A stretch of 64,000 bases of DNA from an uncultured Ohtaekwangia sp. (GTDB lineage Bacteria; Bacteroidota; Bacteroidia; Cytophagales; Cyclobacteriaceae): assembly GCA_964409415.1 (NCBI GenBank), contig CAYPDF010000004.1, forward strand, positions 144,946 to 208,945. Reading direction: 5' to 3'. How positions within the stretch are numbered: the stretch's first letter is position 1; every line of letters starts with the position of its first letter. The position numbers were made by a program, and so were the translations under genes. The notes under the pieces are model-generated. The model was given only the letters and a program-made list of their open reading frames with translations, did not search any database and was not told the DNA's origin. Below, piece after piece: positions 1 to 64,000 of the stretch.

Positions 1-1
1 G

Positions 2-97
2 GTAAAAGGGTATGGCATCATTCTTATTGTGTCTGCTGTGTTTGCCTTGATAACAGGCCTGATTGTTAGAAAGTCAGAGCCTGTGTTTGACAAATAG
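2..97 (+). CDS. C-terminal fragment of a membrane protein (possibly DUF4199 family), truncated by the window edge
   Basis: Frame 2 reads VKGYGIILIVSAVFALITGLIVRKSEPVFDK-TAG: a hydrophobic helix plus short tail, directly upstream of a GT2 gene. Confidence 0.55.
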   Translation, partial: VKGYGIILIVSAVFALITGLIVRKSEPVFDK

Positions 98-131
98 ATA
101 ACCAAATCAAGCTGGTCTTTGTGATACAATT

Positions 132-1154
132 TTGGAAAAAGTGAAAAAAGTGGATATAAGTATTATCATTCCAGCAAAAGACGAAGAAGAATCCATTCCC
201 GAATTGTGCCAATGGATTATTCGTGTGATGGATGATGCAGGGCTATCTTTTGAGGTATTGTTCATTGATGATGGCAGTTCGGACAATACCTGGACCGAAA
301 TTCTTAAAGCTAATCTGATGAACCCTGCCTTTAAAGGCATCAAGTTCAATCGAAACTTTGGTAAATCTGCAGCGCTTCACACAGGCTTCAAAGCTGCAAT
401 GGGTAATGTAGTTGTAACCATGGACGCTGACCTTCAGGATAGCCCTGACGAGATACCGGAGTTGTATAAAATGATAACTGAAGGTGGCTATGATCTGGTT
501 TCCGGGTGGAAGAAGAAACGACATGATCCTATTTCTAAAACAATTCCATCCAAGTTCTTCAACTATGTGACCCGTGTAATGTCGGGCATTAAGCTTCACG
601 ATTTTAATTGTGGACTAAAAGCATACAAATCTGTGGTGATAAAAAACATTAGTGTGTATGGCGAAATGCATCGCTATATCCCCGTTATTGCCAAATGGGC
701 AGGGTTCAATAAAATAGGAGAGAAGGTAGTAGAGCATCGGGAGCGTAAATACGGAGTGACAAAGTTTGGATGGGAGCGCTTTGTAAAAGGTTTTCTCGAT
801 TTATTGTCCATCATGTTTGTAGGGAAATTCAGGAGGAACCCAATGCACTTTTTTGGTAGCTTGGGTATCATTTCATTCTTATTTGGGTTTGTGTTCACTG
901 CCAAAATATTTTATGATAAAATGGACTCATTATTTATCTCTAAAATCCCGCTGAAGAGAGAGATCACAGACCAGCCTATTTTTTACCTGGCACTCGCTGC
1001 GGTTGTTATCGGTGTACAACTTTTTCTCACAGGCTATTTGGCTGAAATGGTAGCCATGCAGTCGCTTTCAAAGCGGGATTATCTTGTTATTGAGAAAGTG
1101 GGACTTAAGGAGCTCGTTCACCTGGAGCAAAACCCACTCATGGTCACCTCGTAA
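132..1154 (+). CDS. Glycosyltransferase family 2 (DPM1/ArnC-like polyprenol-phosphate glycosyltransferase)
   Basis: SIIIPAKDEE, FIDDGSSD, RNFGKSAAL, MDADLQD and HDFNCGLK motifs; two C-terminal TM helices. Confidence 0.92.
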   Translation: MEKVKKVDISIIIPAKDEEESIPELCQWIIRVMDDAGLSFEVLFIDDGSSDNTWTEILKANLMNPAFKGIKFNRNFGKSAALHTGFKAAMGNVVVTMDADLQDSPDEIPELYKMITEGGYDLVSGWKKKRHDPISKTIPSKFFNYVTRVMSGIKLHDFNCGLKAYKSVVIKNISVYGEMHRYIPVIAKWAGFNKIGEKVVEHRERKYGVTKFGWERFVKGFLDLLSIMFVGKFRRNPMHFFGSLGIISFLFGFVFTAKIFYDKMDSLFISKIPLKREITDQPIFYLALAAVVIGVQLFLTGYLAEMVAMQSLSKRDYLVIEKVGLKELVHLEQNPLMVTS

Positions 1155-1234
1155 CTTATCCTCTCTAAACTAATTAGAATTTATTGAAACAATTTGTCGC
1201 TTATGCGGTTAATGTGGAGTGTCAACATGTTTTT

Positions 1235-3616
1235 ATGAAACAACGTATTTTTCTTCTCACACTTTTCTTTTTCATTGCTTCTGGTGTGCAAGCTCAGAAT
1301 AAACTTACAATTAATGGCTATGTAAAAGATGCCTCCAATGGCGAGGCATTAATCGGGGCAACGGTCTATGTGAAGGAAATCAGCAATGGAGTTATTACTA
1401 ACGTATACGGATTCTACTCCATAACCCTCAATCCCGGGGATTATACAGTAAATTATAGTTACATAGGGTACAAAACCATATCCCAAAATGTATCATTGAC
1501 TAAAAACCAGGAGATCAACATTGATCTTGCGATTGAAAGTGAGCAGTTGGATGAAGTAGTTGTAACCGCGGAACGCGAGCAAGCCAATGCTGAAAACATG
1601 GAAATGAGTACCAATAAACTCGACATTCGCACCATATTAAAGATACCCACCTTTATGGGCGAAGCAGATGTATTCAGAAGTATATTGTTGCTGCCTGGCG
1701 TGAGTACGGTGGGTGAGGGCGCATCTGGGTTTAATGTACGTGGAGGCAGTGTAGGACAAAATCTTGTGCTGTTGGATGAAGCACCGGTTTACAATTCATC
1801 CCATCTGTTTGGGTTCTTTTCTGTCTTTAACCCCGATGCGGTAAAAGATACCAAACTATACAAAGGAGCAATACCCTCGCGGTATGGTGGCCGACTCGCC
1901 TCTCTGCTGGATGTGCGAATGAAGGAGGGAAATAGTAAGGAGTTTGAAGCCAATGGAGGTATCGGCTCGCTGTTTAGCCGATTGGCAATAGAAGCACCAA
2001 TTATCAAAGACAAATCTTCATTTATTGTAGCAGCAAGGCGATCGTATATTGATATCCTTGCCCGACCATTTGTGCCATTACTACAAGATGGCGGAGCGCT
2101 TAATTTTTATGACCTAACGCTTAAGACAAACTATACCTTTAATAGAAAGAATAAACTGTACGCATCAGGCTATTTTGGTCGTGATGTATTTCTTTTTGAT
2201 GCCAATCAGGGATTTAGTTGGGGAAATACCACTGGCACCTTAAGATGGAACCACTTATTTAATGAGAGGCTTTTCTCAAATCTGACATTTGTGTATAGCA
2301 ATTATGACTATAAACTTCAGTTTGGTGATAACGATCGTGATAGTTTTAAGTGGGACTCCTCCATTTCCAATTTTATTCTAAAACCTCAGTTCACCTATTT
2401 TATCAATAGCAACAATGAGCTGGACTTTGGTGGAGAGGCCATCTACTATACTTTTGAGCCAGCCAATGCAGTAGGTATATCCAATGGTGACGCCATTGAC
2501 GTAAGTCTGAATAAAAAGTATAATCTTGAAACTGCGCTTTATGTAGGGAATAGGCAAACCATCAACGATGTGCTTTCTATTGAATACGGTTTGAGGTTCT
2601 CCCATTTTCAATCTTTTGGACCTGGTAAAACCTATCAGTACAATGATACCATTCCTGGCTTACGAAAAACTCCAATTGGGTTTGAGGAATTCAAAAAGGG
2701 TGAATCCATTGTTGATTACAACAATTGGGAGCCCCGAGCTTCATTTAGAATCCAATCAAGCCCTACCAGTTCGGTAAAAGGAAGTTATAATCGAATGGCA
2801 CAATACCTACATTTAATTTCCAATACCACGGCATCCAATCCGCTTGATGTATGGGCACCCAGCTCAAAAGTGATAAAGCCGGAAATTGGTCAGCAGTTTA
2901 CATTGGGTTATTTCAAGGATTTGGGTGTAGATCGAAGTTATGAAGTTTCTGTGGAGGGATATTATAGAGCAACAGAAAATCAAATCGATTACATAGATGG
3001 GGCAGATTTGTTAATTAATGAATTTTTGGAGGGCGAATTGTTGAGTGGAGTGGGTCGTGCCTATGGCATTGAAACCTACTTCCAAAAAAAGAAAGGACGA
3101 TTGAGTGGATGGGTAAGTTATACTTTGGGCAGAACGGAATTGAAAGTGAGTGGTATCAATAAGGATAGTTGGTATCCCACCCGGTATGATCAATTGCATA
3201 ATTTGAAAATAGCTGCATTTTATGATATCAATGATAGATGGTCAGTGTCTTCAGATTTTGTGTTTTTAAGTGGCACACCAACCACATTCCCTACTTCAAG
3301 GTTTGTGATACAGGATATTCTTATTCCTTATAATTCAAATGGATCCAGAAGTAATGTACGGCTTCCTGCCTATCATCGACTGGATATTTCCTTTCGCCTT
3401 GAAGGTAAAAAGATAAGAAAGGGGAAAGAAAGAAAAAATACAGATTATTGGGTGTTTTCACTTTATAACGTGTATGGAAGGAAAAATCCATTCTCTATAT
3501 ACTTTTCTCAACGTGATGAGCGTGCCGCTCAAGGCACACCTATTAACTCACAGGCTGTTCAATTGTCCATTATAGGGACAGTTGTGCCTTCGGTTTCATA
3601 TAACTTCAGATTTTAA
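1235..3616 (+). CDS. TonB-dependent receptor with N-terminal carboxypeptidase-regulatory-like domain
   Basis: Signal peptide from ATG 1235 (MKQRIFLL); GEALIGATV, LDEVVVTA; plug motif FNVRGG..QNLVLLD; C-terminal YNFRF. The ORF track start at 1184 is probably too early. Confidence 0.9.
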   Translation: MKQRIFLLTLFFFIASGVQAQNKLTINGYVKDASNGEALIGATVYVKEISNGVITNVYGFYSITLNPGDYTVNYSYIGYKTISQNVSLTKNQEINIDLAIESEQLDEVVVTAEREQANAENMEMSTNKLDIRTILKIPTFMGEADVFRSILLLPGVSTVGEGASGFNVRGGSVGQNLVLLDEAPVYNSSHLFGFFSVFNPDAVKDTKLYKGAIPSRYGGRLASLLDVRMKEGNSKEFEANGGIGSLFSRLAIEAPIIKDKSSFIVAARRSYIDILARPFVPLLQDGGALNFYDLTLKTNYTFNRKNKLYASGYFGRDVFLFDANQGFSWGNTTGTLRWNHLFNERLFSNLTFVYSNYDYKLQFGDNDRDSFKWDSSISNFILKPQFTYFINSNNELDFGGEAIYYTFEPANAVGISNGDAIDVSLNKKYNLETALYVGNRQTINDVLSIEYGLRFSHFQSFGPGKTYQYNDTIPGLRKTPIGFEEFKKGESIVDYNNWEPRASFRIQSSPTSSVKGSYNRMAQYLHLISNTTASNPLDVWAPSSKVIKPEIGQQFTLGYFKDLGVDRSYEVSVEGYYRATENQIDYIDGADLLINEFLEGELLSGVGRAYGIETYFQKKKGRLSGWVSYTLGRTELKVSGINKDSWYPTRYDQLHNLKIAAFYDINDRWSVSSDFVFLSGTPTTFPTSRFVIQDILIPYNSNGSRSNVRLPAYHRLDISFRLEGKKIRKGKERKNTDYWVFSLYNVYGRKNPFSIYFSQRDERAAQGTPINSQAVQLSIIGTVVPSVSYNFRF

Positions 3617-3621
3617 TAAGC

Positions 3622-4551
3622 ATGCAACAGCAACTTCATTCATTTTTTGGAATAGCCTTTTTCGCGGGCGCAATAAGTATGGTATTTACTTCCTGTGAAG
3701 ACGAGATATCACCGAAACTCGAGAAAGCGAATCCTATTTTGGTCATTGATGCCTGGCTTACTGATCAACCCGGCAATCAGGTGATCATTATCTCTGAAAC
3801 TCAACCTTATTTTGATAATACATTGCCTCCAGGTGTGTCAGGGGCCGATGTTTCTGTGACAGACGATGGGGGAAATATATTTTCATTTCAGGAAGATTCG
3901 GCAGTAAAAGGTAAGTATGTGTGGACGCCCCAACCAAGCGAAATATTTGGTGAGACGGGGCGAGCCTATACCCTTAAGGTTGATTATAATGGGGAGTCTT
4001 TTGTTTCTTCTTCCAGAATAGGGAGAGTACCGGTGATAGACAGTTTAACTTTTACTTTTGAGAAGAAAAATTCTTTTCGGCCGGACTCATATCTTGCGGA
4101 TTTTTGGGCCACAGATTTACAAGGGCCTAATGACACGTATAGAATAAAAACCTGGAAGAATGGTGTTTTGCTCAATAAGCCAAGTGAATTGAACCTGGCT
4201 TATGATGCAGGCTTTTCAGCAGGTGGCAATTTTGATGGAGTAACTTTCATTACACCCATTAGACAAGCTATCAACCCATTTGAAGAGGATGGGACCAACG
4301 GATTTCTTTCTCCATACGCTCCGGGAGATTCTATTTATGTGGAAATACACTCCATTAGCTTGGAGGCATTTAACTTTTTAAGTGAAGTTGCTATTCAGAC
4401 AGACAGACCGGGTGGCTTTTCGGAATTATTTGCAACACCATTATCCAATGTTACTACAAATATTTCAAATGAGGATCCAAATGGGGAACCCGTACTTGGC
4501 TTCTTTAATGTAGCCGCTGTATCGGGATTGGGCAAAAGGTTTAAGGAATAG
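3622..4551 (+). CDS. DUF4249-type lipoprotein, partner of the TonB-dependent receptor
   Basis: Lipobox FTSC followed by EDEI; LVIDAWLT; C-terminal VLGFFNVAAV; 5 bp downstream of the receptor. Confidence 0.8.
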   Translation: MQQQLHSFFGIAFFAGAISMVFTSCEDEISPKLEKANPILVIDAWLTDQPGNQVIIISETQPYFDNTLPPGVSGADVSVTDDGGNIFSFQEDSAVKGKYVWTPQPSEIFGETGRAYTLKVDYNGESFVSSSRIGRVPVIDSLTFTFEKKNSFRPDSYLADFWATDLQGPNDTYRIKTWKNGVLLNKPSELNLAYDAGFSAGGNFDGVTFITPIRQAINPFEEDGTNGFLSPYAPGDSIYVEIHSISLEAFNFLSEVAIQTDRPGGFSELFATPLSNVTTNISNEDPNGEPVLGFFNVAAVSGLGKRFKE

Positions 4552-4588
4552 TACCGAGGTAGTTTTCCCAGATGAACTAAATAACACC

Positions 4589-4596
4589 TATCTTTG
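4589..4596 (+). promoter_or_regulatory. Bacteroidota -7 promoter box for ssrA
   Basis: TATCTTTG matches TAnnTTTG, ~70 nt upstream of the tmRNA 5' end. Confidence 0.6.
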
Positions 4597-4666
4597 TATT
4601 TGAATTACGTTCATTGATATTGGTTGTACTTAATATCCAATACAAAACCATACTCATCAATAATAT

Positions 4667-5059
4667 GGGGCCGACCGGTTTTGACAGGATGTGTGAGTGC
4701 GTATGCCAGCATGCAGGCTCATGGGATGAGAGCCTTAAAAGATAGTTCTAAAACCATACTTGGCGAGTCTAACTACGCCTTGGCTGCTTAATCTGACGAT
4801 ACGTTAGATGAGTTTGTCTCCGATAAGATCGGAGAGGCCAACATCGCTCACTGCCTTTGTTCTGCAGGAGGTGAATATGCGGTGTCGTTTGTCGGAACTG
4901 CTCTGTGTGAGGTTACTAATCACGGCTAAGACATAGTGACTACGGAGAAGTTGAGGTTGTTGACTGCCTTGCTCCTCCCGACAATCAAAGTTAACTAAGC
5001 ATGTAGAATCTACGCGTTTATCTTCTCTGGACCAGAGTTCGATTCTCTGCGGCTCCACC
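4667..5059 (+). ncRNA. ssrA: tmRNA; tag peptide (A)GESNYALAA* encoded at 4762-4791
   Basis: 5' GGGGCCGACCGGTTTTGACAG; 3' T-arm CAGAG-TTCGATT-CTCTG and acceptor CGGCTCCACC; internal reading frame ending YALAA-TAA. Confidence 0.96.
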
Positions 5060-5061
5060 TT

Positions 5062-5118
5062 CCTGCCTGCGGCAGGCAGACGCTCGCCATAGTACCGCCT
5101 CGGAACGAAGTCGAGCTG
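5062..5118. repeat. Short GC-rich palindromic (REP-like) element after tmRNA
   Basis: CTGCCTGC-G-GCAGGCAG hairpin plus CTCG-GAACGAAGT-CGAG; a related CTGCCT...AGGCAG occurs at ~40142-40163. Confidence 0.5.
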
Positions 5119-5126
5119 TTCTTCAA

Positions 5127-5164
5127 ACAAAAAAAGGGTTAGCAAATTGCTAACCCTTTTTGTT
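5127..5164. terminator. Bidirectional intrinsic terminator between ssrA and the H1-like gene
   Basis: AAAAAAAGGGTTAGCAA-A-TTGCTAACCCTTTTT: perfect hairpin with A and T tracts on both sides. Confidence 0.85.
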
Positions 5165-5179
5165 AGATAAAGATAAACT

Positions 5180-5326
5180 TTATCTCTTTCTCTTAGCAGC
5201 CTTTTTCTTGGTTGCTTTTTTCTTGGTTGCTTTCTTTTTAGCAGCCTTTTTCTTAGTTGCTTTCTTTTTAGCAGGTTTTCTCTTGGTTGCTTTTTTCTTA
5301 GCAGCCTTCTTAGCTTTCTTTGCCAT
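5180..5326 (-). CDS. Small histone H1-like Lys/Ala-rich basic protein (48 aa), absent from the ORF track
   Basis: Translates to MAKKAKKAAKKKATKRKPAKKKATKKKAAKKKATKKKATKKKAAKRKR*; AT-rich leader upstream, terminator downstream. Confidence 0.85.
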   Translation of the reverse strand: MAKKAKKAAKKKATKRKPAKKKATKKKAAKKKATKKKATKKKAAKRKR

Positions 5327-5949
5327 AGCTTTTTGTGTTTTTAATTAAACATATTTAACAAATACGCTATGAAATAAGCAACTAAATAGTTAAAAACCAA
5401 AAAAAAATCAATTTTGTTTTCTCTCGCAACATTTCATCACAACAAAAATGTTCGAAAAGAAAGTTTGCAACATCTCAAAAAACATTTTTATCAATAAAAA
5501 TTCTAAGATGAATGTTGTGTTTAATGTGTTGAAGTCAATTTTACTTCAAGTAGAACTATAAGTAAATGAATTGTTGTATTCGAAAATTGAATCCTGCCGT
5601 AAAACAGCCATACGAAACCAAAAACAAACTTTTTTGTGTTTTTTATTGCATAGAAAAAACCGCTGTTGTATAAAATATTAATGTTTATGCTACGCATTCA
5701 ATAGAAGGGAAGATCAAGCGGAATATTTTCATTTCACAAAATGAGATCAATGTATTTTTAATATGTAACGGAGAACAGCCCTGTAAAGGGACCTAAAAAA
5801 AATTTTGTTATGCGAGCTTAAAAATCAGGTCATTTGTCCGAAAATTCATTTTTTTCGATTGAACCTCATTGAAATGAATGTAAGAGGCTGCCAGTTGCGA
5901 GATAGTTAAATATCATAATTTCAGAGATTTTTGAATTGAAATAAAGACG

Positions 5950-5957
5950 TAAATTTG
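5950..5957 (+). promoter_or_regulatory. Bacteroidota -7 promoter box for tRNA-Arg
   Basis: TAAATTTG, 18 nt before the tRNA. Confidence 0.65.
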
Positions 5958-5975
5958 CGATTATCAATTGAACAT

Positions 5976-6047
5976 GGCCCCGTATTTCAATGGATAGAAT
6001 TTCAGATTCCGATTCTGAAGATGCAGGTTCGATTCCTGCCGGGGTCA
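5976..6047 (+). tRNA. tRNA-Arg (anticodon CCG)
   Basis: Acceptor GGCCCCG/CGGGGTC-A; anticodon arm TCAGA-TTCCGAT-TCTGA; T arm GCAGG-TTCGATT-CCTGC; CCA not encoded. Confidence 0.95.
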
Positions 6048-6185
6048 CTACTTTGATTGTGGAGGTAGATTTCACACAATTAGTCACTCTTCATCAGCTT
6101 CTTTTTTGAACTTACCAAATAGCTATTAGGTTTGGTGCAACCCCCATGTGATCGTACTTTTATCGAATTACATCTTACTAATATC

Positions 6186-7607
6186 ATGACATCAACCGAA
6201 TTTAGAAAGGCCGCACATGAACTGGTAGACTGGATGGCCAACTATATGGATAACGTAGGAGATTATCCCGTAAAGCCAAATATAAGGCCTGGAGATATAA
6301 AAGTTCAACTCCCTACCTCCGCGCCTGAGCATGGCGAAGAGTTTCAATCCATTTTTTCTGATTTTAATAAAATCATTTTACCGGGGATGACCCATTGGCA
6401 GCATCCGCAGTTCTTTGCTTACTTTCCATCAGGCACAAGCGGCCCATCTGTTTTGGCAGAAATGTTGGCTGCAAACATGGGAGCGCAATGTATGATTTGG
6501 CTTACCTCCCCGGCAGCTGAAGAACTGGAGGAGCGCATGATGGAATGGCTCAGAGATATGCTAGGACTTCCTTCCAATCTAACTGGTGTTATTCAGGATA
6601 GCAGTTCATCATCAACATTGGTAGCCTTGCTTACGGCACGCGAATCCAACTCAGCCTATGCCATCAACCAAAGAGGATTTGAAGGAAATGAAAAATTCAG
6701 AATCTACACTTCAGTTCAGGCGCATTCCTCTGTAGACAAGGGGGTAAAGATTGCGGGGTTTGGCATTGACAATCTGGTGAAAGTAAGCGTGGATGAAAAC
6801 TTTGAAATGAAACCCGATGCACTGGAAAACGCTATCGAACAGGACATAGCCTTGGGTATGATTCCGCTGTGTGTAGTGTCTACCATTGGTACGACAAGTT
6901 CAACGGCTGTTGACCCCATTAAGGCCATTGGAGAAATTTGTAAGAAATATAAATGTTGGCACCACATTGATGCTTCCTATGCAGGAACGGCCCTGCTGTT
7001 GCCGGAAATGCGATGGATGATTGAAGGTGTTGAGTTAGCAGATAGTTTTGTTTTTAATCCACATAAGTGGATGCTAACCAACTTTGACTGTTCGGCTTAT
7101 TTTGTAAAAGATAAAAAAGCATTGACAGATACGTTCAGTATTTTACCGGAATATCTTAAAACCCCGGAAGACCACCTGGTGAATAATTACCGGGACTGGA
7201 GTATCCCCTTGGGAAGGCGCTTCAGGGCGCTTAAGCTATGGTTTGTCATCAGAAGTTATGGTGTAGAGGGTTTGCGGAAGATAATTTCAGAGCATATTGA
7301 AATTGGCCATTGGCTTAAGGATGAAATTGAACACGAAGAAGATTTTGAATTACTGGCTCCCGTTCCGCTTAATCTGGTGTGTTTCAGATACCGGCCCAAA
7401 GGATTGAAGAATGAATCAAAACTTAATGAAATTAACAAGGAGCTGCTGGAAGGGCTTAACCAAACGGGTGCTATCCTTTTAACCCAAACCAAACTTAACG
7501 AAAAATATACCTTGAGAATGGTGTCGGGCAACAATAATACTTCAAAGGAGGAGGTGAGTAAAGGATGGGAGAGAATAAAAAAACACGCCAGAAAAATAAA
7601 AGTATGA
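6186..7607 (+). CDS. PLP-dependent group II decarboxylase (aromatic-L-amino-acid decarboxylase-like)
   Basis: PGMTHWQHPQFFAYF, AHSSVDK, HIDASYAG, PLP-lysine motif FNPHKW, LGRRFRALKLW; likely start ATG 6186. Confidence 0.9.
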   Translation: MTSTEFRKAAHELVDWMANYMDNVGDYPVKPNIRPGDIKVQLPTSAPEHGEEFQSIFSDFNKIILPGMTHWQHPQFFAYFPSGTSGPSVLAEMLAANMGAQCMIWLTSPAAEELEERMMEWLRDMLGLPSNLTGVIQDSSSSSTLVALLTARESNSAYAINQRGFEGNEKFRIYTSVQAHSSVDKGVKIAGFGIDNLVKVSVDENFEMKPDALENAIEQDIALGMIPLCVVSTIGTTSSTAVDPIKAIGEICKKYKCWHHIDASYAGTALLLPEMRWMIEGVELADSFVFNPHKWMLTNFDCSAYFVKDKKALTDTFSILPEYLKTPEDHLVNNYRDWSIPLGRRFRALKLWFVIRSYGVEGLRKIISEHIEIGHWLKDEIEHEEDFELLAPVPLNLVCFRYRPKGLKNESKLNEINKELLEGLNQTGAILLTQTKLNEKYTLRMVSGNNNTSKEEVSKGWERIKKHARKIKV

Positions 7608-8395
7608 TTTCCGTTGTAGGTATTCCATTCGATGAGTTCTCTTCATTTATGCGTGGTCCAGCTTTGGCGCCTCCAAAAATCAGGGAAGCGTATCATTCCG
7701 ATTCTGCTAATTACTTTACTGAAGATATTATCAATCTTAAAGATCATACTGGATGGAGAGATGAAGGAGACCTTACTCTGCCCGAAGGGATTGAAGCAAT
7801 AAATGTAATTAAGGAATCTATCACTACATTACTTAACAAGTCCGAGAAAGTTTTGTCACTAGGCGGAGATCATTCTGTTACGTATCCAATAGTAAAGGCT
7901 TTTGCGGAGAAATTTGGGAAACTAACCATACTGCATTTGGATGCACATGGGGACTTGTATGATAATTTTGAGGGGAATAAATATTCGCACGCTTGCCCCT
8001 TTGCACGAATCATGGAAGAAGGCTTAGCCAGCAGACTGATTCAGGTGGGAATACGTACGATGAACACGCATCAGGCCGAACAGGTGAAGCGTTTTGGTGT
8101 GGAAGTCATTGAAATGAAAGACTGGAATAGAGATATCCGATTTCAATTTGAGGGCCCTGTTTATATTTCTTTAGATTTGGATGCCGTGGATCCGGCTTTT
8201 GCACCTGGCTTATCCCATTACGAACCGGGGGGCTTTACTTCACGCGAACTTTTATCCATTATTCAGAATATACGGGGAAATGTGGTGGGTGCAGATTTGG
8301 TAGAGTTGAATCCAATTCGGGACCAGTCTGGTATTACTGCAATGCTGGCAGCTAAATTATATAAAGAGTTGCTCCAACTGCTTTTGAAAAACTAA
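7604..8395 (+). CDS. speB: Agmatinase / ureohydrolase family enzyme
   Basis: GGDHS, HLDAHGD, SHACPF, SLDLDAVDPAFAPG, ELNP; ATGA overlap with the upstream stop. Substrate is inferred. Confidence 0.8.
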   Translation: MISVVGIPFDEFSSFMRGPALAPPKIREAYHSDSANYFTEDIINLKDHTGWRDEGDLTLPEGIEAINVIKESITTLLNKSEKVLSLGGDHSVTYPIVKAFAEKFGKLTILHLDAHGDLYDNFEGNKYSHACPFARIMEEGLASRLIQVGIRTMNTHQAEQVKRFGVEVIEMKDWNRDIRFQFEGPVYISLDLDAVDPAFAPGLSHYEPGGFTSRELLSIIQNIRGNVVGADLVELNPIRDQSGITAMLAAKLYKELLQLLLKN

Positions 8396-8406
8396 TTTAG
8401 GCTGTT

Positions 8407-8536
8407 ATGTCCAAAGACCTTTTTTTCAACATGGTCTGCAGTTCAGAACTTCATTAAAAAACATGGCTATAACCCAGTTGACGAATTAATTGAGGAGATT
8501 AAACCACTTTGGCGAAAAGAAAGGGAATCAGTTTAT
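8407..8536 (+). pseudogene. Internally deleted relic of a class I SAM-dependent methyltransferase
   Basis: ATG 8407 MSKDLF joined at a T7 run (frame change) to STWSAVQNFIKKHGYNPVDELIEEIKPLW; these resemble the extreme N- and C-terminal segments of a Bacteroidota methyltransferase family. Confidence 0.55.
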
Positions 8537-8721
8537 CCCAAAATTGTCATTAGTAATGACAATTTTGCCCTCCGGGTGACGATTCCTGACGATTTTCGTC
8601 AGGAATATCAGGATTAACCCTGATATTGAAAATGAAACCAAAGCTTACTTTAATAAAATATCTCTATGTGTTTCATTTTCAATCATCAGCACGTAGTGCA
8701 AAAAAGTCTAATGACTTTTTT
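8535..8721 (+). repeat. Structured non-coding element, copy A (candidate ncRNA or non-autonomous mobile element)
   Basis: Aligns end to end with the reverse complement of 20883-21105; multiple hairpins. Confidence 0.8.
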
Positions 8722-8770
8722 GGGTTTATTTTCCAGTATTTTTAAGACTTGGTCGCGTAAATAAAAGGCA

Positions 8771-10267
8771 ATGAAAAAACTGTTATTCATTATTGTTTGC
8801 TCGCTTCTAATAAGTGCCTGCAATCAGAATCGCTTCGATGTTATCATTCGCAATGCTCAGGTGGTAGATGGTAGTGGTGAATCTTCCTTTAGGGGAGATG
8901 TGGGGATCAACGCAGATACTATTGCCGCTGTAGGAGATTTATCAAAATCAATTGCCCAAAGAGAAATTGATGCTTCGGGACTGGTGGTATCTCCTGGGTT
9001 TATTGACACGCACAGCCACCATGACAGGGGGATGTTTGAAGGTCGGGATATGTTAACGCTTACCAGTCAGGGTGTTACTACCATGATAATAGGGCAGGAT
9101 GGTGGATCAAGATATCCCATAACAAAACTAATGAGTCAGTTGGACAGCATGCCTGTTGCCATTAACGTAGCATCTTACACGGGTCACAATACTTTACGGA
9201 GAATGGTGTTGGGAGAAAAGTATCAAAGAGAAGCAACGCAGCAGGAAGTAGATCAAATGAAAGTACTGTTGGAACAGGACTTGAAGTTCGGCTCGCTAGG
9301 GTTGTCTACAGGTTTGGAATATGACCCGGGTATTTATTCCAATGAAGACGAAGTAGTGCAACTGGCCGCGGTTGTTGCCCGTTATGGAGGTCGCTATATA
9401 AGTCACATGCGAAGTGAGGACCGCTATTTTTGGAATTCCCTGAAAGAAATTATTAATATCGGTAAGCAAACAGGCGTGCCTGTTCAGATTTCTCATGCGA
9501 AGTTGGCTATGAAAAGTTTGTGGGGCCAGTCTGACAAAATGATTGCCATACTTGATTCAGCACGGGCTGCGGGAATAGACATTACTGCAGATATTTATCC
9601 TTACCCCTACTGGCAATCTACCATGACGGTTTTGTTTCCAGAACGAAATTTTAAGGATAGAAAAGTAGCCAGCTTTGCGTTGACCGAACTTACCACTCCG
9701 GAGGGTATGCTTATTGGAGATTATTCTCCAATACCTGAGTATGTTGGTAAAACTTTGGCCGAGGTAGCCGCAATTAGGAAAACTGATCCGGTGCAAACCC
9801 TTATGGATTTAATTGACATCGTTGAAAAGCAAGGAGGGGATGAAAGTATTATTGCCACAAGCATGGATGAAGATGATATCAAGCGGATTATGAAGTGGCC
9901 TTACACCAACATTTGCTCAGACGGAACAACGGAAGGGTTGCACCCCAGAGGCCACGGATCTTTCACTAAGATATTACGACACTATGTAAGAGAGGAACAA
10001 ATATTAACTTTAGAGGAGGCCATTCATAAGATGACCCAACAAGCAGCAATTAATTTAAATTTGAAAAAGATAGGAGAAATTAAACCAGGGTACTACGCAG
10101 ATCTGGTATTGTTTAATCCTGATACTGTTGCTGACCTGGCTACTTCGGATCAGCCTCACGCATTGTCGGTAGGAATAAGTCATGTAATTGTAAATGGCGT
10201 TGAAGTACTTGATGAAAACGGTTCTACCCATCAATTTCCAGGCAGAACAATAAGAAGATTGAATTAG
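8771..10267 (+). CDS. N-acyl-D-amino-acid deacylase (D-aminoacylase) family amidohydrolase, lipoprotein
   Basis: Lipobox LISAC; VSPGFIDTHSH, SHMRSE, QISHAK, CSDG..HPRGHGSF, GYYADLVLF. Confidence 0.9.
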   Translation: MKKLLFIIVCSLLISACNQNRFDVIIRNAQVVDGSGESSFRGDVGINADTIAAVGDLSKSIAQREIDASGLVVSPGFIDTHSHHDRGMFEGRDMLTLTSQGVTTMIIGQDGGSRYPITKLMSQLDSMPVAINVASYTGHNTLRRMVLGEKYQREATQQEVDQMKVLLEQDLKFGSLGLSTGLEYDPGIYSNEDEVVQLAAVVARYGGRYISHMRSEDRYFWNSLKEIINIGKQTGVPVQISHAKLAMKSLWGQSDKMIAILDSARAAGIDITADIYPYPYWQSTMTVLFPERNFKDRKVASFALTELTTPEGMLIGDYSPIPEYVGKTLAEVAAIRKTDPVQTLMDLIDIVEKQGGDESIIATSMDEDDIKRIMKWPYTNICSDGTTEGLHPRGHGSFTKILRHYVREEQILTLEEAIHKMTQQAAINLNLKKIGEIKPGYYADLVLFNPDTVADLATSDQPHALSVGISHVIVNGVEVLDENGSTHQFPGRTIRRLN

Positions 10268-10290
10268 GGCTATCAGAAAATACATTTAGC

Positions 10291-11676
10291 ATGGAGAAAC
10301 AGCAAACTAAGGAGGAGAACCCCCCCAACAAAACACTGCTAAAAACGCTGCGTCAACTTCTTAACTATCAGTTTAATCTCAATTTTGATAAATCCTATGA
10401 AGATCAGGTTGTTGATGACATTCGAAAGAGTGTAGAGTTCCGTGGGATGAACCTTTGGGTGCTCATTTTTGCAATCTTTATCGCCTCCATCGGCCTTAAC
10501 ATGAACTCCACCGCAGTGGTAATAGGTGCCATGTTAATTTCTCCGCTGATGGGGCCTATTATAGGACTGGGGGTTGGAGTAGGAATAAATGATTTTGGAC
10601 TTATTAAGAAGGCCCTTAAAAATATTGGGGTTGCTACTGTGATAAGTCTCCTTTCATCCACACTCTATTTCTTAATATCCCCACTGAGTGATGCCAGCTC
10701 CGAGTTGCTCTCCAGGACGACACCTACTATCTGGGATGTGTTTATTGCTTTTTTTGGAGGACTCGCAGGCATAATTGCCTATACCAATAAGCAAAAAGGC
10801 AATGTGATACCCGGTGTAGCTATAGCCACTGCATTGATGCCTCCTCTATGTACTGCGGGATATGGAATTGCAACAGGAAACCTGGCATTCTTTCTTGGCG
10901 CATTTTATCTCTACTTTATCAATAGCATTTTCATTGCCATCGCCACTTACCTGATGGTAAAGTATCAACGTTTCTCTCTTTACAATTTTGTGGATGCTCA
11001 AACTGAGCGGAGAGTAAGAAGGTCAATTGCGCTGGTGGTAATCTTAACCATTGGACCAAGCGTTTTCATGGGTTATCAAATCGTGACAAAAACTTTTTAT
11101 GAACAAAACGCTATTAATTTTATAAACAATGAGTTTGACCTCCCTGAAACACAGATTGTGAGTCGCTCTATTGATCCTAAAGAAAGGAAAATTGAAGTGT
11201 TGCTCTTTGGAAAAAAACTAGATGACGATATGCTGGCCATCATTAAAGATAAAATGGCGATTTATGGCCTTACTGAAACGGAGCTGAAGATACGCCAGGA
11301 TATGGACAAATCTGCTCCTGTAGACTACAATGCAATAAAGACAGGTGTACTGGAGGATTTGTACAAGAATTCAGAACAGACATTGCGCCAGCGGGATCGA
11401 ATAATTGACTCTTTGCAAAAAGAATTGGAGAAAGTTAAGCCTGAAGTTTGGCCGATTAAGAGTATGACCGATGAGTTGAGCATTGTAATTAGTCCGGTAG
11501 AGGAGCTTTCTGTCTATCCATCCATATATTATCAAACCAGTGAAAGTAAATACGACACTGCTTTAACGGTCTATTTAAAAATGAAGCATAGGCCCACCTC
11601 CTCTCAAACAAAAAAAATAACCAGTTGGCTTAAAGCGCGAATGCAAAACGATTCAATCAGGGTAATTCTCCAATAA
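10291..11676 (+). CDS. DUF389 (TIGR00341-like) membrane protein
   Basis: ASIGLNMNSTAVVIGAMLISPLMGP, IPGVAIATALMPPLCTAG; multiple TM helices plus a soluble C-terminal domain. Confidence 0.88.
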   Translation: MEKQQTKEENPPNKTLLKTLRQLLNYQFNLNFDKSYEDQVVDDIRKSVEFRGMNLWVLIFAIFIASIGLNMNSTAVVIGAMLISPLMGPIIGLGVGVGINDFGLIKKALKNIGVATVISLLSSTLYFLISPLSDASSELLSRTTPTIWDVFIAFFGGLAGIIAYTNKQKGNVIPGVAIATALMPPLCTAGYGIATGNLAFFLGAFYLYFINSIFIAIATYLMVKYQRFSLYNFVDAQTERRVRRSIALVVILTIGPSVFMGYQIVTKTFYEQNAINFINNEFDLPETQIVSRSIDPKERKIEVLLFGKKLDDDMLAIIKDKMAIYGLTETELKIRQDMDKSAPVDYNAIKTGVLEDLYKNSEQTLRQRDRIIDSLQKELEKVKPEVWPIKSMTDELSIVISPVEELSVYPSIYYQTSESKYDTALTVYLKMKHRPTSSQTKKITSWLKARMQNDSIRVILQ

Positions 11677-11764
11677 ATTAGGATTTCATAGCTTGTCTTC
11701 GAGAAATTCTACTTCATAATTTCATGCTGATTGCGTAGCTTAATAGCTTAAACTCCTCCAACCC

Positions 11765-13447
11765 ATGAAAAGAATATCCATATTTCTGCTGCTCATCGTT
11801 AGTATTCTGTCTTGTAAGAAAGAAGAATATGATGTCATTATTCGCCAGGGAACTGTTTATGACGGGTCCGGTGCAGAGGGGCGCATTACTGACGTGGGCA
11901 TCAATGCAGATACCATTGCTGTGATCGGTGATTTGTCCAAGGCAGTAGGCAAAAAAGAAATTGATGCAAAGGGACTTGCAGTAGCGCCTGGGTTTATCAA
12001 TATGCTCAGCTGGGCTGTTGAAAGTTTGATTCTGGATGGAAATTCGCAAAGTGATATCAGGCAAGGGGTGACGCTGGAGGTGTTTGGTGAGGGTGGGTCG
12101 ATGGGGCCTATTAACGAAAAGATGCGGAAGGGAATGTTGGATGACATGAGGCGCAATCCAGACTATGCTCACGATATCGATTGGACCACCCTGGATGGGT
12201 ATTTACAATCACTGGTGAAAAGAGGAATTGCCCCTAACGTTGCATCCTTTATTGGCGCCACCACGGTGAGAATACACGAACTTAATTACGACAATAGATT
12301 GCCTAATGAAGAAGAACTTGCCCGTATGCAGAATTTGGTTCGAAAGGCAATGGAGGAAGGTGCATTAGGTGTAGGCTCTTCGTTGATTTATGCGCCTGCA
12401 AACTATTCCAGTACGGAAGAGTTGATTGCACTCTGCAAGGTGGCTGCAGAATATGGGGGAATGTACATCACACATATGCGTAGTGAGGGTAACGGTATTT
12501 TTAAAGCTGTAAATGAGACCATTCGCATCGCGCGAGAGGCTGGCTTGCCGGCAGAGATTTATCACCTTAAGATGGCTGGCGCGGAAAACTGGAATAAACT
12601 CGATTCCGTGATTGCAATGATTGATGCTGCTAATAAATCCGGATTAAAAATAACTGCAGATATGTATACCTATCGAGCAGGTGCTACAGGATTGGATGCG
12701 GCTATGCCCCCCTGGCTACAGGAAGGTGGACTTCAGGAGTGGATCAAGAGGATGAAGAATCCGCAAATCAGAAAGAAGGCACTGGCAGAGATGAGGAAAC
12801 CATCGGATGAATGGGAAAATTTATTGCTGATGTCGGGAAGTCCGGACAATGTGTTGCTGCTTGAATTTGCCAACGATTCGCTCAGGCAATTTACGGGTAA
12901 AACATTGGCCGAAGTAGCTAAAATCTACGGAAAATCCCCTGAGGAAACAGCCATGGACTTAGTAATGGCTGATAGCACCAGGGTGGGTACGGCTTATTTT
13001 ATGATGAGTGAAGAAAACATCAAAAGGCAGATTGCTTTGCCTTACGTGAGTTTTGGCTCAGATGCCGGATCTCCAACTGCTGAGGGGGTATTTCTTAAAT
13101 CAAATGACCATCCGCGTGCCTACGGAAACTTTGCCAGGCTGCTGGGTAAGTACGTACGTGATGAAAAGGTGATACCCATGGAAGAAGCCATTCGAAAACT
13201 GACTTCTTTGCCGGCCGGTAATCTAAAAATCAAAAAACGCGGAAGCCTAAAACCTGGTTACTATGCGGATGTAGTTGCTTTTGATCCGATGAAAATTCAA
13301 GACCATGCCACATTCGAGCAACCCCATCAATACAGTACAGGTATGATACATGTATTTGTAAACGGTGAGCAAGTGCTGGCAAATGGTGAGCATACCGGAG
13401 CAAGGCCAGGAAGGGTGGTGAGAGGGCCAGGATGGAAAGGGGATTGA
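11765..13447 (+). CDS. N-acyl-D-amino-acid deacylase family amidohydrolase, second paralog, lipoprotein
   Basis: Lipobox ILSC; VAPGFINMLSWA, THMRSEG, EIYHLK, FGSDA, HPRAYGNF. Confidence 0.9.
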   Translation: MKRISIFLLLIVSILSCKKEEYDVIIRQGTVYDGSGAEGRITDVGINADTIAVIGDLSKAVGKKEIDAKGLAVAPGFINMLSWAVESLILDGNSQSDIRQGVTLEVFGEGGSMGPINEKMRKGMLDDMRRNPDYAHDIDWTTLDGYLQSLVKRGIAPNVASFIGATTVRIHELNYDNRLPNEEELARMQNLVRKAMEEGALGVGSSLIYAPANYSSTEELIALCKVAAEYGGMYITHMRSEGNGIFKAVNETIRIAREAGLPAEIYHLKMAGAENWNKLDSVIAMIDAANKSGLKITADMYTYRAGATGLDAAMPPWLQEGGLQEWIKRMKNPQIRKKALAEMRKPSDEWENLLLMSGSPDNVLLLEFANDSLRQFTGKTLAEVAKIYGKSPEETAMDLVMADSTRVGTAYFMMSEENIKRQIALPYVSFGSDAGSPTAEGVFLKSNDHPRAYGNFARLLGKYVRDEKVIPMEEAIRKLTSLPAGNLKIKKRGSLKPGYYADVVAFDPMKIQDHATFEQPHQYSTGMIHVFVNGEQVLANGEHTGARPGRVVRGPGWKGD

Positions 13448-13448
13448 A

Positions 13449-13531
13449 ATTTAAGATTTTAGGATTTTAGATTTTAGGATTTAAGAAATAAACGGATGTA
13501 AATCTCAAATCCCAAAATCTTAAATCTTAAA
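13449..13531. repeat. Inverted arrays of 7-8 nt tandem repeats forming a long hairpin between convergent genes
   Basis: ATTTAAG-ATTTTAGG-ATTTTAG-ATTTTAGG-ATTTAAG facing ATCTCAA-ATCCCAAA-ATCTTAA-ATCTTAAAT. Confidence 0.75.
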
Positions 13532-15097
13532 TCATTTAGCATACGCAACACTTCGCATTTCTCGTATCACGGTCACTTTAATCTGCCCAGGATATTGCAT
13601 GTCATGTTCTATCTTTTGAGAAATGTCAAAGCTGAGTTGACTGGCTCGCTCGTCAGTGGCTTTCTCTGCATCTACGATCACCCGTAACTCTCTACCCGCC
13701 TGTATGGCATAACATTTTTCTACACCATCAAAACTTAATCCTACCTCCTCCAACTCGCGTAAGCGCTTGATGTATTGTTCCATTACCTCACGCCTGGCAC
13801 CAGGTCTGGCACCGCTAATAGCGTCACAGGCCTGCACTATAGGTGATAAAATGCTCGTCATTTCAATCTCATCGTGATGGGCTCCAATGGCATTGCAGAC
13901 TACCGGATGTTCCTTGTGTTTTTGGGCCAGTTCCATACCCACAATAGCATGTGGCTTTTCTAGTTCTTCGGGCCATACTTTACCAATGTCATGGAGTAAG
14001 CCTGCACGTTTTGCCTGCTTTACATTTAAGCCCAGTTCAGCAGCCATGATGGCACAGAGATTGGCCACTTCACGGGAATGCTGGAGTAGATTCTGACCAT
14101 AGGAGGAACGGAAACGCATCCTCCCAACCATCTTTACCAATTCCGGGTGAAGGCCATGTATACCCAGGTCTATTACCGTACGTTCTCCGGTTTCAATAAT
14201 CTCATCTTCAATATTTTTAGCCGTCTTGGCTACAATTTCTTCAATGCGTGCCGGGTGAATTCGTCCATCCTGTACCAATCGGTGAAGTGAAAGTCTGGCT
14301 GTTTCCCTTCTTACCGGGTCAAACCCCGAAATGATAATGGCTTCTGGCGTGTCGTCCACAATTATTTCTACACCGGTAGCGGCTTCAAGGGCCCGAATAT
14401 TTCGTCCTTCCCGTCCAATAATTTTTCCTTTAATGTCGTCACTTTCAATATTGAAAATAGATACACAGTTTTCAATGGCATGCTCGGTAGCTGTTCGTTG
14501 GATGGTTTCAACTACAATTTTCCGGGCCTCCTTGGTAGCAGTAAGTTTGGCCTCCTCCATGATGTCTTTAATAAACGAACTTGCTTTGGTCTGTGCCTCT
14601 TCTTTTAGAGACTCCACCAATTGATCGCGCGCCTCCTCAGCGGTAATTTTAGAGATATTTTCCAGTATGGCGACTTTTTGCTGGTTGAATTTGTCTAACT
14701 CTTCTTTTCTTTTTCTTACATGCTCCAACTGCACAGCAAGATTTTGCTTCTCTTCATTGGCTTCTGCCTCTTTGCGCTTTAATTGCTCTAATTCACGTGA
14801 AATTTGAGCTTCCCTTTGTTTTATTTTTTGTTCGTTACTTATGATTTGATTTTTCTTGCGATTGGCCTCTTCTTCAAACTCCTGCTTCATTTTAAGGAGC
14901 TTTTCTTTGGCTTCGATGATCTTATCTTTTTTGATGTTCTCGGCCTTTAGTTCTGCTTCGCGAACCATCGACTTGAACTTTTCATCCAAATCGGCTTGCT
15001 TTTTGGCCAATTTTCTTTTGTAGTAAAGATTACCAAACAAAAGGCTGAGGACAACGACCAGCGAAAAACTTATTGCAATGAGTATGGGTAATTCCAT
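13532..15097 (-). CDS. rny: Ribonuclease Y
   Basis: N-terminal TM plus coiled coil, KH motif [15 protein letters not shown] motif [26 protein letters not shown]. Confidence 0.97.
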
Positions 15098-15160
15098 GGT
15101 GCTAACGTTTAGAGTTATGACACCCGGAGAAATGCTGTAATGAAGGAAAAAGTGGGACTT

Positions 15161-15445
15161 TTAAATTCCCTGTGAAACCAGTTGGTTGAGGTGATTAATC
15201 TTCTCTACCACGGTATGATCGATGTCTTCCAAGTTCTTTTCATCGGCCATTTTATCTACGAGACAATCAAACGCAACCATTGCCAATAGGTCTTGTTTAT
15301 CATTTATTCCGAATTGCCCCCGGTAATGCTTTATTTTTTCATTGATCAATTTTCCTGCCGCTCTTATCTTTTCTTCCTCTTCCAGCTTTACCTTCATCGG
15401 GTACTCACGGTCCGCTATTTTGATCTTTATTGAAAGTTCTTCCAT
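15161..15445 (-). CDS. zapA: Cell division protein ZapA
   Basis: IKIKIADREYP...DKQDLLAMVA; conserved position between pheT and rny. Confidence 0.9.
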   Translation of the reverse strand: MEELSIKIKIADREYPMKVKLEEEEKIRAAGKLINEKIKHYRGQFGINDKQDLLAMVAFDCLVDKMADEKNLEDIDHTVVEKINHLNQLVSQGI

Positions 15446-15455
15446 TAATTACCGG

Positions 15456-15752
15456 TTATCTGCTCAGATGAGCTATGCATTTATCGATTTCTCGGATATA
15501 CTCGTCCACTTTCTTTTTCAACTCCGAATTACTTCCGTCTTCCGGGTCTATGTAATCTACAATTTTAGTGATTTTAATCTGATTTTTAAAATTGGAAATC
15601 TGCTCGTCACGGGCTTTAATGCTTGATTTTAGCTCGTGGTTCTCCAATTTGAGGCTTCTCACTTCGTCTTTCAAGGACTTGTGATCGTTCAGTAAAACCA
15701 AAATTTTACGCTCCAACCCGTGGAGGTTAGTCTTTAATATTTCCTGATCCAT
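15456..15752 (-). CDS. Coiled-coil protein (ZapB-like) of the pheT-zapA-rny cluster
   Basis: Coiled-coil heptads; C-terminal YIREIDKCIAHL; position in the cluster. Confidence 0.75.
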   Translation of the reverse strand: MDQEILKTNLHGLERKILVLLNDHKSLKDEVRSLKLENHELKSSIKARDEQISNFKNQIKITKIVDYIDPEDGSNSELKKKVDEYIREIDKCIAHLSR

Positions 15753-15801
15753 TTCGATACTTTATGCAGCTACAATATGCCTTTTTTATTGTCGCCAGGT
15801 T

Positions 15802-18216
15802 TTATTTTCTAATCAAAGCGCCCATTTTCTGCTCAAAGGCACTCATTAGTTTATTCATTGTTTTGTCAATCTCCTCGTCCGTCAGTGTTTTGGTTGAGTC
15901 TAATAAGACAAAACCTAAAGCGTATGCTTTTTTACCTTCTGGAATGTTCTTCCCTTCATAAACATCAAATGCAATTAACTCCTTGATTAACTTCTTCTCC
16001 GTTGCCAGTACCAAATCCTTTATTTCAGTGAAGGTCACCTGCCTATCGAGTACGAGTGACAAGTCTCGCCTAACTTCAGGATACCTTGGTACTTCCTCTA
16101 TCACTAACTTAGGGTTTGCCGACTTGAAAAGCAAGGCAGCATTAAGATCTGCATAAAATATTTCTTGCTTAAGGCCAAAATCCTTTGTAATGGCTGATTT
16201 TACTTTTCCAATTCTTCCTACTTCCAATTTTCCGTTTGTCAGGATCGTTCCGTATTCAAACAAAGGGTCGTCAAGTGGATCTTGTTTTATATTCGTAAGA
16301 CTTGATTTTTGAAAGATATTATGTGCCTGTTGCGCCAAATCAAAATAAGTTACCTTCCTGGGTTGGGTCTGCCAGTTTTCTGCTTCAAGGTTTCCACTTA
16401 AGTAAAGGGCAAGTCGTTCTTCTTCTTTGTATCCGCTATCTTCTTTCCAATAGATCTTTCCGAATTCGAAAAACTTGAGATCTTTCTGCCTCCGATTAAT
16501 ATTATGCACGCATACCTCCAATCCGGTAAATAGCATCGTCTGCCTTAGCACACCCTGTTCTTCACTGAGTTTGTTTAGAATTTCTATACGTTGCCCCATG
16601 GCATTCAGGGGGTGTTTCTTATAATAGGCCTCGTGGGTTAAGGAATTGGTGAGTATCTCGTAAAAGCCATTGCCTACCAACATTTCGCCTATGGTACGTT
16701 GGTATACATTCTTGTCCCTATTGGGGAAATCTGCTAAAAAACTTGTCCCTGCGCTATCGGACAACTCAATATTATCGAGTCCATAAATGCGAAGTATCTC
16801 TTCAATGATATCTGCTTCCTGCACTACGTCAACGCGATAGGGAGGCACTGATGCTGTAAACTGTTTGTCATTCTCTTCATGGGTAACAATATCAAGGCTA
16901 TTCAGAATGCTATGGATTCTCTCTTTGGGTATATCCTTGCCTATCAGACGGGAGATATTGCGGTATTTTACGCTGATAACTTTGTTCTCGATCTTTTTAG
17001 GAAATACATCTACCATCTCGGAGGATATCTTACCACCCGCTAACTCCTTTACCAATAGGGCTGCTCTTTTGATGGCATAAACAGTAAGATTGGGGTCAGT
17101 ACCTCTTTCAAACCGGAAAGAAGCGTCTGTTTTTAATTGATGATGCATTCCGGTTTTTCGGATATAATCAGGAGACCAATGGGCAGCTTCAATAAAGATA
17201 TTTTTAGTCTGGGCAGTAATACCAGATTGAGTGCCTCCAAAAACTCCTGCAATACACATTGCTTCTTTCGTATTGCATACCATTAAATCATTGGAAGTAA
17301 GGGTGCGTTCCTTTTCATCAAGGGTTTTAAACTTTGTTCCTGCGGCCATTGTCTTCACAATCACCTTGCCTCCAATTATTTTATCTGCATCATAGGCATG
17401 CAAAGGTTGGCCCAGTTCGTGGCAGATGAAATTAGTAATATCTACAATGTTATTAATGGGAGTAAGACCAATTGCTTTTAATCTGTTTTTCAACCAATCG
17501 GGGGACTCTGATACGGAAATGCCAGAAATAGTAAGGCCAGAAAAACGGGGGCATCCAACACTATCCTCTACAATCACCGGAATAGTAAGGCTGGTATCAT
17601 CTACTTTGAAACTTTCAACCGAAGGCCATTTTAATGTAGAGTTTTTGAAGGCTTTTATGTCTCTGGCTACGCCAATATGGGAGGCCGCATCCGCACGATT
17701 GGGTGTGAGCCCAATTTCAAACACATGATCGTTTTCTACGCTGTAAAGTGCAGCGGCTGGCGCTCCATTTTGCAGTTTCGTTTCCAATACAATGATACCA
17801 TCATGATTTTCGCTCAACCCTATTTCGTCTTCTGCGCAAATCATTCCTTCGGAATGCTCGCCCCTTATTTTGGCTTTTTTAATGGTAAATGGCTCGCCAT
17901 TATATGGATGAAGCGTGGTGCCAGGCTGTGCAACAACCACTTTTTGTCCTACAGCGACATTGGCAGCACCACATACAATTTGGGCAGGTTGCGTTTCGCC
18001 TATATCTACAGTTGTAATGGAAAGTTTATCAGCATTGGGGTGTTTGTTGCACGTAACTACCTCTCCTATTACAAGCCCTTTTAGTCCTCCGGGAATGGAG
18101 TCAAAAATGGTGATGCTTTCCACCTCAAGCCCTGTAGCGGTAAGGATTTTACCCAACTCATCCGGTTCTTCCGTAATGTCAATGTATTGCTTAAGCCAGT
18201 TGTAGGAAATCTTCAT
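15802..18216 (-). CDS. pheT: Phenylalanine--tRNA ligase beta subunit
   Basis: MKISYNWL start at 18216; HPNADKL, LTPNRAD, DASFRFERG, RRDLSLV, C-terminal GALIR. Confidence 0.97.
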   Translation of the reverse strand: MKISYNWLKQYIDITEEPDELGKILTATGLEVESITIFDSIPGGLKGLVIGEVVTCNKHPNADKLSITTVDIGETQPAQIVCGAANVAVGQKVVVAQPGTTLHPYNGEPFTIKKAKIRGEHSEGMICAEDEIGLSENHDGIIVLETKLQNGAPAAALYSVENDHVFEIGLTPNRADAASHIGVARDIKAFKNSTLKWPSVESFKVDDTSLTIPVIVEDSVGCPRFSGLTISGISVSESPDWLKNRLKAIGLTPINNIVDITNFICHELGQPLHAYDADKIIGGKVIVKTMAAGTKFKTLDEKERTLTSNDLMVCNTKEAMCIAGVFGGTQSGITAQTKNIFIEAAHWSPDYIRKTGMHHQLKTDASFRFERGTDPNLTVYAIKRAALLVKELAGGKISSEMVDVFPKKIENKVISVKYRNISRLIGKDIPKERIHSILNSLDIVTHEENDKQFTASVPPYRVDVVQEADIIEEILRIYGLDNIELSDSAGTSFLADFPNRDKNVYQRTIGEMLVGNGFYEILTNSLTHEAYYKKHPLNAMGQRIEILNKLSEEQGVLRQTMLFTGLEVCVHNINRRQKDLKFFEFGKIYWKEDSGYKEEERLALYLSGNLEAENWQTQPRKVTYFDLAQQAHNIFQKSSLTNIKQDPLDDPLFEYGTILTNGKLEVGRIGKVKSAITKDFGLKQEIFYADLNAALLFKSANPKLVIEEVPRYPEVRRDLSLVLDRQVTFTEIKDLVLATEKKLIKELIAFDVYEGKNIPEGKKAYALGFVLLDSTKTLTDEEIDKTMNKLMSAFEQKMGALIRK

Positions 18217-18315
18217 GAAGCCTCGAAAAATTGGCTTCAAAAATAGAGAAAAAGAACGGGACAGGGATTGTTTCTCAGAGGCAAATTAGAGCTAAAATGA
18301 CTGCTGTACGCAATG

Positions 18316-18933
18316 TTATTTGTGATACACTTTTTCTCCTGCTCTGATAGGCACATTAAGGATATTTTCCTTTGGCGGAAAAGGGCATGAAAAGCTGTCC
18401 GAATAAGCACAGTAAGGGTTGTAGGCCTTGTTAAAATCAAGCAGGACAGAGCTGCTTCCCGGCACTTTTTTTATATCCAGGTACCTACCGGCTCCGTAAG
18501 TTTCACGTGCGCTGGTTTCATCGGCAAAAGCGAGGAATAATGTGCCTCGGTCTGGGCCAGGTTCCATGATCTCCAAAATTAGAAGGCGACACTTTGTATT
18601 GTTGATGGCAAAGTCTGCCCAGGCATACTCCAGATATCGGTTTTCCAGGCCATCATTGGTAGAAAGTCTTACCACTTTTTTGTCTTTAATTGGCTCCAGA
18701 CTTGCACTAATTCGGTAAGAAGGATCTGTATCAAAATATTTCAGTCCTGTAAACTCACCTGCTTTTCCTGCAAACGGAGCGCCTTCATTCACCATCAGAT
18801 TATTTTTCTCCTCTCTGTGTTGCTTTATTTCATCCAGGTAGCCTTCACTGGATTGGCTTCCCTGTAAAGAATAAAATATGAATCCGATAATAGAGATGAG
18901 TACGATAATGGAAATGATTTTACTGAGTTTCAT
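18316..18933 (-). CDS. DUF1684 domain protein
   Basis: ETYGAGRYLD, LDFNKAYNPYCAY..SCPFPPKEN, IRAGEK. Confidence 0.9.
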   Translation of the reverse strand: MKLSKIISIIVLISIIGFIFYSLQGSQSSEGYLDEIKQHREEKNNLMVNEGAPFAGKAGEFTGLKYFDTDPSYRISASLEPIKDKKVVRLSTNDGLENRYLEYAWADFAINNTKCRLLILEIMEPGPDRGTLFLAFADETSARETYGAGRYLDIKKVPGSSSVLLDFNKAYNPYCAYSDSFSCPFPPKENILNVPIRAGEKVYHK

Positions 18934-18934
18934 T

Positions 18935-20164
18935 TTAAGGTAAAGCTATCAGAGTAGGCTGCTTGATTATTGTTTTAAAATATTTGTCGTAAGTATTAAA
19001 GAAAGCAGGGATAGCATGATCTGAGAAATCACCCGGTCCATTGGCCAGTACACAAATGGCTATTTTTTTTTTTGGGTGAACTGCAATTTCGCTTCTGTAG
19101 CCATTTACATAACCGCCATGATAGGCTAGTGTATCATTTTTGAAAGTGAGCACACGCCACCCCAGGCCATAAAAGGATTTTTTAACCCTGTTCCATTTGT
19201 TAAAATTTCTGTTTTTTGCTGTTGCCCTAACTTCGGGAGTAAAAAGTTGGTCAATTGTTTTTTGCGTAATTACATTTTCTCTGTTTCCTAATAGAGCTAC
19301 CATCAGTTTGGCCATGTCTGTAATGCTCGCATTGATACCGCCAGCAGGGGCGGTGTTGTAATAGGTTGGTGAGATGGGGATCGTTTTCCACTGGTGTCCC
19401 CTCATTAGATGCGGTTGAGCGAAATTGGGACTGGCAAGTAGTTCTTCGTAGCTCACTGAAGCGTTTGCCATGTGAAGTGGGCCAAAAAGCCGAGTCTTTA
19501 TTTCATTTTCGAATGAATGTCCTGTAGCTGATTTGACCATGTCTGCTACGAGACTGTAGGCTACATTTTGATAACTGTATATCTTTCCAGGTTCTCCAAT
19601 TAAGTCCACATTTTTTAATTCCGCAATCAGTTCGTCATGGGGCGTATCTTCCTCAATAAGGTTGGTATAGGTATGATAAGGCAGTCCGGTAGTATGAGAC
19701 AAAACATGTCGGATGGTAAGCGCTTTGGTGTACGTTGGAGATTTTAGTTCGAAGTGGGGAAGATATTTAACAATAGGATCATCCCACTTCAAAATGCCGT
19801 CTTCAACCATTGTTCCCAGTAACACAGAAGTAACTGATTTTGATACCGATGCAAGTCTGAAGACCGTATGTACATCTACTGGTTCCTGTGTGTCTACATT
19901 TTTTACCCCGAATCCTTTCAAATAGATAATGGTTGAGTCATAAATTATGGCAATGGCAGCCCCAGGAGTGCTCGTAAGTTTTAATGACTCATTGATATAA
20001 TCTTCATAGTCATCTAGTAATTCAACAAATGGTGTGGGAAGCGATGTTTCCTTTGTTTCTTTTTTGGCTACTGATTTTTTTGATGGCTTTTCTGGGGTTG
20101 TATAAAAAACAAAGCCAACTAGTGTGGTAATGGTGATGGTAACGAGTAGTAGAATTCTTTTCAT
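18935..20164 (-). CDS. Serine hydrolase (beta-lactamase class C-like / peptidase S12)
   Basis: FRLASVSK (SxxK), YSYQN (YxN), HGGYVNG. Confidence 0.88.
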   Translation of the reverse strand: MKRILLLVTITITTLVGFVFYTTPEKPSKKSVAKKETKETSLPTPFVELLDDYEDYINESLKLTSTPGAAIAIIYDSTIIYLKGFGVKNVDTQEPVDVHTVFRLASVSKSVTSVLLGTMVEDGILKWDDPIVKYLPHFELKSPTYTKALTIRHVLSHTTGLPYHTYTNLIEEDTPHDELIAELKNVDLIGEPGKIYSYQNVAYSLVADMVKSATGHSFENEIKTRLFGPLHMANASVSYEELLASPNFAQPHLMRGHQWKTIPISPTYYNTAPAGGINASITDMAKLMVALLGNRENVITQKTIDQLFTPEVRATAKNRNFNKWNRVKKSFYGLGWRVLTFKNDTLAYHGGYVNGYRSEIAVHPKKKIAICVLANGPGDFSDHAIPAFFNTYDKYFKTIIKQPTLIALP

Positions 20165-20170
20165 TATTAA

Positions 20171-20869
20171 CTAAATCATTCCCTCATCTGCAAAGCTAAA
20201 GTATTTTTGACCGGCAATGATGAGATGGTCTAACAATTGTACTTCCATCACCTTGCCCGCTTCTTTCAATTTTTTGGTGAGATTAATATCGTTTTGACTC
20301 GCAGTGAGGTTTCCAGAAGGATGATTATGAACAACAATAATTCCACTGGCCAATTCTTCCAGCGCCAACTTGAATATTATTTTTGGATCTGCTACAGTAC
20401 CGGAAACTCCCCCTTCACTCACTCTCTTTTTTTTAATGAGGCGGTTGGCCCGATTAAATAACAACACCCAAAATTCTTCTTGTGCAAGATCCATCAAATC
20501 ACCTTTTACAAGCTCGTAGGCTTCTTTAGAGCTTGCCACCTTTGGTCGCTCTTGCACCTCATACTCTTTTCTTCTGCGCCCTAGTTCCATGGCGGCTACA
20601 ATGGTTATCGCTTTTGCCTCTCCAATTCCCTTGCTTTTCATAAGATCTTTAACGGAGAGCTTAGCCAGATCGTGCAAATTATTTCCTACAGTCTGTAATA
20701 CTTGCCGCGCCACCTCAACAGCGCTCAATGATCCCGTTCCGGAGCCAATGAGTAGTGCGATTAATTCTGCATCAGAAAGAGCTGATTTACCCTTTAAAAG
20801 CATTTTTTCGCGCGGTCGGTCTTCGGCAGCCCAGCTTTTAATTCCCAAATGTTTTGGCTTTGACTTCAT
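20171..20869 (-). CDS. radC: RadC family JAB-domain protein
   Basis: DRPREK, LSDAELIA, GIGEAKA, HNHPSG, LLDHLII. Confidence 0.95.
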   Translation of the reverse strand: MKSKPKHLGIKSWAAEDRPREKMLLKGKSALSDAELIALLIGSGTGSLSAVEVARQVLQTVGNNLHDLAKLSVKDLMKSKGIGEAKAITIVAAMELGRRRKEYEVQERPKVASSKEAYELVKGDLMDLAQEEFWVLLFNRANRLIKKKRVSEGGVSGTVADPKIIFKLALEELASGIIVVHNHPSGNLTASQNDINLTKKLKEAGKVMEVQLLDHLIIAGQKYFSFADEGMI

Positions 20870-20882
20870 GTTATTGAGAATG

Positions 20883-21105
20883 AGTCATTTAACTTTTTTG
20901 CACAAAGTACTGACGATTTGAAAATGAAATACTTGCAGCTGCATTATTGAAGTAAGTTTTCCTTTCATTTTGAATGTCAGGTCAATGACGCTTCGGTCAT
21001 GATCCTGATCCTAACATCAGGAGTTAATCCTGGCATTCCTGGCGGTTTCGACAGGAATCGTCATCCGAAGGACAAAATTGTCATTCCTAATGACAATTTT
21101 GGGAT
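20883..21105 (-). repeat. Structured non-coding element, copy B (with ~40 nt insertion of two extra hairpins)
   Basis: Reverse complement aligns with 8535-8721; ends ~13 nt before the radC ATG. Confidence 0.8.
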
Positions 21106-21137
21106 TAAAAGTCAAATATTTGGATTTTTGGGGCAAT

Positions 21138-21182
21138 AAAAAACCCTCCCTCATTATCGGTAAGTCCGAAACAAGGAAGGGA
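21138..21182 (-). terminator. Probable intrinsic terminator of rpsT
   Basis: Minus strand CCCTTCCT...AGGGAGGG followed by TTTTTT. Confidence 0.6.
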
Positions 21183-21205
21183 AAAGTATTTTTAAAACCT
21201 CCTGA

Positions 21206-21460
21206 TTATGCGAGGCTATTCACGTGTTTAGTCAATCTCGACTTCTGGTTAGCAGCTTTTTTCCAATGAATGATATTTTTCTTGGCCAGCTTGTCGATAA
21301 GAGAAGAAACCTCTTTTAGAAGCGCTTCGGCTTCTGCTTTAGTAGTTGTAGCCACTAATTTCTTGGTGGCAGTACGGGTGGTTTTGTGCTGATAACGATT
21401 GCGTAAGCGCTTTTTCTCGTTAGCCCTGATCCTTTTCTCTGCTGATTTGTGGTTTGCCAT
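21206..21460 (-). CDS. rpsT: 30S ribosomal protein S20
   Basis: MANHKSAEKRIR...KNIIHWKKAANQKSRL. Confidence 0.97.
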   Translation of the reverse strand: MANHKSAEKRIRANEKKRLRNRYQHKTTRTATKKLVATTTKAEAEALLKEVSSLIDKLAKKNIIHWKKAANQKSRLTKHVNSLA

Positions 21461-21483
21461 AAGTCTTTTTTACAAACGGACTG

Positions 21484-21491
21484 CAAATGTA
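21484..21491 (-). promoter_or_regulatory. -7 promoter box for rpsT
   Basis: Minus strand TACATTTG, 23 nt upstream of the ATG. Confidence 0.65.
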
Positions 21492-21526
21492 AGATCATTC
21501 AGCATAATTACAAAACATGGTTTGCT

Positions 21527-23134
21527 TCATTTCTTACTGATTTCACCTTCAAACAGGAGCCAGGTTTGGGGGTCTAAAATTAGTTTCTGGGGGCTCTTTT
21601 CAGCATTAAAACTAAATTTTGTCTCTTTTCCAGCCAACTGAAGGGTTTGGATATCCATTGACCCATCATCTTCTTTTACACCGATTTCCAGGGGTGCGGA
21701 AAATTTTGTCTCCTGTGTCTGTCTCACAACTAGTTCTACCTGCTTCCTCTTGGGGTTATAATGCCAGGTTGCAGAAAGCACTGGATGGCCACTTTTCCTC
21801 AACCATTGTTCAAAAAATTGTTTCAGATCCTTTCCTGAAACTTTCTCCATGATATGCCTGAAATCAGAGGTCAGGGCATTAGAGTTTTGATAGGTTTGGT
21901 AGTATTCCCTGATTCCTTTCCAGAATATTTCATCCCCAACTTCTTTTCTCAGCAGATGCAACACCCAGCTTCCTTTTTGATAAGAATTGGTATTTAGCAC
22001 TCTACTAATATTTAATAATGTGGTGTCTATTACCGGAGCGGGACTTTTTTTATAATAGCGAATTACTTCTGCCCGTTGATTTGCCATTCGACTGGCCAAT
22101 TCCTCTTGACCGTAGGTTGCTTCATAGTATAAATTGGTAAAGTAGGTAGCAAAGCCCTCACTCAGCCACACGTGGTGCCAGTCCATTTCAGAGGCCGAAT
22201 CGCCAAACCATTGGTGTGCAACTTCATGCGCAATCAGACCCTCGCTTTCATTTTTGCCCGTCACTGAATTTTCATAATAGAAAATATTACTGGCATTCTC
22301 CATTCCGCCAAATCGGGTAGTAGATTGTACATTGGCGAGCTTTTTATAGGGATAAGCACCTACATGATTGATGAAATAGTCAAGCACTTGGGTAGCAATT
22401 TTATAATCTGCAAAACCTGCCTCTTTATTTTGGGGATATACCCAGGTTTCTACGGGGATATTTTTTACTACTCCTGTGGTGGTGGCAAATCTGGCTACGC
22501 CAATAACCATCACTTTAGTAGGAATATCTGCCGTTTCTTTCCAATGAGTGAGCGTTCTGTTATTGGGTAAATTGGTTTTTTCAATAAGAACTCCGTTGGC
22601 AATTGCCTGATAATGCGAGGGGGCAATTACAATAAATTCGCAACTGGCTTTGTCATAAGGATGGTCAATAGTAGGAAGCCAATAGTGAGCGCGATTGGGC
22701 CAATTGTCACCGAAGAAGGTGCGGTCGCCAAATTTGTTGGTGCCGATTACCAGTCCATCGGATGGAATCCCGGCATAATTAATGGATAGGGTAATTTCTT
22801 CATTTGCTTGGGCCGGACGTTTAAGGGTGATAGAAAGCCTGTCGTTCTTTTGACTGAATTGTAATGGATTTTTCCCTTTTGTAACAGAACTGACTGTCAT
22901 TCCATTTCCATCTGAAGATTTTCCTATTAAATCTAATTCAAAACCGGACACGGAATTCTTGAAAAATAGGGTAACTTCGGTGACACCTGCTATTGTGTTG
23001 GTGGTGTCATTCAGGTCTATCTCAAACCGATAATGTTGAATATCAATATTCGGATTCCTTGGATAAGGATCTGAGGCAAAGATTGGGATGGCATAGAGCA
23101 GACAGAATGTAAGCGCAGACGTAATTTTCAGCAT
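21527..23134 (-). CDS. M1 family zinc aminopeptidase, secreted
   Basis: GGMEN exopeptidase motif, HEVAHQWFG..WLSEGFA (HExxH..E), YQKGSWVL; signal peptide from ATG 23134. Confidence 0.9.
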   Translation of the reverse strand: MLKITSALTFCLLYAIPIFASDPYPRNPNIDIQHYRFEIDLNDTTNTIAGVTEVTLFFKNSVSGFELDLIGKSSDGNGMTVSSVTKGKNPLQFSQKNDRLSITLKRPAQANEEITLSINYAGIPSDGLVIGTNKFGDRTFFGDNWPNRAHYWLPTIDHPYDKASCEFIVIAPSHYQAIANGVLIEKTNLPNNRTLTHWKETADIPTKVMVIGVARFATTTGVVKNIPVETWVYPQNKEAGFADYKIATQVLDYFINHVGAYPYKKLANVQSTTRFGGMENASNIFYYENSVTGKNESEGLIAHEVAHQWFGDSASEMDWHHVWLSEGFATYFTNLYYEATYGQEELASRMANQRAEVIRYYKKSPAPVIDTTLLNISRVLNTNSYQKGSWVLHLLRKEVGDEIFWKGIREYYQTYQNSNALTSDFRHIMEKVSGKDLKQFFEQWLRKSGHPVLSATWHYNPKRKQVELVVRQTQETKFSAPLEIGVKEDDGSMDIQTLQLAGKETKFSFNAEKSPQKLILDPQTWLLFEGEISKK

Positions 23135-23163
23135 GTATCTAAATTTTCTGAAAGATAAATACA

Positions 23164-24141
23164 GTGTTCCGGATACGTAAATTATTACCGCTTTGTTTGA
23201 CCATACCGTGCCTCGGATTTGTATGGGGTTTTTTTGCACATAAAAAAATCAATCGCTTAGCGGTATTTACCCTTCCTCCGGAAATGATAGGATTTTATAA
23301 GAAGAACATTGAGTTTCTTACAGAAGAATCCGTGTCTCCGGACAGAAGAAGATATGCTGTAAAAGATGAAGCCCCACGTCATTATATTGATCTTGATGAA
23401 TATGGCGATAGTGCTGCTCTTAAGTTACCGAGAACATGGCAAAAGGCAGTTGAGCAATATGGAGAGGATTCCTTGATGGAAAAGGGTATTGTTCCCTGGC
23501 AAATCATGCGGGCGTATAATCAATTGAAAAATGCTATGCTACTCTATGATCCCCAAAAAATATTAAGAAGTTCTGCAGAACTTGGTCATTACGTTGCAGA
23601 TGCCAATGTGCCTCTGCACACAACAAGTAACTATGACGGGCAACTTACCGGTCAGGTGGGCCTGCATGGATTTTGGGAGTCGAGGCTTCCCGAATTATTC
23701 TTCACAGAATATGATTTTTTTGTGGGCAAGGCCACCTATATCGATAATGTTCAGGATTATGCGTGGGAGGCAGTGGCCAAGGCTCATCTTGCCGTGGACT
23801 CAGTCCTAAATCTTGAAATGAGACTCGAGGAAAGAATGGGGAATAAGAAATACAGTTTTGAGACCAGGGGGAAACAAACTGTAAAAGTGGTGTCTTACCC
23901 GTATGCCAAAGCATATCACCTGGCCCTTAGCGGGATGGTAGAGCGGCAAATGAGGGCCAGTGTAAAAATGACTGGGGACTTATGGTACAGTGCATGGGTA
24001 GATGCAGGCCAACCTGACTTAAAAAAGCTAATTGAATACAAGCCTTCCCCGCAAGAGTTGGAAGCTCGAAAAAGGGAATTGGAACTATGGAAGGAACAAC
24101 GCTACCCTGCCAGAAAGCATGAAGAAGACGGCAACAATTAA
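23164..24141 (+). CDS. S1/P1 nuclease / zinc-dependent phospholipase C family protein
   Basis: Mature N-terminal WGFFAH, HYIDLD, GHYVADANVPLHT, GLHGFWES. Confidence 0.85.
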   Translation: MFRIRKLLPLCLTIPCLGFVWGFFAHKKINRLAVFTLPPEMIGFYKKNIEFLTEESVSPDRRRYAVKDEAPRHYIDLDEYGDSAALKLPRTWQKAVEQYGEDSLMEKGIVPWQIMRAYNQLKNAMLLYDPQKILRSSAELGHYVADANVPLHTTSNYDGQLTGQVGLHGFWESRLPELFFTEYDFFVGKATYIDNVQDYAWEAVAKAHLAVDSVLNLEMRLEERMGNKKYSFETRGKQTVKVVSYPYAKAYHLALSGMVERQMRASVKMTGDLWYSAWVDAGQPDLKKLIEYKPSPQELEARKRELELWKEQRYPARKHEEDGNN

Positions 24142-24319
24142 TTTATTTATAATATTTCTCTCAGTTATTATTTTGAGGTTTCTGCCATATGCTAAACAGC
24201 TTAGATCATAAAATAACCATCCAGAACTTACTTTCTTAGTTTCATCATTCGCACAATTGATAAATAGAAATTATTTGGGTTAATTTAGATTAAATCGTCA
24301 CCAAATTAGAATTAGTTAC

Positions 24320-24514
24320 ATGCAATTTATTCTCACTCATTGGATTTCGATTACTGTAGTCGTTGCTATTGTGGGTGGATTAGTGTTATGGATTACCAGC
24401 GCCAGAACAAGTCGAAAAGAAACCTATCCACTACCAAAAAGACAAGTAAAAAACAGATTTAGTACGAAGAAAGGAGGCCCCCCACTTCTCATTCGATTGC
24501 CAAAATTGGGCTAG
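24320..24514 (+). CDS. Small single-pass membrane hypothetical protein
   Basis: 64 aa; N-terminal hydrophobic helix and basic tail; alone in an intergenic gap. Confidence 0.45.
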   Translation: MQFILTHWISITVVVAIVGGLVLWITSARTSRKETYPLPKRQVKNRFSTKKGGPPLLIRLPKLG

Positions 24515-24774
24515 CTTCCTATGTTTTCTGTTTATTTATACAAGCTTTAGCTACTTCTCCTTGTGAAATTGGGGGGCTGGCAAGTTTTCTTACATTTCAT
24601 TATCAGATATAAAAAGAGGCTTGGGTTGCGTTTTGCAACAATTTCTTAGCTGAACCTTAACTATCAGGGAGACATTTATTGGAATCTAGGCGGTTAGGGC
24701 TAAAATAATAGCCTTGCAAAAGGTTGTATCTTTTATAAAAAACGCCAAAATTAGGAAACCTAACCCCGCTGATT

Positions 24775-25230
24775 ATGAGCTTATTGAACAACCCTAACAG
24801 AATTCCTGAAAGTTACGGACTTAGAATTGCGGCTGGTCTCATCGGTTTTTTTCTTATTATGAAACTGGTTGGACTCAGCCATATCGTGGAGTTACGCCTT
24901 CTCAACCTATTTATTCTTACAGGCGGAGTTTATGTTGCCCTTAAAAGATTTAAACAGACACATGCCGAAAGATTAAATTACTTCAGAGGTCTTATAACCG
25001 GAATTTCAACCGCAGCTATAGGTTCTTTGGTTTTTGCGCTTTTCTTATTTATCTACATGAAACTGGATACCAGCATGATGCAGTCGATCATTGAGAATGA
25101 ATCTATGGGCAGGTATATGAATCCCTATATCGCAGCATTTATTGTAGCATTTGAAGGTGTTTTCTCAGGCTTCCTAATCACTTTTATCCTTATGAACTAC
25201 GTAGATTCTGACCAAGTGAATCAATCATAA
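24775..25230 (+). CDS. DUF4199-like membrane protein
   Basis: Four TM helices; ELRLLN and YFRGLITG pattern. Confidence 0.7.
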   Translation: MSLLNNPNRIPESYGLRIAAGLIGFFLIMKLVGLSHIVELRLLNLFILTGGVYVALKRFKQTHAERLNYFRGLITGISTAAIGSLVFALFLFIYMKLDTSMMQSIIENESMGRYMNPYIAAFIVAFEGVFSGFLITFILMNYVDSDQVNQS

Positions 25231-25298
25231 CAGTCAAATGGTTGGACATTTTGGCTTTTATTAAGTGAGTTGCCTCTGCAGTGGACTGTTTCATACCG

Positions 25299-25306
25299 TA
25301 TATTTG
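25299..25306 (+). promoter_or_regulatory. -7 promoter box for the GT2-ECF sigma operon
   Basis: TATATTTG, 24 nt upstream of the TTG start. Confidence 0.55.
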
Positions 25307-25330
25307 AGCCCTTTAAAAATATAGGGGCAC

Positions 25331-26434
25331 TTGCACTTTCTTGAACTGATCTTTCTGGCTTTTTCTGGGATACAGGTTTTGTATCTGGCCGTATATCTAA
25401 GGGTATTTGTAAAACAAAGGAGTGATAAAAAGAAACTGTTCGTTCCTGTGTCGGTGGTCGTTTGCGCACATGATGAAGAACAAAACCTACGTGAATTGAT
25501 TCCCGTTTTACTTCAACAAGACTATCATGATTTTGAAATCATTGTGGTGGAAGATAGAAGCAACGATGAGAGTTTTGATTACCTGCATGAAGTATCAACC
25601 CAGTATAATAGGGTTCGGCTGGTATCCGTAAAGAACAAACCCGAACATGTTAATGGCAAGAAATTTGCGCTTACACTGGGTATTAAGGCTGCTAAAAATG
25701 ATTGGATTTTGCTTACGGATGCAGATTGTTATCCACGGAGCACCCAATGGATTAAAGAAATGAGCGGACGGTTTTCAGAGGAAACAGATATTGTTCTTGG
25801 TTATTCACCGTACATCAGATCTTCTGGTTTTCTTAATTCATTTATCCGGTACGAGGGTTTGACTGCTGCTATTCACTATATGGGAATGGCAATGTTGGGT
25901 AAACCGTATATGGGTGTGGGAAGAAATCTTGCCTATAGAAAAAATGTTTTCTTAAACAATAAGGGATTTAGGTCTCATTTGTCATTAACGGGTGGGGATG
26001 ATGATTTGTTTATTAATGAAGTGAGCAACAGCAACAATACGAAACAATGCATGGGGGCAGACTCCATTGTTTACTCCAAACCAAAGACCACCTGGAGTGA
26101 TTATTACTATCAGAAACTAAGGCATTTGTCTGTGGGCAAACATTATAAAATGGCTGACAAATGGAGATTAGGCATATTTAATTTTACATTGATTGGTTTT
26201 TGGTTGTTGATCATTCCAGTGTTATTGAATTCGTCAATGATTTATGTTCCGTTGGGCGCAATTTTACTACGCTTGATATTGCTTGTTGTATTGACTTCCA
26301 CTGCCTCGCGCAAGTTGGGTGATGCGTTTGAAGCATGGAAAGCACCCTTTTTAGATTTTATTTTTAGCATTTATTATCTTGTAATCGGCCTTGTGGCGTT
26401 ACGCACTAATAAAATTAGATGGAAGAAGACCTGA
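25331..26434 (+). CDS. Glycosyltransferase family 2, membrane-bound (PgaC/CESA-like fold)
   Basis: VSVVVCAHDEE, EDRSND, GKKFAL, LTDADC, GGDDDL, QKLRH. Confidence 0.88.
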   Translation: MHFLELIFLAFSGIQVLYLAVYLRVFVKQRSDKKKLFVPVSVVVCAHDEEQNLRELIPVLLQQDYHDFEIIVVEDRSNDESFDYLHEVSTQYNRVRLVSVKNKPEHVNGKKFALTLGIKAAKNDWILLTDADCYPRSTQWIKEMSGRFSEETDIVLGYSPYIRSSGFLNSFIRYEGLTAAIHYMGMAMLGKPYMGVGRNLAYRKNVFLNNKGFRSHLSLTGGDDDLFINEVSNSNNTKQCMGADSIVYSKPKTTWSDYYYQKLRHLSVGKHYKMADKWRLGIFNFTLIGFWLLIIPVLLNSSMIYVPLGAILLRLILLVVLTSTASRKLGDAFEAWKAPFLDFIFSIYYLVIGLVALRTNKIRWKKT

Positions 26435-27030
26435 ATAGCAGATTTTCAAAAAAAGCGCTGGAGGATTTTAAGCTGATTGACATGGCTGTGGATGGTGATG
26501 AGCAGGCGTATGCAAAACTTTTAACCAGATACAAACGGCCTGTATATCACATGATTTTGAAAATGGTACGGAATGTGGATGATACAGAAGACCTCACCAT
26601 TGAATCATTTGCAAAGGCATTTAAAAGCCTTCATCGATTTAAAAAGGATTTTACCTTTAGTACATGGTTATTCAGAATTGCCACGAACAATACCATTGAT
26701 TTTATAAGGAAAAAAAGGATAAACACCCTGAGCATCAGCAATACTTACACAGACGATGACGGCCAGTCGGTTTCAATCGAGGTAGAAGACAGTGGTCGCA
26801 ACCCACAGGAGGAGGCCATAAAAGGACAAAAGGAAGAATTGATTCAACTATTTGTTAATATGTTGCCACCAAAATATCAAAAGCTGGTAAGATTAAGGTA
26901 TTATAATGAGCTCTCCTATGAGGAGATCGCTAAGGAATTGGAAGCTCCCTTGGGTACAGTGAAAGCCCAGTTACATCGCGCACGTGAGCTGATGTACGAC
27001 CTGATAAAAAATAAAAAGGAGCACATTTAG
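26419..27030 (+). CDS. ECF-type sigma-70 factor
   Basis: Region 2 FSTWLFRIATNNTID; region 4 LSYEEIAKEL..PLGTVKAQLHRAR. Confidence 0.92.
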   Translation: MEEDLNSRFSKKALEDFKLIDMAVDGDEQAYAKLLTRYKRPVYHMILKMVRNVDDTEDLTIESFAKAFKSLHRFKKDFTFSTWLFRIATNNTIDFIRKKRINTLSISNTYTDDDGQSVSIEVEDSGRNPQEEAIKGQKEELIQLFVNMLPPKYQKLVRLRYYNELSYEEIAKELEAPLGTVKAQLHRARELMYDLIKNKKEHI

Positions 27031-27125
27031 CTATTCTGCTTTATATTGATTTCGTCATTCAATGCCCGTATTATGGAATGGAGGGGTTTGTTTAAAAAAT
27101 TTAAAAAGCCGACTGCTAATTTTTC

Positions 27126-28235
27126 CTATATCACTTTTGCGACTATTTGATCAACAGCTTCTCTTGCACTTTCAAATTGTGAATGATAGTTGTTGTTCAG
27201 TATGATCAAGGTCTTGCCGACATCCAAATAGCGTACTATTATGGTTTTATAACCTGGATTGTCTCCATTGTGCCAAACCACTTTGCCTGCGGGTGATTCA
27301 GGAATAATTTCCCACCCAAAGCCATAGTTGGATTTCGAGCCGTCATTAAGTGTGGCTGGCGTAAATGCTTCAGCAAGTATTTTCTGTGATACCAGTTGAT
27401 TGGTATACAATGCTTTATCCCACTTTAAGAGGTCCATTGCAGTTGAACTTACGCGGCCCGGTCCTTTTCTGCCTCCTAACCAAATCGTATAGTTTGAAGA
27501 TGGGAATGAATCAGCTCTAATAAACCTATTTTTTTCGTCTGAATAAATGTGCCCATAGGCAAGATTAGAAAGTTCATTTTTTTGATCATTACTTCGTATG
27601 GCTGTAGAGGTCATTTGCAGAGGCTCAAATATTCTTTCTCTACAAAACTCAACAAAGTCCTTGCCTGATACGGCTTCAGTTATACTCGCCAAAAATACAT
27701 AGCCTGTATTGCTGTATTCATATTTTTCACCGGGTTCAAACTTTTTTGATGGATTGTACTTTTTTAAATATTCAAAAATGTCCGGATTGCCGGCTACTTT
27801 ACTTTTATCCCAATGTTCATCCATCACTGCCTGATAGTCGGGTAACCCCGAGGTGTGTGTGAGTAATTGGCGAATGGTAATGCCTTGATAGGGCAAGCCG
27901 GGTAGGTATTTTTCTATGGGATCATCATAGTTTATTTTTCCTTCTTGTTTCAGCATCATGATGGTCATGGCCGTAAATTGCTTGGAGACAGAGGCCAGTT
28001 CAAAAATGTCGGTAAGTTCGATAGGCACGTTGGTTTCGTAACTCCTTACACCAAAAGCTTTGTGGTATATGGGCTCACCGTTATTGGCAAAAAGCACAAC
28101 GCCACTAAAATTGGGTATGGCGCTAAACACCGAATCTATTTTTGTGGCCAGGGGATCTGCTTCTGATTTTTGTTCTTTTTTTGTTTGGCACCCGATAAGG
28201 AGTGCAAGCACAATTAGAAATGATAGTTTTGTCAT
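27126..28235 (-). CDS. Serine hydrolase (beta-lactamase class C-like), lipoprotein
   Basis: Lipobox LIGC; FELASVSKQF, LLTHTSG, YEYSNTGY, HNGDNPG. Confidence 0.88.
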   Translation of the reverse strand: MTKLSFLIVLALLIGCQTKKEQKSEADPLATKIDSVFSAIPNFSGVVLFANNGEPIYHKAFGVRSYETNVPIELTDIFELASVSKQFTAMTIMMLKQEGKINYDDPIEKYLPGLPYQGITIRQLLTHTSGLPDYQAVMDEHWDKSKVAGNPDIFEYLKKYNPSKKFEPGEKYEYSNTGYVFLASITEAVSGKDFVEFCRERIFEPLQMTSTAIRSNDQKNELSNLAYGHIYSDEKNRFIRADSFPSSNYTIWLGGRKGPGRVSSTAMDLLKWDKALYTNQLVSQKILAEAFTPATLNDGSKSNYGFGWEIIPESPAGKVVWHNGDNPGYKTIIVRYLDVGKTLIILNNNYHSQFESAREAVDQIVAKVI

Positions 28236-28312
28236 GGGTTCACGCTATTTTTGACGATAGAAATTATGTAATAGACAATTCTGTTGCATAATTTGGGTTA
28301 AATCGAATCGAA

Positions 28313-28948
28313 TTGCAAGACACGTCTTTGTTATTAAAATACTTTCCTGAGCTAACGACATCTCAGATCCATCAATTTGAAAGGCTTGGCCCCCTCTACA
28401 GGGAGTGGAATGAAAAAATCAATGTAGTGTCGCGTAAAGACATGGACAATTTATACACCAATCATATATTACATTCACTCGGTATTGCAAAAGTAATTTC
28501 TTTCAAGCCTTTGGCTAATATATTGGATGTAGGAACAGGTGGGGGTTTTCCGGGCATTCCACTGGCCATATTATTTCCAGAAACAAAATTTCATCTGGTG
28601 GATTCAATTGGGAAAAAAATCACCGTGGTAAATGAAGTTTCAAAAGCATTGGATCTCAAAAATATAGTAGGCGAAAAAATAAGGGCAGAAGAAATAAAAA
28701 ATAAGAAGTATGATTTTGTGTTGAGTAGAGCAGTCACCCGCATAAAGGAGTTTTATGGTTGGGTTAGCAACAAGATCAGCAAAGACTCACTCCATGATAT
28801 GGACAACGGAATTTTATATTTAAAGGGTGGTGATCTTGAAGAGGAGATGAACGAGTTAAAAAGACCCTACCAATTATTTTCTCTAACGGATTTCTTTGAC
28901 GAAGATTTTTTTGAAACAAAAAAAGTGGTGTATGTGCCGATCCATTAA
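28313..28948 (+). CDS. rsmG: 16S rRNA m7G527 methyltransferase
   Basis: WNEKINVVSR, HILHSL, LDVGTGGGFPGIPLAI, SRAV, YLKGG. Confidence 0.95.
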   Translation: MQDTSLLLKYFPELTTSQIHQFERLGPLYREWNEKINVVSRKDMDNLYTNHILHSLGIAKVISFKPLANILDVGTGGGFPGIPLAILFPETKFHLVDSIGKKITVVNEVSKALDLKNIVGEKIRAEEIKNKKYDFVLSRAVTRIKEFYGWVSNKISKDSLHDMDNGILYLKGGDLEEEMNELKRPYQLFSLTDFFDEDFFETKKVVYVPIH

Positions 28949-28970
28949 TAGGACAAGTCCTATTGAAAAC

Positions 28971-30671
28971 CTATAATTTGTAGCCAAAGAACTTGCCGTT
29001 GAACTGGCCAAGCAATGCGATGTTGTCTCCCACTAAACTTACTGTTTGGCCGACCATTAACTTAAACATAAAAGTAGCTGAAAACCTGGGCTGGGTGGCT
29101 CCAAAGGGTTGTACGATAGTGATTGGATACTTTACTGAATTGTAAAGTAGACTGAGGGAACCCCCAGCGCTTAAAGTATTATAATAACCATCCACTACAA
29201 AGACATAAGTGCCGGCTTCAGTTGCTGTGAAACTTGTTGCTCCTAGAATATTGAAATCATCAAAATCTTCTGAAACAAAGGGCATAATTTGATCACTAAC
29301 CAATGCACCAGTTAAATTCTGATAATCAAACGTTGCCTTGAAGGCATAGGTAGTTGATATCATGGATGAGAGAATCGCATCCTGGGTATCTACATAATTT
29401 TTTGTTGTGGCATCTTGGGGGTTAGTAGGATTGGCAAGGTTGTTAATTTTATTTCCTCCGGCATCACTTCCTCTCGTCAATACCTGATTTAGGGTTTGTA
29501 ATTCATTGGTAGCATCAGCATCAGCATCATTGATTGAAAAGGATCCACCTCCTGCGCCATTGGCCTGGGTTAAGGTTACGGTGCTTCCTGTCCTGGAAAT
29601 AGTTTGCGCTTCGTTGGTGTTACTATCATCATTAAGCACAATTGAGCCTCCACCAACACCATTTACATTTGTAAGTGTAACAGTTGCCCCTGCCTTACTC
29701 AACGTCTGTGCTTCGTTGGTGTTGCTGGCATCTGCATCTTGTACGTCTACATTAATGGTATTGCCGCTGCTAAGTGTCAGGCTTCGCGTGTTGGCATCAA
29801 CAGATTGTGTGGAGATAGTTTGCAATTCATTGGTTGGGCTGTCGTCATTTAAAACCACCGATCCTCCTCCTGTGCTTAACGAAATATTGCTCCCCGTTTT
29901 GCTTAATGTCTGAATCTCATTGGTTGCGCTTTTATCTCCATCTGAAGCATCCAAATTGTCAACGTAAAGCTTCGTGGTTGCATCTGAGGCATTTACCGGG
30001 GTGCCCAGATTGGTAATTGTTGAATTACCAGCACTATTGCCTTGTGAAAGCACATTGCTTAAATCCTGTGCGGCACCTGCCAGACCACTGAGATCAGCTT
30101 CTTTAGTGCCCCCTGCATCGGTAATACGCAATTTATTATCGGTTCCAAATGTGACTGCACTTATGAGTTCATTGGTGGCATCTTTATCTTCGTCACCAAG
30201 ATTAGTGATCATGTTGTTGTTGATGGCAATGCCATGGCCTGCCTGATATCCATTTCCGGCTCTTTCGGCATAGAGGGCATAGGGCACGCTCATCAGTTGC
30301 TGGCTTCCCATTAATTTGAAGTTGCGACCTCCGTTTTCATCCATCTCCACCTGAAGCCATTTTTTTCCTGCCGTCCAGTTGACGAAATTAAATAAGGTTT
30401 TGCCAGGCTCTCCTTGCCCGATCACGAGGGTAAAGAGTCCGAATGAATTGGTTTTTACTTCGTGAATTTCATCGTATTCAATGTCCCCATTCGCAGACCC
30501 ATTTAATATACTGATGCGTATTGAAATTTCTTTTGATGAAAGTGGCTGACCATCCGTACTTCTGGCCACTCCCTGATAATTAATTCCTTGTGGTGCCTGG
30601 GCAACGGCATAATGACTTAAGAGACTTAAGAAGAAGAGAAAGACCACATAAAAGGTAAAGGTAGTTCTCAT
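28971..30671 (-). CDS. Secreted repeat-rich fibre-like protein with NEIQTL-type repeats and a possible C1q/TNF-like C-terminus
   Basis: Signal peptide; APQGINYQGVAR..QLMSVPYALYA N-domain; ~6 DxDxxxTNExQTL repeats; two DATTKxYVD stalk motifs. Confidence 0.75.
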   Translation of the reverse strand: MRTTFTFYVVFLFFLSLLSHYAVAQAPQGINYQGVARSTDGQPLSSKEISIRISILNGSANGDIEYDEIHEVKTNSFGLFTLVIGQGEPGKTLFNFVNWTAGKKWLQVEMDENGGRNFKLMGSQQLMSVPYALYAERAGNGYQAGHGIAINNNMITNLGDEDKDATNELISAVTFGTDNKLRITDAGGTKEADLSGLAGAAQDLSNVLSQGNSAGNSTITNLGTPVNASDATTKLYVDNLDASDGDKSATNEIQTLSKTGSNISLSTGGGSVVLNDDSPTNELQTISTQSVDANTRSLTLSSGNTINVDVQDADASNTNEAQTLSKAGATVTLTNVNGVGGGSIVLNDDSNTNEAQTISRTGSTVTLTQANGAGGGSFSINDADADATNELQTLNQVLTRGSDAGGNKINNLANPTNPQDATTKNYVDTQDAILSSMISTTYAFKATFDYQNLTGALVSDQIMPFVSEDFDDFNILGATSFTATEAGTYVFVVDGYYNTLSAGGSLSLLYNSVKYPITIVQPFGATQPRFSATFMFKLMVGQTVSLVGDNIALLGQFNGKFFGYKL

Positions 30672-30672
30672 G

Positions 30673-31146
30673 TTAATTTGGAATTTTTATGGCACTAAAA
30701 CTTCCAGATACACCTCCTTTTAGAAAGACCTTGAAGACATACAAACCCTGGCTTAATTCGTCCAACTGAATTCGGTTATCTTCTTTTGGTGAGATGGTAT
30801 CTATTACCCTTCCCCATAAATCAATGATTTGTACGGATGCTATTTGTTCATCACAGCCCACAGCTTCAATGGTCAGATGATCTTTGGCGGGGTTTGGGTA
30901 GTAGGTAAATTTTGTTCCTTCGCACGGCACCCTGAGGATGGGCTGCAAATACCCTTGCGTAATCACCGATGAAGATGAAGCAGAGGTAAGTGTAGTAATT
31001 AGTGGTTCCCCAATAGAGATGGTGATTGAGGAATTTTCCAACAGGAGTTCAAACCCAACAACGTTTGGTACACTGGGTGTATCAAACTGGGCGTAACCAA
31101 ACCCTGGACAGATCGCAGCCAATAGAGCGAATAGATATGACCTCAT
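30673..31146 (-). CDS. Small T9SS type A sorting-domain protein
   Basis: Signal peptide; SIGEP..ITQGYLQP; CTD motifs YPNPAKD and LSQGLYVFKV. Confidence 0.82.
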   Translation of the reverse strand: MRSYLFALLAAICPGFGYAQFDTPSVPNVVGFELLLENSSITISIGEPLITTLTSASSSSVITQGYLQPILRVPCEGTKFTYYPNPAKDHLTIEAVGCDEQIASVQIIDLWGRVIDTISPKEDNRIQLDELSQGLYVFKVFLKGGVSGSFSAIKIPN

Positions 31147-31255
31147 AACTTGTTATAGCATAGCAACTTACAATAAATACTTAAATTATCACATAAGGTG
31201 TAAGTTTTACTGATTTTGAGTAGAATTTACCCGTAAAATCTATAGGGTCACGGGA

Positions 31256-31630
31256 TTAGGTACCTTGTCCGAGGTACAGGCCCAGTAGGGTGGCCGAGAT
31301 ACAGAGAATGAGGCTTAATGAAATATAGATAAGGCTGGCTCCGGTAAAGCCACTTTGGATGAGGGACAATGTCTCTCCGCTAAAGGTTGAAAAAGTGCTA
31401 AAACCGCCACAGAATCCAATGATCCAAAAGATTTTGGCGGATGGAGACATGAGCTGTCGGGCATCTGCCAAGCCAAGAATTATCCCCAGCGCTAAGCAGG
31501 CTATGATATTTACCACCAGGGTTCCAAATGGAAAATAATGGGTGTGCAGGGTGCCGATCCATTTACCAATGGAATAACGGAGGATGCTACCTATCCCTCC
31601 ACCTAAAAAAACCAAAAATGCAGTTTTCAC
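31256..31630 (-). CDS. crcB: Fluoride efflux channel FluC/CrcB
   Basis: GGGIGSILRY, FPFGTLVVN, GFCGGFSTFSTF; GTG start. Confidence 0.93.
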   Translation of the reverse strand: MKTAFLVFLGGGIGSILRYSIGKWIGTLHTHYFPFGTLVVNIIACLALGIILGLADARQLMSPSAKIFWIIGFCGGFSTFSTFSGETLSLIQSGFTGASLIYISLSLILCISATLLGLYLGQGT

Positions 31631-31699
31631 GCCTTACTGTTGAGTTCTATTTTGAAAACTACGGAATAACAAGTACTGAAAGAAAAATTCATATGTAGG

Positions 31700-32206
31700 T
31701 TATTCGATGGATTCTGAAATAATCGCATCCGGGTCTTCCAATTTTGCCCTTTCGGCCATGGAAAGATTAAGTTCCTGGGCAATTACTGACCTGGTTGGAC
31801 GGAATAAAATGAAAAGCACTAAAATGAGCGGAACAATCACCAAGAACAGAATATTTGCAGTAATGAGGGCTGCTACAGAGACAAAGAGCCCGGGGATTTC
31901 TAAAAAGGCTGAACGAATCAGATTGGCGCTGGAGTATTTTTTCATTTTATAAATTAGTGGCATTTCTGGTCTTACGCTTCTCATAAGCATGCGAAAAAGA
32001 ACATAACCACCGGCAAGACTAAATGGAATCACTACCATAATAATTTTTTGAAAAGTGATAGCCAATTCATTGTTTTCAGGTCCCATTTTTCCTAGCTGAA
32101 TCAGATAGAAGGTTACTAAGGCAAACAAAATCATCGCACCAAGTTGTCCGAAGTAAATAATGTTAAGTGTTCTAAAATATTCCTTCGATTTAATTTTTCG
32201 TGACAT
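31700..32206 (-). CDS. Hypothetical membrane protein (4 TM)
   Basis: 168 aa with four hydrophobic helices; overlaps the upstream acyltransferase stop. Confidence 0.75.
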   Translation of the reverse strand: MSRKIKSKEYFRTLNIIYFGQLGAMILFALVTFYLIQLGKMGPENNELAITFQKIIMVVIPFSLAGGYVLFRMLMRSVRPEMPLIYKMKKYSSANLIRSAFLEIPGLFVSVAALITANILFLVIVPLILVLFILFRPTRSVIAQELNLSMAERAKLEDPDAIISESIE

Positions 32207-33011
32207 TTTTTTTTGGCAATTGATTTTCTGAAATCATACACTCCATTGTTTTAAATACTTTTAGTTTTAGTAATGCAGTTTCTTTCAGAGTGAGGTCGCT
32301 GGTTGATATCTCTTTTCCTACGATCACTTTGATAATGCCTGGTTCAATATGAAACTTATTGGGAGGCATAAGCTTACCTGCATTCAATATTACAAGAGGA
32401 ACAATTGGTTGTTTTGTTTCAATGGCAATCCTAAATGCTCCATCATAAAAGGGTTGTAGATGCTCTTTGCTTCTGTTCTGGGTACCCTCAGGAAAAATTA
32501 AAACAGAAATACCCATAGCAAGAATGTCCTTTAGGTGCTCCATGCTTTTGCGCCTACTTTCGTTACTGGATCGGTCTACAATAATGCAAACAGATTGGGC
32601 AATCCAACCAAAAACGGGAATTTTTTTGAGCTCTTTCTTTGCTAACGGTCTAAACTGGGTCGGTATTGTAAGTGTAACACCTGGGATATCAAGATAGGAG
32701 GTGTGGTTGCTCACGTAAATGTAGGCTCTCCTTTTATCTATGTACTCCTTTCCGGAAATATGATAAGGAATGAAATTGAGTTTGCTAAAGGTCCATGACC
32801 AAAGCTTCAAAAACTTGAAACTCACCGCGGCAGCCCTGTCCCCAAAAATAAAGGGAATAAGTATACCCGGTAGATAAATAATCATAAACACCGAAAACAC
32901 GATGAGTACCCAAACCAGGTAAACTTTTAAAAGGATGTAGCGGATAATCTTCAATGAAAGAAACTTTTTAATTTTATAAAAAGCCACATTGCGGCATAAG
33001 GCAAGAAACAA
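32190..33011 (-). CDS. Lysophospholipid acyltransferase (PlsC-like); true start probably downstream of 33011
   Basis: NHTSYLD (HxxxxD), FPEGTQN, FYDGAF. Confidence 0.88.
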   Translation of the reverse strand: MFLALCRNVAFYKIKKFLSLKIIRYILLKVYLVWVLIVFSVFMIIYLPGILIPFIFGDRAAAVSFKFLKLWSWTFSKLNFIPYHISGKEYIDKRRAYIYVSNHTSYLDIPGVTLTIPTQFRPLAKKELKKIPVFGWIAQSVCIIVDRSSNESRRKSMEHLKDILAMGISVLIFPEGTQNRSKEHLQPFYDGAFRIAIETKQPIVPLVILNAGKLMPPNKFHIEPGIIKVIVGKEISTSDLTLKETALLKLKVFKTMECMISENQLPKKNVTKN

Positions 33012-33016
33012 AACTA

Positions 33017-34201
33017 CTATTTCTTTTTTATCAGGGCCATGTAAAATCCGTCAAAACCTTCGGATGGCCAGCAGTATTTCTCTTCTATTAATTCAAATGA
33101 TGGGTTGGAATCTAAAAATTGTCTGACTTGCTCTTCATTTTCTGATGGTAGAATGCTACAGGTGGAATATACCATCAAGGCTCCTGGTTTTATCATCGTG
33201 GTATACTCAGAAAGTATCTGCTGTTGCAGACTTCTGACTCTAGAAATATATTCAGGCGATAATTTCCACTTGGCATCCGGATTTCGCTTTAGTACTCCGA
33301 GCCCAGAACATGGTACATCCAGTAATAAACGATCTGCTGAGTTGGACAGTCGTTTAATGGTTTTTGAGTTTTCAATAATCTTAGTTTCTATATTATTTGC
33401 TCCTGCTCTCCGTGCTCTTTTTCTAAGCTCATCCAGTTTCCATCCTTCGGTGTCCATGGCCACAATACGTCCCTTATTTTGCATCAGAGCAGCGAGGTGC
33501 AGTGTTTTTCCACCAGCTCCGGCACAGGCATCGATCACGCGCATACCGGGTTCTACTCTTAAAAAAGGAGCGATCAGTTGCGAACCGGCATCTTGCATTT
33601 CAAATAAACCTTGCCTGAACGATTGACTACCAAAAATATTCATTCTTTTGGTGAGAAGGAGTGCATGGGGAAATTTTGAATTGGTCGTGGTTTCAATTCC
33701 TTCTTCCATCAATTTTTTCTGAATGTCCCCGGTGCCCCCTTTCAAAGCGTTTGTTCTAAGCACTACCTCGGCCTCATGGTTTAAGCTCTTTATCTCCTTG
33801 GCCCACTGCGATGGAAGCTCTTTATTGCCTAACTCATCAAGCCAATCCGGTATTGACTCTTTGATGGATAGTGGATATTCCTTTTGAAATCCCTCCCGGA
33901 TGGATACAACATTGAGGTTTTTAAACTGATCCCAAACCGGTAAGTCTATTCCCTTCCAAATCAACCAACTGCCCAGCAGGCCCCAATAATCATTGTTTTT
34001 TGAATTTGAAACAGCCATTAGGTAACGATACCAGCGCACAATATCGTAAGTGGTTTCTGCAATAAAGCGCCTGTCACGGGCGCCCCATTTGGGATTTCGT
34101 TTGAATGTTTTTTCGATCACCTTATCAGCATATTGATTGTCCTCAAATATTGTTTTAAGGATACTCACCACAGCTTCTGATAGATTTCGATAAAGTTTCA
34201 C
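33017..34201 (-). CDS. RsmB/NOP2 family RNA m5C methyltransferase
   Basis: QDAGSQ, DACAGAGGKT, DVPCSGLG, YSTCSI..ENE, DGFYMA. Confidence 0.92.
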   Translation of the reverse strand: MKLYRNLSEAVVSILKTIFEDNQYADKVIEKTFKRNPKWGARDRRFIAETTYDIVRWYRYLMAVSNSKNNDYWGLLGSWLIWKGIDLPVWDQFKNLNVVSIREGFQKEYPLSIKESIPDWLDELGNKELPSQWAKEIKSLNHEAEVVLRTNALKGGTGDIQKKLMEEGIETTTNSKFPHALLLTKRMNIFGSQSFRQGLFEMQDAGSQLIAPFLRVEPGMRVIDACAGAGGKTLHLAALMQNKGRIVAMDTEGWKLDELRKRARRAGANNIETKIIENSKTIKRLSNSADRLLLDVPCSGLGVLKRNPDAKWKLSPEYISRVRSLQQQILSEYTTMIKPGALMVYSTCSILPSENEEQVRQFLDSNPSFELIEEKYCWPSEGFDGFYMALIKKK

Positions 34202-34322
34202 TTTCTATTTTTTTTGCTGAAATTTAGGTGTTATTGGTTAGAATCTTAGCGGGGAGGCCGTTCTCCTCATAATAATTATGGATCAGTTTTTCAATCCATT
34301 AGAAATAATTCTAAAGAAATCC

Positions 34323-37136
34323 ATGAGCTCACGAATTCTACTCTTATTCCTTGCAAGTGTTTTATGCTTTTCGGCCTATGGTCAGGAGGATGACTGGACT
34401 AAGTCGTTATTCAAGGGGTTGGGGGATGCAGGGGCCAAAAAGAAAGCAGAACTTGATCAGGTTGATTTCCAGTTTGCTATATCTGTCAACGAAAATGCCG
34501 GCCTGTTTGATGTGGAGCAAAAAGGAGAAGGGTTGGCGAAAGGACTGTATGCATTAAAAGAACGAAGTGACAAAACAAAAGAGGAGATAGCCCGCGATAC
34601 CCTTGAATATGCAATACAATATTATAACTGGAGACTTTATGCAATAGCCGAGGCTTCTTTTCAGGAGGCAAAAAGTTATATGGAAGAAAATCAACTTACT
34701 GAGAATATTAATTATCTAAGATGTTTATCCAATATCGGACTTGTTTACCTGGTGCAGGGAAAAACAGATGAATCCAAACAATATATTGAAGATGCGCTTG
34801 CGCGAAGTGAAAAATCACAAGGCAAGAAAAGCGCTGCCTATGCAGCCAATTTAAACAGTCTGGCAAAGCTGGAACAGGAGCAGGGTAAGTACAATGAAGC
34901 AGAAAAGCAATTTGATGAGGCATTAGGCATCTGCAAGGAAGTATTTGGCGATGTTTCCATGCAAAACGCGATCGTCCTCAACAACAAAGCAATGCTTTAT
35001 CAGGAGTTGGGTAGGTATGATCAGGCCGTGGAACTGATGAAGGCATCAATCATCAATGAAGAAGCAGCACCAAAGAAGGCACTTGAAGGGAAAAAGTCAT
35101 TTGATAGCCGCAGGTTTCAGCTTAATCTGGCTACGATGTACCAACTGTCAGGTGATTTGCCAAAGGCAGAGACCACACTATTGGAAATCAAAAAGATTTT
35201 TGAGAATCGGTTGCAGAAAAACAACCCCGAATATGCGAGCTTATTGAATCAGTTGGGAATGCTTTACATCCAAATGGATAAAATGGATCAGGTGGAAGAG
35301 CTGCTTAAAAAAGCTGTTGACGTTTATAAGAAAAAATTCACAGAAGAAAACGCTTCCTATGCCAGGGCGCTCAATGATCTTGGCAACTTTTATCGCATGC
35401 AAAAACGATTTGATGAGGCTGAAAACGCGTTAACAAGTGCCAGAAACATTAATCTTTCAGTTCTCGGTGCCAATCACCCGGACTATGTAAAATCTGTAGA
35501 GGACCTGGGTATTCTCTACTGGAAAAAAAATGATTTAGCGAAAGCCAAAACCTTTTATGGGGAGGCTATGGAAAAGTCGCTTGACTTTATCAATCATTAT
35601 TTCCCGCCAATGAGTGAAGCCGAGAAGACCAAATATTGGGATGTGCTTCAACCACGGTTTCAAAGATTCTTCAACTATGCCATTGACGCCAGCGAAAGTG
35701 ATGCATCTATTATTTTGGATATGTTCAACTATCAGATTGCCACAAAGGCTTTGTTGCTGAGCGCTACCAACAAGATAAAACAAGCCATACTTTCAAGTGG
35801 TGATAATGAATTGATAGATAATTATCTTTCATGGATTGCCCAAAAGGAAACCCTTGCCAGGTACTATGCCCTATCTAAGGAAGATTTACAAAAGCAGAAT
35901 ATAAACCTTGCTGTGCTGGAGGATCAAGCCAATAATCTGGAGCGAAACCTTTCCGAACGCTCCAAAGATTTCTCAGCAGGGTATACTACAGAGATAGTGA
36001 AGTATGAAAAAATAGCATCGTTGCTTTCAGATGCCGAAGCAGTAGTGGAGATCATCCGGCTCCGGGGTTTTGACAAAAATTTGACGAAAGATTCGAAGTA
36101 TGTGGTGATGGTGGTAAAAAAAGGAGACGCCCTGCCGAAAATGACTGTTATCGAAAATGGAAATCAATTGGATACGCGCTATTCAAAATATTACAAAAAC
36201 GCCATTCAGCAGCGCACACCTGATGAATATTCCTATGATCAATACTGGAGTAAAATTGATCCTTTAATTGCTGGTAAGAAAACGATATACTTTTCTCCAG
36301 ATGGAGTTTATAACCAGATCAATGTAAATACGCTAAAAAAGCCAGATGGGGACTTTGTGCTTAACCGATATGACCTGGTGGTGTTGGGAAATTCAAAGGA
36401 CCTGATTGGAATCAAAAATAAAAAGACTACCCCACTTAAGAAAGACGCTTTTCTTCTTGGCTTTCCCAACTACGGAGGCAGCGCGGTGGCGGCATTGCCC
36501 GGAACAAAAGTGGAACTGGAAGCGGTTTCAAAAATTTTGAAATCAAATGGATACAAGGTCAATGCACTCTCGGGAGGTGAAGCTTCAGAAAAGAATTTAA
36601 AAGCCGTAAAAGGTCCTCAGCTCATGCACATTGCCACGCATGGTTATTTCCTTGCGGATGGTGATGTGGGAAGTGGAAGTGCCGCAGGAGTAAATGCAGA
36701 GAATGCCAAAAGCAATCCGCTACTTCGTTCCGGCCTGTTATTGGCGGGTGCCGCTCAAACTTTGTCCGGCAATGCCATTCCCGATTTGCAAAGCAATGAC
36801 AATGGAGTGCTTACTGCCTACGAGGCCATGAATCTTTCACTGGAGGGGACAGACCTGATTATTTTGAGTGCCTGTGAAACGGGCCTGGGAGATGTGAGGG
36901 CAGGAGAAGGTGTGTATGGATTGCAGCGTGCCTTTCAGGTGGCGGGAGCCAATGCATTGATTATGAGTTTGTGGAAAGTGGATGATGCCGCCACTCAGTT
37001 GTTGATGACAAATTTTTATACCAATTGGATGAAGTCAAACAATAAATTGAAAGCCTTTAAGCAGGCGCAGTTGCAATTGATGACGAAGTACAAAGATCCC
37101 TACTACTGGGGGGCTTTTGTGATGATGGGGGAATGA
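34323..37136 (+). CDS. TPR-repeat CHAT-domain (caspase-like) protein with signal peptide
   Basis: Multiple YAxxLNxL TPRs; CHAT motifs LPGTKVE, HIATHGYF, LSACETG, SLWKVDD, PYYWGAF; likely start ATG 34323. Confidence 0.9.
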   Translation: MSSRILLLFLASVLCFSAYGQEDDWTKSLFKGLGDAGAKKKAELDQVDFQFAISVNENAGLFDVEQKGEGLAKGLYALKERSDKTKEEIARDTLEYAIQYYNWRLYAIAEASFQEAKSYMEENQLTENINYLRCLSNIGLVYLVQGKTDESKQYIEDALARSEKSQGKKSAAYAANLNSLAKLEQEQGKYNEAEKQFDEALGICKEVFGDVSMQNAIVLNNKAMLYQELGRYDQAVELMKASIINEEAAPKKALEGKKSFDSRRFQLNLATMYQLSGDLPKAETTLLEIKKIFENRLQKNNPEYASLLNQLGMLYIQMDKMDQVEELLKKAVDVYKKKFTEENASYARALNDLGNFYRMQKRFDEAENALTSARNINLSVLGANHPDYVKSVEDLGILYWKKNDLAKAKTFYGEAMEKSLDFINHYFPPMSEAEKTKYWDVLQPRFQRFFNYAIDASESDASIILDMFNYQIATKALLLSATNKIKQAILSSGDNELIDNYLSWIAQKETLARYYALSKEDLQKQNINLAVLEDQANNLERNLSERSKDFSAGYTTEIVKYEKIASLLSDAEAVVEIIRLRGFDKNLTKDSKYVVMVVKKGDALPKMTVIENGNQLDTRYSKYYKNAIQQRTPDEYSYDQYWSKIDPLIAGKKTIYFSPDGVYNQINVNTLKKPDGDFVLNRYDLVVLGNSKDLIGIKNKKTTPLKKDAFLLGFPNYGGSAVAALPGTKVELEAVSKILKSNGYKVNALSGGEASEKNLKAVKGPQLMHIATHGYFLADGDVGSGSAAGVNAENAKSNPLLRSGLLLAGAAQTLSGNAIPDLQSNDNGVLTAYEAMNLSLEGTDLIILSACETGLGDVRAGEGVYGLQRAFQVAGANALIMSLWKVDDAATQLLMTNFYTNWMKSNNKLKAFKQAQLQLMTKYKDPYYWGAFVMMGE

Positions 37137-37225
37137 TCACCGGATAGTTTTCGTTGGTGACCGTGGTTGCATAAAGAGAATAACCACACAATGTGTTTTA
37201 TTCTGATGTTGGCGGCAACTTTACA

Positions 37226-37996
37226 ATGAAAATAGAGATCAAGAAAATAATAGCAAAAGAGGTTATAATCCTAACAATATCAGGAACACTTATACTGTTG
37301 TGTTTTGGAGCTACCCGACTTTGGAATAATCGTGTGAACGAACAAATAGCAAAGCTAGACACCATCAAGGTATCTGTAGATAGTATTGAATCGTTTCGAT
37401 CAACTTTTATAAATCTACTAACACCGTCTGACCGAAAACTGTGGGGTGCATTAACGAGTGAAAATTTATTTACAGGCGATTACTCTGAATTTAAGAACAA
37501 ATTTAGCACGGAAGGAAGTATTCTTGTTTTCTTCAACCAACTTAATGGAAATTATTATTCAAAAACATTTAAGGATTTTAAGATTCAGTTTTTTACACCT
37601 AACAATCGAACGAATATATTTCGGTTACTTACAGATTCAGCATATCTAAGCAACGAAGTTTTTTTTAAACATCTAGCTCAAAACAAGGACACCGTATATC
37701 AGCTTATAGAATCAGAGGGTACTTCTAATTTATTAAACATTCATTCGAAAAAAGATTTCTCACAGTTGGTTGATTTGGCCATCGAACACATTACTAAAAA
37801 AATAACTAAAGAAGATATAATTGAAGAGACTAATAGATTGACGGAATCCAAAATTTTGGATTCGACATTGATCAAAATATTTATTATTGGCTTGATTATC
37901 ATTTATCCAATTCGCATACTCTGGTACCTTATTAAATGGTCGTTGGAAATACTAAAACAATCAACAAGATGTTCATGTGCTTCACTGCGTATCTGA
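37226..37996 (+). CDS. Hypothetical membrane-anchored protein, AT-rich (likely acquired)
   Basis: N- and C-terminal TM helices; no recognised motif; likely start ATG 37226. Confidence 0.65.
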   Translation: MKIEIKKIIAKEVIILTISGTLILLCFGATRLWNNRVNEQIAKLDTIKVSVDSIESFRSTFINLLTPSDRKLWGALTSENLFTGDYSEFKNKFSTEGSILVFFNQLNGNYYSKTFKDFKIQFFTPNNRTNIFRLLTDSAYLSNEVFFKHLAQNKDTVYQLIESEGTSNLLNIHSKKDFSQLVDLAIEHITKKITKEDIIEETNRLTESKILDSTLIKIFIIGLIIIYPIRILWYLIKWSLEILKQSTRCSCASLRI

Positions 37997-38238
37997 AAGT
38001 GCGTACTACTCACATAACTTTTTGTGTTTTGCAATTCTTGGGTAGTTCAACAGTATTTGCCTGGGGATATTTTATCTTTCCTCACACAGGCCTGCCTTCT
38101 GAACAGTGCAATGCACAGGGGATGGAGCCAGCGTTGCTTCGCTGATGCGTATTGTAACTTCTTACCTGCCCATCCTGTCTCCGGTTCGTGTACATCAGTC
38201 AATTGGTGTAAACATTTAAATTCTTATATTCGTATCTC

Positions 38239-38263
38239 AATTGTGAGTTAGTGGCTCACATTT
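38239..38263. promoter_or_regulatory. Inverted repeat upstream of abiEi (candidate autoregulatory operator)
   Basis: AATTGTGAG-N7-CTCACATTT between a TATATTCG -7-like box (38225-38232) and the ATG. Confidence 0.45.
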
Positions 38264-38268
38264 AGGAT

Positions 38269-39087
38269 ATGAATAGGGGTATTTCGTACAGATCATCAGA
38301 GCTTTTAGATGGGCTTATCGGCCGGAAAAAAGAATTCTTTACCCTGAAGGATGCATCGGAAATTCTTTTCAGTAAAGACAATACAACTGTAAGAAAGCTT
38401 CTCAGCGATATGACAAAGAGAGGCGTGATTATGCGTATTAAAGAAGGTCTATACCATCGTATTCCGTACGACCAACAACCGGATCAATATTTTCCGAACT
38501 GGCACTTGACTGCGGAAGCCATGGTACAGCCCAAAGAGTACTATATTGGTTTCTACAGTGCCTTGGATATTCATGGCTTAATCACACAGCCATCCATGGT
38601 AGAACAAGTGGTTACACATAAACAGATAAAGCCAAAAGCCCAACAAGTAAAAAATGTTCGGTTTGAGTTTATCACCCTGGCCAAAAAGCGATTCTTTGGC
38701 TACAAAAAACTCTGGATTAGTGACTTTCACAAAGTAAACTGCAGCGACATAGAAAAGACATTTCTCGATTGTCTTTACAAACCAGACTATGCCGGAGGCG
38801 TTGCGGAAATAACCAAGGCATTGTACAAATCAAAGGAAAAGATTCAGGCCACAAGGTTTCAGGCGTACCTGGAAAAATTTAATGCTCAGCCAGTGTATAA
38901 GCGACTTGGCTTTATCATTAATGAGCTTGATCTGTTTCCAGAACTTCGGGATTTTATTACCGGAAAGATTACCTCATCCTATACTCCATTAGATCCGTCA
39001 GTCGACAAGCATGGGAATTATAGCTCAAAGTGGGGCATCATTGATAATATTGATTTTAAAACAGTTCTTGACTCAATAAAAACGTAA
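38269..39087 (+). CDS. abiEi: Type IV toxin-antitoxin AbiEi-family antitoxin (wHTH)
   Basis: N-terminal wHTH (RIKEGLY), YYIGFYSALDIHGL, SDIEKTFLDCL, YKRLGF; directly upstream of an AbiEii-type NTase. Confidence 0.88.
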   Translation: MNRGISYRSSELLDGLIGRKKEFFTLKDASEILFSKDNTTVRKLLSDMTKRGVIMRIKEGLYHRIPYDQQPDQYFPNWHLTAEAMVQPKEYYIGFYSALDIHGLITQPSMVEQVVTHKQIKPKAQQVKNVRFEFITLAKKRFFGYKKLWISDFHKVNCSDIEKTFLDCLYKPDYAGGVAEITKALYKSKEKIQATRFQAYLEKFNAQPVYKRLGFIINELDLFPELRDFITGKITSSYTPLDPSVDKHGNYSSKWGIIDNIDFKTVLDSIKT

Positions 39088-39092
39088 ATCCA

Positions 39093-39905
39093 CTGATACA
39101 ACCAGGAGAAATACAATCCGTAGCAGGAAAGGAAGGTGTACGAGACACTCAAATTGAAAAAGACTATGTCATTTCCTGGGTGATTTATGGGATTGCAAAC
39201 AATGCGTTCCTTAGAGAAAACCTGGTTTTCAAAGGTGGTACCGTACTGAAGAAGGTTTATTTTCAAGATTATCGCTTTTCAGAAGACCTTGACTTTACTT
39301 TCACACCCGAAGGTGGAGGCAAAGACTTTGATATTGAATTTATAAAAGCTGCTTTCAATGAATTAACCGAATGGGTGTATGCGGAATCCAGAATTTCCCT
39401 TTCTATTCAAAATGAAACACAGCATGAAACAGGGAATTTTAATTTTTATCTTGCGTATACTGGACCACTTGGCGGAGCCGCAGCCAATAAAGATATTAAA
39501 GTTGACATCAGCCATGACGAACTGATCTGCAACTCACCTGAAGAAAAGCAGATCATTAATATATATTCCGACCTCCAAGAAAGATACGGTATCCTTTGCT
39601 ACCCATTAGGTGAAGTGATTGCGGAAAAGATGCGTTCTATTATGCAGCGAACTGCTGCCAGAGACATTTATGACCTATGGTATTTGTTTGAAGTTGAAGA
39701 TCACATTTTCGCCTTTCAGGACAAGGCAAAACACAAAGGATTTGATCCCAATCAGTTGATCAAAGTGATTGAACAAAAGGAAAAGATCTTTGCAAAACAT
39801 TGGAAAGATCACCTGTCAACTCAAATGACAGAGGTTCCAAATTTTAATGATGTTTGGCGTGAATTAGGAAAGCATTGGAGGAAATTTCAGAAATTTATTG
39901 AATAA
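39093..39905 (+). CDS. abiEii: Type IV toxin AbiEii/AbiGii nucleotidyltransferase; probable CTG start at 39093
   Basis: EKDY (upstream of the ORF-track start), FKGGTVLKK, RFSEDLDF, AEKMRS, RDIYDL; frame open from CTG 39093. Confidence 0.88.
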   Translation: MIQPGEIQSVAGKEGVRDTQIEKDYVISWVIYGIANNAFLRENLVFKGGTVLKKVYFQDYRFSEDLDFTFTPEGGGKDFDIEFIKAAFNELTEWVYAESRISLSIQNETQHETGNFNFYLAYTGPLGGAAANKDIKVDISHDELICNSPEEKQIINIYSDLQERYGILCYPLGEVIAEKMRSIMQRTAARDIYDLWYLFEVEDHIFAFQDKAKHKGFDPNQLIKVIEQKEKIFAKHWKDHLSTQMTEVPNFNDVWRELGKHWRKFQKFIE

Positions 39906-40210
39906 GAAACTAATGCACATAGATAAATGAAAGAGGGAAAGCAAAATCTACCTCATAATAAAGAAAGTGGGCTATGGATGCAAATGGTCTACAGTTTAGC
40001 AATTCTCGGATAGTGTGCAAGGGCTTGTAGGAGGATATTTCATCCGTCTCGCACAGTGGCTTGCTATTACAATAATTTCTTCTGTTCAATTTTTCCGGAA
40101 CTTGACCATAAACACAAAAAATGCTATTTTGGTATTGACTTCTGCCTTAGGCATGACAGGCAGGCACACACAGGGTCGTTAGGCGCAAGCCTGACCCGCT
40201 CTGAAATAGT

Positions 40211-41248
40211 ATGAGTAAAAAAACATCAAAACGAATAATTAGAATATTATTATTTGTTGGGACAATAGTCTCACTCTACTTTGTTCCCTGGCCTATTGTA
40301 AATGCATGGATAGCGCCACTACCAAATACAGTTCAGGAACAGGTAAATAAAGCAACCGATTACGGATTTGACGGAATTATTGTTTATGTGGATGAAGCAG
40401 GGAAATCACCTGAATTCTATTCTGCGGGATATAAAAATAGAGAAAATAAAATACCTGCCGACCCTCATGCCTTGTTCAAAATAGCGAGTGTTGGTAAACT
40501 GTACAATGCCCTGGCAGTTACAAAACTTGTAAGCCGTGGTAAACTCTCCTTGGACAAAAGCCTCGCAGACTATTTGCCTGAATTGAAAGGCAGGATTGAG
40601 TATGCGGATCAAATCACTTTGAGAATGATGGTTCAGCATAGAAGCGGCATTCCCAATTATACGGATTCCTTTAATTATTGGGCCCACCCGAAAGAAAACA
40701 GTGATGAAAAGCTCGCATTGATTCTTGACTTGCCAGCCGATTTCGAGCCCGGTGAAGATTATGAATATTCCAACACCAACTATTTATTACTTGGCCGAAT
40801 TATGAATAAGGTGCTGGGTTATAATCGTTTTCAATTTATTCAGGAAGAAATTTTAAAGCCACTTAATTTAAACAACACTTTTGGTTCAATTCACGATGTA
40901 AACCTGGATGATGTAATGAGTGGTTATTATGTTGGATATGATAGCGATTTAAAAACAGATAATATTGGCTCGATGTTGACTACAGCGGATGACTTAGGAA
41001 AATTTATACGAGCTTTAAATGATGGCTCGGTATTTAAAGATAAAAAAGAACAGGAAATATATTCGTCAATCTATAAATATGAACATACAGGTATGATTCC
41101 TGGCTACCAAACGATTGCTAAATATCACAAAGACATAGACACTGTTGTCATTCAATTTACAAATACCGCCAATTTCGATGGATACAACTGGAATTTATCT
41201 GAAGTCATGTACAGTAGAATTGTGAAAATAATTAGAAATAAAAACTAA
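40211..41248 (+). CDS. Serine hydrolase (beta-lactamase class C-like / D-Ala-D-Ala carboxypeptidase-like)
   Basis: FKIASVGK, QHRSGIPNY, YEYSNTNY, HTGMIPG. Confidence 0.88.
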   Translation: MSKKTSKRIIRILLFVGTIVSLYFVPWPIVNAWIAPLPNTVQEQVNKATDYGFDGIIVYVDEAGKSPEFYSAGYKNRENKIPADPHALFKIASVGKLYNALAVTKLVSRGKLSLDKSLADYLPELKGRIEYADQITLRMMVQHRSGIPNYTDSFNYWAHPKENSDEKLALILDLPADFEPGEDYEYSNTNYLLLGRIMNKVLGYNRFQFIQEEILKPLNLNNTFGSIHDVNLDDVMSGYYVGYDSDLKTDNIGSMLTTADDLGKFIRALNDGSVFKDKKEQEIYSSIYKYEHTGMIPGYQTIAKYHKDIDTVVIQFTNTANFDGYNWNLSEVMYSRIVKIIRNKN

Positions 41249-41863
41249 CACACAGTACGAGCGTGATGCCGTGAAATAGGTAAACTTGAACGGATGAATA
41301 TTCATAGACATATTGGTAAAGTTGAAAATCGTGATCAATTAAAAGCCCCTTTGTAAGGTGGCTATCCAAGCCAGGGGTTTTTGCTTTTAAGGGTATTTAA
41401 AGGGTATTTATATTTCACAGAATTATTCGGATAAATTCATTTTTTACAGCACAAAGGAAATGTAAATGATTGATAAACGGCATTCCATTTAGAGTTTGGT
41501 TATTTTTTATAGGGTTTGGTATATTTATTTAGGATTATAGGAGTATCTTAGAAATGGTAATTAGCTCGAAACGTTAAGGAATGTAACCTAACCAGAGACC
41601 AAAGTTGGGCATTGCAAGCAATTAGGTTGACTCCGAAAACGGGCAGAATAGGGCATTTAATTCATAAAATTTCAAGGGAATTATAAAAAATTAGATTGAG
41701 AGTTTTGATCTCTAAATTTCAACGGTTGACTTTCCTCTTTACAGGCAGATAATTATGTCTATGGAAAATGTTGAGCATACTGAAAATGGGAAAATTATAT
41801 AGGCGTTTTAACAAGATGTTGTATATACTAAACTCAATTTTTAAACCCCTAAACTAATTGCAC

Positions 41864-42481
41864 ATGAAAACAAAATTTATTGTATTACTTGGTTTGATAA
41901 GTTTACTTTTTGGATGCTCGCCAAAAGATAATAAAGCTACGGACACCGTATCAACTGAGAAAAAACTCTTTCTTGATGTTCACGATATCGGACCAGGTGT
42001 CACTTTTGAAGCTGTTGCAGATGCTCATAAGAAAGATCTTGCTGCACAAGGTGAATTTGATGTTAATTTTATAAAATACTGGGTAGACGAGCAGGCGGGT
42101 AAAGTGTATTGTTTGGCAGAATCTTCCTCTGAGGCAGATTTATTCAACACCCATAAAAAAGCGCATGGTCTGGTACCAGATTATATTATGCAAGTAGCTA
42201 GTGGCAAGGAAGCCACCATGAATGGGCGGCAACTATTTATTGACATTCATCATCTCGAGCCAGGAGGGGTAACAGCTGCGGCAGTGGCTAACGCACATGA
42301 AAAAGACTTGGCTGTACAAGACAAGTATAATGTAAACTTTATTAATTATTGGGTGGATGAAAAACTTGGTACAGTAGTATGTTTATCAGAGGCTCCTGAC
42401 TCTCTTGCCGTAATACACACACATACTGAAGCGCATGGTCTAGTTCCATCTAAGGTTGAACGTGTTAAGCAAGGGGATTAA
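41864..42481 (+). CDS. Lipoprotein with two tandem DUF4242 (SCO4226-like nickel-binding) domains
   Basis: Lipobox LFGC; FxDxH..AHxKDL..YWVDE..G.V.CL.E..H..AHGLVP occurs twice. Confidence 0.85.
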   Translation: MKTKFIVLLGLISLLFGCSPKDNKATDTVSTEKKLFLDVHDIGPGVTFEAVADAHKKDLAAQGEFDVNFIKYWVDEQAGKVYCLAESSSEADLFNTHKKAHGLVPDYIMQVASGKEATMNGRQLFIDIHHLEPGGVTAAAVANAHEKDLAVQDKYNVNFINYWVDEKLGTVVCLSEAPDSLAVIHTHTEAHGLVPSKVERVKQGD

Positions 42482-42537
42482 ATTGACACAAATTAAAAGT
42501 ATAAGTTTACCTTAGTGGACGAACTCAACAACTTCCA

Positions 42538-42588
42538 ATATCCAGGGTTTCATGTGGCCGGAATGGCTCTGCATGAAGCCCTGGATAT
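42538..42588. terminator. Long hairpin between convergent genes
   Basis: ATATCCAGGGTTTCATG ... CATGAAGCCCTGGATAT. Confidence 0.55.
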
Positions 42589-42677
42589 AGCACCAATCCT
42601 TATGTAGCAGCGGAGTTCAAATTAACCCTTGTGGGAATTGAACCTTTTTCACATTTGTTTCTTAGTAAAACTTTCAT

Positions 42678-43247
42678 TTACCTTTTTCTTTTGAACATCA
42701 CCCGGGGAAGTTTCATGCCCAATATCAACGAAACCCAACCCAGTAAAACAATATGCTCTACATAACTCCCGCCCAGAATAGACAGCGATCCTCGCACTCG
42801 GGGTAAATAAGTAAGGAAGAAAACGGTCCATAAGTAGTATTGAAAAATAATACTCATGATATTGAATTTCTTTCTCTCTATTGTGCCTTGTTCAAGCCTG
42901 TCAGCAAGGAGAGGCATCAAGAAAATAAGAAAGTATGCCACAAAACCACCCGCCAAACGATACGGTATTATGGGTGTACCTGACATGTATAAAAGAGTTA
43001 GTAATTCTAATAGGTGAATTCCGTTGACTAATGCAAAAACGTGAAATGGTTTTCTTGAAAGCCATGAATGGACATCAGAGGGTCGGCTTGCTAAAAAAAT
43101 AATACTAAAAATGAGTAATGAAAACCGCCCGCTAAATCGTGTGGTGGCCTGGAGCCCTTCAACACTCCATCCGTAATTGATTACACCAAGAATAGCAAGA
43201 CCTGCTTCTATAATAAGGGTAATCAATAAAGCATTGCGGAATGTCAT
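42678..43247 (-). CDS. Hypothetical membrane protein (ferric-reductase-like TM pattern)
   Basis: Six hydrophobic helices; TRFSGRFSL and ...GIHL motifs. Confidence 0.65.
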   Translation of the reverse strand: MTFRNALLITLIIEAGLAILGVINYGWSVEGLQATTRFSGRFSLLIFSIIFLASRPSDVHSWLSRKPFHVFALVNGIHLLELLTLLYMSGTPIIPYRLAGGFVAYFLIFLMPLLADRLEQGTIERKKFNIMSIIFQYYLWTVFFLTYLPRVRGSLSILGGSYVEHIVLLGWVSLILGMKLPRVMFKRKR

Positions 43248-43253
43248 GAGTGG

Positions 43254-44429
43254 TTAATCATTCAAATCTTCAAGAGTTTGTATTAAAATATCAATTTCAT
43301 CTTCTGTATTATAATAATGAGGAGAAATTCGCAATGCCCAATCCACTTTTTTTGATTTGAAATCAATTTGAGCACTTGAACGGTGCGCGGTTGAAGTGTT
43401 GATGTTGACAGCTCTCAGGTACTCAAGCACCTCCTGGGGTTGCTTGTCCGGCATTTCGATGGTGATAATGCTGGATTGATGCTCACCAATGTCCAATATT
43501 TTTAATTCAATGGAGTTGAGTTTGCCTTTTAGTATATCGCACAGTACTTTATTTCTGTTTTGAATATCTTCTATCCCAATATTTAAAGCATAATTAATGG
43601 CTTCTTTGCTCCCTACCACCAGTGCATAGGGCAGCTCCCATTCCTCAAATCGTTTGGCTGTCATGCGCACCTTATAAGTATCCGGTCCGGTCCATTCAGC
43701 ACCTCTCATATCTACAAATAGCGGTGTAAATTTTTTTTCGAGAATGCGATCAGATGCATATAAAAACCCGGCTCCTCTTGGGCCTCGTAGAAATTTTCGC
43801 ATGGTGGCAGTGAGAAAGTCGCAGCCGATCTTTTTTACATCCAGTGGAATTTGCCCTGCGGATTGACAGGCATCTACTAAATAAAGTATGTCTTTGTCTT
43901 TGCACATTTTTCCCACCATTTCTACAGGCTGAATTAATCCGGTATTAGTGGGTACGTGCGTGAGAGAAACCAATTTAGGGTGATGGTCATTTATTAATTT
44001 CTCCATATCGTTCAAATCTACCCCACCGGTGGATAAGCTTTTGGCCCGAATAAGCTTTATACCGAATCGCTGTTGTAATGAAAGAAAAGCAATTTGATTA
44101 GAGATATAATCTTCATTGGCAATCAATACAATATCCCCTTGTTCGAATGGGATGGAAGAAAGGGCTAGTGAAAAGGAGTTGGTTGCACTTGAGGTAAAGG
44201 CAATATTATTTTCATTTGTGTTAATCAGTCTTGATGTACTGGTGTAAAACTCCTCAATTTCATTTTTTTTACTGTCCGCTGCTTCATAGCCCCCTGTTAT
44301 TGATTCAAATGAGATGTAATCGTTAATAGCGGCTGTAACAGGCAAAGGAGGAAGAGATGCACCCGCATTGTTAAAGTGAATTTTGGATTTGCAGCCCGGT
44401 GTATCTTTTCTTATTGCTTCTATATTCAT
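43254..44429 (-). CDS. Aminotransferase class V (cysteine desulfurase/selenocysteine lyase-like, EgtE-like) PLP enzyme
   Basis: HFNNAGASL, THVPTNTG, VDACQSAG, ATMRKFLRGPRG, RISPHYYN. Confidence 0.88.
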   Translation of the reverse strand: MNIEAIRKDTPGCKSKIHFNNAGASLPPLPVTAAINDYISFESITGGYEAADSKKNEIEEFYTSTSRLINTNENNIAFTSSATNSFSLALSSIPFEQGDIVLIANEDYISNQIAFLSLQQRFGIKLIRAKSLSTGGVDLNDMEKLINDHHPKLVSLTHVPTNTGLIQPVEMVGKMCKDKDILYLVDACQSAGQIPLDVKKIGCDFLTATMRKFLRGPRGAGFLYASDRILEKKFTPLFVDMRGAEWTGPDTYKVRMTAKRFEEWELPYALVVGSKEAINYALNIGIEDIQNRNKVLCDILKGKLNSIELKILDIGEHQSSIITIEMPDKQPQEVLEYLRAVNINTSTAHRSSAQIDFKSKKVDWALRISPHYYNTEDEIDILIQTLEDLND

Positions 44430-44530
44430 AAAATGTTTTAAAGTTTTTAAAGTAATAAATGTCCTCGATAAACTCGATTAATCAAAAGTTTAAATAAATT
44501 TATTGGATTCATGCTTGACCTAATTTAGAT

Positions 44531-47497
44531 ATGAAAAAATTTCTTTCTCTTGTTGCCTTTTTATTGTGTTGCGGCCTGATCTTTGGTCAGGATGTTAATT
44601 ATTCTGTTTGTGAAAATTGCTGGGATCCTGATTCGTTAGGAAACCATAGAGCGGAAATTCTGGTAACTACAAATGGGGAAGTGGCAAAGGTGAACATTCC
44701 CTGGCGGAGAAGCGATTCCAACCCGCAGGACAAAGACCTTCTTGTTTATTCGGAAAGCGGTAAAAATGTGACGAATGTTTCTCTGGGCACCATTACGAGG
44801 GCATCGGGGGAAATATTTTTTGAACCCATTGATGGTCCGGGAAAGTATTACATCTACTATTTAAAATACTCTACGATAGGGCGTTCCAATTACCCTACGG
44901 TTAAATACCCTTCCTTTCATTCAAGGGCAACAGAGAGTTGGCTAAAAAAATTGAAATCGGCTCGTGCCGCACAAGTCGTTTCTATTCAGGCAATCGATGC
45001 ATTCAATAGCTTCTTTCCGATGGAGGTAATTGCTACTCCTTCTGAAGTTAGTAACCTGATAGCAAAATATAGCGGAAATTTTATAGTGTTTCCTGAGGAC
45101 AGATTGCATCCAATAAGTATGCGACATGATTTACCTTATCGATGGATAAAGAAGGGTATTCAAAATAAGTTTGATGACAAGGCAGCACGTGGAGAAAATT
45201 TTGCTTATCAGCTTGGCCTATACGCGTCAAAGCAGGATATCAATAATGTTGAGGTTGAGTTTTCCGATCTGAAATCTGAAGCTGGAAATGTGATTCCGTC
45301 CTCCATAATGTCATGTCTCAATACAAACGGTGTTGGTTGGGATGGAAAGTCTTTTACAAAGGTGATTAATGTAAAGAAGGGAGATGTTCAGGCCCTGTGG
45401 TGTTTGGTAAATATTCCTGCCGAAACACACTCGGGTGTTTACAAAGGTGTGGTAAAGGTGACCGCTGATGGTAATGCACCCGTCTCAATTGCAATTACAA
45501 TAAATGTAGGAAATGAGGTTTTGGCTGACCATGGTGTGGATGAACCATGGAAGCAAACCCGTTTGACTTGGTTAAATTCTCAATTGGGGATGAATAATGA
45601 TGTAATTGCACCGTATACGCCACTTGTGGTGAAAGACAAAACCCTTTCACTTTTGGGTAGAGAAATAGCGCTGGATGGTTATGGCCTTCCGGCACAGATT
45701 ACAACCTACTTCGATCCTAAGATGACTTCCTTGAAAAGTGAAGGCTCGCCCCTGTTAAAGAGTGGTTTTACATTTCGGATAAATGTGAATGGGACAGAAG
45801 CCATCACCTGGAAGAACAATGGATTAAGGATGACGACACAGACTCCGGGCTTGGTTCAATGGGAAACGACAAATGAGTCTGGTGATTTGCTCATGAAAAT
45901 CAACGGACAATTAGAGTTTGATGGATTTATGGCTTATTCCATTGAGCTGACGGCCAAAACAGATTTGACTTTAGGTGAGGCCCGCCTGGAAATTCCAATG
46001 CATCAATCTTCAGCACCTTATTTTATGGGCCTTGGCGAGAGGGGAGGCCTTCGTCAGCCTAATATTAATTGGAGGTGGGATGTGGCCACAAAAAATCAGG
46101 ACGGTGGCTGGATTGGCGATGTGAATGGAGGCATTCATTTTTCACTGCGCGATGAAAACTATGTGCGCCCTTTAAATACTAATTTCTATTTACAGAAGCC
46201 CCTGGCGTTGCCAACATCATGGGGCAATGGGGGAAAGGGCGGAATTACTATTGAGGATCAGGATAATGCTACTTTGGTTAGGGCTTACAGTGGATCGAGA
46301 GAAATGAAAAAAGGGGAAAGGTTATATTACAATTTTGATTTACTCATCACTCCATTCCACACAATTGATACTGACTTTCAATGGAAGACCAGATTTTATC
46401 ACAAATTTAGCCCTGTTGATACAGTGTTGAAAAAGGGAGCTACGGTGGTGAATGTGCATCATGCCAACAAAATAAATCCTTATATCAATTACCCATTCAT
46501 ACGATGGAAGGAGATGAAGGCCTACATCGATGAAGCACACAGTAAAGGTTTAAAGGTAAAGATCTACAATACCATTCGCGAGTTATCGAATCATGCTTAT
46601 GAAACGCAACCGATGAGAAGTTTAGGTACTGAGATTTATTCACCAGGTGCTGCCGGTGGGTTCTCCTGGCTACAGGAGCATCTTGTAGAGGATTATATCG
46701 CTGCATGGTTTGTGCCCGAGTTGAAGGACGCAGCAATTATTAATAGTGGTATGAGCCGTTGGCATAATTACTATGTGGAAGGCATGAGCTGGTTGGTAAA
46801 AAATGTAGGTATCGATGGTATTTATCTGGATGATGTAGCTTTTGATCGCACTACCATGAAACGAATCAGACGAGTGTTGTCAAGCGAAAGAGGCCCCGGT
46901 ATAATTGATCTGCATTCAGCCAATCAATTTAACAAGAGGGATGGATTTAATAATAGTGCAAATTTGTATTTGGAGCATTTCCCCTATTTGGACAGGTTGT
47001 GGTTTGGTGAATACTTCGATTACGATATGGATCCTGATTTCTGGCTTGTAGAGGTATCGGGAATACCATTCGGACTGATGGGAGAGATGCTTGAAAAAGG
47101 AGGGAACAAATGGCGAGGTATGGTGTATGGCATGACCAATCGGCTGCCCTGGGGAGATAATGACCCTTCACAAATCTGGAAATTTTGGGATGATTTCGGG
47201 ATGCAGGGCACGGAAATGATTGGATACTGGTTAAAGGACAACCCAGTAAAGATCCATAACGAAAAAGTAAAAGCGACTGTGTACAAAAAAGATAATGCTT
47301 TGCTAATTGCTGTGGCCAGTTGGGCAGAAAAAGATGTGGATGTCTATTTAGATATTGATTGGAAATCCCTCGGAATGAAACCTGCTTCAGTGATGCAAAT
47401 TCCTGCTATTACCGATTATCAGGAAGAACAAACATTGAGTGTAAAAAAATCATTGACCGTTCCAAAAGGGAAGGGCTTTTTGATCGTAATTAAATAA
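44531..47497 (+). CDS. Secreted putative glycoside hydrolase (DUF6067-like)
   Basis: Signal peptide; LGNHRA, NPYINYPF, KIYNTIREL, DGIYLDD, LWFGE, SGIPFGLMGEML. Confidence 0.7.
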   Translation: MKKFLSLVAFLLCCGLIFGQDVNYSVCENCWDPDSLGNHRAEILVTTNGEVAKVNIPWRRSDSNPQDKDLLVYSESGKNVTNVSLGTITRASGEIFFEPIDGPGKYYIYYLKYSTIGRSNYPTVKYPSFHSRATESWLKKLKSARAAQVVSIQAIDAFNSFFPMEVIATPSEVSNLIAKYSGNFIVFPEDRLHPISMRHDLPYRWIKKGIQNKFDDKAARGENFAYQLGLYASKQDINNVEVEFSDLKSEAGNVIPSSIMSCLNTNGVGWDGKSFTKVINVKKGDVQALWCLVNIPAETHSGVYKGVVKVTADGNAPVSIAITINVGNEVLADHGVDEPWKQTRLTWLNSQLGMNNDVIAPYTPLVVKDKTLSLLGREIALDGYGLPAQITTYFDPKMTSLKSEGSPLLKSGFTFRINVNGTEAITWKNNGLRMTTQTPGLVQWETTNESGDLLMKINGQLEFDGFMAYSIELTAKTDLTLGEARLEIPMHQSSAPYFMGLGERGGLRQPNINWRWDVATKNQDGGWIGDVNGGIHFSLRDENYVRPLNTNFYLQKPLALPTSWGNGGKGGITIEDQDNATLVRAYSGSREMKKGERLYYNFDLLITPFHTIDTDFQWKTRFYHKFSPVDTVLKKGATVVNVHHANKINPYINYPFIRWKEMKAYIDEAHSKGLKVKIYNTIRELSNHAYETQPMRSLGTEIYSPGAAGGFSWLQEHLVEDYIAAWFVPELKDAAIINSGMSRWHNYYVEGMSWLVKNVGIDGIYLDDVAFDRTTMKRIRRVLSSERGPGIIDLHSANQFNKRDGFNNSANLYLEHFPYLDRLWFGEYFDYDMDPDFWLVEVSGIPFGLMGEMLEKGGNKWRGMVYGMTNRLPWGDNDPSQIWKFWDDFGMQGTEMIGYWLKDNPVKIHNEKVKATVYKKDNALLIAVASWAEKDVDVYLDIDWKSLGMKPASVMQIPAITDYQEEQTLSVKKSLTVPKGKGFLIVIK

Positions 47498-47501
47498 TTG
47501 T

Positions 47502-50500
47502 ATGCAAAAGACAATAACTTTCCTGGTACTCGTTCTTTTAAGTTATCAATTAAAGGCACAACAAAATGCTACAATTAAAGAATACGATCGGGAGTTTAAA
47601 ACTTATCCCTACTCAGACCCTGATCCTATTCCAAAATTTGAATTGATCTATCCTTACTATCGCTTTGATGGTTATACGGATGTTTCAATCAATAAAAATT
47701 GGAAAGTAGTGGAGTTGGAGAATGAATATATCAAAGTGATGATCCTGCCGGAAATAGGCGGAAAAATTTGGACAGCAATTGAAAAGTCTACCGAAAAAAC
47801 CTTTTATCTACTTTAATCAGGTGGTAAAGTTTCGCGACATTGCTATGCGAGGCCCATGGACAAGTGGTGGTATTGAGGCCAATTATGGCATTATCGGACA
47901 CACGCCCAATTGCTCGACACCCGTTGATTACAAATTGGAGAGAAAACCGGATGGAAGTGTGAGTTGTTACATAGGTACGTTGGATTTGCTTACGCAAACG
48001 TATTGGACCATTGAAATTAATTTACCCAAAGATAAGGCATATTTCACCACCCACTCTTTTTGGCACAACAGCACATCATTAGAACAACCCTATTATACAT
48101 GGATGAATGCGGGGATAAAAGCAGACGGTGATTTGCAATTTATTTATCCCGGCAACAAATACCTGGGACACAATGGAGAATACGGGGATTGGCCAATCAA
48201 CACTAAAAACGAAAAGGATGCTTCTTATTATAAGAACAATAATTTTGGCCAATATAAATCCTATCATGTTTTTGGGAAGTACACCGATTTCTTTGGAGGG
48301 TATTGGCATGATGAAGATTTTGGAATGGGGCGTTATGCCGAACATTCGGACAAGCCAGGAAAGAAAATCTGGATATGGGGTCTCTCCCAGCAGGGGATGA
48401 TTTGGGAAAAATTACTTACAGATACAGATGGTCAATATGTAGAGGTGCAGTCAGGGAGGTTGTTCAATCAAACAGGAGGGCCAAGTACGTTTACGCCTTT
48501 TAAACATCGCGGCTTCGCCCCCTATTCAACGGATGAATGGATTGAATATTGGTTTCCGGTAAAAGGAACGAAGGGATTTGTGCAGGCCAATCCATTTGGG
48601 GCATTAAATGCGACTGTAAACAACGGAAAACTTAATCTTGCATTTTCTCCTTTACAAACTTTTAGTGAAGAAGTGAGCGTGGAGAAAGAAGGTGAGGTTT
48701 TGTTTGCCAGTAAAGTAAACTTCGAAACCCTCAAACTTTATGTGGACTCATTTGCTTTTTCGGGTGACACAAAGGGAGTGATTGTGCGTATTGGCGATAA
48801 AGTTGTGTTTGATTTTAACTCCGAAAGCAAAACACTCAGCCGCCCTGTTGATGCTCCTGAAGATTTTGATTGGAATTCTGTATTTGGATTATGGTTACAG
48901 GGAAAGGAATTGATAAGAGCGCGCGATTACAAAAAGGCTGAAGAAAAGTTAAAGGAATCTTTGACTAAAGATCCCAACTACCTGCCGGCATTAACTGATA
49001 TGGCTTTGCTGATGAATATGGATGGATTGTATCAAAAGGCATTTGAGTACAGTCATCACGCATTGCGTATTGACACATACGATCCTGCTGCTAATTATTA
49101 TTACGGACTTGCCAATATTTATCTGGGTAAAACGGTGGATGCAAAGGATGGCTTTGATATCGCATTGCAATCGGTAGAATATAGAGGAGCGGCAGCTACA
49201 GAACTGAGTAAGCTGTATTTTGAGGAAAAAAATTACAAGAGGTCAGCGTTATATGCTGCACAGGCACTTGAACAAAATGAGAATAATACTACCGCTTACA
49301 AGATATTGGAATTGTCGCAAAGAAAATTGCAACAAATGGAAGAGGCCAGAGCAACTTTGAAGAAGATGGCATCTATTGACCCACTCAATCATTTTGTCCG
49401 ATGCGAAAAGTATCTGTTGGATAAATCACCGGCCAATAGAGATGAATTTACATCCTTGGTGAGAAATGAAATGCCCTGGGAATCTTACCTTCAGTTGGGT
49501 ATTGAGTACTATCAGTTGGACTTGTTGGAAGAATGTATTGAAGTTTTGAGTTTATCTCCGTTTCATCCTGAGGTTAATTATTGGATCGCTTTTGTAAAGT
49601 ATAAAATCGGAGATAAAGATTTCCCTGCATGGATACAAAAAGCAAATGAATTTTCAGCAGAACTCATTTTTCCATTTCGGGCAGCGTCCAAAGATGTTTT
49701 AAGTTGGGTTATTACGCAAACGGAACATTGGAAGCCTAAGTATTATTTAGGCCTGGTTTACATACATACCAATCAAATGGATAAGGCCAAAGAACTGTTC
49801 CAGGCTTGTGCGAATATCCCGGATTTTTCACCCTTTTATGCAGCGCGCGCCAACCTTATTCCTGAAAACCAATTGGCTGATTTGAAAAGGGTGAGTAGAA
49901 TGGATGCCAAAGAATGGCGATACGGAAAATTGTTGATCAATTATTATTTGGATAACAGCAATTTTAGTGAAGCCGTTAAAGCAGCGCAACAATACGCCAG
50001 AAATTTCCCTCATAATTATTTCATCAGCATGCTTTTGGCCAAAGCATTACTATACAATAGTCAGTTTGAAGCCGCAGGCAAAATATTGACAAGTACGAGA
50101 ATATTGCCTTACGAGGGGGCTACAGAAAGCTGGTCGCTTTATCGTGAAGCATGGCTGATGCAGGCAGTAGCAGCCATTGGAAATGGAAAATATAAAAATG
50201 CCATGTCAAAAATAGCAACGGCAAGAACATGGCCGGAGAATTTGGGTGTTGGCAAGCCTTATGATGCGGATATCGATGATCGATTGGAAGACTATTTGGA
50301 AGGGCTGTGCTTTGAAGGGATGAAAGACTCGAAGGCGGCTGAATCTAAGTGGACAGAAATTGTTCGCAGTGGTGGAAAAGATGACTTTGATAATTTCATT
50401 TCAGCAGAAGTTTATAAAAAGATGGGTAAGACTGACCAGGGGAGGGAGTTAATGGCTAATTGGATGAAAAAAAATCCCGATAGTAAATTGGCAAATTGGA

Positions 50501-50598
50501 GCCTGAATGCTTTTGATGGAAAGTTGGATAATAATTTTTCGATCGACAACTCTGACTTTAGAGTAATGAAAGCTGTCTTACTACTTAATGAAAAATGA
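47502..50598 (+). pseudogene. DUF5107 + TPR protein split by a frameshift at the A6 run 47794-47799 (pseudogene or sequencing error)
   Basis: ORF 47502-47816 (signal peptide, LENEYIKVMILPEIGGKI) continues in another frame as KPFIYFNQVVKFRDIAMRGPWTSGGIE. Confidence 0.8.
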
Positions 50599-50623
50599 AT
50601 ATTACCAATTAAAACCCTGAATT

Positions 50624-51301
50624 ATGAAAATGCAACTAGTTCTATTTCTGATATGTACTTTTTATGCATCTTCAGCACAATATAAATACGGATTAACACC
50701 CACTACCTATAGCCAATATCAGAAGGATGTGCGGGAGAACCCTGAAATGGAATTGGTTGATCTTGAAAAGGCCATTCCAGGTTTGGCTCTTGATATTAGA
50801 TATGCCACCACGAATAATTTTACCGGAGAAGTAATCTATAACCTTGCCAAAGCATACGCACGAAAGCCCGTAGCTGAGGCCCTGGCCAAAGTTCAGTCAG
50901 ATTTGAAAAAGAAAGGCCTGGAATTGAAAATTCATGATGGGTACCGACCTTATTCAGCTACTGTAAAATTTTATGAGGTCTATGGTGATACTACGTTTGT
51001 AGCAAGTCCCTATCAGGGATCAAGACACAATAGAGGTTGCGCGATAGACCTTACCCTAATCGACAGCAAAACAAAACAGGAATTGAATATGCCAACTCCT
51101 TACGACTCTTTTCAGGAGGAGGCCTTTCCTAATTACCCGCTAAAAGATAAAGAGGCCGCTGGCAACAGGGCAATGCTGATTGCGGCAATGGAAAAAAGAG
51201 GATTCAAAGTCTATGATTCAGAGTGGTGGCATTTTGATTTTGTGGGATGGGAAAAATTTGATGTGTTGGATATTGATTTTGAAGAATTGATAAATAAATA
51301 G
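50624..51301 (+). CDS. ddpX: D-alanyl-D-alanine dipeptidase (VanX/DdpX, peptidase M15D) with signal peptide
   Basis: RYATTNNFTG, DGYRP, SRHNRGCAIDLTL, EWWHF. Confidence 0.88.
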   Translation: MKMQLVLFLICTFYASSAQYKYGLTPTTYSQYQKDVRENPEMELVDLEKAIPGLALDIRYATTNNFTGEVIYNLAKAYARKPVAEALAKVQSDLKKKGLELKIHDGYRPYSATVKFYEVYGDTTFVASPYQGSRHNRGCAIDLTLIDSKTKQELNMPTPYDSFQEEAFPNYPLKDKEAAGNRAMLIAAMEKRGFKVYDSEWWHFDFVGWEKFDVLDIDFEELINK

Positions 51302-51306
51302 CTGAT

Positions 51307-51630
51307 ATGACTATTCAGGATGCACAGGCACAAGTAGACCAATGGATTAAAACCCATGGAGTCAGGTATTTCAATGAATTGACAAACACTGCCATCCTTA
51401 CTGAAGAGGTGGGAGAGGTGGCCCGCATCATGGCGCGCAGGTATGGAGAGCAGTCAGAAAAAGAATCTGATAAAGATAAGGACCTGGGCGATGAACTGGC
51501 TGATGTATTATGGGTGTTGATCTGTTTGGCCAATCAAACCGGGACAAATCTAACAGAAGCTTTTAAGAAGAATATGGAGAAGAAATCTAAACGCGACAGT
51601 ATCAGGCACCATAATAATCCCAAACTATAG
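51307..51630 (+). CDS. MazG-like nucleotide pyrophosphohydrolase (YpjD-like)
   Basis: LTEEVGEVAR, GEQSEK, DELADVLWVLICLAN. Confidence 0.92.
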   Translation: MTIQDAQAQVDQWIKTHGVRYFNELTNTAILTEEVGEVARIMARRYGEQSEKESDKDKDLGDELADVLWVLICLANQTGTNLTEAFKKNMEKKSKRDSIRHHNNPKL

Positions 51631-52329
51631 TAAAACCAACCTATCCCTCTTTAAAATGGGGATGACATGATATTGGTCAAGGGTCAGACAAAATTCGATA
51701 TCCTTATAAATGTTAAGGCGATTAAGCCGCTTCACATGAGATGATGTACTAAGGAACTTTACCATATCATCTTTTGCAGAAAGGTAAAGCTCTTGTGCGA
51801 CAATGGGTGCATCACAATCCGGCTCAATGTGCTTTCTAAGATTATCAACCAGGGCACCGGCAAAAAGACTGTCCTCCAGGTTTATCTTCCCTTTCCATCC
51901 AGCACAAACGATTAGAATGTTGTCATCGGACATAAGTAAGTACCTGGAAATGGCCGAAAGATTGAGGAAGGAGCCAATCAATATTTTTTTTGCGCCTTTA
52001 GACTTTTCAATCGCCTGTGTTCCGTTGGTCGTGGTGAATGCAATTTTCAACCCGCTGATATTTTCGTCCATGTATTCAAATGGAGAATTGCCTTTATCAA
52101 ACCCGGGTATCTTTTGTCCGTTGCGTTCACCCGAAATAACATATCCCCTGAATTTCATTCGCTCACATTCTTTTTCGCTGGCCATTGGAATGATGCACTC
52201 TACACCGTGTGCCAGGGCAGTAACCATACAACTGGTGGCACGAAGAATATCCACCACCACTACAGCTTTGTTTGACACATCGTAAAGATGGATAAGTTCA
52301 GGACTTAGGCACACATCAATCGTTTTCAT
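51625..52329 (-). CDS. comB: 2-phosphosulfolactate phosphatase family protein
   Basis: VVDILRATS, GERNG..GNSP, TTTNGT, EDSLFAG. Confidence 0.9.
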   Translation of the reverse strand: MKTIDVCLSPELIHLYDVSNKAVVVVDILRATSCMVTALAHGVECIIPMASEKECERMKFRGYVISGERNGQKIPGFDKGNSPFEYMDENISGLKIAFTTTNGTQAIEKSKGAKKILIGSFLNLSAISRYLLMSDDNILIVCAGWKGKINLEDSLFAGALVDNLRKHIEPDCDAPIVAQELYLSAKDDMVKFLSTSSHVKRLNRLNIYKDIEFCLTLDQYHVIPILKRDRLVLL

Positions 52330-52334
52330 ATGTC

Positions 52335-52763
52335 TTAACTTTGATAAATGTGATTCATATGGTAGTCATGATGGTCTGAATTTCTTATTTTGGAGCCGGT
52401 GAAAATCAAGTTTAGTATTACCAAAGTTAATAAGTAAACCCACTTCCAATTGTAAGCTTCAAGATAGTTGATAGCTTGAGCAAGGTGCACTGGTTCCAAT
52501 TTAATAAATGCTTTTAGCTCAACGCAAATTTTATCTTCAACTAAGAAGTCTGCCCTTCTAGTTCCTATATGCTTATCTTTATAGAAAATAGGCATTTCGA
52601 ACTCTCTTGAAAACATTATTTTTTGAAGTTCCATTTCGTATTCTAATGCCCTTTGATAAATGAATTCCTGAAAACCGTTACCTAGTTGATTATGGACTTC
52701 CATCGCGCAGCCAATAATTTTTCCAGTTAATTCTGAATATCGGTATTCGGGTTTTATCATCAT
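52335..52763 (-). pseudogene. GxxExxY protein (PD-(D/E)XK-like) with a 1-nt frameshift at ~52449; corrected stop at 52366
   Basis: GFQEFIY, RADFLVE, VELKA, AQAINYL; the expected C-terminal EVGLLINFG lies in another frame. Confidence 0.85.
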
Positions 52764-52794
52764 GCTATATCATGGCTATCACTTTGATCAAGGT

Positions 52795-53880
52795 TTAAAC
52801 GAATGGTAACTTACTTACTTCGGCTTTTATATCCCGGTTTCGAACTGCAATAAAAATCTCAGATCCAGGACTTGCATGATCAACAGTAACATAACCTAAT
52901 CCGATTCCTATACCTAACATGGGTGACATGGTTCCAGACGTTACTTTCCCAATCACTTGTCCGTTTGCATTTTTAATCTCGTAATCATGGCGAGGGATAC
53001 CCTTATCTATCATTTTGAACCCAACCAATTTGCGTGTAACGCCTGCTTCTTTTTGCTTTTTAAGATTTTCCGAATTGGTAAATTCTTTTGTGAATTTAGT
53101 AATCCAACCCAAGCCGGCTTCGAGTGGAGAGGTGGTGTGATCAATATCATTGCCGTACAAGCAAAAACCTTTTTCTAAACGTAACGTGTCTCGGGCACCA
53201 AGACCGATGGGTTTAATATTCACATCTTTGCCAGCGTCAAAAATGGCGTTCCATACCTTTTCAGCGTTGTCTTTGTGCACATATATTTCAAAACCACCTG
53301 AGCCTGTGTATCCTGTATTGCTCATTACAACATCCTGAGCGCCTGCAAACTCTCCGATGGCGAAGTGATAAAACTTAATTGCCTTAAGGTCAGTCTTTGT
53401 CAATTTTTGAAGAACGCCTACCGCTTTGGGCCCCTGTACTGCAAATAGGCAGATATCATCTGAAATATTTTTCATATCAGCACCCTCTGTGTTGAATTTC
53501 GATATCCAATTCCAGTCATTGTCAATATTGCCAGCATTTACCACTAAGAGGTAATCGTTATCCTTTATTTTATAAACAATAAGATCATCAACGATTCCAC
53601 CATTTTCATCTGGCAAGCACGAGTATTGGGCCTGCCCATCCTCCAGTTTGCTGGCGTCATTAGTAGTTACGCGTTGAATCAAATCCAGGGCCTTTGGTCC
53701 TTTAAGGGTAAATTCCCCCATGTGCGATACATCAAATACACCTACGCTCTCTCGGACAGCCATATGTTCTTCAATGTCAGAAGAATACCGAACGGGCATA
53801 TTAAAACCCGCGAATGGCACCATTTTGGCGCCTAATTTTTCATGAATTGCATTTAGGGGAATTCTCTTTACTTCGTCCAT
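52795..53880 (-). CDS. gcvT: Glycine cleavage system aminomethyltransferase T
   Basis: [48 protein letters not shown] promoter box at 53904-53911. Confidence 0.97.
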
Positions 53881-53927
53881 GTCGTTTAATTTTATTGGTC
53901 CGGCAAAACTAAAGAATCTTTGAGAAC

Positions 53928-56900
53928 TTACTGAATTACTTGAGCAAAGGTGCGTTGGTTATCTATCAAAAACTTCCGCAATGAATTAGCAGGCAGAAGA
54001 GGGCGAAGCCTTTCAAGAGCACTATTGGCGTATTCGCTGAATCCCAACTGAGCTGCTTCAATACTGTACGCTTTCAGAAGTTTTACAGAAAAAGGATTGG
54101 CGTGTAGGGCGTCAGTTAAGATGGAATAGGGCAGTATATTGTCTTTACCATTCTTTTTAAAATAATTTGCTGATGAGATAACCGCGTCTTCAAGATAGGG
54201 ATTGGCATGAGCCAGCCATTTGTATTGCTCCTTTGCAGCAGCTGTATCTGTACTCATTTCACTTTGCAGGGCTTTAAAATAAACTTGAAGACCTTTTCTG
54301 TGACCTGGGAACTGGACATTACTATTTTTTAATCTTTGCGAGAGTATTTGAATATCTCCTTTGTTGGCCAACAATTCCAATTCAAACAGGGCTATTTGGT
54401 TGTAAAGGTTTCTGTCCACTAGTCTGAGTCCGGAAATTTTCCCAAAAACATTTATGGCAGCATCTGTTTCATCCATTTCAAAAAGCTTTTGACTTCGATG
54501 GAGTATGGCTCGTGCTTTCAATTCTTCATTTTCAATTTGTACTATACTCAAATTAAAAGTGGTGGAGTCGAATAAGGATATCTTGTAGTTGCAATACAAT
54601 AATTTTTCATCATCATTTAATGTATTTATCGTATTGGACTTCAATGCTTTTATCATTTGAGTAGCAAATTGATGATAGGTAGAGTCCGTGTTGGTTTTAA
54701 GGCTATCCCATTTTATCAAGGATTCATTGGTTCTCCCTGCTTCAGTGAGTGCGATAGCAGCTACGGGAAGTGCATCTGTATATTGCTGGTTGACTACATA
54801 ATCGATAAAGGAAACTGCATCTTCGGAAGCACCGTTTTCCAGCGACCACATGGCAAGGATGGTATTGTACTTATCCTGATCTTCACTGAAAATGGCGATG
54901 TTTTCCAGAAGTGAAAAAGCTCTTCCTATTTGCCCATCGGCATACAATGAGAGTGCAGCATTGAATAATACGGACTCACTGTAGTCTTTATTAGTTGGTT
55001 TTTCTCCCAATTTGATGGTGAAATTAATAAATGTACTATCCAGTTCTCCAAGATGATTAAGCATGTAATTGTTAAGCAGACTGGCAGAGAACAAATTGAG
55101 AAGTGTGTCCTGCTTCAAATCAATATCCATTTTTATTTTGGTGCCTTGGATATTTGCAAAAGCCAGTGCATTGCTTCTGACACCTATATTATTTGATGAT
55201 ATTAAAGTAAGGAGGGAGTCAGCATTAACAGACAAGTTATTTTTAGCTGCGACTCCAATAAAATTGGCATTGGCTGCATCTCTTATTATTTTTTGATTAT
55301 TGGCCTTTTGAAGATAATATAGGGAAGAGTCAACTAAATTTATTTTGGAATAGATAATTCCAAGAGCATTTTTAATTGGACCACTATCAGGAAAGCGCTT
55401 AATCGCCTCATTGAGTATGAGGCGTGCCTCCAACCATTGCCCGTTTCTTTGGTAAGTCTGACTTAGATTGATGTAGGCAAACTCGGTGGGCCTTCTTTCT
55501 GTGGCGCGATTATAAAAATTTCGTTCTTTGATGGTATTGAAGTTTTTTTTTGCTTCTAGGTTGGCCATGGCATAGTTGGCATGGTGGTTGAGATACCCGT
55601 AGGTACTGGATTGTTGATAAAAGGCCTCCGCAAATTGGCCATTGTCCAGGGTTTGATAAAGATCCCCCACTGCATTATAGTATCCGCTAAAGGCGTTCTG
55701 CACTGGGACCTGCCATGTATTGTAAAAAACAAATGCCAGTGTGGCAATAATGCCTCCGAAGCGAAACGTGAAGTAGGGCATGCTATTCGGCTTATATAAA
55801 ATTTTATAAATGGGTACATTTTTGGCGAGCATTCCCAGAAAGTTGGAAATTATATAGGTCAGGAATATTATACCATAACCTATATGACCATAAATAATTG
55901 CATCATTGATTGTCACCAAAGCAGAGTCGTTGGCAGTGCCAATAAAATAAGCAATTGTAGTAAAGCAAATTGCGCCAAGGCTTAAAAAGAAGTATATCCC
56001 GAACGGATCTGCATCAATTATCTTTTCATATTGTAGTTGACGTTGCCGAAATCCCCACACCCCTAGAACACCAGAAATAGTGATCAACAAGTAAAAATTA
56101 ATATACAGGATATTCCAATCAATTGACCCAATTTTGTGGGCATATGCCAACGATAGGTTGATCATATAAATTAAACTGATGATGAGAAAATGAGTTAGAC
56201 TTTTTCCTTGTTTGCTTGACTGACTCGCAATAAATACAAAAGAGGCAAGAATTTCGTGTGCTACCATAAAGATGAAAACAACACTAATAATAATGCCTAC
56301 TGTAACACCGGTAACGGATAAGTGCAGTAGCGGATATTCTACTGTTGAAAAATTGACGATAATCAACCCCAGCAGCACGGTGATCCCCGTAAACAGGAGA
56401 AGCCTCTTACTGAATGCCACGGCAGTATTGAAAAACTGAAAGTAGAAACTTGGAATACAATATAAAATAAGCACAACGACCGTGAATAGTTTGTTGGGTT
56501 GATCAAAGACAGCAATGATCTCCATTCGGAATCCTACTATAAACAGGATGAACAAACCCATGCCAACCAAATACCAGAACCTTGGTAGAATGGTAACAAG
56601 GGTGAGTAACATGATCATGCTGATTACCAGGATACTTATAAAAATATATCCAGCCGCTACATTGGGTTGCAAAGGCGCTCCAAGCAACTTGTCAAAAATG
56701 AGAAAATTGTCACCGTGAATGGTAAGCTCCAACGATCCCTGCTGGAAGGTATGGACGGGGACCTGGGTGACATCGAGTTCCTGCACACTGTACCAGTCCA
56801 GAGCAGGATTTGGTGAAATAAACCACGAATACCAGAAGAATAGCAGAGAAAAGACAAATGCGGTACCGATCACTAATCCGATTTGCTTATAAGTCTTTGC

Positions 56901-56930
56901 CCAGGAGTTCCAAAACTGAAGAGAGTGCAT
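53928..56930 (-). CDS. Large hypothetical protein: multi-TM N-terminal half and TPR-like C-terminal half
   Basis: ~12 hydrophobic helices followed by TPR-like helical repeats; 1000-aa uninterrupted ORF. Confidence 0.8.
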
Positions 56931-57142
56931 TCGGTTAGTAATTTTCGCCTCGCAAACTACAGAGAGACGGGTGAAAATGAAAGCCCCATGAATTCAATAC
57001 TATCATTTAATTGGATTTACTTACTATTTTTATTTAGCCCATTGCTGCGAGGGTACAGCAGTTGGAACATTAGCGTTAAAACCCAATCAACTGGAACGAG
57101 GCAGGGTGGTGAACTCTTATTTGATGTATAAGCTTTATAGGA

Positions 57143-57430
57143 TTATTCCAATACTTTAGGAACTCTAAAAAAATCGCTATCCTTTTTAGGTGCATTTTTG
57201 AGTACTTCTTCTTTGGTGAGTTGATTTTTTACTATGTCTTCGCGCAAAGCATTTACCTCGTGCGACATGGTAGTAAGGGGTTCAATTCCATCTGTGTTAA
57301 CTTCCTTCAATTTTTCCACAAACGAAACTATTTTACTCATTTCCTCCAGCATTTTTGGAACGTCTTTTTCATCTATTTCCAAGCGTGCCAAATGTGCAAT
57401 CTTGCCTAAAGTTTCTTTATCAATCTTCAT
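57143..57430 (-). CDS. gatC: Asp/Glu-tRNA amidotransferase subunit C
   Basis: KIAHLARLE, VNTDGIEP, LREDIV, NAP..FFRVPKV. Confidence 0.95.
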   Translation of the reverse strand: MKIDKETLGKIAHLARLEIDEKDVPKMLEEMSKIVSFVEKLKEVNTDGIEPLTTMSHEVNALREDIVKNQLTKEEVLKNAPKKDSDFFRVPKVLE

Positions 57431-58166
57431 CTTTCAGTATTCCTGGGTTTTCCTTTCTAAGCGCTGTATCTATTATAGTGTAAACCTTTTCCTTCAAAAT
57501 ACTCATGTCATCCAGTGTCATACCTGCGACTTCCACCGGTTCATGAAATATTATTTTTATAGGCACCCAATTCAACAACATGGGTTCTACAGGCAAAAGT
57601 ATCCAATTGTGAGGAATAGTGACCGGAACGATGGGTATTTGTTTTTCGATGGCTGCTCTAAAAGCTCCATCTTTTAGTCGAGCCATTCTAGGGGGTTGAT
57701 GGGTATAGATACCGCCCTCAATAAAAATGGTTAGGCTTTTACCCTCATCCAATGCTTTTAACGATTTCATCAGAGTGGCATACATGCTTTTTAGTTTGGT
57801 GCGGTCTACAGTGATGTGCAGGTGCTTGTACATCCAACCAAAAACAGGAACGGATTCCATTTCACTTTTGCCTACAAAAATGGTATTGTGCTTGTTGAGG
57901 CCCATCGTGGGAATATCAATAAACGAAAAATGATTGGGAGCAAATATGTATTGCTTTTTAGGGTCTAATTTTGTTTTGTATTCTACACTCCATGGAATAC
58001 CCAAAAGAAAAAAAAACGATCGTGCCCACCATCGATTGATAATCCCTACCAACTTGAATTGTTTTGGAGAAAAAATGGGTATGAGAAGGGGAATGAAGTA
58101 GACTATAAACAACAAGCCAAATATCAACATTCCATAAAAGGTATACACTTTTTTTAGAAGCGTCAT
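57420..58166 (-). CDS. Lysophospholipid acyltransferase (PlsC-like)
   Basis: NHFSFID, FIEGG, KDGAF. Confidence 0.88.
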   Translation of the reverse strand: MTLLKKVYTFYGMLIFGLLFIVYFIPLLIPIFSPKQFKLVGIINRWWARSFFFLLGIPWSVEYKTKLDPKKQYIFAPNHFSFIDIPTMGLNKHNTIFVGKSEMESVPVFGWMYKHLHITVDRTKLKSMYATLMKSLKALDEGKSLTIFIEGGIYTHQPPRMARLKDGAFRAAIEKQIPIVPVTIPHNWILLPVEPMLLNWVPIKIIFHEPVEVAGMTLDDMSILKEKVYTIIDTALRKENPGILKDED

Positions 58167-58222
58167 GCAGAGGGATGAGAACAGGTTAGAAATGAAAAAA
58201 TAGACATTGAATCATTAAATAT

Positions 58223-58253
58223 AAAAAATGCCGCTTAGTTTGCGACATTTTTT
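58223..58253 (-). terminator. Intrinsic terminator downstream of the M24 peptidase
   Basis: Minus strand AAAAAATGTCGC-AAACTAA-GCGGCATTTTTT. Confidence 0.7.
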
Positions 58254-58275
58254 GATTGTAGCCTAAATAATTTTG

Positions 58276-59592
58276 TTACTTCACATTGGGAAGTGTCTTC
58301 GGCACCACTATTATTTCTGTTTGACGGCCATCAATATAATTTACACCTCTCTCATCAAAAAAGGCATCTTCTTCCAGTGCAATACGCACGTCTTTATTCC
58401 ACTCTGCCACATTGACTATGCAATTTAATTCAATTGAATAGGCGGTGTTGAGGTGAAGCGGATAATCACCGTCATCCGGAACACCACCCTGTGCATCCCA
58501 CATTCCAAGTGTAGTTCCGGCAGCATGTCCATGATAACCAATCGGGTGGGTGTAGATGGAAGGGGTGATACCTTCAGTGATAGCCTGCGCGCGTGATTCT
58601 GCCAACACCTGGTTACCCGTTTTTCCCTCTTTAAAATTATTAGTAAAAATATCCTGCAAGCGATTTCCTTTCTTAAAGGCTTCTTTGAGATAAGAAGGCG
58701 CATCCGTTTCACCGGGCTTTAAAATATAGGCATGCTCCTGGGTGTCTGTGTTTAGCCTCAGATACGTAATGCCAAAATCTACATGGAGGAAATCACCAGG
58801 ACGGATAACATTTTCTGTAAATGTGCCCGGGCGTTGTATGTCTACACTAGGATGAAACCAGGTATCCAGTTTCAATTCCTTTATTTTTTCTCTGTACCAC
58901 CAAACCAGGTCATCAGTTGTAGTTACTCCAGGCTGAATCACCCTATCAGAGAAACCTTCTGCAATTATTTCATGAGCAATCCTGACGATTTGGGGATAGA
59001 TTTCCATTTCTTTTTTTGACCTTGTTTCCAACCATGCAACAGCCAGTTTTTCAGCGGACACTACGTTGGCTTGCAGTTTTTTAGGCACAACCTTCATCAG
59101 GTTGTCGTAATCGTTAGAGGTTAAGCCATCGGCATGTCCCCAAATCGCTGCTTTATTTACTCCAATCTTCTTGGGGTTACGTTCTTCGATAATTTTTCCA
59201 AGCCTTGCCCATTGATCAGGCTGTTCTTCAGGGTTCCATGCTCTTTTGAACATCTCACCTACATCGTACCGTGCCACTGCCAGATATTCTATCTCTTTAC
59301 CTTTATCAAACATTACCAGCATGGTGGTTCTACGGGCGGCCATCCAGGTAGCGGGTAAAAGCGTTTTGATAACAGGATCTTCATTGTATTCGCGAGACAT
59401 AACTATCCACATATCATAGCCTTCTCTTTTCATTAAGGTGGGCAATAAATTTTGCAGGCGGTCATTCAATAGTTCGTCAATTACCTTGGCTTGTTCCCTT
59501 TGGGTAAGCACGGTTGGATATTGCGCTTGTGAAATAACAGCCAAAAAGAGGCAGCAAAGAGTAATCAGTGAAGTCTTATTAATCATAAACAT
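58276..59592 (-). CDS. M24 family (Xaa-Pro aminopeptidase-like) metallopeptidase, secreted
   Basis: Signal peptide; HVDFGI..TDTQ, THPIGYHGH, SIEL, LEED. Confidence 0.85.
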   Translation of the reverse strand: MFMINKTSLITLCCLFLAVISQAQYPTVLTQREQAKVIDELLNDRLQNLLPTLMKREGYDMWIVMSREYNEDPVIKTLLPATWMAARRTTMLVMFDKGKEIEYLAVARYDVGEMFKRAWNPEEQPDQWARLGKIIEERNPKKIGVNKAAIWGHADGLTSNDYDNLMKVVPKKLQANVVSAEKLAVAWLETRSKKEMEIYPQIVRIAHEIIAEGFSDRVIQPGVTTTDDLVWWYREKIKELKLDTWFHPSVDIQRPGTFTENVIRPGDFLHVDFGITYLRLNTDTQEHAYILKPGETDAPSYLKEAFKKGNRLQDIFTNNFKEGKTGNQVLAESRAQAITEGITPSIYTHPIGYHGHAAGTTLGMWDAQGGVPDDGDYPLHLNTAYSIELNCIVNVAEWNKDVRIALEEDAFFDERGVNYIDGRQTEIIVVPKTLPNVK

Positions 59593-59730
59593 GGTATTTG
59601 GGTTGTTGTTAATTGGGAAATTAAGGTCTTTGAACCCAAAATATACAGCTTATGATCACTATTACACAAATGAATTTGGATCATTGGATTTGCTTTATAG
59701 GCTGCTTCTTAACTTTTGAGTAATTAATAA

Positions 59731-60288
59731 TTATTTGTAAGCAATGACACACCTTTGGTTTTTAAGAATTTCAGTGGCTTTGCCCACCTCAGTTCTGGAT
59801 TTCACATCATTCAATTTTTCCTTGATATTGCTTTCGATTTCCTTCATTTGCATTGCTTCAATAAAACGCTTTACCTCTTCCCTTTCCTCAAGCAATAGGG
59901 CAGGTACGGGAGTGGGTTTGTCATTTTCGTCTTTGGCTACCATAGTAAAATAGGAGGTGTTGGTATGCTTGACCAATCCCAGTTTTACGTTTTCAGCAAT
60001 TACCCTTATTCCAACAATCATTGAGGTTCGCCCCACATAGTTTACAGAAGCCAATAGGGAGACCAGATCTCCTACCTCTACGGGTTGCAGAAATTCAACA
60101 CCGCCTACTGAAACGGTGACGCAATAATTACCAGAGTGTTTGGTGGCACAAGCAAAAGCAACTTTATCCATTAACGAAAGTAATATGCCTCCATGAATCT
60201 TTCCCCCAAAATTGGCGTAGGATGGAATCATTAATTCAGTAATAGTGGTCTGAGAGTGCTTGACAGGCTTGGGTTGGTTCTTATCCAT
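59731..60288 (-). CDS. Acyl-CoA thioesterase (hotdog fold, YciA-like)
   Basis: ANFGGKIHGGILLSLMD, FLQPVEVG, VGRTSM. Confidence 0.92.
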   Translation of the reverse strand: MDKNQPKPVKHSQTTITELMIPSYANFGGKIHGGILLSLMDKVAFACATKHSGNYCVTVSVGGVEFLQPVEVGDLVSLLASVNYVGRTSMIVGIRVIAENVKLGLVKHTNTSYFTMVAKDENDKPTPVPALLLEEREEVKRFIEAMQMKEIESNIKEKLNDVKSRTEVGKATEILKNQRCVIAYK

Positions 60289-60340
60289 AATTAGATTTAT
60301 AACCTTACAAATTATGTAAAACCCTTAAAGATTGAAAGTG

Positions 60341-61696
60341 CTAAGACACTTGGTTGGATGATAGCTTGCGCAAAAGTAGCCTAAATCTGATGAACATAGC
60401 AATTGCAGTGAGCGTGAGTCCAATGAGCAATCCATACCAGATTCCCACACTGCCATATCCGGCTTTAAATCCAAGATAATAACCAAGTGGCAAACCTATA
60501 ACCCAATAGGCAATAAAAACTAAAGCTGAGGGTATTTTCACATCTTGTAATCCTCTCAAGGCACCGGTGCAAACCACTTGAGCGCCATCAGAAAGTTGGA
60601 AGAAGCCGGCAATAACAATCAGTGGGGATGCAATGGCAATTACATCCGCATTATCAATATAAATGGTAGGTAAGAAATTTCGGCCTACGATAAAGAGTAT
60701 AGCCCAAAGTGTCATAAATACCAGCGCAATGAGTATGAGGGTGTAGGCTACATCTTTAAGTTTTTCAAAGTTGCGTTTTCCTAACTCATTGCTCACCCTT
60801 ATTGTTGCGGCTGAGGCAAGTCCTGAGGTGGTCATATAGCTAATGGTTGCCAAATTGATGGCGATCTGATGAGCCGCCAAGCTATCTGTTCCGAGCCATC
60901 CCATCATGATTGCTGAAAAGTCAAATGCAGCCACTTCAAATATAAATTGCATGCCAGCGGGTATACCAATGTTTAGCAAACGTTTGAAAAGTTTAATTGA
61001 ATAGTTGCCAATGGCAAGGCCTGTGCGATAGGGATTGAATTGTTTTGCAAAGTAAATATAACCGGCAATTACAAGCATCATCGCTATTCGTGAAATCAAT
61101 GTTCCCCATCCTGCACCATTTAATCCCAATGCAGGAAGCCCAGCGTGTCCATAGATTAATAGATAATTCAACAGCACATTGAGCACAACGCTGCCCAACA
61201 TAATGATCATGGCGATGCGTGTGTTTGACAATCCCTCCGCAAATTGTCGAAAGGACTGAAAGATAAGAACGGGAAGAAGTGAAAATGCAAGTATGGATAA
61301 ATAAGGAATGGCTAGTTGCACTACATCTTCAGGTTGATCGATATAATGAAGCAAGGGCCTACAGAGAAGCACGATGACTATTAAGATGAGACCATTGACT
61401 AAGGCGATCATCAAGCCATGCCTTAACGTGTCGCTTACTTTTGTCTTGTCATTTTCCCCTTCTGCAGTAGCCACCAGGGGCGTGATGGCATAAGAAACAC
61501 CAATACCAAACAACAATAATATATTGAAAATGACATTGGCAAGAGAAGAAGCTGCAAGGGAAGTGGCTCCCACATGGCCCACCATGATACTATCCGTTAC
61601 GCCTACCATCACATGGCTCAGCTGGCTCAACATAACAGGATATGCTAAATTCCAGCTTTGCTTTACATGGGGTCGATATCTTTCCAATGAAATCAA
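60341..61696 (-). CDS. MATE family efflux transporter (NorM-like)
   Basis: TDSIMVG, PALGLNGAGWGT, LAAHQIA, FQLSDGAQV..GALRG. Confidence 0.92.
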   Translation of the reverse strand: MISLERYRPHVKQSWNLAYPVMLSQLSHVMVGVTDSIMVGHVGATSLAASSLANVIFNILLLFGIGVSYAITPLVATAEGENDKTKVSDTLRHGLMIALVNGLILIVIVLLCRPLLHYIDQPEDVVQLAIPYLSILAFSLLPVLIFQSFRQFAEGLSNTRIAMIIMLGSVVLNVLLNYLLIYGHAGLPALGLNGAGWGTLISRIAMMLVIAGYIYFAKQFNPYRTGLAIGNYSIKLFKRLLNIGIPAGMQFIFEVAAFDFSAIMMGWLGTDSLAAHQIAINLATISYMTTSGLASAATIRVSNELGKRNFEKLKDVAYTLILIALVFMTLWAILFIVGRNFLPTIYIDNADVIAIASPLIVIAGFFQLSDGAQVVCTGALRGLQDVKIPSALVFIAYWVIGLPLGYYLGFKAGYGSVGIWYGLLIGLTLTAIAMFIRFRLLLRKLSSNQVS

Positions 61697-62259
61697 AACC
61701 CTTTTATTCTTGCAATTTTTAATATTCCAATTACACTTAGACTATCTGTGATCTCACCTTTCTCCACCATTTGCAATACCTCCACAAAAGGCAGTTTTTT
61801 TATAATCAAGTCTGCCTCGGTTTCTTCAAGGTTAGCCTTGCCTTCTTGTAAGCCCTCAGCTAAAAAAATGTGACCTATTTCGTCAGACACCGAATTGGAA
61901 AGATAGGTGGTGGCAATCTCTTGCCAATGGGTTGCACTTAGTCCGGTTTCTTCTTTTAATTCTCTTTGTGCAGATTCGAGTGGATCAACATCCAGAGGGC
62001 CACCACCTTCAGGTATTTCCCATGACCATTTGCCAAGGGTATAGCGATGCTGACCGACAATCCAGGTGTTGTTGTTTTCATCCAGAGGAATAATGCCAAT
62101 GGCCTTATTTTTAAAATGGACTTTTCCGTAGATTCCATGACCGCCAGCAGGGTTAATTACCTGATGTTCTTCCAGTTTGATCCACGGATTTTCGTAAATC
62201 TTTTGTTGGCTAATGGCTTGCCACTTATTCCCTTTGGATTTGCTCATATCGAAATTCAT
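61693..62259 (-). CDS. NUDIX hydrolase (ADP-ribose pyrophosphatase-like)
   Basis: Nudix box EIPEGGG..SAQRELKEETG; TAGTTTTG box at 62267-62274 on the minus strand. Confidence 0.9.
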   Translation of the reverse strand: MNFDMSKSKGNKWQAISQQKIYENPWIKLEEHQVINPAGGHGIYGKVHFKNKAIGIIPLDENNNTWIVGQHRYTLGKWSWEIPEGGGPLDVDPLESAQRELKEETGLSATHWQEIATTYLSNSVSDEIGHIFLAEGLQEGKANLEETEADLIIKKLPFVEVLQMVEKGEITDSLSVIGILKIARIKGF

Positions 62260-62304
62260 AAGAGCACAAAACTATTCTTTTTATGAGAATAAGTATCTTG
62301 CAAT

Positions 62305-62904
62305 GTGCTTAAGTCTTCTTATACAATTGATTTAGTTGAGGCCGGATGCGATGAGGTAGGTCGTGGTTGCCTTGCCGGGCCTGTTGTGGCAGCAGCTGTA
62401 ATTCTGCCAAAAAATTATTCTCATGAAGTTCTTAATGACTCGAAACAATTGAATAAGGAGGAACGATTGCAGTTGACACAAGAAATTCATCGCGATGCAA
62501 TAAGCTGGGCTGTAGCTGAGGTGAGTAATGAAGAAATCGATAGGAGTAACATTTTAAAGGCTTCCTTTAAAGCCATGCACCTGGCATTGGATAAATTAAC
62601 AACAAAACCAGATTTGTTGCTTATTGATGGCAATCGATTTTTACCCTATGGAGCAATTAAATATGAATGTATCATTAAGGGAGATGCAACTTATTTAAGC
62701 ATTGCAGCCGCATCGGTATTGGCTAAAACTTATCGTGATGAATTGATGGCGAAACTTTCTGAAGAATATCCGGGTTATGCATGGGAGAGTAATGTGGGAT
62801 ATCCTACACAGGAACATCGGGATGGCATCAGAAGTTTGGGAATCACACCCTATCATAGAAGATCGTTTCAATTGCTTCCCTCTCAGCTTGAACTATTTAC
62901 TTAA
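62305..62904 (+). CDS. rnhB: Ribonuclease HII
   Basis: AGCDEVGRGCLAGPVVAAAV, DSK, LIDGN, KGD..SIAAASVLAK, HRRSF. Confidence 0.96.
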   Translation: MLKSSYTIDLVEAGCDEVGRGCLAGPVVAAAVILPKNYSHEVLNDSKQLNKEERLQLTQEIHRDAISWAVAEVSNEEIDRSNILKASFKAMHLALDKLTTKPDLLLIDGNRFLPYGAIKYECIIKGDATYLSIAAASVLAKTYRDELMAKLSEEYPGYAWESNVGYPTQEHRDGIRSLGITPYHRRSFQLLPSQLELFT

Positions 62905-62905
62905 A

Positions 62906-62960
62906 TTAGTCCTTAGGACTTAGTCTATAGTCTTGAGTAAATCAAAAGACTATAGATTAA
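62906..62960. repeat. Heptamer-based repeat forming a hairpin
   Basis: TTAGTCC-TTAGGAC-TTAGTCT-ATAGTCT ... AAGACT-ATAGATT; stem TTAGTCTATAGTCTT/AAGACTATAGATTAA. Confidence 0.6.
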
Positions 62961-62972
62961 ACAATATCAACT

Positions 62973-63734
62973 ATGTGCTTAATTTTTATCTCCATCAATG
63001 ATCATCCGAAATACAAGCTGATTGTGGCAGCCAATCGAGATGAATTTTATGCACGTAATACTGCTGCGGTATCGGTATGGCTGGATCATCCTGATGTAAT
63101 TGGAGGAAGAGACTTAGAGGCGCAGGGAACCTGGATGGCGATGACCAAGGGCGGAAAAATTGGTATGGTCACCAATTATCGCGATCTAAAAAACCTTAAA
63201 CTAAATGCACCCACACGGGGTCTGTTAGTTACCGATTTTCTCTTCAATGGATACAAAGCAGAGCCCTACTTAAAAGATGTTGATTTAAAAGCTTCTCAGT
63301 ACAATGGATTTAGCCTTTTGGTTGGTTCCATTGATGAATTATATTATTATTCAAATTACCAATCCAGGATTATTAAATTAACACAAGGCTTTTATGGATT
63401 AAGCAACCACTTGCTGGATACTCCATGGCCAAAGGTAAAGCGGGGTAAAGAGAAAATGGCATCGGTACTCACTTCACACGACTTTGGCTCCTCAGCGCTT
63501 TTTGAAGTATTGCGAGATGAGAAAATTGCACCCGATAATCAACTTCCAAATACCGGACTGGATATTGAAAGAGAAAGAGCCGTTTCTGCCATGTTTATAA
63601 AATCACCCAACTACGGATCACGATGCTCTACCGTGGTGTTGGTGGACAAGGAGAATAATGTGTCTTATTCTGAACGGGTGTACAATCCTGAAACATTTGA
63701 TCATACAGAAAAGGAATTCAAATGGAAGGTTTGA
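62973..63734 (+). CDS. NRDE / TANGO2 family protein
   Basis: N-terminal MCLIF, AANRDEFYAR, GGRDL..GTW, LSNHLLDTPWPK, YGSRCST. Confidence 0.92.
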   Translation: MCLIFISINDHPKYKLIVAANRDEFYARNTAAVSVWLDHPDVIGGRDLEAQGTWMAMTKGGKIGMVTNYRDLKNLKLNAPTRGLLVTDFLFNGYKAEPYLKDVDLKASQYNGFSLLVGSIDELYYYSNYQSRIIKLTQGFYGLSNHLLDTPWPKVKRGKEKMASVLTSHDFGSSALFEVLRDEKIAPDNQLPNTGLDIERERAVSAMFIKSPNYGSRCSTVVLVDKENNVSYSERVYNPETFDHTEKEFKWKV

Positions 63735-63736
63735 AA

Positions 63737-64000
63737 TTACTCTATTACAAAGCGTGAAAAACTTCCGTTAGCACTTTTAATGGAATAGACCCCTGAGGGA
63801 AGTCCTCTGGTATCTAATTCATTACTATTCTCAATCATTAATACCCTTTGGCCCATACTATTGAAAACCGCAAATGATCCTTTATAGTTAATGGTGGCAA
63901 CTGTAGAACGAGCTATAGGATTTGGAACAACAGCTATTTGGGTGGGAGTAGTTAAATCAATTTTAACAACGTTGGAAAAGGTGATGGCACCATCAAAATC
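63737..64000 (-). CDS. C-terminal end of a T9SS type A sorting-domain protein, truncated by the window edge
   Basis: Minus strand reads DFDGAITFSNVV..VVPNPI..FNSMGQRV..LPSGVYSIK..RFVIE*. Confidence 0.8.
   Translation of the reverse strand, partial: DFDGAITFSNVVKIDLTTPTQIAVVPNPIARSTVATINYKGSFAVFNSMGQRVLMIENSNELDTRGLPSGVYSIKSANGSFSRFVIE

Follow-up and report, generated by a model that had tools for sequence, protein, structure and literature searches.

The question raised by this locus is whether a strongly folding segment, seen at two places in the window (the whole 64,000-nucleotide stretch of Ohtaekwangia sp. DNA that was analysed), is a structured RNA, a leader of the downstream gene, or a piece of mobile DNA. 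The first-pass annotation offered both a conserved multi-hairpin ncRNA or cis-leader and a dispersed non-autonomous element mobilised in trans. The second proposal is supported by TIRs, a site-specific 5-bp duplication, empty sites, and matching ends on IS1380 elements. The element is a MITE: it is small, has no transposase gene, carries TIRs and a target duplication, occurs as dispersed copies, and has TIRs in common with autonomous IS. Based on sequence comparison, we give a probability of roughly 0.88 to its being transposed in trans by an IS1380-clade DDE enzyme into WTWAW-type sites. The features of the two copies in the window are listed in Table 1.

Table 1. Features of copy A and copy B, with positions in the window
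Feature	Position	Strand	Evidence or remark
Left target site duplication TTTAT	8532..8536	+	Repeated at 8725-8729; single at the empty site in 5/5 relatives
Copy A, complete 188-bp MITE, short form	8537..8724	+	Three other copies 99% identical
Left TIR, 17 bp	8537..8553	+	0-2 mismatches to the ends of IS1380 elements L145, L233, L235, L338
Hairpin 1: TIR and inverted copy of its core motif	8539..8567	+	Folding; IS left ends carry the same inverted motif
Hairpin 2: small GC stem, GGA triloop on minus strand	8567..8577	-	
Hairpin 3: TGAC/RTCA base, one bulged G, variable stem	8577..8610	+	9/13 pairs with double changes; bulge G in 43/47
Central GG(A/G)-TTAA-CCC, axis of the two-fold design	8611..8620	.	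Long-form 41-nt insert sits here
Hairpin 4: mirror of hairpin 3, bulged C, long variable loop	8620..8689	+	6/17 pairs with double changes; bulge C in 42/47
Hairpin 5: mirror of hairpin 2, C(GTA)G triloop	8689..8699	+	GNA loop in 32/48 scored elements
Hairpin 6: mirror of hairpin 1	8700..8721	+	Weak terminator-like score
Right TIR, 17 bp	8708..8724	-	Identical to one end of IS1380 elements L117, L119, L193
Right target site duplication TTTAT	8725..8729	+	Matches 8532-8536
Host DNA earlier counted as the end of copy B	20883..20892	-	Shares AATGAC(T) with the TIR; present at relatives' empty site
Copy B, long form, right TIR missing	20893..21103	-	Between rpsT and radC
Two-hairpin insert of the long form, 41 nt	20982..21022	-	Copy B against A alignment; other long-form copies
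Left flank of copy B, TTAAT	21104..21108	-	Empty site is TTAAA in 5/9 relatives

Both copies were found where they had been reported, they have no ORF in common (none of at least 80 aa lies over copy A), and shuffle z-scores bore out their strong folding (-11.4 as DNA and -8.9 as RNA for copy A; -5.1 and -3.6 for copy B). The boundaries needed correction, as copy A had been drawn at 8535..8721 and its true ends are 8537-8724, with TTTAT on both sides. Its 5' start is CCCAAAATTGTCATTAG and its 3' end is the complement of CCCAAAAAAGTCATTAG, and the two TIRs match at 15 of 17 bases. The two copies do not align along their full length as had been described, because B has a 41-nt insert. The "..ATGACT" at which B appeared to end is host DNA that six of the nine aligned relatives carry at the empty site, so the AGTT/GACT change read as a G-U wobble is actually a junction with that host DNA. 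B has lost its right TIR, and the simplest account of the loss would be slippage between the AATGAC of that TIR and an identical stretch of host DNA. The remaining paired changes that had been pointed out (the AGT/AGG loop, CCC-TCC-GGG to TCC-TTC-GGA, CTGAT/ATCAG to CTGAC/GTCAG, and GCAC to GTAC) are all in the sequence. Elsewhere in the window, 4667-5060 is a tmRNA and 5976-6047 a tRNA. Around 8395-8500, genomes G380, G427, G341, and G425 have ~0.6 kb extra between the agmatinase gene and the copy A site, and G373 is without it, as is this genome.

The element had been described as present twice; a profile search found 32 non-overlapping matches in this genome (E<1e-3), 23 of them full-length and 9 partial. 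The short and long forms span 188-229 bp, inside the range of about 50-400 bp expected of a MITE, and four copies here are 99-100% identical. Identical 5-bp flanks were observed in 33/51 full copies from this and other genomes, against 14.6 expected and a maximum of 24 in 10,000 permutations of the right flanks, with automatic boundary slips scored as misses. Among 96 elements with two intact TIRs, a set that partly overlaps the 51, flanks were identical in 64 and represented eight different 5-mers. Comparing orthologous loci, a check proposed with the initial description, revealed empty sites for both copies. At the copy A site, all five closest relatives have a single TTTAT with nothing inserted; at the copy B site, the element is absent from each of the best 9 of 177 genus genomes searched with B's region, 6 of which align through the junction. 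The reciprocal case was also seen: G341 has a copy (L304) where the corresponding site of this genome is empty. Sites common to several species hold differently truncated copies, one of them a 17-bp TIR remnant, which indicates that old insertions decay. The C7 copy's site is intergenic DNA in relatives, too diverged for the junction to be read, and public contigs at copy A showed neither an empty site nor a circle.

Single mismatches between flanks fell at position 1 or 5 in 11 of 15 cases (p 0.009 against uniform). For B and L304, where the empty alleles are known, the left flank copy reads T in place of the host's A or C. In piggyBac, donor flank bases are carried over to the new site; by analogy, such carry-over would give mismatches at these positions, though swapped flanks or misassembly would too, and we take the pattern as a hint.

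Several individual copies depart from the standard form or setting. A 33-bp minimal element (G000:C8:44407-44439 and L109:226-261) is one hairpin made of the left and right TIRs with TTAAT on both sides, and a tandem pair with a 208-bp period, a diverged relative of the element, lies between divergent genes (G000:C16:34984-35400, L002). Half-elements (L009 in G012; L089 and L106 in G168) end at the central GGG-TTAA-CCC. ISEcp1 uses imperfect IRR sites, and these halves may similarly move alone with the centre as a substitute end. The copy at G000:C4:1021-1209 (compared with L298 and L299) occupies a site that is filled in G341 and G425 too, yet it is 99% identical to the young copy A; it is a likely donor, or else reflects gene conversion. 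Four copies (G000:C1:415441, C1:79757, C9:76188, and C24:31786) touch or run into the 3' end of an ORF that converges on them, and the stop codon of such an ORF can come from the T/A-rich target. In L377, L137, L374, and L092, the MITE hairpins contain further, different palindromes, and the one in L377 resembles a GIY-YIG-associated palindrome of this genome.

Covariation, and the fact that copies A and B both lie in sense orientation before a start codon, suggested that the element might be an ncRNA or cis-regulatory leader of the host that had been copied from one locus to another. This orientation holds for A and B but is not a general rule: by crude ORF calls, of the 32 copies, those in co-directional gaps number 11 in sense and 6 in antisense orientation, 10 separate divergent genes, and 5 separate convergent ones. 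The neighbours named at the outset were partly upheld, with radC after B matching its profile over the cut-off, while the gene after A can be called only an amidohydrolase, its best NCBIfam match being under the cut-off. Because neighbours are unrelated and orientations mixed, the element is not a leader. Truncation at shared sites and the lack of a one-strand G-U excess (see below) also speak against a conserved ncRNA or cis-leader. In line with the annotation, which recognised no known family, Rfam gave no match at gathering score over either copy and none at E<=1 in three loci. With both sites empty in the relatives examined, and with TIRs and a duplication at hand, duplication of a leader is largely refuted, and we find it scarcely credible.

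We identified candidate partners through a GTDB exact scan for flank plus TIR, which returned 114 loci from 16/64 parts, or an estimated ~480 stretches overall. Of the 80 titles listed, most belong to Bacteroidota or Ignavibacteria, a few to Nitrospirota, and some are likely chance matches; the titled records in which the hairpin form occurs include, among the matches listed, members of Cyclobacteriaceae, Saprospiraceae, and unclassified Bacteroidetes. An internal transposase ORF groups nine of the loci, and all three ORFs scanned exceed the IS1380 cut-offs (NF033539 at 262-272 bits against 180, and also PF13701). Elements of ~1.46 kb that encode IS1380 transposases are thus bounded by the ends and 5-bp duplication seen in the MITE. 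L145 (1475 bp) and L193 (1462 bp) both have two TIRs and identical 5-bp flanks; across IS-length elements, identical flanks were seen in just 12/28. One end of L117, L119, and L193 equals the MITE right TIR at 17/17 bases, and L338, an IS from the same genus, has 2 mismatches per TIR. The partners' left ends carry a further inverted copy of the CTAATGAC motif, suggesting that hairpin 1 is a pair of binding motifs. Their single DDE transposase is ~430-450 aa long, and six of its acidic positions are conserved at 95% or more across 20 homologues. The L145 transposase is ~29% identical to its best Klebsiella plasmid matches and 44% to an Aliarcobacter plasmid IS1380, with no named IS among the 120 matches listed. 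From these shared ends, IS1380 elements are likely the mobiliser of the MITE. The scan also returned many unrelated 148-399 bp elements with the same TIRs in Ignavibacteria, Marinilabiliales-type, and Nitrospirota records (L123-L224), and the interior z was <=-5 in 8 of 20 folded.

Against an IS1380 mobiliser, the transposase appears to be absent here and in the five closest relatives, although four copies are nearly identical. This assembly, a draft like those of the relatives, has no match to PF01609, PF13701, PF13751, PF00665, or the L145 protein, and a six-frame search with a custom HMM of 20 transposases gave a best E of 3.5. Multi-copy IS often fail to assemble in drafts; no TIR was found at the contig ends. 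Beyond these genomes, 35/177 in the genus match NF033539 (17 exceed the cut-off), and 47/301 in the family match the L145 protein. The TIR pattern, allowing 2 mismatches, occurs in 82/177 genus genomes, with 45 matches here and 0 in the reversed control, and single matches elsewhere are near background.

Several other candidates were set aside. An apparent autonomous copy at C1:307184-308646 encloses an MltG-like host gene by its ORF reading, not a transposase. Viral carriage was dropped, as 43 viral-contig matches to an internal 18-mer were seemingly chance, none with element ends, and the TIR pattern had 0 matches. None of 26 metagenome loci with the central motif was a hairpin-ended IS; at one of them, a transposase fragment lies at a distance of 1.4 kb. 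Integron attC sites and IS200/IS605 ends were dropped because of the site-specific 5-bp duplication.

The missing transposase leaves room for the ends to have been borrowed from IS1380 and the spread now to depend on a hairpin-reading enzyme, a RAYT-like HUH or GIY-YIG protein, in the manner of REPINs. The genome has 2 Y1 and 8 GIY-YIG matches (as well as 7 tyrosine-recombinase loci), the hairpins have a conserved bulge, and the 41-nt insert of the long form has a 14-nt core in common with a repeat behind a GIY-YIG gene. However, the site-specific 5-bp duplication and intact IS1380-type TIRs argue against such an enzyme, the repeats are different ones at both Y1 loci and at three GIY-YIG loci (both Y1 loci and five GIY-YIG regions having been read), and no protein family is found beside more than 4 of 52 loci, so we consider it highly unlikely. 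This last count also answers the suggested check for a mobility gene beside the copies: no family recurs beyond that number, and a weak GIY-YIG-like ORF does lie ~150 bp from the C10 copy, which we judged coincidental. Identity with REP/REPIN sequences was rejected, with 2/2 Y1 loci lacking the element and no GTAG/CGTC tag.

The genes named here have repeats of their own. The two RAYT-like Y1 genes (G000:C14:1-900 and C18:14700-15500) are each flanked by their own short palindromic repeats. Small GIY-YIG genes lie directly behind tRNA-Leu, -Arg, and -Phe (G000:C2:183300-184300, C10:113300-113750, and C2:215200-215800; L033-L035), at loci with duplicated tRNA fragments and short palindromes, and they would represent a separate tRNA-targeting mobile unit. 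The exact 14-nt core belongs to the two-hairpin repeat behind the tRNA-Phe gene's GIY-YIG neighbour (G000:C2:215540-215600, L035), the only exact match outside MITE copies.

The interior of the element has a two-fold design. When the right half is reverse-complemented, it shows the same arrangement as the left: a TIR hairpin, a small GC hairpin, and a TGAC-based stem with one bulged base. The halves meet at GG(A/G)-TTAA-CCC. The interior matched none of 63 IS-bearing loci (blastn, E<1e-3), so an origin as an internal-deletion derivative of a known IS is not shown, and the true parent may be unsampled; against 20 transposases, it gave one 18-aa chance-level match. In the right small hairpin, the 32 GNA loops among 48 scored (65 examined) include all four N, and none was on the other strand; the left small hairpin has GNA on one or the other strand in 23/29 scored, these loop counts, like the mismatch counts below, being not fully independent of kinship. 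Loops also appear flipped between copies (AGG/CCT, TTT/AAA, and TTC/GAA). Among GCNNNGC fragments, according to one study, only GNA loops form a very stable DNA mini-hairpin, and the RNA counterparts are much weaker (PMC13037366).

The compensatory changes noted between A and B reflect real covariation. Across 20 chosen diverse copies, both partners have changed in 23/57 pairs, and pairing is kept in 92% of cells (99.4% in hairpin 4), with the structure drawn from copy A and kinship inflating such counts; 0/500 shuffles reach this, and slid controls gave 7-14 pairs. The pattern points to DNA-level symmetry rather than to RNA. An RNA acting on one strand is expected to favour G-U over A-C, and parsimony over 47 copies (51 rows minus 2 poorly aligned and 2 duplicates) gave 45 G-T against 51 A-C origins (p 0.61). 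The bias is opposite in the two halves (23:40 left, 22:11 right; Fisher p 0.006), which could also be explained by arm-specific constraint. Neither a one-strand G-U preference nor a fixed genomic context, both expected of a structured RNA, was found. A repeat may pass a covariation test without being RNA. As one study reports, template switching can repair stems and so mimic compensatory change (PMC8794818), and covariation alone is therefore no proof of selection. Template switching would not obviously preserve bulges or GNA loops. A second study reportedly takes up template switching and stem repair in the same vein.

It is possible that the element arose as a MITE and that its hairpins are kept mainly by RNA-level selection after co-transcription, through termination, RNase processing, or mRNA stability, as has been reported for other bacterial MITEs. 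The RNA folds strongly, hairpin 6 is terminator-like, 21/32 copies have a same-direction gene on the 3' side, one RNA-library contig spans a long-form copy (a DNA origin being possible), and MITEs are described as affecting neighbouring mRNAs via secondary structure (PMC3733652). Yet there is no overall G-U excess, the mirror design and triloops suit DNA, orientation in co-directional gaps is mixed, and copies are truncated at shared sites, and we regard this explanation as unlikely on balance. We favour DNA-level folding of the interior, through template switching and some selection.

Under IS1380-driven transposition with DNA-level folding, the transposase would bind CTAATGAC-type motifs at each end, cut at the terminal GGG, and insert the element at a 5-bp WTWAW-type target. 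The enzyme would be supplied by an IS since lost, transient, or unassembled. The interior would consist of two half-units in inverted orientation. Template switching, and probably also selection for a hairpin or cruciform fold, would preserve the pairing of their stems in the DNA, with no RNA function involved. Copies would then decay through short deletions, as in copy B. A further proposal, speculative and rather unlikely, is that IS1380 transposition passes through a single-stranded or cruciform step, and that mirror hairpin cassettes, each a bulged stem and a C(GNA)G mini-hairpin beside a TIR, are read as structure by the transposase or the host replication machinery. This would let the MITE transpose more than its parent does and survive across Bacteroidota in the intervals between one autonomous IS and the next.

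Compared with known systems, the element resembles the IS1380 family (NF033539, PF13701; ISEcp1, IS1247, ISPme1) in its short TIRs and 5-bp duplication; IS1247 has 16/13-bp IR and a 5-bp DR (PMC3281130), and ISEcp1 a 14-bp IR and a 5-bp TSD (PMC12589106). In contrast to that family, it encodes nothing and has no transposase of its own. Other bacterial MITEs are likewise small, gene-less, and intergenic, with IS-family TIRs, direct repeats, and stem-loop folding. The TIRs of MITEPye1 match IS1182 (PMC11578231), Porphyromonas gingivalis BrickBuilt, MITE293, and MITE700 are linked to IS5 (PMC4596501), and Neisseria CREE/NEMIS, ERIC, and RUP are listed as bacterial MITEs (PMC3733652). BrickBuilt also has no transposase remnant. 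Unlike these, the present element has IS1380-type ends, and its interior is a mirror arrangement of six hairpins that conserves bulges and GNA triloops and covaries across many genera. REPINs and REP doublets, moved by RAYT, share inverted-dimer hairpin units dispersed between genes, but the MITE has true TIRs with a 5-bp duplication, its ends lack the tag, and the RAYT-like loci here carry other repeats. PiggyBac, for which IS1380 has been used as an outgroup (PMC10813416 and PMC13416829), has short TIRs starting with CCC and a T/A-rich TTAA target that the MITE's resembles, whereas the MITE's target is 5-bp and degenerate, not strict TTAA, and its host is bacterial. We found no IS1380-derived MITE in the literature on IS1380 MITEs and Bacteroidetes MITEs, and the available text of PMC9330008, PMC11578231, PMC3542288, PMC3281130, PMC3733652, and PMC4596501 describes none; supplementary MITE tables, ISfinder, and subscription reviews could hold one.

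The element is thus a new family of a known kind, with an unexplained DNA-hairpin architecture. As a MITE it is ordinary, and the family defined by the TIR pattern is wide. What deserves most attention is the interior: should selection act on the mirror hairpins and DNA-type triloops, these would be informative on how the IS1380 transposase handles DNA. A 188-bp substrate with natural variants (the 33-bp minimal form, the halves, and the long form) makes the role of the interior testable. If the transposase or replication machinery does read the hairpins as structure, the element would serve as a minimal, ready-made substrate on which to study the mechanism of a family that includes ISEcp1 and is a bacterial outgroup of piggyBac.
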